32,000 nucleotides of DNA from NCBI GenBank assembly GCA_030606485.1, contig JAUWGH010000009.1, forward strand, positions 60,001-92,000, in the 5' to 3' direction. Position 1 is the first letter of the stretch, and each line of letters opens with the position of its first letter. Of this stretch, positions 1 to 32,000 are shown piece by piece. The position numbers were made by a program, and so were the translations under genes. This stretch comes from Promethearchaeota archaeon (lineage in GTDB: Archaea; Asgardarchaeota; Lokiarchaeia; Sigyniarchaeales; SOKP01). The notes below the pieces were generated by a model, which saw only the letters and a program-made list of their open reading frames with translations, was not told where the DNA came from and made no database searches.

Positions 1-2
1 AT

Positions 3-329
3 GGAAAGATTATTGCAGAAGGAACACCTCAGGAACTCAAAGGAAAAATCGGACGTGGTGATATAATCGGGTTTCGATTGTTAGATGATAAACTCGAATT
101 TAGAGAAAAAGTTGTGGAAGATTTAGAACAAAATCCAGCAGTTCTATGGGCAAAATCACTTGGGAAAGAACGAGTTTCATTTAGTGCATTAGATGGTTTA
201 CGAAAAATTTCAGGCTTTTATGATGAATTAGAGTCGAAATTTGGAGTAAAAATGCATGATTTAGTTATCAGACAAAATACTTTAGAAGATGTATTTTTAG
301 ATTTAACTGGGAGGACTTTACGCGATTAG
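3..329 (+). CDS. ABC transporter ATP-binding protein, C-terminal part (5'-truncated by window edge)
   Basis: Frame is open from position 3 (GKIIAEGTPQELK...) and ends in TLEDVFLDLTG. Both are typical of the C-terminus of ABC-2/DrrA-type ATPases. The ORF-track start at 78 is internal. Confidence 0.85.
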   Translation, partial: GKIIAEGTPQELKGKIGRGDIIGFRLLDDKLEFREKVVEDLEQNPAVLWAKSLGKERVSFSALDGLRKISGFYDELESKFGVKMHDLVIRQNTLEDVFLDLTGRTLRD

Positions 330-341
330 GAGGTGGATAAT

Positions 342-1535
342 ATGAATAAAGATGTATCAAAGAAAAGAAAACCTATGGGAAAAATATTAGGTAATTTACG
401 CCGATTTATGGGAATTGTGAATAAATTTCTCAAGTCAAGTTATAGGGATAAACCATTGTATTTCTGGGTTTTTGGATATCCATTATTATTTATGTTTATT
501 TACTATATTGCATTCGGGGGAACAACTAGACCGACTTATACAATTGCAATTATTAATTATGACAGTTTGGTAATGGAGGGGCAAGCAGAAAATGAAATTA
601 TTGATTTTAGCTCTATTTTTATTATAAATCTTTTTAATCCAGAAAATTCTGACAGCAACCTCAGTGAAACATTTGTGCTTCAAAACGATTTAACTGAAGC
701 TGAAGGAATTAGAGCTATTCAAGCAGATACTATAGATGCTTTAATTATAATTCCAAAAAATTTTAGCGAAATTATACATGGAGTAATCGAAGGTGAAGCG
801 CCTTCTATAATTATATATACAAGCCCAGATCCTATGGAGAAAGACATAATTCCAAGTATTTTTGATGGAATAATCAACAATCTTATCTTAGCATATAATA
901 ATATTGAAGAATTATCGATATCTCATTTAATAACTGGAGATGTTTTTGATCCTTTTGATTGGATAATGCCTGGAATGGTTATTGCAGGTATTACTGTAGC
1001 AATAATGAATGTTGCAACCTTATTTGCAAGAGAAATGGAAAAAGGTTTGATGGAGAGGTTAGACACTACTCCAGTTCCTCGATCTGTACAACTTTTAGGT
1101 GGAGGAGCCGCACAAATTATTTTTAGTTCTGTACAAGGTTTAATTCTTATGCTATGTTTATTGTTGTTTGGTGTTCAAGTTGCAGGAAATGCTGATTGGA
1201 TAGCCGCTTTTGTGAATGTTATAGTAACTGCATATATGTGCATAGGGTGTGGATTAATTGTCGCCGCTCTTGTTAGAAATGCGGATAGTGCAGGAGGAAT
1301 AGCTTGGATAATTATTTTACCTTTTCAATTTTTTGGTAATTTAATAATGAGTTTGGGTGATACATTATTTAATAGAATATTTCCAACTTATTATGCAGGT
1401 CGTGCGATGCGAAATGTATTAATCGACGGATTTGGACTTATAGAAATATTGCCTGATCTCCTAACGATTTTTATTTTTGGCACAGTTTTCATCCTAATTG
1501 CCCTATTAATTTTCAAAAAACGTAGAAAACTTTGA
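342..1535 (+). CDS. ABC-2 type exporter permease
   Basis: N-terminal TM, large extracytoplasmic loop (AIINYD...DALIIIP), five C-terminal TMs and an EMEKGLMERLDTTP motif. GGAGGT at 329-334 favours the ATG at 342 over the GTG at 333. Confidence 0.85.
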   Translation: MNKDVSKKRKPMGKILGNLRRFMGIVNKFLKSSYRDKPLYFWVFGYPLLFMFIYYIAFGGTTRPTYTIAIINYDSLVMEGQAENEIIDFSSIFIINLFNPENSDSNLSETFVLQNDLTEAEGIRAIQADTIDALIIIPKNFSEIIHGVIEGEAPSIIIYTSPDPMEKDIIPSIFDGIINNLILAYNNIEELSISHLITGDVFDPFDWIMPGMVIAGITVAIMNVATLFAREMEKGLMERLDTTPVPRSVQLLGGGAAQIIFSSVQGLILMLCLLLFGVQVAGNADWIAAFVNVIVTAYMCIGCGLIVAALVRNADSAGGIAWIIILPFQFFGNLIMSLGDTLFNRIFPTYYAGRAMRNVLIDGFGLIEILPDLLTIFIFGTVFILIALLIFKKRRKL

Positions 1536-1551
1536 AGGAGGTTGCTTATAA

Positions 1552-2256
1552 ATGAAAATCCTTAAAAAATTACTATTAATATGGCTACTATGTGGTTTAA
1601 TTTTAACTTTTGAACTAAAAATGACAAAATCTATAGAAACACAGATTTCTGATAATGTTTATGATACAGAATCTATTTCGACAATGAGTGGAAAAATAGA
1701 AGATGTTGGTGTTGACATTACGATTAATTTAACCTATTATTTAAAGTATTATTTTGATACAAAACCTAATTTTACTCTATTTGTTTATATTTCTCAACTT
1801 AATGGATATCTAGTTCCTAAATATATTCAAATATTCTATAAACTAAGTAAAGGTGAGACCTATCAGTTCTTAAACATACTTGGTGGAATTGCATACCAAA
1901 CACAACCTTTTCTCTATAATTTCAATTCTTCCAGTACATCAAATGTGGGTGAAAATAAATCTGCGAATGTGTGGATACGATTTGGTTATTCTATAAATGG
2001 CACGGAATTTGCTCAATATGAAACAGTAAATAAGACAGAAAATCAAGTTGAAATTGTTTGTTTAGAGGATTCAGAAGCGGATTCAGATGAAGACAAAATA
2101 TGGTTTCTATGGTTTCCTCTAGAACCTTATGAATTTATAATTGTTATTGTCGTTATTGCATCAGTGGTTATACTTTCAATAATAATAGTTAAGCTGAAAA
2201 AGAAAAAATCAAAACAAATGAATAATAAAAATATTGAAGAAAAAAATATGAACTAA
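1552..2256 (+). CDS. Hypothetical exported protein with C-terminal membrane anchor
   Basis: GGAGGT at 1537-1542. Signal-like N-terminus, several N-x-S/T sequons, hydrophobic C-terminal helix followed by a Lys-rich tail. No family recognised. Confidence 0.7.
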   Translation: MKILKKLLLIWLLCGLILTFELKMTKSIETQISDNVYDTESISTMSGKIEDVGVDITINLTYYLKYYFDTKPNFTLFVYISQLNGYLVPKYIQIFYKLSKGETYQFLNILGGIAYQTQPFLYNFNSSSTSNVGENKSANVWIRFGYSINGTEFAQYETVNKTENQVEIVCLEDSEADSDEDKIWFLWFPLEPYEFIIVIVVIASVVILSIIIVKLKKKKSKQMNNKNIEEKNMN

Positions 2257-2273
2257 AATTAAAATTTAATTAA

Positions 2274-2283
2274 TTTTTTTTTT
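2274..2283 (+). terminator. Oligo-T archaeal terminator candidate
   Basis: T10 run 17 nt after the 2256 stop, between convergent genes. Confidence 0.45.
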
Positions 2284-2298
2284 CCAATAATCTATAAT

Positions 2299-4749
2299 TT
2301 ATGATTTAAATTTGTCGTTTGCTACTTCTATGCATTTTCCTATAGTAACGACCTCATCATCCTCATGAAGATCCATTGCTTTAACTCCTTGTGTGACTCT
2401 GTGGCTAACTCTAATTGAATCACAATGGATTCTTATTACTTGTCCTTTTTTTGTGCCTATTAATAACTCTTGCCCTGCAGCCCGTTGTATTGCGATTACT
2501 TCATCATCCTTCGATTTAAAATGAATATTTATAACTCCTTTTGCGTTTCTTGAGGTTTTTCTGTATTCTTTAATCGAACTGCATTTTCCTTTTCCTTTTT
2601 TAGTTAAAGTGAGAATTTTAGTTTTCTCATCTGTTAATAAAGCACCGATCACCTCATCATTTTCACGTAATTTTATACCCCTCACGCCCATTGCTGTCCT
2701 TCCTAGATTTTTAAGTTGTTTAACGTCAAATCTAGCGGCATAACCATTTTTTGTTCCAATAAAAACATCTTTATTCTCATCTTCGAGTTTTAATACTGTT
2801 ATCAACTCATCATCTGGTCTGATTTTGATTGCAATTATTCCACTTTTAGAAATTTTTGAGAAATATTTTAATAAAGTTTTCTTGACTAACCCATTTTTAG
2901 ATACAAAAATAAGTTTATCATCTTCTGAGAATTTACTGATCGGAATCATATGGGCGATTTTTTCATTTTCTTTTAAATTTAGTAATCTAATGATTGAACG
3001 ACCTTTAGATGTTCGTGTTTGTTTTGGAAGGTTATAACATCTTAAGGAATAAATTCGTCCCTTACTAGTAAAAAATAGGATAAAATCATGAGTAACACAT
3101 GAGAAAATATCTTTTATGAAATCTTCCTCGTCCATTTTCATAATTTTTTTTCCTTTACCGCCCCGATGTTGTAGTTGATAAACTTCTGTTGGGATTCGTT
3201 TAATATATTGATTGCTAGTAAGTATAACAATAGTTGATTTAACTTTAATTAAATCTAGCCGTGTAATCTCTTTTTGATGAGATAAATCTATGATCTGTGT
3301 TCTACGTTTATCACCAAACTTTTTGGATAATTCTATTAACTCATTTTTTATAATTTTGTATCTTATTTTTTCATCTGCAATAATTTCTTCAAGTTCTTTT
3401 ATTTTAATGATTAAGTCTTTTTTATCATCTACCAGTTTTTGTCTTTCTAGGCTTGTTAATCTTGAAAGTCTCATAGCTAAAATTGCCTCAGATTGAATTT
3501 TGGTTAGACTATATTTTGTTATCAATTTTTTATTTGCTTCTGCTGCGTCTTTAGAACTTTTTATTATTTGAATGATGCTATCAATATCATCGAGAGCAAT
3601 TAATAAACCTTCAATTTTATGTAATTTCTTTTTAGCCTCATCTCGGTCAAATACAGAACGTTTATATATAACTCTTTCTCTATGATTTAAATATTCTTTA
3701 ATTAATTCAAGTAAATTTAGGATTTTGGGTTGTAATCCTTTATTTATAAGTGTTAAATTAATTATATTAAATGAATCTTGGAGTTTTGTTTTGTTATAGA
3801 GAATATTTTCAACAAGTTTAGGTTCTCCATCCTTGGAGAGTTCAATAACTATTCTCATACCCTTTTGATCTGACTCATCCCTTAAGACTTTAATATCTGG
3901 CATGACTTTATTGCGAATGAGTTTTGCAATTGACTGCATAAGAGATGTTTTATTTACTAAATAAGGAATTTCTGTTATTACAACTGCTGTTTTATCTTTT
4001 TTAATGGTTTCTACAGAAATTTTTCCTCTTATGATTATTTTTCCACGACCTGTTTTATATGATTGTAATATACTTTGGGGATTTATAATCATCCCTCCAG
4101 TTGGGAAGTCGGGACCTTTTATTATTTCCGAGAGTTCTTTAATTGAAATTTCTGGGTTTTCAATTTTTGCTATAATGCCTTTGCAAATTTCAGTTAAATT
4201 GTGCGGTGCCATATTAGTCGACATTCCAACCGCAATCCCACTCGTTCCATTCACCAATAAAGTTGGAAATTTTGAAGGTAAAACTTTAGGTTCTTTATTT
4301 GATCCATCAAAATTATCTATGAACTCTACAGTCTCTTTTTTGATATTTTCAAAAATTTCATTTGAAATTTGTGCTAGCCTTGCTTCTGTATATCGCATTG
4401 CTGCGGGTGGATCTCCATCAACAGAACCAAAATTACCATGACCTTGAATCAGAGGATATCTTATCGAGAAATTTTGAGCTAATCGAACCAATGAATTATA
4501 AATGGCTTGGTCTCCATGAGGATGATAATCGCCAAGCACATACCCAACTATTTTAGCACTTTTGACAAATGGCCTATTGTAAAGGAAATTGTCTCTATAC
4601 ATTGTATAGAGTATTCTTCTATGGACCGGCTTTAATCCATCTCTAACATCAGGAATAGCTCGCCCAACAATCACGGACATTGCATAATCAATATACCTTT
4701 CCTCTAACTCAATTCCAATTTTTTTTTCTAAAATTTTTTCTGAACTCAT
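2299..4749 (-). CDS. gyrA: DNA gyrase subunit A
   Basis: RAIPDVRDGLKPVHRR, YHPHGD, catalytic AAMRYTEARL, GyrA-box QHRGGKG and C-terminal beta-pinwheel repeats. Confidence 0.97.
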   Translation of the reverse strand: MSSEKILEKKIGIELEERYIDYAMSVIVGRAIPDVRDGLKPVHRRILYTMYRDNFLYNRPFVKSAKIVGYVLGDYHPHGDQAIYNSLVRLAQNFSIRYPLIQGHGNFGSVDGDPPAAMRYTEARLAQISNEIFENIKKETVEFIDNFDGSNKEPKVLPSKFPTLLVNGTSGIAVGMSTNMAPHNLTEICKGIIAKIENPEISIKELSEIIKGPDFPTGGMIINPQSILQSYKTGRGKIIIRGKISVETIKKDKTAVVITEIPYLVNKTSLMQSIAKLIRNKVMPDIKVLRDESDQKGMRIVIELSKDGEPKLVENILYNKTKLQDSFNIINLTLINKGLQPKILNLLELIKEYLNHRERVIYKRSVFDRDEAKKKLHKIEGLLIALDDIDSIIQIIKSSKDAAEANKKLITKYSLTKIQSEAILAMRLSRLTSLERQKLVDDKKDLIIKIKELEEIIADEKIRYKIIKNELIELSKKFGDKRRTQIIDLSHQKEITRLDLIKVKSTIVILTSNQYIKRIPTEVYQLQHRGGKGKKIMKMDEEDFIKDIFSCVTHDFILFFTSKGRIYSLRCYNLPKQTRTSKGRSIIRLLNLKENEKIAHMIPISKFSEDDKLIFVSKNGLVKKTLLKYFSKISKSGIIAIKIRPDDELITVLKLEDENKDVFIGTKNGYAARFDVKQLKNLGRTAMGVRGIKLRENDEVIGALLTDEKTKILTLTKKGKGKCSSIKEYRKTSRNAKGVINIHFKSKDDEVIAIQRAAGQELLIGTKKGQVIRIHCDSIRVSHRVTQGVKAMDLHEDDEVVTIGKCIEVANDKFKS

Positions 4750-4786
4750 AATATTACTCTAATTTTTAGTGATAAAATAAATAAAA

Positions 4787-6799
4787 TTAAATATCCAGGA
4801 CTTTTACGTCCTTATATTTATCCACAATAAATTTTTTTCTGGGTTGGACATCATCTCCCATTAATTGAGAAAATATTTGATCAGTTTCAATGAGATCTTC
4901 AATTTTAACTCGTAAAAGTGATCGATTATCTTTATTCATCGTTGTTTCATATAACTCTGGAGGATTCATTTCTCCCAAACCTTTATACCGCTGTATTTTT
5001 ATAGATCCCTTGTTTTCTATTTTTATTTTGTACTTTTCCATTAAATCCTTAACTATATTATCCCTTTCTTTGTCATTGAATGCATATTTTTTAAATTTTT
5101 TATAATTAATTTTGTATAAAGGGGGTAAAGCAACGTAAAGATGTCCATTTTCAATTAATGGGCGCATATATCTAAAGAAAAAAGTTAATAAAAGTGTTTC
5201 AATATGAGATCCATCGATGTCTGCATCACACATAATAATAATTTTGTGATAACGAAGTTTAGTTAAATCGAAAGGTTCATCATCTATACCCTCAATTCCT
5301 GCGTCAATGGTTTTAATCATTGCTTGTATCTCTTTATTATTAAGGATTTTATGAATTCGGGATTTTTCAACATTTAGAATTTTCCCTCGTAAAGGTAAAA
5401 TTGCTTGAAATTCTCTATCACGCCCTTGTTTGGCCGAACCACCAGCCGAGGATCCCTCTACAATAAAAAGTTCGCATTTTTCTGATTCACTTGAAGAGCA
5501 ATCTGCAAGTTTACCGGGTAATCGAATTGAATCTAAAGCAGATTTCCTACGAATTAATTGTTTTGCGCTTTGAGCAGCATCTCTCGCTTTTTTTGCTTCT
5601 AATGCTTTATAAATTATTGATTTTGCAGTCTCTGGATTTTCTTCCAAATGTTTTTCTAATTCATTAGATACAATCCTACTAACTATTTGTCTTATTTCAG
5701 GATTTCCTAGTTTTATCTTTGTTTGGCTTTCAAATTGTGGATCAGGCAACATGATTGAGAGAATTGCTGTTAATCCTTCTCTAACATCTTCACCTGATAA
5801 TATCATTCCTTTGAATTTCTTAAATTGTTCATTTTCAAGATATGAATTCATAACCCTTGTTAATGCACCTTTAAATCCGGTTAAGTGAGTACCCCCTTCT
5901 TTAGTATTGATTGTATTTGCAAAAGTTAAAATGTTTGTCCCATAACTTTGATTATATTGCATAGCTACTTCAACTAAAATTTCTACCGTACCAGATTCTT
6001 TTTTTTTAACAAAAGGTTTTTTAAAATAAATTGGAGTTGGAATCAATAATTTCTTATTTTTATTAAGAAAAGATACAAAATCTATCAAGCCCCCCTTAAA
6101 ATAATATTCAATGGGTTCTTCAATATTTTCATTTAGAATTGAAAATTTTGTGTTGGGATTAAGAAAAGCTAATTCTCTCACGCGATTAGATATTTTAGTA
6201 ATATTCCATATATCATCTTCAGGATTAAAATCAAATATTTCATTATCTGGATAGAATGAGATTTTGGTTTCAGTTATATTTACTTCATTTTCTGGTAAAT
6301 TTATTATTTCAGGTTCGGAAACACTTACGCCTTTAGAAAAATTTTGCCGATAAAGTTTTCCCTCTCTTTTTACTTCAACAATCAATTTTTCAGTTAGTGC
6401 ACACACAACAGAAAGCCCCACTCCATGCAAGCCACCTGATATCCTATATGCTTTACTATCAAATTTACCTCCTGCATGTAAATGCTCAAGAATAACTTCT
6501 GGAGTGTATTTATCATATTCTGGGTGTTTTCCGATTGGAATTCCACGTCCATTGTCTATAATCTCAACAGAATTATCAGAATTGATAATAATATCAATTT
6601 TATCGCAAAATCCTGCCAAACTTTCATCTATTGAATTATCAATGACTTCAAAAATAAGGTGGTGCAGTCCATTTTCCCCAGTATCGCCAATATACATGGC
6701 AGGTCTTTTTCTAACTCCTTCTAATCCCTTTAAAACTTTAATACTTTCTGCATCATAAACGGAATTGTTTTGATTTTGGTGGTTTTTATTTGAATCCAA
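4787..6799 (-). CDS. gyrB: DNA gyrase subunit B
   Basis: GHKL motifs (EVIDNSIDE, DNGRGIP, GGLHGVG), TOPRIM motifs (VEGSSAGG, PLRGKILN, DADIDG) and QRYKGLGEMN. TTG start with GGAAGGA upstream. Confidence 0.97.
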   Translation of the reverse strand: MDSNKNHQNQNNSVYDAESIKVLKGLEGVRKRPAMYIGDTGENGLHHLIFEVIDNSIDESLAGFCDKIDIIINSDNSVEIIDNGRGIPIGKHPEYDKYTPEVILEHLHAGGKFDSKAYRISGGLHGVGLSVVCALTEKLIVEVKREGKLYRQNFSKGVSVSEPEIINLPENEVNITETKISFYPDNEIFDFNPEDDIWNITKISNRVRELAFLNPNTKFSILNENIEEPIEYYFKGGLIDFVSFLNKNKKLLIPTPIYFKKPFVKKKESGTVEILVEVAMQYNQSYGTNILTFANTINTKEGGTHLTGFKGALTRVMNSYLENEQFKKFKGMILSGEDVREGLTAILSIMLPDPQFESQTKIKLGNPEIRQIVSRIVSNELEKHLEENPETAKSIIYKALEAKKARDAAQSAKQLIRRKSALDSIRLPGKLADCSSSESEKCELFIVEGSSAGGSAKQGRDREFQAILPLRGKILNVEKSRIHKILNNKEIQAMIKTIDAGIEGIDDEPFDLTKLRYHKIIIMCDADIDGSHIETLLLTFFFRYMRPLIENGHLYVALPPLYKINYKKFKKYAFNDKERDNIVKDLMEKYKIKIENKGSIKIQRYKGLGEMNPPELYETTMNKDNRSLLRVKIEDLIETDQIFSQLMGDDVQPRKKFIVDKYKDVKVLDI

Positions 6800-7060
6800 A
6801 AATTAATCCTTCCTACCTATTTTTTTCTAATTAAATTTGATTTATTATAGGTGAAAACGTATTCTTTTTTTGTAGTTTTCTATTTAAATATAAGAAAATT
6901 AACGATATAAACCTATGGGAGTTTTTTTTATCAATTTTGGAAAATAAATTATCAAAATCTATAATGAAAATTAGAAGTTATTATTCTTTTTCGAAATATG
7001 TTGCAAAATTTTAAACAATCATTATTTAGAAAATACTCTGTTCTAAAAAGATGATATCAT

Positions 7061-7936
7061 TTAAATCCAATTTTTCCTATGATCTCTTATTATTTTAGAC
7101 ATTCTTATAAAATCACGGAAATTTTCCTCTACATCGTGAGTTCTAACTATATGTGCACCATTATAAACAGCAATAGCCGTAGATGATAATGATCCAAAAT
7201 ATCTATCTTTAGGATCGGGAATCTCCAATGCATTTCCAATAAAAGATTTTCTGGATATCGCAACAAGTATTGGTTTCTTTAGAGATCTTAATTTATTAAG
7301 ATCATTAATTATGCCAATATCATATTGGAAGGTTTTTTCCTTAATCCATGCTCCAATTCCGGGATCTATTATGATTTTATCACTTGCAAAACCCTCATCC
7401 TCTAAAGATTTAATTGATTCATGTAATATATCCGAAATTTTTTCAATTAATAGGAGATCTCCGGGTATATCTTTTGATGCCATTAATATTATAGGGATTT
7501 CTTTTTCAATTATTAAATCTTTCAGAGTCGTATCTGTTTTAAGATTAGAAACATCATTAATAATCATATATTTATTGTGTTCTTGCGTTATTTCATAGCA
7601 TTTTTGTGCAATCTTCCTGTATTGAGTATCAACGGAGATTATAATCTCTTGTGGGATTAATTTACATACTATCTTTATTACAGAAATTATCCGATTCAAT
7701 TCTTCATCGATAGAAATTTTTGCAGACCATGGAGCAGTCGAACGCGCACCAATATCTATAATTTTAGCACCATTTTGAATCATATTTTCAATAATGGAAG
7801 ATAAATCATTTAAATCCATTAAAACAGAACCTTTATAGAAAGATTCTGGACTTAAGTTTATAACTCCCATTATAACAATTGGATGTGAATCTCCTATTTC
7901 TAAGCAATCAAACAATTTAATGTTAATTAAACTCAT
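7061..7936 (-). CDS. folP: Dihydropteroate synthase-family protein
   Basis: MGVINLSPESFY, IIDIGARST, SVDT, INDVS, IIDPGIG, SRKSFIG and IVRTHDV motifs. Start is ATG 7936 or GTG 7948. Confidence 0.88.
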   Translation of the reverse strand: MSLINIKLFDCLEIGDSHPIVIMGVINLSPESFYKGSVLMDLNDLSSIIENMIQNGAKIIDIGARSTAPWSAKISIDEELNRIISVIKIVCKLIPQEIIISVDTQYRKIAQKCYEITQEHNKYMIINDVSNLKTDTTLKDLIIEKEIPIILMASKDIPGDLLLIEKISDILHESIKSLEDEGFASDKIIIDPGIGAWIKEKTFQYDIGIINDLNKLRSLKKPILVAISRKSFIGNALEIPDPKDRYFGSLSSTAIAVYNGAHIVRTHDVEENFRDFIRMSKIIRDHRKNWI

Positions 7937-7964
7937 ATGATCCCGCACATCCCTAAGAAATTCT

Positions 7965-8017
7965 TTATTATAAAATAATAAACATTATGAAATAATAATT
8001 ATTTCATTTTATAATAA
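7965..8017. promoter_or_regulatory. Symmetric bidirectional promoter: back-to-back TATA elements around a central palindrome
   Basis: TTATTATAAAA (7965-7975) and its exact reverse complement TTTTATAATAA (8007-8017) flank the perfect inverted repeat ATGAAATAAT-A-ATTATTTCAT (7987-8007), between two divergent genes. Confidence 0.55.
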
Positions 8018-8053
8018 TAAGAAAATTGTCTTGAGTCCGTAATAGATGATTAT

Positions 8054-8848
8054 ATGATTGTTAATAGCGTAAAATTGCCAATTATTAAATCCAATGATGA
8101 TTTACTTCAGATTATTTTAGATACATTCGAGGAAAAAGATATTATTCTTGGAGATAAAGATATTGTGGTTATTTCTGAGAAAATTATTGCTACTGCACAA
8201 GGAAGAGTTGTAGATCTTACAAGTATTAGAGAAGTTTCAGATCAAGCAAAAGAATTAGCATTAAAATATAAAATGGATGAACGTATAGTAGAGTTGATAT
8301 TAAACGAAGCGGATATGGTATTAGGTGGAATAGATACTGTAGTATTAGCAGAAATCAATGGATTGTTAATTGCCAATGCAGGAATAGATCATTCGAATTC
8401 GGGCGGTGAAAATTTTGTTGTGTTATTGCCAAAAAACCCTCAAAAAACAGTTAATAAATATCGAGCATTCTTTATGAAGGAATTTGATCTTAAAAATTTA
8501 GGAGTAATTTTATCGGATTCAAGGGTCCAGCCATTAAAGAAAGGAACCATTGGTGTAGCTATTGCTGTCTCGGGTTTTGAACCAATTGAGGATTGTCGAG
8601 GCCGTTCCGATTTATTTGGAAGACCACTTCTAATTACCCAACGAGCTGTAGCAGATGACTTAGTGAGTGCAGCTCAAATTTTACTAGGGGAAGCTGATGA
8701 ACAAACACCCATTGTTATTATTAAAGGAGCACCAGTTACTTTTATTGATAAGCCACCAAGTTCTATGCAAATGGATCCTGAAGAATGTTTATATATGAAT
8801 ATATTTGCACAATATCTACTGAAAAAAAACGAAAAAAAGAAAGAATAA
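8054..8848 (+). CDS. CofE-like gamma-glutamyl ligase (F420-0:L-glutamate ligase / FolC2 family)
   Basis: DIVVISEKII, NAGIDHSN, DLFGRPL..T..AVADDL, GEADEQTP motifs. Substrate is uncertain, so no symbol is given. Confidence 0.82.
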   Translation: MIVNSVKLPIIKSNDDLLQIILDTFEEKDIILGDKDIVVISEKIIATAQGRVVDLTSIREVSDQAKELALKYKMDERIVELILNEADMVLGGIDTVVLAEINGLLIANAGIDHSNSGGENFVVLLPKNPQKTVNKYRAFFMKEFDLKNLGVILSDSRVQPLKKGTIGVAIAVSGFEPIEDCRGRSDLFGRPLLITQRAVADDLVSAAQILLGEADEQTPIVIIKGAPVTFIDKPPSSMQMDPEECLYMNIFAQYLLKKNEKKKE

Positions 8849-8892
8849 ATTTAATTTTATCCCAAATAAATTAACAAATAGTGTGATATAAT

Positions 8893-10200
8893 TTGGAAAA
8901 GAAGGAGTCAAAATATACAACGATTGAGGAAGCTCTGAAAAAGGGTTCTATTAATGTAAATTTGAGAGGTTGGGTATATAGAGAAAGAAAATCTAACAAA
9001 TTTGTATTCATTGTTTTAAGGGACGAATCTGACATAATACAATGTGTTATATCTAAAAATAGAAATCCAGAACTCTTTGAAAAAGCTGAAAAATTAACAA
9101 TTGAATCTTCAATAAAGGTGTCTGGCGAATTAAAGAAGGATGAAAGGGCTCCCACCGGCTATGAAATTTCCGTAACTGATTTAGAAATTATCCAAATTGC
9201 CGAACCGTTTCCAATTACCGAACATCAATCACCTGAACTTTTATATGATAATAGACATCTTTGGATAAGATCAAGGAAATTAAACGCAGTTTTAAAAATT
9301 CGACACACAGTTGTTGGGGCTATTCATGGGTTTTTTAGAAATCATGGTTATTATGAATTTGACGCGCCAATTTTTCAACCTACCCAGTCCGAAGGTGGTG
9401 CTACATTATTTGAAGTTAAATATTTTGAAGATAAGATATATCTAAGCCAAACATGGCAATTATATGCTGAGGCAGCGATCTTTTCCTTAGGAAAAATTTA
9501 CAATATGGGACCAACTTTTAGAGCAGAAAGATCAAAAACTTCCAGACATCTAGCAGAATTTTGGATGGCTGAAATGGAAGCTGCATGGATGGAGCTTGAT
9601 GAGGTCACCGAAGTTGCAAAAGATGAGATCAGATTTATTTTACAAGAAGTTTTAAAACATAATAGGAAAGAACTTGAAATTTTAAAGAGAGATATTAAGC
9701 TGCTAGAGCATTATGCGAAAGCAGAATATCCTACAATTAAGTATGCAGAAGCTTTAGATATTCTTAATAACAAATACCAACTAAATGTTCCTTGGGGTAA
9801 GGATTTAAGAACCATTGAAGAAGAAAAAATCGCCGAACATTTTAAAGTTCCTGTGGTTATCACACATTATCCTATAGAAATTATGGGTTTTTATAAACCA
9901 CCCAGTGAAGAAAATCCTAAAGAAGCATTATGTTTTGATATGTTAGCTCCAGAAGGATATTGTGAAATCATTGGTGGGTCAGAAAGAAATACTTTAGTTG
10001 ACAACATGATAAAAAGATTAGAAGCAGATGGCGAAGATCCAAAAAATTATGAATGGTATTTTGATTTGAGACGTTATGGTAGTGTTCCTCATTCAGGTTA
10101 TGGTTTAGGTGTGGAAAGAGTAATCAGCTGGGTCTGCGGATTAGATAACATTAAAGATGCCATACCTTTCCCTAGAACTATGCTTAGAAAAGCACCTTAA
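8893..10200 (+). CDS. asnS: Asparagine--tRNA ligase (archaeal type)
   Basis: OB-fold N-terminus (GWVYR...LRD), FRAERSKTSRHLAEFW, DMLAPEGYCEIIGGSER, YFDLRRYGSVPHSGYGLGVER. TTG start with GTGAT upstream. Confidence 0.92.
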   Translation: MEKKESKYTTIEEALKKGSINVNLRGWVYRERKSNKFVFIVLRDESDIIQCVISKNRNPELFEKAEKLTIESSIKVSGELKKDERAPTGYEISVTDLEIIQIAEPFPITEHQSPELLYDNRHLWIRSRKLNAVLKIRHTVVGAIHGFFRNHGYYEFDAPIFQPTQSEGGATLFEVKYFEDKIYLSQTWQLYAEAAIFSLGKIYNMGPTFRAERSKTSRHLAEFWMAEMEAAWMELDEVTEVAKDEIRFILQEVLKHNRKELEILKRDIKLLEHYAKAEYPTIKYAEALDILNNKYQLNVPWGKDLRTIEEEKIAEHFKVPVVITHYPIEIMGFYKPPSEENPKEALCFDMLAPEGYCEIIGGSERNTLVDNMIKRLEADGEDPKNYEWYFDLRRYGSVPHSGYGLGVERVISWVCGLDNIKDAIPFPRTMLRKAP

Positions 10201-10301
10201 TGTGGTACTACAGTAAAATTTTTTAGAAATTCACAATTATTTTGAATGAGCTATTTAAAAGATGCTTATTCTAAATTATTTAGAAGTATGGTTTGCTATT
10301 A

Positions 10302-11783
10302 ATGGAACTCTATAATTATATGGGATATGAATTAATCGAAAAAATAATCAAAAAAGATCTAACCGTTCAAGATTTAATTCAAGCGACATTTGACAGAATT
10401 GAGACAACTGATAATCTCCTTCATTCTTTTACAAATCTATCAAAAGATAGAGCACTCAAAAAAGCAAAAGAATATGATATAAAAATTCAAAAAGGTAAAA
10501 AAGTTGGAAGGCTTTATGGATTACCTTTAGCAAATAAAGATTTAATATGCATAAAAGGTTTTCCTACGACTTGCTGTTCAAGAATACTGAAAGGTTATCA
10601 TTCTCCATACAATGCTTTCGTCATCGAACGTCTAGTAGAACAAGAGGGAGCAATTCATATTGGAAATACAAATATGGATGAATTTGCAATGGGAAGTTCT
10701 ACAGAAAATAGCTGTTATGGTCCTACATACAATCCATGGGATATTTCAAGAGTTCCTGGAGGATCTAGTGGTGGTTCTGCGGCTAGTATCGCATCAGGAC
10801 AAGCAATATTAGCTTTAGGAAGTGATACGGGTGGAAGTATTCGTTGTCCTGCTTCATTTTGTGGAGTTGTAGGATTAAAACCGACGTATGGAAGAATATC
10901 TAGGTACGGTTTAGTAGCATTTGCCAACTCATTAGACCAAATTGGATCAATAACTAAATGTGTATACGATTCAGCATTATTACTTGAGATTATGGCTGGT
11001 AAAGATCCCTTAGATTCCACTTCAGTAAATATAAATGTAGATAAATATACCGAAGAATTAAAAAAACCAATCAATAAGAAGATTTTAGGGGTACCCGAAG
11101 AATTTTTTAGAGAAGGGATCAATAATGAAGTAAAAAGTTCAGTAAAAAAATCAATTGAAAAATTGGAAAGTTTAGGAACAACTACAGTTGAGGTGACAAT
11201 TCCACATCTTGAATATACTGTTGCTACGTATTACTTACTCTGTATGAGTGAGGCAAGCTCGAATTTAGCGAGATATGATGGATTAAGGTATGGAAAAATG
11301 AGTCAAAATTTAAAAGGTGATGTTTATGACGTTTTTAGCAGAACCAGAAATGAAGGTTTGGGAGCTGAAGTAAGAAGAAGAATCTTTTTAGGTACTTATG
11401 CTTTATCTGCTGGATACTATGACATGTATTATATTAAAGCTCTGAAAGTGAGAACTTTAATCAAAAATGATTTTCAAGAAGCCTATAAAAAATGTGATTT
11501 TATTGTTTGTCCAACAATGCCCTCAACAGCGTTTAAAATTGGAGAGAAAGTAGATGATCCATTACAAATGTACATGGATGATGCGTTAACATGTCCCGTT
11601 AACCTTGCTGGTTTACCTGCAATAACAATACCTTGTGGTTTTGACAGTAATGATTTACCTATAGGGTTTCAAATTATTGGCAACTATTTTGATGAAAAAG
11701 GTATTCTTAATATTGGATATCAATTAGAGCAAGAATTGAATATTTATCGAAAAACTGCACCAATTGTAAAAGGAGGTAAATAA
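10302..11783 (+). CDS. gatA: Asp/Glu-tRNA amidotransferase subunit A
   Basis: Amidase signature (KD, GGSSGGS, GSDTGGSIR), SNLARYDG, EVRRRIFLGTYALSAGYYD. ATG 10302 is preferred over TTG 10293. Confidence 0.95.
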   Translation: MELYNYMGYELIEKIIKKDLTVQDLIQATFDRIETTDNLLHSFTNLSKDRALKKAKEYDIKIQKGKKVGRLYGLPLANKDLICIKGFPTTCCSRILKGYHSPYNAFVIERLVEQEGAIHIGNTNMDEFAMGSSTENSCYGPTYNPWDISRVPGGSSGGSAASIASGQAILALGSDTGGSIRCPASFCGVVGLKPTYGRISRYGLVAFANSLDQIGSITKCVYDSALLLEIMAGKDPLDSTSVNINVDKYTEELKKPINKKILGVPEEFFREGINNEVKSSVKKSIEKLESLGTTTVEVTIPHLEYTVATYYLLCMSEASSNLARYDGLRYGKMSQNLKGDVYDVFSRTRNEGLGAEVRRRIFLGTYALSAGYYDMYYIKALKVRTLIKNDFQEAYKKCDFIVCPTMPSTAFKIGEKVDDPLQMYMDDALTCPVNLAGLPAITIPCGFDSNDLPIGFQIIGNYFDEKGILNIGYQLEQELNIYRKTAPIVKGGK

Positions 11784-11784
11784 T

Positions 11785-13257
11785 TTGAGTCAAAATGATG
11801 AAGTGATGATAGGTTTAGAAGTTCATATTCAATTGACAAATCTTAAAACAAAACTCTTTTGTAGCTGTAACAATGATTATCGTGGTGCGGAACCTAATAC
11901 ATATGTATGTCCTATATGTATAGGTTTACCAGGTTCACTTCCTGTTGTTAATAAAAAAGTAATCAAATTTGCTATTAGATTAGCATTAGCATTAGATTGT
12001 AAAATAAATAATCAATTTTGGTTCTTTCGAAAGAATTATTTTTACCCAGATCTCCCTAAAGGATTCCAGATTAGCCAGTATAATAAAGCAGGGGGCAAAG
12101 CTTTTGCAGATGGGGGAAAAATAGCTATTAGATTAAATAATCATAAAAAAGATATAATCCTGAATAGAATTCATCTTGAAGAGGATCCAGCACGATTAGT
12201 ACATAAGGGAAGCATAGCAACTTCACCATTCACTTTAGTAGATTATAATCGTTCTGGTGTTTGTTTGATTGAAATAGTTACTGAACCTGTCATTAGATCT
12301 CCAGAAGAAGCCAGAGAATTTCTCAAACAATTAAAATCAATCGTTCAATATACTGGAATTTCTAATCTCGGGCTTGAAGGTTCAGTTAGAGTCGATGCAA
12401 ATGTTTCGATAAAGGGCTATGATCGCAGTGAAGTTAAAAATATCAACAGTTTTAAAGAAGTTGAACGAGCTTTAAGACACGAAATTATTAGGCAAAAAAA
12501 CATACTTAAAAGAGGAAAAAAATTAATTCAGGAAACAAGGCATTGGGATGATAAAAGAAGGATCACAATTCCATTACGAACTAAGGAATTGGAGGAGGAT
12601 TATCGCTATTTTCCCGAACAAGATTTAGTTCCAATAGAAATTAATAAAGATTTTATTCAAAAAGTTAAAAGTGAATTACCAGAAATGCCAAATGAGAGAT
12701 CAATAAGGTTTCGAAAAGAATATGGATTAACTGAATTTGACTCATATAATTTAGTTTTGGATAAAAATTTCGCTGATTTTTACGAAGAAGGAGTAAAATC
12801 TTACCCATCTTTTGGCTCTGAAGAACATAAATTATATTGTAATTGGTTAATGAATGACATTTCGAGATGGTTAAATAATAATAATAAGACAATAAAAGAA
12901 ACCAAAATAACACCAAAACATCTTGTAGATTTAATAAATACTATTAAAGATGGTAAAATAACCGGAAAAATAGCCAAATCTTTCATACCAGATCTTATGG
13001 TGGGAGTTAATGTTAAAGTTTTAATTGAAAAAACAGGTAAGAAAAGAATTTCTGATAAAGAATATATTCTTAAAATTGCAAAAGAAGTAATTATAAATAA
13101 TCCGGAAATAATAAAAGATTTTGAAAAGAATCCACGAGCTTTAGAAGCCTTAATTGGAAAATGTATGAAAAAAACAAAGGGTCGATTAGACCCAGAATTA
13201 ACTCGGGAACTCTTATTAGACTTACTTTCTAATAAAATAAAAAAAATAGAAATATAA
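11785..13257 (+). CDS. gatB: Asp/Glu-tRNA amidotransferase subunit B
   Basis: IGLEVH, RKNYFYPDLPKGFQISQY, HLEED, DYNRSG, DANVS, YRYFPEQDL and a YqeY-like tail. TTG start with AGGAGGT at 11771-11777. Confidence 0.95.
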   Translation: MSQNDEVMIGLEVHIQLTNLKTKLFCSCNNDYRGAEPNTYVCPICIGLPGSLPVVNKKVIKFAIRLALALDCKINNQFWFFRKNYFYPDLPKGFQISQYNKAGGKAFADGGKIAIRLNNHKKDIILNRIHLEEDPARLVHKGSIATSPFTLVDYNRSGVCLIEIVTEPVIRSPEEAREFLKQLKSIVQYTGISNLGLEGSVRVDANVSIKGYDRSEVKNINSFKEVERALRHEIIRQKNILKRGKKLIQETRHWDDKRRITIPLRTKELEEDYRYFPEQDLVPIEINKDFIQKVKSELPEMPNERSIRFRKEYGLTEFDSYNLVLDKNFADFYEEGVKSYPSFGSEEHKLYCNWLMNDISRWLNNNNKTIKETKITPKHLVDLINTIKDGKITGKIAKSFIPDLMVGVNVKVLIEKTGKKRISDKEYILKIAKEVIINNPEIIKDFEKNPRALEALIGKCMKKTKGRLDPELTRELLLDLLSNKIKKIEI

Positions 13258-13262
13258 TTTGA

Positions 13263-13613
13263 TCAACCAACTAAAGCTTTCTTTGCAGCATCTAATTTTA
13301 ATTTAATTATTCCAAGCTTAGCTTCAGTAGTTGCAATTACACAGATAATGTTCCCAGCTACTTCAGAAAATAAAAGTTTACCGTTTGTATTTTCTAATGT
13401 AGCACTAATAAATGAACCTTGCTCTAATTCTTTTGTAGCTCTTTGACCTACTTTAAGAATCAAATTAACCATGGCAGAGATTGCATCACTATCAATCCAG
13501 CCGGGAAGAGCTTCACCTAAAATTCCTGCAAATTTCTCAATTAAAACTGCTCCATGAACGCCTTTAATTTCTTTTAAGGATTCTAATATTCCTTTAATAT
13601 TTTTCTCTCCCAT
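13263..13613 (-). CDS. Roadblock/LC7 (MglB/LAMTOR2-like) domain protein
   Basis: About 116 aa with the roadblock pattern (L..L....GV.GAVL....G...., A..A....., LE...G.L, A....LG.I.L.L). ATG 13613 lies downstream of GTGAT. Confidence 0.8.
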   Translation of the reverse strand: MGEKNIKGILESLKEIKGVHGAVLIEKFAGILGEALPGWIDSDAISAMVNLILKVGQRATKELEQGSFISATLENTNGKLLFSEVAGNIICVIATTEAKLGIIKLKLDAAKKALVG

Positions 13614-13782
13614 AAAAATCACATTATATTCTAAGTAAGATAGGATTTTAAATTATATTTATAAGTATGTTAATAAAATTTAATTAAATTTAAAACTATT
13701 TTAATTTAACTAAAATATCCGTGTTTTTTACATGTTAATATTTTTGAAATAAAAAATAAAATTCCAATTAAATTATATTTTA

Positions 13783-13790
13783 TTTATAAA
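13783..13790 (+). promoter_or_regulatory. TATA box of a probably leaderless GNAT gene
   Basis: TTTATAAA ends 20 nt before ATG 13811, and there is no Shine-Dalgarno sequence. Confidence 0.45.
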
Positions 13791-13810
13791 TGGAACCGAT
13801 TAAATAGACC

Positions 13811-14956
13811 ATGGTTAATATAACATATCGTCATTTTCATGAGGGAGACGACAAGCAACTTGCGAAATTATTTGTTGATGCGTTTCAAATGACTGGTATT
13901 TCACGAATTGATACAGAAAGCAAATGGCATTGGCGTTATCCTTCTGACCCAGATTTTGAACCTGAGATGATTCAAATTGCTGAAGATTCAGAGAATGATA
14001 GACTCGTAGGCATGGTTATTGTTAATCGAGTTGAAAGAGTGCTTTTTAATAGTAATGAGTATTTAGTAGGTGATGTTAATGATGTTAGCACAGATCCTCG
14101 TTATACGCGCCAGGGGATTGCAAAAAAATTAATGGAGATGGCATTTGATTATATGCAATCAAGGGATTGCGATTACTCTATTCTTACAGCAGTTCCTAAA
14201 GGTTTTCCACGAAAAAAAATTTACTTAAAGATGGGATATAAAGATGTTGAACATGGGTACGCGACCATCGGTTTTCCATATTTTCTTAAATTTATCAAAG
14301 ATATGCCACTTTCTTCCCCAGCACTTCCCATATTTGCTACATTAAATTATGGTGGGAGATTTTTAAATCGATTAAGAATTAAATTAGACTTATCTTTTAG
14401 AAATTTTTCATATGAAATCGTGCATAACAACAGACATTGGGAAGTTATGGATGTCATAAATCGAATTCTTTCAAAAAATTATACCGGTTTTTATCCATAT
14501 GATCGAAAGATATATCGATGGATGCGAATCAACGTTCCCAATAAAGATTATGAGCCAACCTATGTTCTCATCAAAAAAAATGGTAATATAATTGGAGGAG
14601 GTACTCTTACAAGTTCTCGATTGGTCTCAAAAAAACTAAAATTCAAGTTTGGATTCTCCGTTCTTCATGAAATTTATCTTGATAAATCATTTTTCTTGAA
14701 TAAAAGGGAATTGCATTTTGGGTATCTATATTTAATTGATAAAATTCTTAAAGCGGCAGTTCAACGGAAAGAAGGAGCTTTTTTTTATCTAAGTATAAAA
14801 TCTGATGTTGATTTAAGAAGGGCATTTACTAGTATAGGACTTTTACAACATCCCATGGAAGTTATTATGTTAAAACCTATGAAAAATGGTTTATCAATCC
14901 CGAAATTTGAAAAACCTCTTTATTGTCCAACCTATTTATCAATGGGATTACCATAA
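13811..14956 (+). CDS. GNAT family N-acetyltransferase
   Basis: N-terminal YRHFHEGD and acetyl-CoA motif A VSTDPRYTRQGIAKKLM. The C-terminal half may be a second degenerate GNAT domain. Confidence 0.75.
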   Translation: MVNITYRHFHEGDDKQLAKLFVDAFQMTGISRIDTESKWHWRYPSDPDFEPEMIQIAEDSENDRLVGMVIVNRVERVLFNSNEYLVGDVNDVSTDPRYTRQGIAKKLMEMAFDYMQSRDCDYSILTAVPKGFPRKKIYLKMGYKDVEHGYATIGFPYFLKFIKDMPLSSPALPIFATLNYGGRFLNRLRIKLDLSFRNFSYEIVHNNRHWEVMDVINRILSKNYTGFYPYDRKIYRWMRINVPNKDYEPTYVLIKKNGNIIGGGTLTSSRLVSKKLKFKFGFSVLHEIYLDKSFFLNKRELHFGYLYLIDKILKAAVQRKEGAFFYLSIKSDVDLRRAFTSIGLLQHPMEVIMLKPMKNGLSIPKFEKPLYCPTYLSMGLP

Positions 14957-15026
14957 CTTTTTTTATATTTAATCTCAAATTATAAATAAAATTCCTTTTG
15001 TAAATTTAATTTTTGAGAAAATTATA

Positions 15027-16073
15027 ATGACACTCATAAAAGCAGGAATAATTGGAGCTGGAGTTGCAGGGGGTTGGCATGCATTATCCTTAAAAAAAAT
15101 TCCTGAAAAAGTGCAATTAGCCTTTATTTGTGATATTGATGAAAAAAAGGGAAAACGTTTAAAAAGAACAAATAAAGAAGCTAATATTTTAACAGATTAT
15201 AAGGAATTACTAGCGCGTGATGATATTGATACCGTTCACATCTGTTTACCCCATTTTTTACATGCAGAAGTAACAGTTGAGGCTGCAAAATATGGAAAAC
15301 ATATCTTATGCGAAAAACCAATCGCAAATACGTTGGAAGAGTGTGATAAAATGATCGAAGCAACTAAAAAAGCTGGAGTTAAATTAATGATTGCCGAAAA
15401 TCAAAGATTCTTACCAGCACTAATAAAAATAAAAGAAATTATTGGAAAGGGGACAATAGGAGATATTAAACTTGTTCGAACTTATGAGGGAGGTTCTGAA
15501 GTCGCCAGTATGTCTGACCCTAATTCTTGGAAATGTAAATGGATTGAAGGTGGTGGGGGTGCGTGGATGGATAGTGGAGTTCACAGGATTGCAGTGCTTA
15601 ATTATTTAATAGGTGATATTAAAAGTATTAGTGGTCACGCAGAAAAATTGTTATCACAATGTGAAGGTAAGGCAGATGATAATTGCGTTATGAATGTCCA
15701 GTTTGAAAGTGGAGCATTAGGCGAGATCGCAATTAGTTTCACGGTTGCAAGTGATTGGAATTGCAGTTTAGAGCTATATGGAACAAAGGGAACAATTTTG
15801 GAAAATCATAATTGGGAAAAACCAATAAAACTATATTCAACATTACCGGGACCAAATAGATGTGAATGGGTTGAACCTGAAGTATTTCATGAACCTTATC
15901 CTGGCTATTATCGAATTTCATTTCTTGAAGAAATAAAACATTTCTATGATTGCGTAATAAATAATAAAGAACCTGAAATGAGTGGTGAAGATGGTAAAAA
16001 AGCATTGGAGATTGTTTTATTAGGTTATGAATCTGCAAAATCTGGTAAACGAATTTATAGAAAAAATAAATAA
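15027..16073 (+). CDS. Gfo/Idh/MocA family NAD(P)-dependent oxidoreductase
   Basis: GIIGAGVAG Rossmann motif, HILCEKP, GGGAWMDSGVH. Confidence 0.9.
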   Translation: MTLIKAGIIGAGVAGGWHALSLKKIPEKVQLAFICDIDEKKGKRLKRTNKEANILTDYKELLARDDIDTVHICLPHFLHAEVTVEAAKYGKHILCEKPIANTLEECDKMIEATKKAGVKLMIAENQRFLPALIKIKEIIGKGTIGDIKLVRTYEGGSEVASMSDPNSWKCKWIEGGGGAWMDSGVHRIAVLNYLIGDIKSISGHAEKLLSQCEGKADDNCVMNVQFESGALGEIAISFTVASDWNCSLELYGTKGTILENHNWEKPIKLYSTLPGPNRCEWVEPEVFHEPYPGYYRISFLEEIKHFYDCVINNKEPEMSGEDGKKALEIVLLGYESAKSGKRIYRKNK

Positions 16074-16446
16074 AAAACATAAAAATAATAAAACTTAATC
16101 AACATTTAAAGGTGATTTTGATGGCTCCCACTGAAAAAATTAAAAATGCATTGAATAATTGGGCAAAAATGTTAGAAAACACTGAAATTGTAGATGAATT
16201 TGAAGAATATAATAATACCTTGCATTTATCTTTAATGATACAGATCTAAAATTACAATTAGTTTTTGAGAATAAAAAAGCTCGAATTGAAGATGGGTTTA
16301 ATGAGAATGCTGATATGACTTTAGAAATGAGTTCTGAACTTTTTGGAGGTATTGTTAATAGAAATGTTGCCCCAATAAAGGCTTTTATGGAAGGACATCT
16401 CAAAACAAAGGGAAATATGGCTGATTTACAGAAATTAGAAATATTT
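16062..16446 (+). repeat. Direct repeat, copy 1 (upstream element plus SCP2 coding region)
   Basis: Aligns with 20440-20826: 56/60 nt identical upstream and about 59% aa identity over 109 codons (manual alignment). Confidence 0.85.
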
Positions 16447-16494
16447 AATTTTCTGCTTAAAATAATGTTCAAATCTTTACTATATTATTATTAA
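16121..16494 (+). pseudogene. Frameshifted SCP2 sterol/lipid-transfer domain paralog
   Basis: AGGTGAT RBS and ATG 16121 (MAPTEKIKNALNNWAKMLEN...). One T is missing near 16226 (CAT TT ATC versus CAA TTT ATA in the intact copy), giving a stop at 16247-16249. The shifted frame continues ...AFMEGHLKTKGNMADLQKLEIF to a stop at 16494. Confidence 0.85.
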
Positions 16495-16822
16495 TTTTTC
16501 CTGGAGATAATAGTGATATATAAGGATTTGCAAGAATCTGACTTTTTTCTTTTTTTCCTTATCCCAAATTCGTGAAGTAGATAATTTCATAAAATTGACC
16601 CGCAATTTTTAAAAGAACCACCTGAAGGAAGATATAATGATTATAGAAAAAATTTAAAATATTTTGAAAAACGAAACAAATTATTGAATAAATAGCTCAC
16701 TTGATTTCACTCTTAAATTTCTTCTAAGATTTATGAAAGTATAATCTCCAGAAAGCATTCTTGATTTAAGTCTGTTATTTTCATGTTTGGTCATTTTTGA
16801 ACTGGGAGAAGAAAAAACCTAG

Positions 16823-16854
16823 ATCGATATTTTTGTCGATATATTTATATAAAA
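16823..16854 (+). promoter_or_regulatory. TATA box with adjacent short inverted repeat upstream of the large repeat gene
   Basis: TTTATATAAAA at 16844-16854, 22 nt before ATG 16877 (leaderless spacing). ATCGA-N8-TCGAT at 16823-16840. Confidence 0.45.
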
Positions 16855-16876
16855 CATTAACAAATTAGTATATGTT

Positions 16877-19800
16877 ATGTCTACTAAAAAATTAACAGCA
16901 TCAATTTTATTATTAGTAATTGGTGGTCTTTTAATAACGAGTGGATTTGTGACAAACGATTACCTTCGTAGTGAAGTCTCTAAAGGGGTTCCTGATGCTC
17001 TTTTGGCTATTAAAGATCAAGTAGAACTTGAAATAGAAGAAACTGTTAAGATTAATGGAGTTCCTGTGGTTCTTTTGGGAATTAAAGAAGGAGCTCTCCC
17101 AGAATTTGAAGATAATGTGGAGACTGAAGCAATTCTTGAAGTTCTTAAGACAGTAAAAGGAATGGCAATTCCAGAATTTGATGATAATATCAAGACCCAA
17201 GCAATTCCTGAGGTTTTAGCTGGAATTAAAACTCAAATTATTCCAGAAATTGAAAAAATGGTCAATTTTACAGCATATCTTAATACTCTTATTGAAACTA
17301 AAACTCAATTCATTCCAGAAATTGAAAAGATGGTTAATTTTACAGCTTATCTTGAGACTTTAAACGAAACTAAAAACAAAGCATTGGAATTTTTACCTGA
17401 TATAGTCAATGGTTCAACCGCAGCAAAACTAATTAATCAAACCATAGATTTTTTATATTACTATAATTTTTCGGACTGGACTCTTGCCAAAGAACATTAC
17501 TTCAATAATTATACTATCCAAGTAAATACAACGTGTCCAGTTATGGGTGTTTCAGAATATATGCATTCTATTGTCCCAGTACTCACTAACCTCTCCTATA
17601 CGACTGCTGCTCAAGATTATTTATTATACGGAAATGCACCTTATAATTTACCAGGAATAATAACGGATACTGAATTGGGTAAGGGACTCTTAGAATTTAT
17701 GGGATACTATGCGTTAGGAGCAGCTGGAAATCTCACGATACAGGGCTTAATGACATTAGGTTACAATGCTACTTGGGATCAAATTACGTATCTAGCAGGA
17801 TATATAAACAACTATTTGTGGACAACCATAGTTCCTGCGGTGATTTGGGCTCAATACGGAATGACAACCTCTGATTTTGCAATATTTATGTTCCATGCGC
17901 AATGGGCTAATGCCACGTTTGCCGAAGCTGGACTTGACTTGAGTCTTTTTATTGAAGGATATGATGACCCCCTCTATGGATTTGAAGCGGGTATTCCGAT
18001 CAAAACTAATATTTCTTATATGACAGCTTTAGATCTCTGGGATCATATGAATTCCTCATCCTTTGTGAATGATACTGGACTTATGCTATGGGTTGGTGCA
18101 TTAGCTGGGGATCCTGCTAGTTATACTAACTTAAAAACAACTTTTGGTCTGAATGATACTCAAATGGGAATAGTGCTTTATTGGTTACATGATTGGATGA
18201 CAGATGTTGCCCCAATTCTTTTTGAGACTGAAAAAGGGATATCACTGGAGGCAGCTCCAGAAATTATATTCTATGAGCAATGGGCTAATGGTACAATTTT
18301 CGGTGAGGTTATGTTTCCACCACCAGGAATTAACTTTAATGAATTTCTTGGCCTCCCTGGTTACCTCTATGGGTTTGAAGTGGGTATTTATCCATATGGA
18401 TCTAATATTTCGCTTACGACGGCCATAGATCTCTGGAATCCGTCATACTCCTATTCACTTATCAATAATGTTGGACTTATGCTATGGCTTGGTGCATTAG
18501 CAGAATTACCCACCCCTGGTGCTAACTATACTTTCTTAAATACGACTTTTGGTTTGGGAAATGATAAAATGATGGCACTCCTTGGCTGGTTATATAATTG
18601 GACAGTCATTGTTGCACCAACTCTCTTTTATTATGAATATCTCATAACATTGGATGTTGCTCCAGAATATATGTTCTATGAACAATGGGCAAATGGTACG
18701 ATGCTTGGGGAGGAAATGTTTCTAGGCGGACTTGATTTCAGTGATTTTATTGAGGAGTTAGTTGGACCTGTCATTGGATTTGAAGTTGGACTTCCACCCA
18801 ATCCATCAAATATTTCGTTTACATCTGCTAAGGCTCTATGGAATATTTCAAATCCATATTCATTTATCAATACAATCACCGGATTTGGATCTTGGTATTT
18901 AGCAGGAGTTGAAGAAAATGCAACAATAGTGAGTTTATTAAACGTAACTTTTGGTCTGGCTTCGGGGCAAATTGAATTAATTATCGATTGGTTATTTAAA
19001 ACAGTTAAGGAAAATATTGTTCCACCATTCTTTGCACTCCCAGAGGCTTTAGGAGGAAAAGGAATGACAACAACGGTTTATGCAGAAATTTTATTATATG
19101 AACAATGGGCTAATGCAACTATTGAAGGTCAACCTCAATATCCAGATGGAATTGATCTCCCAGTTCCAGGAGGGGAAGCACTTAAAGGACTCTTTGAAGT
19201 AGGTGTTCCAACCTCCTCTGGTATTTCGCTTACGGCATGTTATGCTCTTTGGGATGATACAAATCCCTCATCATTTATAAATGATACTGGACTTCAGAAA
19301 TGGCGCGATGCAGCTACAGAATTTGACGTTTTGTTAAATTTAAGTGGAACATTTGGGCTGGATATATCCCAAATGGGATTAATGCTCAACTGGTTAGATG
19401 ATATTATTGATATTTTCGTTCCAGCTCTTTTTGCTGATCCAACATTGGGAAAAGGAATGACAATACCAGCATATGCAGAAACTCTGTTCTATGAACAATG
19501 GGCTAATGGTACGATTCTTGGTGAAAAAGAATATCCACAAGGATTGGATCTAGGTGAAGGTCTTACCGGTTTTGAAGTAGGTATTCCAACAGCATCAAAT
19601 ATTTCGCTTGCGATATGTGAACTTCTCTGGAATGAGTTAAATGTCTCAACATTTGTCAATGATACTGGAATTGGTAAATGGCTTGATGCAGCTACAAATA
19701 CTACAGTTCAAGCTGAATTACGCACAACCTTTGGTTTGAATGCAACCCAAATGAGTTTAATCCTTAATTGGCTATGGGAGAATTCATTTAAAGACGATGT

Positions 19801-20320
19801 TGTCCCAATTCTCGCAGCAGAAGAGTTAGGAATGTCCTTATCGGATTATGCAGAAGATCTATTCTTTGAACAGTGGGCTAATTGTACGATTCTTGGTGAG
19901 AAAATGTTTCCAGAAGGAATTGTACTCCCAATTGGTGATCTCACAGGAGTAGAAGTAGGTTGTCCGACAGCATCAAATATTTCGTTATCAGTTGCTGAAA
20001 TTCTTTTTGATGATACAAATCCCTCATCAATAGTTGACCCCAGTGGTCTTCAGAAATGGTATAGGGCAGCGGATTCAAACTCTAGCGAATATTCTGAATT
20101 AAAGGTAAAATTTGACTTAACAGATACTCAAATGGGAATGATAACCACGTGGTTAAATAACTTTAGAGACAGTGTTGTTCCTGTTCTTGCAAAAGAACAA
20201 ATGGGACTACCAGCAGATCCATATACACTAGGTAGTGGGTTATTCCTTGGAATGGCTATAGGAGGAGTTTGCTTAGCAGCTCTCGGTGTAGTTGTATTAT
20301 TATTATCTAGAAGAACATAA
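16877..20320 (+). CDS. Large two-TM cell-surface repeat glycoprotein (six ~130-aa QWAN repeats), function unknown
   Basis: 1147 aa with a hydrophobic helix at each end, very short basic termini (MSTKK, RRT), an acidic ectodomain and about 38 N-x-S/T sequons by manual count. Confidence 0.85.
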   Translation: MSTKKLTASILLLVIGGLLITSGFVTNDYLRSEVSKGVPDALLAIKDQVELEIEETVKINGVPVVLLGIKEGALPEFEDNVETEAILEVLKTVKGMAIPEFDDNIKTQAIPEVLAGIKTQIIPEIEKMVNFTAYLNTLIETKTQFIPEIEKMVNFTAYLETLNETKNKALEFLPDIVNGSTAAKLINQTIDFLYYYNFSDWTLAKEHYFNNYTIQVNTTCPVMGVSEYMHSIVPVLTNLSYTTAAQDYLLYGNAPYNLPGIITDTELGKGLLEFMGYYALGAAGNLTIQGLMTLGYNATWDQITYLAGYINNYLWTTIVPAVIWAQYGMTTSDFAIFMFHAQWANATFAEAGLDLSLFIEGYDDPLYGFEAGIPIKTNISYMTALDLWDHMNSSSFVNDTGLMLWVGALAGDPASYTNLKTTFGLNDTQMGIVLYWLHDWMTDVAPILFETEKGISLEAAPEIIFYEQWANGTIFGEVMFPPPGINFNEFLGLPGYLYGFEVGIYPYGSNISLTTAIDLWNPSYSYSLINNVGLMLWLGALAELPTPGANYTFLNTTFGLGNDKMMALLGWLYNWTVIVAPTLFYYEYLITLDVAPEYMFYEQWANGTMLGEEMFLGGLDFSDFIEELVGPVIGFEVGLPPNPSNISFTSAKALWNISNPYSFINTITGFGSWYLAGVEENATIVSLLNVTFGLASGQIELIIDWLFKTVKENIVPPFFALPEALGGKGMTTTVYAEILLYEQWANATIEGQPQYPDGIDLPVPGGEALKGLFEVGVPTSSGISLTACYALWDDTNPSSFINDTGLQKWRDAATEFDVLLNLSGTFGLDISQMGLMLNWLDDIIDIFVPALFADPTLGKGMTIPAYAETLFYEQWANGTILGEKEYPQGLDLGEGLTGFEVGIPTASNISLAICELLWNELNVSTFVNDTGIGKWLDAATNTTVQAELRTTFGLNATQMSLILNWLWENSFKDDVVPILAAEELGMSLSDYAEDLFFEQWANCTILGEKMFPEGIVLPIGDLTGVEVGCPTASNISLSVAEILFDDTNPSSIVDPSGLQKWYRAADSNSSEYSELKVKFDLTDTQMGMITTWLNNFRDSVVPVLAKEQMGLPADPYTLGSGLFLGMAIGGVCLAALGVVVLLLSRRT
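17012..17443 (+). repeat. Six in-frame 72-nt (24-aa) tandem repeats
   Basis: Lys at residues 46, 70, 94, 118, 142 and 166. Units at 17228 and 17300 are near-identical (KTQIIPEIEKMVNFTAYLNTLIET / KTQFIPEIEKMVNFTAYLETLNET). Confidence 0.8.
17891..20210 (+). repeat. Six in-frame 375-420 nt (125-140 aa) repeats
   Basis: QWAN codons start at 17900, 18278, 18683, 19103, 19496 and 19871. Each is followed by variants of GFEVG, SNIS, LW, W..A, TFGL and WL. Confidence 0.92.
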
Positions 20321-20365
20321 AGGAATCTACAATAACAATAATAAATAATATAAAAATTAACTTTC

Positions 20366-20375
20366 TTTTTTTTTT
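20366..20375 (+). terminator. Oligo-T terminator candidate
   Basis: T10 run 45 nt after the stop at 20320. Confidence 0.45.
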
Positions 20376-20439
20376 ATTTTGTTCCTTGACAGATTTAATT
20401 ATTTTTTGGATTTTCAACCTTTTTTTAAAAGAGAAATAT

Positions 20440-20826
20440 AAAAATAAATAAGAAAACATAAAAATAAAAAAACTTAATCAAAATTTAAAGGTGATTTTAA
20501 TGGCTACTATTGAAGAGATTAAAAATACATTGCATAATTGGGCAAAAATGTTAGAAAACCCTGAAATTGCAGATGAATTTGAAGGATACAATAAAATAAT
20601 GCAATTTATATTTCCTGACATTAATTTAAACTTACAATTGGTTTTTAAAGATAAAACTGCAAAAGTTGTAGATGGGTTTAATGATAAAGCGGAAATGAGT
20701 TTAAAAGTTAATTCGGATCTCTTTATTGGCATATCCACTGGAGATATTGATCCAATGGAAGCATTTATGAATGGCGAACTAAAACCTAAAGGAGATTTAG
20801 CTGATTTGGAAAAATTGGAAATTTTT
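20440..20826 (+). repeat. Direct repeat, copy 2 (upstream element plus SCP2 coding region)
   Basis: Partner of 16062-16446. Confidence 0.85.
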
Positions 20827-20841
20827 ATGGATATAGATTAG
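20500..20841 (+). CDS. SCP2 sterol/lipid-binding domain protein
   Basis: 113 aa with the SCP2 C-terminal signature GDIDPMEAFMNGELKPKGD. AGGTGAT at 20489-20495 places the start at ATG 20500, not GTG 20491. Confidence 0.85.
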   Translation: MATIEEIKNTLHNWAKMLENPEIADEFEGYNKIMQFIFPDINLNLQLVFKDKTAKVVDGFNDKAEMSLKVNSDLFIGISTGDIDPMEAFMNGELKPKGDLADLEKLEIFMDID

Positions 20842-20911
20842 AAGAGCTTTTCTCCTCCATATTTTTTCCCATATTAAAGCACACTTGAAAAAAGGATTAA
20901 GAAGTAAGAGA

Positions 20912-21679
20912 TTAATTAAAAAAATCTCCATGTTTTCCTTTCCCTTCTATAAATACCTGAGATCCTTTTAAGTGTTCTTCACTTGCTAAAGTTTTAAGAC
21001 CATGTTCAAATTCATTTGCTAATGCATCTTTTAAATTTAATCCAAATTGTTCATATACCGAAAATCGATCCTCTCTAAGACATGATTGTGGAAATGAAGC
21101 AATTTCTCTGGCTAATTTTTCAGCCTCCTCTCTTGACTTATCAACATCAACAACTTGATTTGCAAGACCCATCCTAAATGCCTCTTCAGCAGTAATAGGT
21201 CGTCCTGTAAGTATCATATCCAATGCATTACTTAATCCAATTAATCTTGGAAGGCGTACCGTACCACCGTCGATAAGTGGGACTCCAAACCTCCGGCAAA
21301 AAACTCCAAAAACTGCATTTTTTTCAACAATTCGCAAATCACACCATAAAGCGAGCTCTAATCCTCCAGCAACTGCATATCCAGCAACTGCAGCAATAAC
21401 GGGTTTTGATAAAACCAACCTAGTTGGTCCCATTGGGCCATCTCCTTTCTTCTCTATTCTATTTCCATTTCCCATGGCTATTGCCTTTAGATTTGCACCC
21501 GAACAAAATATCCCATTTGCACCCCAAAGAACCGCTACACGTGCATTCCCATCCTGTTCAAACTCTCGAAACGCATTTGCAAGTGAAGTAGCGCTTTTTC
21601 GATCAATTGCATTCTTAACTTCAGGATTATCAATAATTACTGTAGTTATCACTCCATCTTTTTCTACTCTTATTCCCAT
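20912..21679 (-). CDS. Crotonase/enoyl-CoA hydratase family protein
   Basis: FCSGANLK, KPVIAAVAGYAVAGGLELALWCDLR, FGVPLIDGGTVRLPRLIG, MILTGR. Confidence 0.92.
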   Translation of the reverse strand: MGIRVEKDGVITTVIIDNPEVKNAIDRKSATSLANAFREFEQDGNARVAVLWGANGIFCSGANLKAIAMGNGNRIEKKGDGPMGPTRLVLSKPVIAAVAGYAVAGGLELALWCDLRIVEKNAVFGVFCRRFGVPLIDGGTVRLPRLIGLSNALDMILTGRPITAEEAFRMGLANQVVDVDKSREEAEKLAREIASFPQSCLREDRFSVYEQFGLNLKDALANEFEHGLKTLASEEHLKGSQVFIEGKGKHGDFFN

Positions 21680-21789
21680 TTTTTGAACCTTTTTTATTAT
21701 TGAAGATTTAATTAATATATTTCATCAATTAAAAAATCTTTAACTATATTAAAAATTAAATTAATTAATATTATTAAGGAGAAATAAAA

Positions 21790-22914
21790 ATGGAACCCAT
21801 TGGATATAGTAAGAAAAAGGCTAGTGAAGCTCTTGAAAAAAACAACATTGATATTTTAATTGCTTCTACGCCAGTGAATGTTTTTTACACAACTGGAGTG
21901 CCAACGCTCCATGTTGCTCATAATCCTATTCTATATGTTTTATATAATCAGTATCCAACCTTATCCTTAGTTCGTAGAGATGGAGAGGAAAGTCTAATAA
22001 TTTGGATGGTATATAGTAGTGTAGAGAAATTTTCTTGGGTAAAAAACGTGAATGGGATTGCTTCTCCAAAGGCAGCTATGAAAGAAGTTTCAGATAAGAT
22101 AGAAGAATGGAACTTATCTAACAAAACGATTGGTCTTGAATCCCTAATGCCGAGATATCAATCTGAATTTTTACAAAAAAAATTTCCGAATGCAACATTT
22201 GTTAATGGAGATCAAGCTTTTTTAGATATGCGATTGATTAAAACAGAAGAAGAAGTAAAGCGAATAAAAAAATCTACTGAGATCTCCGAAAAGGCAATAA
22301 TGAATATGATTGATTCCATAAGAGTGGGTATAATTGACAATGAATTACTCAAAATCGCAAGGCGGACTATTATTGATGAGGGTGCAGAAGGCTGGGACCA
22401 CTTAACATTAGGTATTGGTTCATCAGATCCAGAAGCACCTGGAGTTGGAACTATAATGAACCGTGGGGATATATCAAGATTTGATATTGGAACAATTTGG
22501 AAAGGATATGTTTCAGATGTGAGTAGAGAAGCTGTAATTGGGGAAATCCCTGAAGGTGGAAAAGAAGTAATGGATCGTACGATCCAAGTGCAGGAATATT
22601 GCGTTGATAATATTAAACCTGGAATAAATATTAAGGAATTCAATACTAACGCAAAAAAATTTGCGAAATCACTAAAAAAGAGAGGTTTAACTATTATTAC
22701 AGGGCATAGTATTGGGTTAGAATGTGAGGAGGTTCATTTGTTCAGTCCTATGAAGACATTAAATATCGAATTTGAGGAAAATATGGTTCTTGATATAGAA
22801 GTTTGGCAAAATCTTACGGGTGCTGGGTTAGTTGGAATAGAGGATTGTTATAGAATTACTAGTTCTGGTTGCGAAAGACTTTCAAGTCTTGATAAAAATA
22901 TCTTTATTAAATAA
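21790..22914 (+). CDS. M24 family (aminopeptidase P/creatinase fold) metallohydrolase
   Basis: Creatinase-like N-domain, RLIKTEEE, DIG....GYVSD, GHSIGL, DIE, IED. AAGGAGA RBS. Confidence 0.85.
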   Translation: MEPIGYSKKKASEALEKNNIDILIASTPVNVFYTTGVPTLHVAHNPILYVLYNQYPTLSLVRRDGEESLIIWMVYSSVEKFSWVKNVNGIASPKAAMKEVSDKIEEWNLSNKTIGLESLMPRYQSEFLQKKFPNATFVNGDQAFLDMRLIKTEEEVKRIKKSTEISEKAIMNMIDSIRVGIIDNELLKIARRTIIDEGAEGWDHLTLGIGSSDPEAPGVGTIMNRGDISRFDIGTIWKGYVSDVSREAVIGEIPEGGKEVMDRTIQVQEYCVDNIKPGINIKEFNTNAKKFAKSLKKRGLTIITGHSIGLECEEVHLFSPMKTLNIEFEENMVLDIEVWQNLTGAGLVGIEDCYRITSSGCERLSSLDKNIFIK

Positions 22915-22929
22915 AATAGGTGATTAAAA

Positions 22930-23706
22930 ATAAGATTAAAAGATAAAATTGTAATATTAACTGGTGCAGCCTCCGGTATTGGGAGATCTACGGCAATTTT
23001 ATTAGCTAAAGAGGGAGCGATTCAGATTATTTCAGATATTAATGAAGTAGGTTTAAAAGAAACATATGAAATGATAAAAGATGGAAAAGAAAATACAATA
23101 TTTATGAAAGTGGATGTAACTAAACCCGCTGAAGTTAAAGACATGATTGATACTACCATAAAAAAATATGGAAAAATAGATATATTGATATGTAATGCTG
23201 GTGTTGTAAGAGTAGGTCCCATTGAAGACTTTCCAGATGAGGATTATGATTTATTGATTGATGTTAATCTTAAGGGTACCTATTATACATGTAAATATGC
23301 TGTTCCATATTTTAAAAATCAAAAATTTGGTTCAATTATAACCTTAGCTTCAGTTGCCGCTCATATTGGACAAGTCAATCATGCAAATTATTGCTCCACT
23401 AAAGCTGGAATTTTAGGATTCACAAGAGCTTTAGCGTTAGATTTGGCTCCTTATGGAGTTCGTGTAAATAGTGTGAGTCCAGGAGCCACCGATACTCCAA
23501 TGCTACAGGGTGATGTGGCTAAACAAGCAAGAGACAGAGGGGTTGATTATGAAGTTATAAAGAAAGAATTTGAAGAGGAGGGAGTAATAGGTAGATGGGC
23601 AGAACCCGAAGAAATTGCTGCTGGAATTCTCTTTTTAGCAACTAATGAGTCATCTTATATGACGGGAGCTGATTTACGTCTAGATGGTGGTTGGACTACG
23701 AGATAA
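22930..23706 (+). CDS. Short-chain dehydrogenase/reductase, probable ATA start
   Basis: The frame upstream of ORF-track start 23071 encodes (I)RLKDKIVILTGAASGIG, with an in-frame TGA at 22921. Also CNAG, YCSTK, NSVSPG and LDGG. AGGTGAT at 22918-22924. Confidence 0.88.
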   Translation: MRLKDKIVILTGAASGIGRSTAILLAKEGAIQIISDINEVGLKETYEMIKDGKENTIFMKVDVTKPAEVKDMIDTTIKKYGKIDILICNAGVVRVGPIEDFPDEDYDLLIDVNLKGTYYTCKYAVPYFKNQKFGSIITLASVAAHIGQVNHANYCSTKAGILGFTRALALDLAPYGVRVNSVSPGATDTPMLQGDVAKQARDRGVDYEVIKKEFEEEGVIGRWAEPEEIAAGILFLATNESSYMTGADLRLDGGWTTR

Positions 23707-23774
23707 ACAAAAATATATTTATAGTTAATTCTTTTTAATTTTTCTGCTTAAATAAAGAGCTTTTCATTAAGACC

Positions 23775-23788
23775 AAAAAAAAAAAAAA
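23775..23788 (-). terminator. Oligo-T terminator candidate (T14 on minus strand)
   Basis: A14 run 23 nt beyond the stop of the minus-strand MFS gene. Confidence 0.45.
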
Positions 23789-23811
23789 TATATTTAAAAA
23801 TAATTTTCTCT

Positions 23812-25164
23812 TTATTCTTCTTTTTCCCAATCGAAATCAAGTTTTACAAATTTTCTGGAGTAGAAATAAGCAACAATTAATATTAAAGAACATATTGGCC
23901 CCCATATTACATGTCCTATAGAAAAGGTTGCCGTCCCAACATCTATTTTGGGTAATTCCAATAGAACCCCCATAATAAGAATACCTACTATTTGGAAGAG
24001 ATTTAGAACTATACTAGGAAAGCCTTTATAAATTCCTGCTTTTAATTCGCCCGTTGTTTTTTCGTCATCTTCAGTAATATCTGAAATGAAAACAGGAGGA
24101 AGTAAAAACCAGCCAGCCATGGCCCCAGCCAATCCTAGGATAAATAATATTCCAAATATAATGGATGAATCCATAGGTATCAAACCTAACAAAGAGAATG
24201 GAAGGATAATAATTGCTACTAGAAAAATATATAAAAGACTTCTTTTTTTTCCTAATTTGTGTACTAGCCTCCTCCATATATATAAGAAAGTTAATATCCC
24301 TATTATGAAAATAACTGATGCTATAATATTAGTCATGAAGTCAAAAATTAAAACTACTACAATGTATTGTAACATTAATGAGCCTATCATTATCCAAGCC
24401 ACACTAGCGAGACCGATCATTATGATTACTAATATATAATTCTTATTTTTTAGAATTATTTTTAAATTCTGAAATATATTAGAATCTATCTTAAAATGTG
24501 GTTCTGTAGGCATTAAAAAGGTAGCCAAATAAAATAGTACTACTGGAATAATCCCAAATATTAATACACTATATAAAAATTCTGGTGGAATAATATCTGG
24601 GTTTGTTTGGATATCATCAATACAAGCTGTTAAAACTACCATTGAAAAAATCGTAATTACTGCCGTTCCAATCATACCAAAAATTTGTTGATATTGAGAC
24701 GATTTGGGTCTATCATCAACTCTAAATTGTTCAGTCATCCAAGATCCATATGGTGTAGTAACACCATAACATAGATTAAAAATTTGATACCATACTAATA
24801 ACCACATAAATAATATGCTGGCATCAGTGATATCTAATACTAAACCTGGCAATAGTAAAAAAAAGAAGGATACTCCAAGTATTGGACTCAAAATAATTAA
24901 ATATGGTTTTCTTCTTCCCAATCGTGTATATTTCGCATCACTAATCCATCCAAAAAAGAATTGAGAGGCAGCAATAGTAAGTTTTCCTAATGCCATAGCA
25001 ACAGTTGTGATAAATGGAGGTAAACCATAAGCCAAACTATAAAGGGTAAATAAAGCCAAATCTGCAAATGTCATCAGAACAGATGTTCCGAATTTTGGCA
25101 TCCCAAAGAAGAGAAATTTACTTGTTTTACTTTTACTCCATAGCTTAATTTCTTTTTCACTCAT
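23812..25164 (-). CDS. MFS transporter, GPH (MelB-like) family, paralog A
   Basis: About 12 hydrophobic helices, GWISDAKYTRLGRRKPY loop motif, D..EDDE..TGE.KAG.Y motif. Confidence 0.88.
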   Translation of the reverse strand: MSEKEIKLWSKSKTSKFLFFGMPKFGTSVLMTFADLALFTLYSLAYGLPPFITTVAMALGKLTIAASQFFFGWISDAKYTRLGRRKPYLIILSPILGVSFFFLLLPGLVLDITDASILFMWLLVWYQIFNLCYGVTTPYGSWMTEQFRVDDRPKSSQYQQIFGMIGTAVITIFSMVVLTACIDDIQTNPDIIPPEFLYSVLIFGIIPVVLFYLATFLMPTEPHFKIDSNIFQNLKIILKNKNYILVIIMIGLASVAWIMIGSLMLQYIVVVLIFDFMTNIIASVIFIIGILTFLYIWRRLVHKLGKKRSLLYIFLVAIIILPFSLLGLIPMDSSIIFGILFILGLAGAMAGWFLLPPVFISDITEDDEKTTGELKAGIYKGFPSIVLNLFQIVGILIMGVLLELPKIDVGTATFSIGHVIWGPICSLILIVAYFYSRKFVKLDFDWEKEE

Positions 25165-25277
25165 ATCAATTTCACATATTTATTAATAAATTTTTTAAGT
25201 AAATTGTAAATAAAATTCTTCCTCATGATTTATAAAGTTTTATTCAAATAGCAACTAAAAAAATTTTAACTTTATTT

Positions 25278-26630
25278 TTATTGGTTTTTTTCCCACACAA
25301 AATCAAGTTGTATAAATTTTCTAATGTACCAATATGTAATAACAAATATTAACGAACATAATGGTCCCCATAAAACTAAACCTAATGAAAAGGTTAAAGG
25401 TCCTACGACAATATCAGGTAATTCTAATATAATCCCCATAATAAACAAACCCAATGCTTGAAAAAGATTTAAAGTTATACTTGGAAAACCAGTATATATG
25501 CCTGCTTTTAATTCCCCTGTTTTTACCTCATCATCTTCAGCAATATCTGCATACATAATTGCAGGGAATAAAGCCCAGCCGCTCAAACACCCTGCTAATC
25601 CAAGGATAAAAAGTATTCCAAATATAAGGGATGAATCCATCGGAATTAATCCTATTAAAGTTAATGGGAGAATAAGAAATCCTAACAGAAAAATACATAA
25701 AAGACTTTGTTTTTTTCCTAATTTTTGTATCACTCTTCTCCATATATATAAGAAACCTAACATCCCAAAAATCATAATACCTGCTGCAATAATATAATCC
25801 ATATCATTAAATTGTAAAACTTCCACGATATATATTAACATTATTCCAGTTATTGTTATAGTAGCTATACCAGAGATACCTTGCATAATGGCTACTAATA
25901 AAAAATTCTTATTTTTTAGAATTGTCTTTAAATTCTGAATTATATTTGATTCTATCTTAAAATGTGGTTCCTTAGCCATTAAAAGGCTAGCTAAATAAAA
26001 TAAAACTACTGGAAATATCCCAAATATTATCACACTATATAAAAATTCTGGCGGAATATTTTCTGGGTTTGTTTGTATTTTTTCAAACACTTCTGTTAAA
26101 ATTACCATTGAAAAAGCTGTAATTACTGCGTATCCAACCATACCAAAAAATTGCTCGTATTGAGACGCTCTGGGTCGGACCTCAACTCTGAATTGTTCAG
26201 CCATCCAAGCTCCATATGGTGAAGTAACGCCATAACATATGTTAAAAATTTGATACCAAACTAATAACCAAATAAATAATACGTCAAGATTAGTGATATC
26301 TAATATTAATCCAGGTAGAAGTAAAAATATGAAAGATAATCCTAGTATTGGACTCAGAATGATTAAATATGGTTTTCTTCTCCCCCATCGTGTATATTTT
26401 GCATCACTAACCCATCCAAAAAAAAATTGAGAGGTAGCGATAGTAAGTTTTCCTAATCCTAAGGCAATACCAACAAGAAATGGAGTTATTTGATAACCTA
26501 AAACATAAAGAGCGAATAAAGCAAAATCAGCAAATCCCATGATAATAGATGTTCCAAATTTTGGCATCCCAAAAGTTACTAATTTACTCGTTTTACTCTT
26601 GGCCCTAGTAATAATTTCTTCTTGATTCAA
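25278..26630 (-). CDS. MFS transporter, GPH family, paralog B
   Basis: Roughly two-thirds identical to paralog A by eye. Aligning the upstream ATATGTGA-N7 with paralog A places the start at TTG 26630 rather than 26654. Confidence 0.88.
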   Translation of the reverse strand: MNQEEIITRAKSKTSKLVTFGMPKFGTSIIMGFADFALFALYVLGYQITPFLVGIALGLGKLTIATSQFFFGWVSDAKYTRWGRRKPYLIILSPILGLSFIFLLLPGLILDITNLDVLFIWLLVWYQIFNICYGVTSPYGAWMAEQFRVEVRPRASQYEQFFGMVGYAVITAFSMVILTEVFEKIQTNPENIPPEFLYSVIIFGIFPVVLFYLASLLMAKEPHFKIESNIIQNLKTILKNKNFLLVAIMQGISGIATITITGIMLIYIVEVLQFNDMDYIIAAGIMIFGMLGFLYIWRRVIQKLGKKQSLLCIFLLGFLILPLTLIGLIPMDSSLIFGILFILGLAGCLSGWALFPAIMYADIAEDDEVKTGELKAGIYTGFPSITLNLFQALGLFIMGIILELPDIVVGPLTFSLGLVLWGPLCSLIFVITYWYIRKFIQLDFVWEKNQ

Positions 26631-26757
26631 AATGTTCTCACATATTTTTTGCAAAAATTTTTTAAAATAAATTGTAAAATAAATAATCTAATAAAAATTC
26701 TGTAAATGAATATAAGAAATTTTTGATTAAATATTAACTATCTTTTCTGTTTATTTT

Positions 26758-26768
26758 AAAAAAAAAAA
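26758..26768 (-). terminator. Oligo-T terminator candidate (T11 on minus strand)
   Basis: A11 run 20 nt beyond the stop at 26789. Confidence 0.4.
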
Positions 26769-26788
26769 TAAAATTTTAGATTAATGAT

Positions 26789-28165
26789 TTATTGAATTTT
26801 TTCTAATTCAATTAATCGTTTTTCATGAAGAACCTTTAGTTTTTCTTGTTGTTCGCAGAAGTTTTTGTAGTTTATTGGGAAGAATTTAAAAATTATTAAA
26901 GCACATAATCCTCCAAGAACAGGAACTAGTGATATTAATAATGTTAAACCGAATAAAGCAGAGGGTGATTGAGTTTCTGATCCCGATTCAAAGCCAGTAA
27001 GTAGTTGAACAGTTGTTAGAGTTATAGCCGCGAGCACAAGAGATAACCTTACTATAAATCCAAAAACTCCGGTATACGTTCCTTCACGTCTTTTTCCAGT
27101 TTTCAATTCATCATAATCTATCGCTGCGCTGACTGCTGGTTCAGTCATCAACATTCCACCTACTCCAAAACCTGGTATGATTGTTATAAGTATTAGCATG
27201 GTAAAATCATTTACAAGAAAAATAGGCCAAATTGTTGCCGTAAATATTCCCATTGATAGGAGTAATCCATATTTTGGTCCTTTTTTTGCATACATCCATC
27301 TCCAAAATAGCACACTAATAAGAATTCCTAATGCGATTCCCAAGAGACCAACACCAATCAATCCTACTTCCACTTCCAGAACAAATAAAGCATATAGAGG
27401 AAGAACCATCATGGTTAAGCCAAATATAGTGTCAAGAATTGCATATGTCAATGTAATAATTAAGAATGGCTTATTCGTAAGAGTCTCTTTAAATGCAGGA
27501 ATGTAAGATAAAGGTTTATCTATTTGATACTCTTTTCTTTCTTTAATTCCAAGAAGTGACAAATACATAAATATTGGTATTGTTAATCCAAAAATTATTC
27601 CAGCCATTGTCCAACTAGTAGCTGAAACAATCATAGGAGTTATTATAACACTAACCATACCTGAAAGAAATGCAAAGGTATCTTTCATAGCTACCATTGT
27701 TGCCCTTTCTTCTTCTTCTTCATACATTTCCGTGTATAATGCAGACCAAGCAGTCATTGCCAATGTAAAACCAAGATCGAATAGAAATAGCATTAGTAAA
27801 GCATGAAAAAATATAGCTGTCTGATCTGTCCATGGAACCCACCATAAAAGTATAAATCCAATAGTAAATGGAATAGTTCCAACGACAATATATGGAACTC
27901 GACGACCCCATTTAGTCACCTTTTTATCCATTAAATATCCAACTAAAGGATCATTAATTGCATTCCAGACACCATAAATTACCCATAAAACACCAAATAA
28001 AAAAGGATCAAGTCCAAGTGTTACTTCATAAAACAATACAATATAAGAACCTATTATTTGATAAGGAAGTGATGAAGGAATAGCTCCCAGAGAATACAGA
28101 AGATGTCCACGTAAGGAATGCACTTTATCTTTTACTTTTTTTTCTTTAATCTTTTTTTCATTCAT
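26789..28165 (-). CDS. MFS transporter, GPH family, divergent third member
   Basis: WNAINDPLVGYLMD, KWGRRVPY, IDYDELKTGKRREGTY. ATG 28165 is preferred over TTG 28174. Confidence 0.88.
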   Translation of the reverse strand: MNEKKIKEKKVKDKVHSLRGHLLYSLGAIPSSLPYQIIGSYIVLFYEVTLGLDPFLFGVLWVIYGVWNAINDPLVGYLMDKKVTKWGRRVPYIVVGTIPFTIGFILLWWVPWTDQTAIFFHALLMLFLFDLGFTLAMTAWSALYTEMYEEEEERATMVAMKDTFAFLSGMVSVIITPMIVSATSWTMAGIIFGLTIPIFMYLSLLGIKERKEYQIDKPLSYIPAFKETLTNKPFLIITLTYAILDTIFGLTMMVLPLYALFVLEVEVGLIGVGLLGIALGILISVLFWRWMYAKKGPKYGLLLSMGIFTATIWPIFLVNDFTMLILITIIPGFGVGGMLMTEPAVSAAIDYDELKTGKRREGTYTGVFGFIVRLSLVLAAITLTTVQLLTGFESGSETQSPSALFGLTLLISLVPVLGGLCALIIFKFFPINYKNFCEQQEKLKVLHEKRLIELEKIQ

Positions 28166-28297
28166 AGTAATCAAATTATATTCTTTCTCTAAGTATAAAA
28201 AGTTTTTTCAAATCAGATTAGGCAATATCTAAGTTTTTCTGGTTTTTTAAGGATTATTCTTTTGAGCTTAGCTTCTAAAAGTTATTTCAAAATCTAT

Positions 28298-29776
28298 TTA
28301 TTTATCTTCTTCTATAACATTTAATCCAAACAATTTAGCGCCAATTAAAAATTTTTCTTTCCAGTCTCCAATAAAAGTTACTCTATGCCAGCCAAAGGTC
28401 TCCCAGTCATAATTTTCCAAAATCGCTTTCACATCACTTTCTACAAGCATCTTCGAGGTGCATCCTTTTTTATCTACGACATTATCTATAATTTTTCCTT
28501 GACGGATGGCAATTTTTTTTTCAAATACACTGATTTTTATTGTTGTTGCAATCTCACCTATTGGGAATTTAACGCGCGGAGTCGCTCCTAAAAATCCAGT
28601 TTCTCCGTGATATACAATATCATATTCGGCAGAAGGACCATCGACACCATATAATTTATTTGGAGCAAGGCAATGCATATAAGTAATTTGATTAGTAACT
28701 GAATCGAGAGTATGATTTGAAACAAATCCCGGTCGTCCAGTTAAATATAAGCCAAAAATATAACTTATAGCACAATCCATATCTGATTCACAAATTCCAT
28801 AAAGACCTTCATTACTTAATTCGAAAAAGGGCATGCAAGGATAAGCTGGAAAAATACCACTTATAAGAAGAGTTCCGCAGTCAGGAGCAACAAAATCGTA
28901 TTTCTTTTCTTTTAAGATATTTTTAAACGCCAGATATAATTTTGCAGAATTTAAAATGGTTTTTTCAGTAGGTTCAATCTCTCTTGCATTTTTAATCCAT
29001 TTCTCTGCAATTTTAGCAGCTTTTTCTTCACTTATTTCATCATAATACTTTCTAATGTCTTCTGGATTTTCTCTTATCATCTCAACACCAAAAATTTCTC
29101 TAAGATTTTCTCTGTATTTATCCTCATCTTTCCTCCATTTATGTGCTTGATCAGTTCCAACTAAATCGAGATAAAATTCAGATTCTCCCTCTCTCATTTT
29201 TCCAACTTGTTCAATGAATTCTGGATGTTCTTTCAAAATTCTACTCCTTTCTGGATTTACTAATCCCAAGACTCCTTCCCAATTTATCTTTTTTGAATCG
29301 GTGGCATAAACTAAGACTTTCTTTCCTTTAATATTTAGGAGATTAATCATATTTTCAATTTGTTTATCAAAATCTTCAATATTTTGTGAAGATATAGGAA
29401 TTACAGGAAAATTCTTATCTTTTATTATGGTGTAAATTTTTGTAAATGTATGATCTCCCCCATAGATATAATTTGCTAAAATTGTAGGTTTCCCAATTTC
29501 GATAAATTCTATGCCTGCTTTTACTATTCCTGGCTCACCATAGTGCCCAATTGTATAGATTAATATCCCATCTGCGTTAAAAATATCTTCTTTGATTTTC
29601 TTAACTAATTGCACATCGTCAGTTGTAACCATTTCACTCTGGCTAAACTCAACTTCAGGATATTTCTTCTTTAGATGGTTGAGAATGGATGTTTTCAAAG
29701 GTTCGTTATCATATCCTAAATAAGGCCAGCCAGCCTCCCATTGAGGTTTTCCAATAAAAATTATTTGTATCTTCAT
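28298..29776 (-). CDS. L-fucose/L-arabinose isomerase-like protein
   Basis: C-terminal CESDMD, HCLAP, TTIK and CTSK resemble the FucI/AraA-family E-D-H metal site. Substrate unknown. Start is ATG 29776 or GTG 29785. Confidence 0.65.
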   Translation of the reverse strand: MKIQIIFIGKPQWEAGWPYLGYDNEPLKTSILNHLKKKYPEVEFSQSEMVTTDDVQLVKKIKEDIFNADGILIYTIGHYGEPGIVKAGIEFIEIGKPTILANYIYGGDHTFTKIYTIIKDKNFPVIPISSQNIEDFDKQIENMINLLNIKGKKVLVYATDSKKINWEGVLGLVNPERSRILKEHPEFIEQVGKMREGESEFYLDLVGTDQAHKWRKDEDKYRENLREIFGVEMIRENPEDIRKYYDEISEEKAAKIAEKWIKNAREIEPTEKTILNSAKLYLAFKNILKEKKYDFVAPDCGTLLISGIFPAYPCMPFFELSNEGLYGICESDMDCAISYIFGLYLTGRPGFVSNHTLDSVTNQITYMHCLAPNKLYGVDGPSAEYDIVYHGETGFLGATPRVKFPIGEIATTIKISVFEKKIAIRQGKIIDNVVDKKGCTSKMLVESDVKAILENYDWETFGWHRVTFIGDWKEKFLIGAKLFGLNVIEEDK

Positions 29777-29895
29777 ATTTTTCACTTTTTAAATAAATTT
29801 AATTCTTTAAATCTTTTTTAATATTAGTTTTATTTAAGCAAAAATTAAATAAATTTTTTTTTAATTAGAAAGAAATTGATTTGAAGATATTTAAA

Positions 29896-30693
29896 TTAAA
29901 TACCTAAAATTTTTCGTGCTTCTGATGGATCTGCTACTTCTCGTCCCATTTCTTTAGATATTCTGACCATTCCAGATACTAGTTCTGCATTATCTTTTGC
30001 AGGAATCCCCTTCTTAATAAAAGGATAATCTTCAGTTCCTATTCGTACATTTCCGCCATGTGCTATGGCTAGAGTTGCAATTTTTATCTGGTTCTCTCCC
30101 ATAACACTTATTGTGTGCAAACAATTTTGAGGCATATATTTTATCCTATGAAAATATTCATCATCAGTCGAAGGAGACCATGTCCCTCCGGGCCAATTAA
30201 AAAACAAGGTTAACACATGAGGTGTTTCTAATAAATTTTTATTAATTAGATAATTCAAATTCCAATAAGACCCAGTATGCCATACTTCCCACTCTGGCTT
30301 TATGTTGAACTCCTTACATTTCACGCAATATTTTTCTAATTCCTCAATAGTATGGAGTTGATTAACTCTTATTTGCGTGAAATACTCATCATGATGATTT
30401 AAAATTATCGAAAGCATATCGGGTTTAGCTTGAAAATCAGCCTCTCTTTCTTCTATTGGATAACTCGACATTCCAGCTTGAATTATAATATCACATCTTT
30501 CCCTAATTTTTTTAACAGTATCAACCTCTTCCCCTCTCGGGAGATGAACATGAGCTATAGAAGCACCTACTTCATAGCATTTTACAATTGATTCTATTAA
30601 ATCATCGGTTGTTTGAGCCCAATTCTTTACATCTGGATAAATCCAGGAATTGGCTGTTGTAGCCGTTAAAATCATTTTTTTAAAATTTTTCAT
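29896..30693 (-). CDS. Beta-keto acid cleavage enzyme (BKACE/DUF849) family protein
   Basis: GASIAHVH (HxH zinc site), KPEWEVW, GGNVRIGTED. Confidence 0.85.
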   Translation of the reverse strand: MKNFKKMILTATTANSWIYPDVKNWAQTTDDLIESIVKCYEVGASIAHVHLPRGEEVDTVKKIRERCDIIIQAGMSSYPIEEREADFQAKPDMLSIILNHHDEYFTQIRVNQLHTIEELEKYCVKCKEFNIKPEWEVWHTGSYWNLNYLINKNLLETPHVLTLFFNWPGGTWSPSTDDEYFHRIKYMPQNCLHTISVMGENQIKIATLAIAHGGNVRIGTEDYPFIKKGIPAKDNAELVSGMVRISKEMGREVADPSEARKILGI

Positions 30694-30944
30694 AAGTTAT
30701 ACATTTTTATTAAGTGTATTTTTTAATTAAAAGAAATTTTTTATTTTAATATAATTTTTGACTCAAATCATATTTTTTTCACTTTTTTAATGAATATATA
30801 TTGTTTAGAACAACCAAGTAGCGCTTTCCCAAATATAAGTGTTAACTAGTAATTCTTTGGACTTATAATATTATAATATAATCAATTTTCTAATAAAATC
30901 AACACTTGAAATGAAGTAAAAAAGAGAGTACCTTGCTTTATTTC

Positions 30945-31268
30945 TTAGAATCTTATTTTTTTTGCTTTATATAACTCAATATATTCATATAATAGTGCTT
31001 CTAAAAAAAACCCAATTTCATCTTCACCGACAATATCACAATATTTCTCAGTGATGGTGGGATCATACATAGCATAGGTTTTAGTTTTAGAATCGAAATC
31101 AATATTAAAAAATTTTCCCTTAAGTATGTCTAGTTTCTTATTTAATTTTTCAATTAATTCTTTTCTTAAGGATTTTACTATAGCTTTTGAAATTTTTTTT
31201 CTAGAATTAGCATCTGCCTTAATTAAATTTAATTTTAATGGATTCCATTCATTTTTATTATTTATCAT
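30945..31268 (-). CDS. Hypothetical protein (107 aa)
   Basis: GGTGGA RBS at 31280-31275 and an ATG start. No family recognised. Confidence 0.55.
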   Translation of the reverse strand: MINNKNEWNPLKLNLIKADANSRKKISKAIVKSLRKELIEKLNKKLDILKGKFFNIDFDSKTKTYAMYDPTITEKYCDIVGEDEIGFFLEALLYEYIELYKAKKIRF

Positions 31269-31522
31269 AAATTATCCACCATTGATTTTCTATCTAATAT
31301 GGTGTCATTATTATTTATAAATATAATTTCTATTTTTCTAAAAAAAAATAAAATTTATTCTTCTTTTTACTAAAAAATTTCTTTTAAATTATCTAAGATG
31401 ATGTATTTTCTAACTTCAAGGAAAAAAATCAAGAACAAATAAATAAAATTATTTAATATATCCATTTAAATTAAAAATTAAAAATTAAAATTTTCATATC
31501 TATAAATTATTGTGAAATTATT

Positions 31523-32000
31523 ATCTCGCAAGAATCAATAGTATATTGGGCTCCCCCATATGAAGTCGCTACATTAAGAAACACTGCTGAAAATATGGTA
31601 ACAAATAATCTAGTAAAAACACGCCTAATTTTAGACAAAATATTGGATAACATCAATTCTGGAGATAAAGTTGGAGTAAAAGTTCATGTTGGAGAAGCCT
31701 ATAATACACGCTATTTGCGTCATGATTATGTACATGAGGTTGTTGATTTTATTAAATCAAAAGGAGGTATTCCTACGCTTATAGAAACCCAAGGTATTGG
31801 AATGAACGTCAAGCACTTAAATATCTCTGAAAATTACTCGATTCGTCTTGGATGCAGAAAAACTGCAACTGAACATAAAAAAACTGCTAATCTTCATGGA
31901 TATAATGAGTCTTTAATCGGAGCTCCGCTAAAATTTATTGATGGGGAAAATGGAATTGATGGAAAAATTATTGAAATAGATGGTATTCACTTAAAAGATG
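31523..32000 (+). CDS. DUF362 family (COG2768-like) putative Fe-S protein, 3'-truncated by window edge
   Basis: GDKVGVKVHVGE, VVDFIKSKGGIP, HGY, APLKFIDG match the DUF362 N-terminus. Absent from the ORF track. Start is either ATC 31523 or ATG 31595. Confidence 0.75.
   Translation, partial: MSQESIVYWAPPYEVATLRNTAENMVTNNLVKTRLILDKILDNINSGDKVGVKVHVGEAYNTRYLRHDYVHEVVDFIKSKGGIPTLIETQGIGMNVKHLNISENYSIRLGCRKTATEHKKTANLHGYNESLIGAPLKFIDGENGIDGKIIEIDGIHLKD

Follow-up and report, generated by a model that had tools for sequence, protein, structure and literature searches.

The 1147-aa protein encoded in the window (the whole 32,000-nucleotide stretch of a Promethearchaeota contig analysed here) is probably an apex-only relative of the class B scavenger receptors that serves as a glycan-coated binding or coat protein of the cell surface rather than as a lipid channel, in a locus that is not a lipid-uptake operon. 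The first-pass annotation had proposed instead a surface receptor that, together with a cytosolic SCP2 carrier, feeds beta-oxidation. This proposal is not borne out: one of the two SCP2 copies is a pseudogene and, given that the protein has no lipid-conducting barrel and that SCP2 and crotonase are not its conserved partners, a lipid-uptake operon is unsupported. The features of the locus are listed in Table 1.

According to the interpretation we prefer, the protein would form a hairpin at the cell surface, with both short ends in the cytoplasm, a glycine-rich helical anchor at each end, and an ectodomain that consists of a long helical stalk and seven tandem all-alpha modules (hereinafter QWAN modules) with many predicted N-glycan sites, one of them conserved in each module. 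The two anchors would hold this glycan-shielded helical array above the membrane, where, in the manner of the SR-B apex, it might bind partner cells, particles or ligands from outside or join the cell coat, but it would conduct no lipid into the membrane.

Table 1. Genes, protein regions and putative signals of the locus, in window coordinates
Feature	Coordinates	Strand	Basis
GFO/IDH/MocA-type oxidoreductase gene	15027..16073	+	Pfam PF01408/PF22725, E ~1e-25
Upstream SCP2 copy, pseudogene	16062..16494	+	Stop-to-stop frames, Pfam SCP2, blastn
AT-rich TATA-like element, ~30 nt upstream of the large gene's ATG	16840..16854	+	Read off the sequence
Gene for the 1147-aa two-anchor predicted glycoprotein, probable apex-only relative of CD36/SR-B proteins	16877..20320	+	ORF and homology
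N-terminal transmembrane anchor, residues 5-28	16889..16960	+	Family N-terminal HMM
Long helical stalk, short ~24-aa repeats, residues 29-195	16961..17461	+	AF2 model, colinearity with P0087
Divergent first module rep0, residues 196-330	17462..17866	+	Alignment to the other repeats
Six canonical QWAN modules	17867..20212	+	Repeat alignment
C-terminal motif LPxxPYxLG, glycine-rich transmembrane helix and basic tail	20183..20317	+	Family conservation
Run of ten T, ~45 nt past the stop codon of the large gene	20366..20375	+	Read off the sequence
Intact SCP2 gene with duplicated upstream region (ATG 20500, 113 aa)	20440..20841	+	PF02036, E 4.8e-12
Enoyl-CoA hydratase/isomerase (crotonase) gene, convergent with SCP2	20912..21679	-	PF00378, E 1.1e-45
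M24 peptidase gene	21790..22914	+	Pfam PF00557/PF01321

Architecture of the 1147-aa protein and its gene

Most of what the first-pass annotation read from the protein itself is borne out. Screening by 19-mers identifies only two hydrophobic segments, at residues 2-28 and 1117-1146, beyond which just ~5 residues (MSTKK) and ~4 residues (SRRT) remain as tails. The protein contains 38 N-X-S/T sequons, compared with 8.8 +/- 2.7 expected (maximum 20 in 2000 shuffles), all of them confined to residues 130-1068, and the genome encodes AglB/STT3. The GxxxGxxxG motif (GLFLGMAIG) is present in the C-terminal helix at residues 1121-1129; the double motif is kept in just 3 of 84 family members and a single GxxxG in 50 of the 84.

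The repeats, likewise recognized at first pass, comprise six clear units of ~125-140 aa (residues 331-456, 457-591, 592-731, 732-862, 863-987 and 988-1112) plus a divergent seventh. Each canonical module carries the motifs FYEQWAN(G/A)T, GFEVG, SNISL, LW, NDTG, TFGL..QM and WL, and the QWAN(G/A)T sequon is found in 258 of 283 repeats of the family. A two-module AF2 model is all-alpha (pLDDT 95.2, pTM 0.80). In the AF2 model m5c73b09a8ab6, the stalk consists of unbroken helices with pLDDT of 45-65; pLDDT exceeds 90 across residues 170-330, which include rep0. The C-terminal region, from the motif to the basic tail, is kept throughout the family.

The TATA-like element suggests a separate promoter for the large gene and a near-leaderless transcript, and the ten-T run is likely to be its archaeal terminator; from these two elements, the gene is most likely monocistronic.

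Relationship to the CD36 family

A Pfam search with the 1147-aa protein identifies no family at E<=0.01, and a search against the sequences of solved structures retrieves none at E<=1. The CD36 profile, PF01130, matches none of the 34 members of the family searched with a cutoff as loose as E<=10, and nothing in the host genome, which is 100% complete. The protein thus lacks the CD36 domain and, therefore, the barrel of the lipid tunnel. Nor did any S-layer or adhesin fold match. The comparison with CD36 made at first pass from topology was correct in part: the barrel is absent, but the N-terminal anchor and the repeat module are homologous to parts of Asgard CD36 proteins, and the module also to a part of amoebozoan ones.

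An HMM of the first 52 columns of the family alignment matches the N-termini of 10 of 12 Asgard CD36 proteins (E 1.6e-11 to 6e-5) and, more weakly, the N-termini of other CD36-family proteins; among the 3166 ORFs of the host genome, it detects no other below E 0.25. The homology to the Asgard proteins spans the anchor and the next ~15 residues. Split CD36 domains are found in 28 of 400 Asgard genomes, and the repeat HMM matches all 20 split-CD36 ORFs searched, each time within or bordering the gap that separates the CD36 halves. For example, in P0087 (1628 aa, Hodarchaeales), PF01130 (2.1e-89) matches in two parts that flank a ~1150-aa insert colinear with residues 11-490 of the 1147-aa protein (BLASTP 4e-37); the start of the insert corresponds to the stalk, rep0 and rep1, with the stalk aligned to P0087 residues 132-300. 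The hhalign comparison of the family with Asgard CD36 yields a probability of 98.2 (E 3.7e-14), and the Asgard CD36 profile detects LIMP-2 (4q4f, 3.6e-66) and CD36 (5lgd, 1.5e-56), with the insert falling between two stretches matched to these structures. We read its position as that of the apex helices of LIMP-2, which is consistent with PMC10715195. Shorter apex-insert forms, of ~780-860 aa, occur in the taxonomic family of the host; we found no paper describing Asgard CD36/LIMP-2-family proteins with such insertions. These proteins have in common with the 1147-aa protein the two-anchor topology, the N-terminal anchor with its juxtamembrane segment, the QWAN module and the heavy sequon load. 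They differ in that they carry from one to about seven modules on a barrel, whereas the 1147-aa protein has seven and neither barrel half; at the C-terminal end, no relationship of the anchor motif and no homology of the family anchor to CD36 C-termini was detected.

The repeat HMM, although built solely from the barrel-less Asgard family, matches 85 of 142 CD36 representatives, including proteins of Dictyostelium firmibasis (KAK5576469.1, 1.1e-20), Cavostelium (2e-16) and Balamuthia ('CD36', KAL6063214.1, 1.5e-12). These amoebozoan long-form CD36/LIMP-2 proteins (Dictyostelium Lmp-type and the Balamuthia protein) contain the same motif series, FYxQWANxT, GVPSNIxL, L(W/F), N..S, G..W..A and F.L...Q...IL.W, within the same two-anchor glycoprotein topology, but with one or two modules on a complete barrel, whereas the archaeal protein has the modules alone. 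A role in phagocytosis is reported for LmpA-C (a passage of PMC10715195 citing Sattler et al. 2018). Human LIMP-2/SCARB2, CD36 and SR-BI (4q4f, 4f7b, 5lgd; PF01130) resemble the predicted arrangement of the 1147-aa protein in the N-in/C-in hairpin, short tails, glycosylated ectodomain and helical membrane-distal region that senses ligands. However, no sequence or fold match to them was detected, the archaeal protein has no barrel or tunnel, and a short three-helix bundle makes up the human apex in place of the QWAN array.

Judging from these sequence comparisons, the family is related to the class B scavenger receptors (CD36/LIMP-2/SR-B) through the N-terminal anchor and the helical module. 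It may have lost the beta-barrel or may never have had one, in which case the module would have been captured by CD36. Because the apex adjoins the entrance of the lipid tunnel in CD36-family proteins (PMC10715195), it is possible that the QWAN module itself binds lipid or lipoprotein; the modules may also contain a hydrophobic groove or cavity.

The family is large and occurs almost exclusively in one Asgard order (Lokiarchaeia-type), in which genomes encode several paralogues, with 3-8 modules per protein; module number differs among close relatives, and the N-terminal third of the 1147-aa protein is replaced or thinly covered in other populations. This variation, the AglB/STT3 gene of the host and the domain arrangement of the relative P0085 (described below) favor a surface role.

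SCP2 copies and the gene neighborhood

The first-pass annotation described the large gene as bracketed by SCP2 genes. The direct repeat is real (16062-16447 versus 20440-20827, 77.6% identity over 388 nt, including the AT-rich upstream region and the ribosome-binding site), but the upstream copy is a frameshifted pseudogene. In this copy, the duplicated promoter/RBS region extends to 16120 and is followed by an ATG at 16121. Compared with the downstream copy, one nucleotide is missing after 16223, the sole gap in the blastn alignment; this 1-nt deletion leaves one frame that stops at 16249 and a second at 16216-16494, such that no ORF of at least 60 aa covers the copy, while Pfam SCP2 is detected in its C-terminal part at 1.1e-12. 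This stretch is recovered with zero differences in the Logan assembly of the likely source run, and two runs of other studies that have depth in the bin list no indel at the frameshift site. The upstream copy is orthologous to truncated relics in relatives (92.8% identity, compared with 69% to the downstream copy). Positions 14999-16321, with the oxidoreductase gene and the 5' half of the pseudogene, are absent in the closest relatives (a colinearity break with loci L002 and L005).

The intact adjacent SCP2 copy is peculiar to the host genome: its site holds a 67-aa hydrophobic ORF in two close relatives, L002 and L005, and the copy in a third, G146, carries stop codons; across the genus, the adjacent copies are truncated, stop-ridden or missing. 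In relatives, the counterpart of the M24 peptidase gene directly follows an intact SCP2 gene at another locus, e.g., in L087-L089, where contiguous SCP2 and M24 genes show 74-76% DNA identity to window positions 20434-20843 and 21746-22939. That the host genome keeps one intact SCP2 gene directly downstream of the large gene is an observation that counts against our preferred interpretation.

The crotonase gene is present, as annotated, but it is convergent on the opposite strand and therefore does not follow SCP2 in the operon sense; it adjoins the large gene within the genus only and has 12 paralogues in the genome. By profile score, it and the downstream SCP2 are ordinary members of their families. 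The first-pass expectation of recurring co-location with SCP2 or beta-oxidation genes fails in a survey of 54 homologous loci (858 kb): SCP2 relics occur in 2 close relatives and crotonase at the orthologous locus only (1 of 54), compared with ~2.7 crotonase genes expected by chance from 12 paralogues per 3.75 Mb. The survey reveals no conserved lipid-gene neighborhood; sugar-nucleotide (NDP-sugar epimerase/dehydratase), APS kinase, transporter and housekeeping genes recur instead. The SCP2 genes and the crotonase gene most likely came to adjoin the glycoprotein gene by local rearrangement, not as functional partners.

Alternative interpretations

A single functional locus, in which a lipid receptor passes fatty acids or sterols to the SCP2 carrier for crotonase-dependent beta-oxidation, could be argued from the placement of intact SCP2 and crotonase within 1.4 kb downstream of the large gene, from the crotonase adjacency kept within the genus, and from the apex module and anchor that tie the protein to a lipid-receptor family. 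We consider it very unlikely, given the missing CD36 barrel and tunnel, the decay or absence of the SCP2 copies, the survey counts and recurrent neighbors, the convergence of SCP2 and crotonase, and the putative separate transcription signals of the large gene; furthermore, cytoplasmic tails of 4-5 residues offer a carrier almost no docking surface. Even less credible is the interpretation of the C-terminal region as a PGF-/PEP-CTERM-type sorting signal cleaved by an archaeosortase, which would yield a lipid-anchored protein with a single anchor. The family-wide tripartite layout (LPxEPYxLG motif, hydrophobic helix and R/K cluster) is of this kind, but no PF09721 exosortase/archaeosortase is detected in the complete genome, with a positive control in M. 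jannaschii, and the C-terminal HMM matches no other of the 3166 ORFs, although a sorting signal would normally be shared by many proteins.

A purely structural envelope protein, i.e., a substitute for a glycocalyx or S-layer with no specific ligand, is the strongest of the competing interpretations, although still an unlikely one. The sequon density with one conserved site per module, the rigid, high-confidence two-module model, the wide spread and paralogy of the family, and the recurrent sugar-nucleotide and APS kinase genes are all compatible with such a role. However, the searches matched neither an S-layer-like fold nor a lattice-forming domain, the host genome encodes a single copy and 52 of 134 genomes of its taxonomic family encode none, the homologous module is the ligand-sensing apex in CD36 proteins, and the variation among strains in repeat number and N-terminal third is more in keeping with recognition than with scaffolding. 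Less likely still is a stalk or scaffold whose main task, with no ligand binding of its own, is to present or organize other surface proteins or enzymes. In the 1147-aa protein and ~85 relatives, the modules are the entire ectodomain, with nothing to display, and the conserved surface motifs of each module point to an activity intrinsic to it; nevertheless, the modules of CD36 proteins are an extension mounted on another domain, and in P0085, a GH92 mannosidase and a CARDB domain precede two modules that end in the same C-terminal anchor.

A barrel-less Asgard family with a CD36-type hairpin

The 1147-aa protein is encoded in an AT-rich stretch (GC ~31%) of an Asgard genome of 3.75 Mb that is 100% complete and whose close relatives are labeled Promethearchaeota or Promethearchaeia. 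A TATA-like element ~30 nt 5' of the ATG of the large gene and a ten-T run 3' of its stop codon are its putative promoter and terminator. Words of the window are almost absent from two metatranscriptome runs of the source study, which are thus uninformative on expression.

Features of the locus. Residue numbers refer to the 1147-aa protein
Feature	Position	Strand	Remarks
Upstream SCP2 copy	16062-16494	+	PF02036 match in the C-terminal part, 48.7 bits
Large gene	16877-20320	+	ORF, 1147 aa
Divergent seventh repeat (rep0)	residues 196-330
Six repeats, ~125-140 aa each	residues 331-1112
Downstream SCP2, intact	20500-20841	+	PF02036, 46.5 bits (cut-off 21.3)
Crotonase	20912-21679	-	PF00378, 156.4 bits, profile positions 5-243 of 251

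Hydrophobic 19-mers occur in this protein only at residues 2-28 and 1117-1146, both ends being bordered by K/R residues, and all of its 38 N-X-S/T sequons (8.8 +/- 2.7 in shuffles) lie between these two segments. Hydrophobicity, K/R flanks and sequon positions thus bear out the hairpin topology proposed in the first-pass annotation, namely, two terminal TM helices with short cytoplasmic tails and a large ectodomain, as in CD36. The GxxxGxxxG motif noted there is present as well (GLFLGMAIG, residues 1121-1129); a conserved, family-wide zipper is rejected because only 3 of 84 relatives have the double motif.

The protein matches no Pfam family at E<=0.01 and no solved-structure sequence at E<=1, and a search of 34 family members with the CD36 ectodomain profile PF01130 yields no match even at E<=10. 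Other Pfam matches at E<=10 in these 34 proteins (DUF3185 at the N-terminal helix, LodA_C and others) are scattered and sub-threshold, and are regarded as noise. No part of the protein that is still unassigned is long enough to accommodate a CD36 beta-barrel. As far as sequence can tell, the barrel, which forms the lipid tunnel in known members, is absent.

Its 87 homologues, every one from Asgard MAGs, share a single architecture: an N-terminal anchor with the consensus MSxKSKLIIxIVLLxVGxGLxPTG...GVPDALL, a helical region, 3-8 repeats, and a C-terminus in which a conserved LPxEPYxLG motif precedes a helix rich in glycine and a basic tail. Of 283 family repeats, 258 retain the QWAN(G/A)T sequon. 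The module was found in 95 of 400 Asgard genomes, including 82 of the 134 genomes of the taxonomic family to which the genome of the window belongs; all six module-bearing genomes outside this order (G042, G043, G050, G051, G056 and G079) have a CD36 gene too, co-presence being scored per genome.

A model of two modules (residues 863-1112) is all-alpha, with five to six helices per module (pLDDT 95.2, pTM 0.80); in that of the N-terminal 330 residues, the anchor helix is followed by long helices of low confidence (residues 30-170) and by rep0, which is modeled confidently. Foldseek searches of PDB (best E 2.2 with the di-module, 1.0 with the N-terminal model), VIA-align wide with the di-module (best Z 4.3, to small three-helix motifs) and ESM Atlas with the di-module (TM <= 0.32) detect no resembling structure and no S-layer or adhesin fold, a result that does not exclude membership in such a fold family. 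LIMP-2 and CD36 chains are absent among the matches listed in the fold searches.

In two related genomes, the barrel-less form adjoins a CD36 form: at L083 (G207:C27, 2298-6613) and L084 (G212:C246, 1616-5921), a minus-strand CD36-family gene (814 and 851 aa, respectively) lies back to back with a plus-strand gene for a barrel-less paralogue of 558-560 aa with two modules. Among the neighbors of family members in Asgard genomes other than that of the window, one protein has an IFT52 GIFT domain (L059:12846-14216, minus strand, E 7.7e-12), and another matches ubiquitin-conjugating (UQ_con, E 7.5e-8) and BRE domains weakly, below threshold (L033:4837-6444, plus strand).

Relationship to CD36 proteins of Asgard archaea and amoebae

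A PF01130 search of 400 Asgard genomes identifies 28 with a match above the curated cut-off, and none in the genome of the window or its genus. In most of the 28, an insert of ~240 to >850 aa lies between the two halves of PF01130. P0087, a 1628-aa protein from Hodarchaeales, is a genuine CD36-family member (PF01130, E 2.1e-89) in which the domain is interrupted by an insert of ~1150 aa that is colinear with residues 11-490 of the 1147-aa protein. An HMM of the repeats of the latter matches 20 of the 20 extracted Asgard CD36 ORFs, each time in the gap that separates the two halves or at its edge, and a profile-profile comparison (hhalign) of the family with Asgard CD36 gives a probability of 98.2. 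An HMM of the first 52 columns of the family matches 10 of 12 Asgard CD36 N-termini (E 1.6e-11 to 6e-5) and the N-termini of further CD36-family proteins, including one from Luapelamoeba (E 0.002); among the 3166 ORFs of the genome, no other ORF scores below E 0.25. No relation to CD36 C-termini was found with the C-terminal anchor HMM.

Searched against PDB, the Asgard CD36 profile identifies LIMP-2 (E 3.6e-66) and CD36 (E 1.5e-56), the two stretches that match lying on either side of the insert. Eukaryotic apex expansions sit at the region of helix alpha4 and the following helices (PMC10715195), and we read the insert position in the Asgard proteins as probably that of the apex helices. The CD36 likeness claimed in the first-pass annotation from topology thus stands in part: the protein shares with the family the hairpin, a homologous N-terminal anchor and juxtamembrane segment, and an apex helical region homologous to the long-form expansions, but the CD36 ectodomain with its beta-barrel and lipid tunnel was detected neither with PF01130 nor in structure-sequence searches. 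The protein represents a known receptor family in a new architecture. Three observations favor, without proving, an origin of the apex-only family from a CD36-type gene that lost its barrel: the distribution across genomes, the CD36-type N-terminal segment that has been kept, and the colinear alignment with the insert of P0087.

The relationship extends to eukaryotes. P0125 is a long-form CD36 protein from a contig that, with its AATAAA signal and poly-A tail, is a eukaryotic mRNA; used as the seed of an exhaustive HMMER search, it retrieves many CD36 representatives of 740-820 aa. A repeat HMM built exclusively from the 283 repeats of the barrel-less Asgard family matches 85 of 142 such representatives, among them KAK5576469.1 from Dictyostelium firmibasis (E 1.1e-20), a "CD36" from Balamuthia mandrillaris (E 1.5e-12), and proteins from Cavostelium, Endostelium and Luapelamoeba. 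In the alignments of Asgard repeats with amoebozoan CD36 proteins, the motif series are identical in kind. Class B scavenger receptors (CD36, SR-BI, LIMP-2 and the Dictyostelium Lmp proteins) have been treated as a eukaryotic family, with apex expansions described as lineage-specific and of independent origin in separate lineages; that comparative study does not mention archaea (PMC10715195), and a search for literature on CD36 together with Asgard found nothing relevant.

A bolder and, on balance, unlikely proposal is that the QWAN array represents the ligand-sensing apex of SR-B proteins in an autonomous archaeal form, serving Asgard archaea as a receptor or adhesin toward partner cells or particles, and that the eukaryotic long-form apex, as in amoebal Lmp-type phagocytic receptors, derives from the same Asgard module. 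If true, part of the eukaryotic machinery for recognizing particles and lipids would be older than eukaryotes. The profile relationships themselves give an evolutionary address to an Asgard family that has no Pfam entry and is present in 95 of 400 genomes, suggest that the apex module can be transferred as an autonomous unit, and provide a testable handle on how Asgard archaea recognize their surroundings, with a bearing on syntrophy and eukaryogenesis.

SCP2 copies, crotonase and the lipid-uptake hypothesis

The bracketing of the large gene by SCP2 genes, reported in the first-pass annotation, holds for a duplicated segment (16062-16447 and 20440-20827, 77.6% identity, including the upstream AT-rich region and the ribosome-binding site) with one intact gene, the downstream copy. 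Compared with the latter, the upstream copy has a 1-nt deletion after 16223 that splits it into two frames, and is therefore a pseudogene. An independent assembly of the likely source run reproduces the stretch exactly, and no indel is listed at the frameshift site in those runs of other studies that have depth there.

In the two closest relatives (83% and 77% protein identity), the gene order is GNAT - SCP2 relic - large gene - 67-aa ORF - crotonase. SCP2 is represented there by a 3' remnant upstream of the large gene, orthologous to the upstream copy of the window (92.8% versus 69% identity), with none downstream; DNA colinearity indicates that window positions 14999-16321, comprising an oxidoreductase and the 5' half of SCP2, are missing, and DNA similarity ends 127 nt past the stop codon of the large gene, where the window has the intact SCP2. 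The arrangement of the window recurs in a fourth member of the genus, G146, where the downstream SCP2 has three stop codons. Intact SCP2 genes of G145-G147 are located at other sites, directly 5' of an M24 peptidase. In the window, the inverted crotonase separates SCP2 from the M24 peptidase, which suggests a local rearrangement.

The closest relatives lack, or have other sequence in place of, three segments that flank the large gene in the window (14999-16321, 20448-20901 and 21721-22927), the remainder of the region being 85-92% identical; the surroundings of this predicted surface-protein gene are an indel hot spot. SCP2 and M24 peptidase are contiguous in three relatives (L087-L089), with 74-76% DNA identity to window positions 20434-20843 and 21746-22939.

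The first-pass annotation proposed a possible lipid-uptake system in which a surface receptor of CD36-like topology and an SCP2 carrier feed beta-oxidation, and suggested a test for recurring co-location with SCP2 and beta-oxidation genes. Crotonase and the downstream SCP2 are, however, convergent. Of 54 loci around more distant homologues (858 kb in total), two contain SCP2, as relics in close kin only, and one, the orthologous locus, contains crotonase; with 12 crotonase paralogues in the genome, ~2.7 would be expected by chance. The recurrent neighbors (NDP-sugar epimerase/dehydratase, ABC ATPases, Ile-tRNA synthetase, APS kinase and an AMP-binding enzyme) are unrelated to lipids. Given the sparse SCP2 and crotonase genes, the instability of SCP2 and the convergent orientation, the lipid-operon reading falls on the first ground that its own proponent had named against it, a lack of association of homologues with lipid genes. 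With the neighborhood unconserved, the tempting annotation of the locus as a lipid-uptake operon is removed as unsupported.

Predicted role at the cell surface

The genome encodes AglB/STT3, repeat number differs among close relatives of the 1147-aa protein, and the N-terminal third of the gene is replaced or poorly covered in other populations. Contigs of other cold-seep and sediment studies cover window positions 17279-17870 thinly, and in a contig of run X4, 17412-17858 is replaced by 451 other letters; taken together, the replacement and the poor coverage make this third look hypervariable between populations. In P0085 (1198 aa, from a 6.4-kb Logan contig), two QWAN modules and the C-terminal anchor of the family are joined to a GH92 alpha-mannosidase that has a CARDB domain, so that module and anchor can carry an extracellular enzyme. 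Glycosylation machinery, the retained QWAN(G/A)T sequon, the varying repeat number, the variable N-terminal third and the GH92 fusion all point to a cell-surface protein under diversification. A PGF-CTERM/PEP-CTERM-type archaeosortase signal is unlikely, given that PF09721 (exosortase/archaeosortase) has no match in the complete genome and that the C-terminal HMM matches no other protein encoded there.

The reading chosen is that of an apex-only SR-B relative acting as a glycan-coated binding or coat protein that does not conduct lipids, which as a whole we consider moderately probable. The homology and architecture are assigned with high confidence; the role in binding or coating is put forward tentatively, as a possibility somewhat short of even.

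The STT3/AglB oligosaccharyltransferase match (G000:C5:259206-260402) falls within an open frame of unusual length, 1295 aa. Elsewhere in the window, three tandem genes of MFS_2-type transporters (450-461 aa) occupy 23812-28174 on the minus strand, two of which show 74-77% DNA identity to each other's counterparts in L005, one of the closest relatives. An SDR gene at 23071 that had seemed truncated is complete from an upstream start at 22930.
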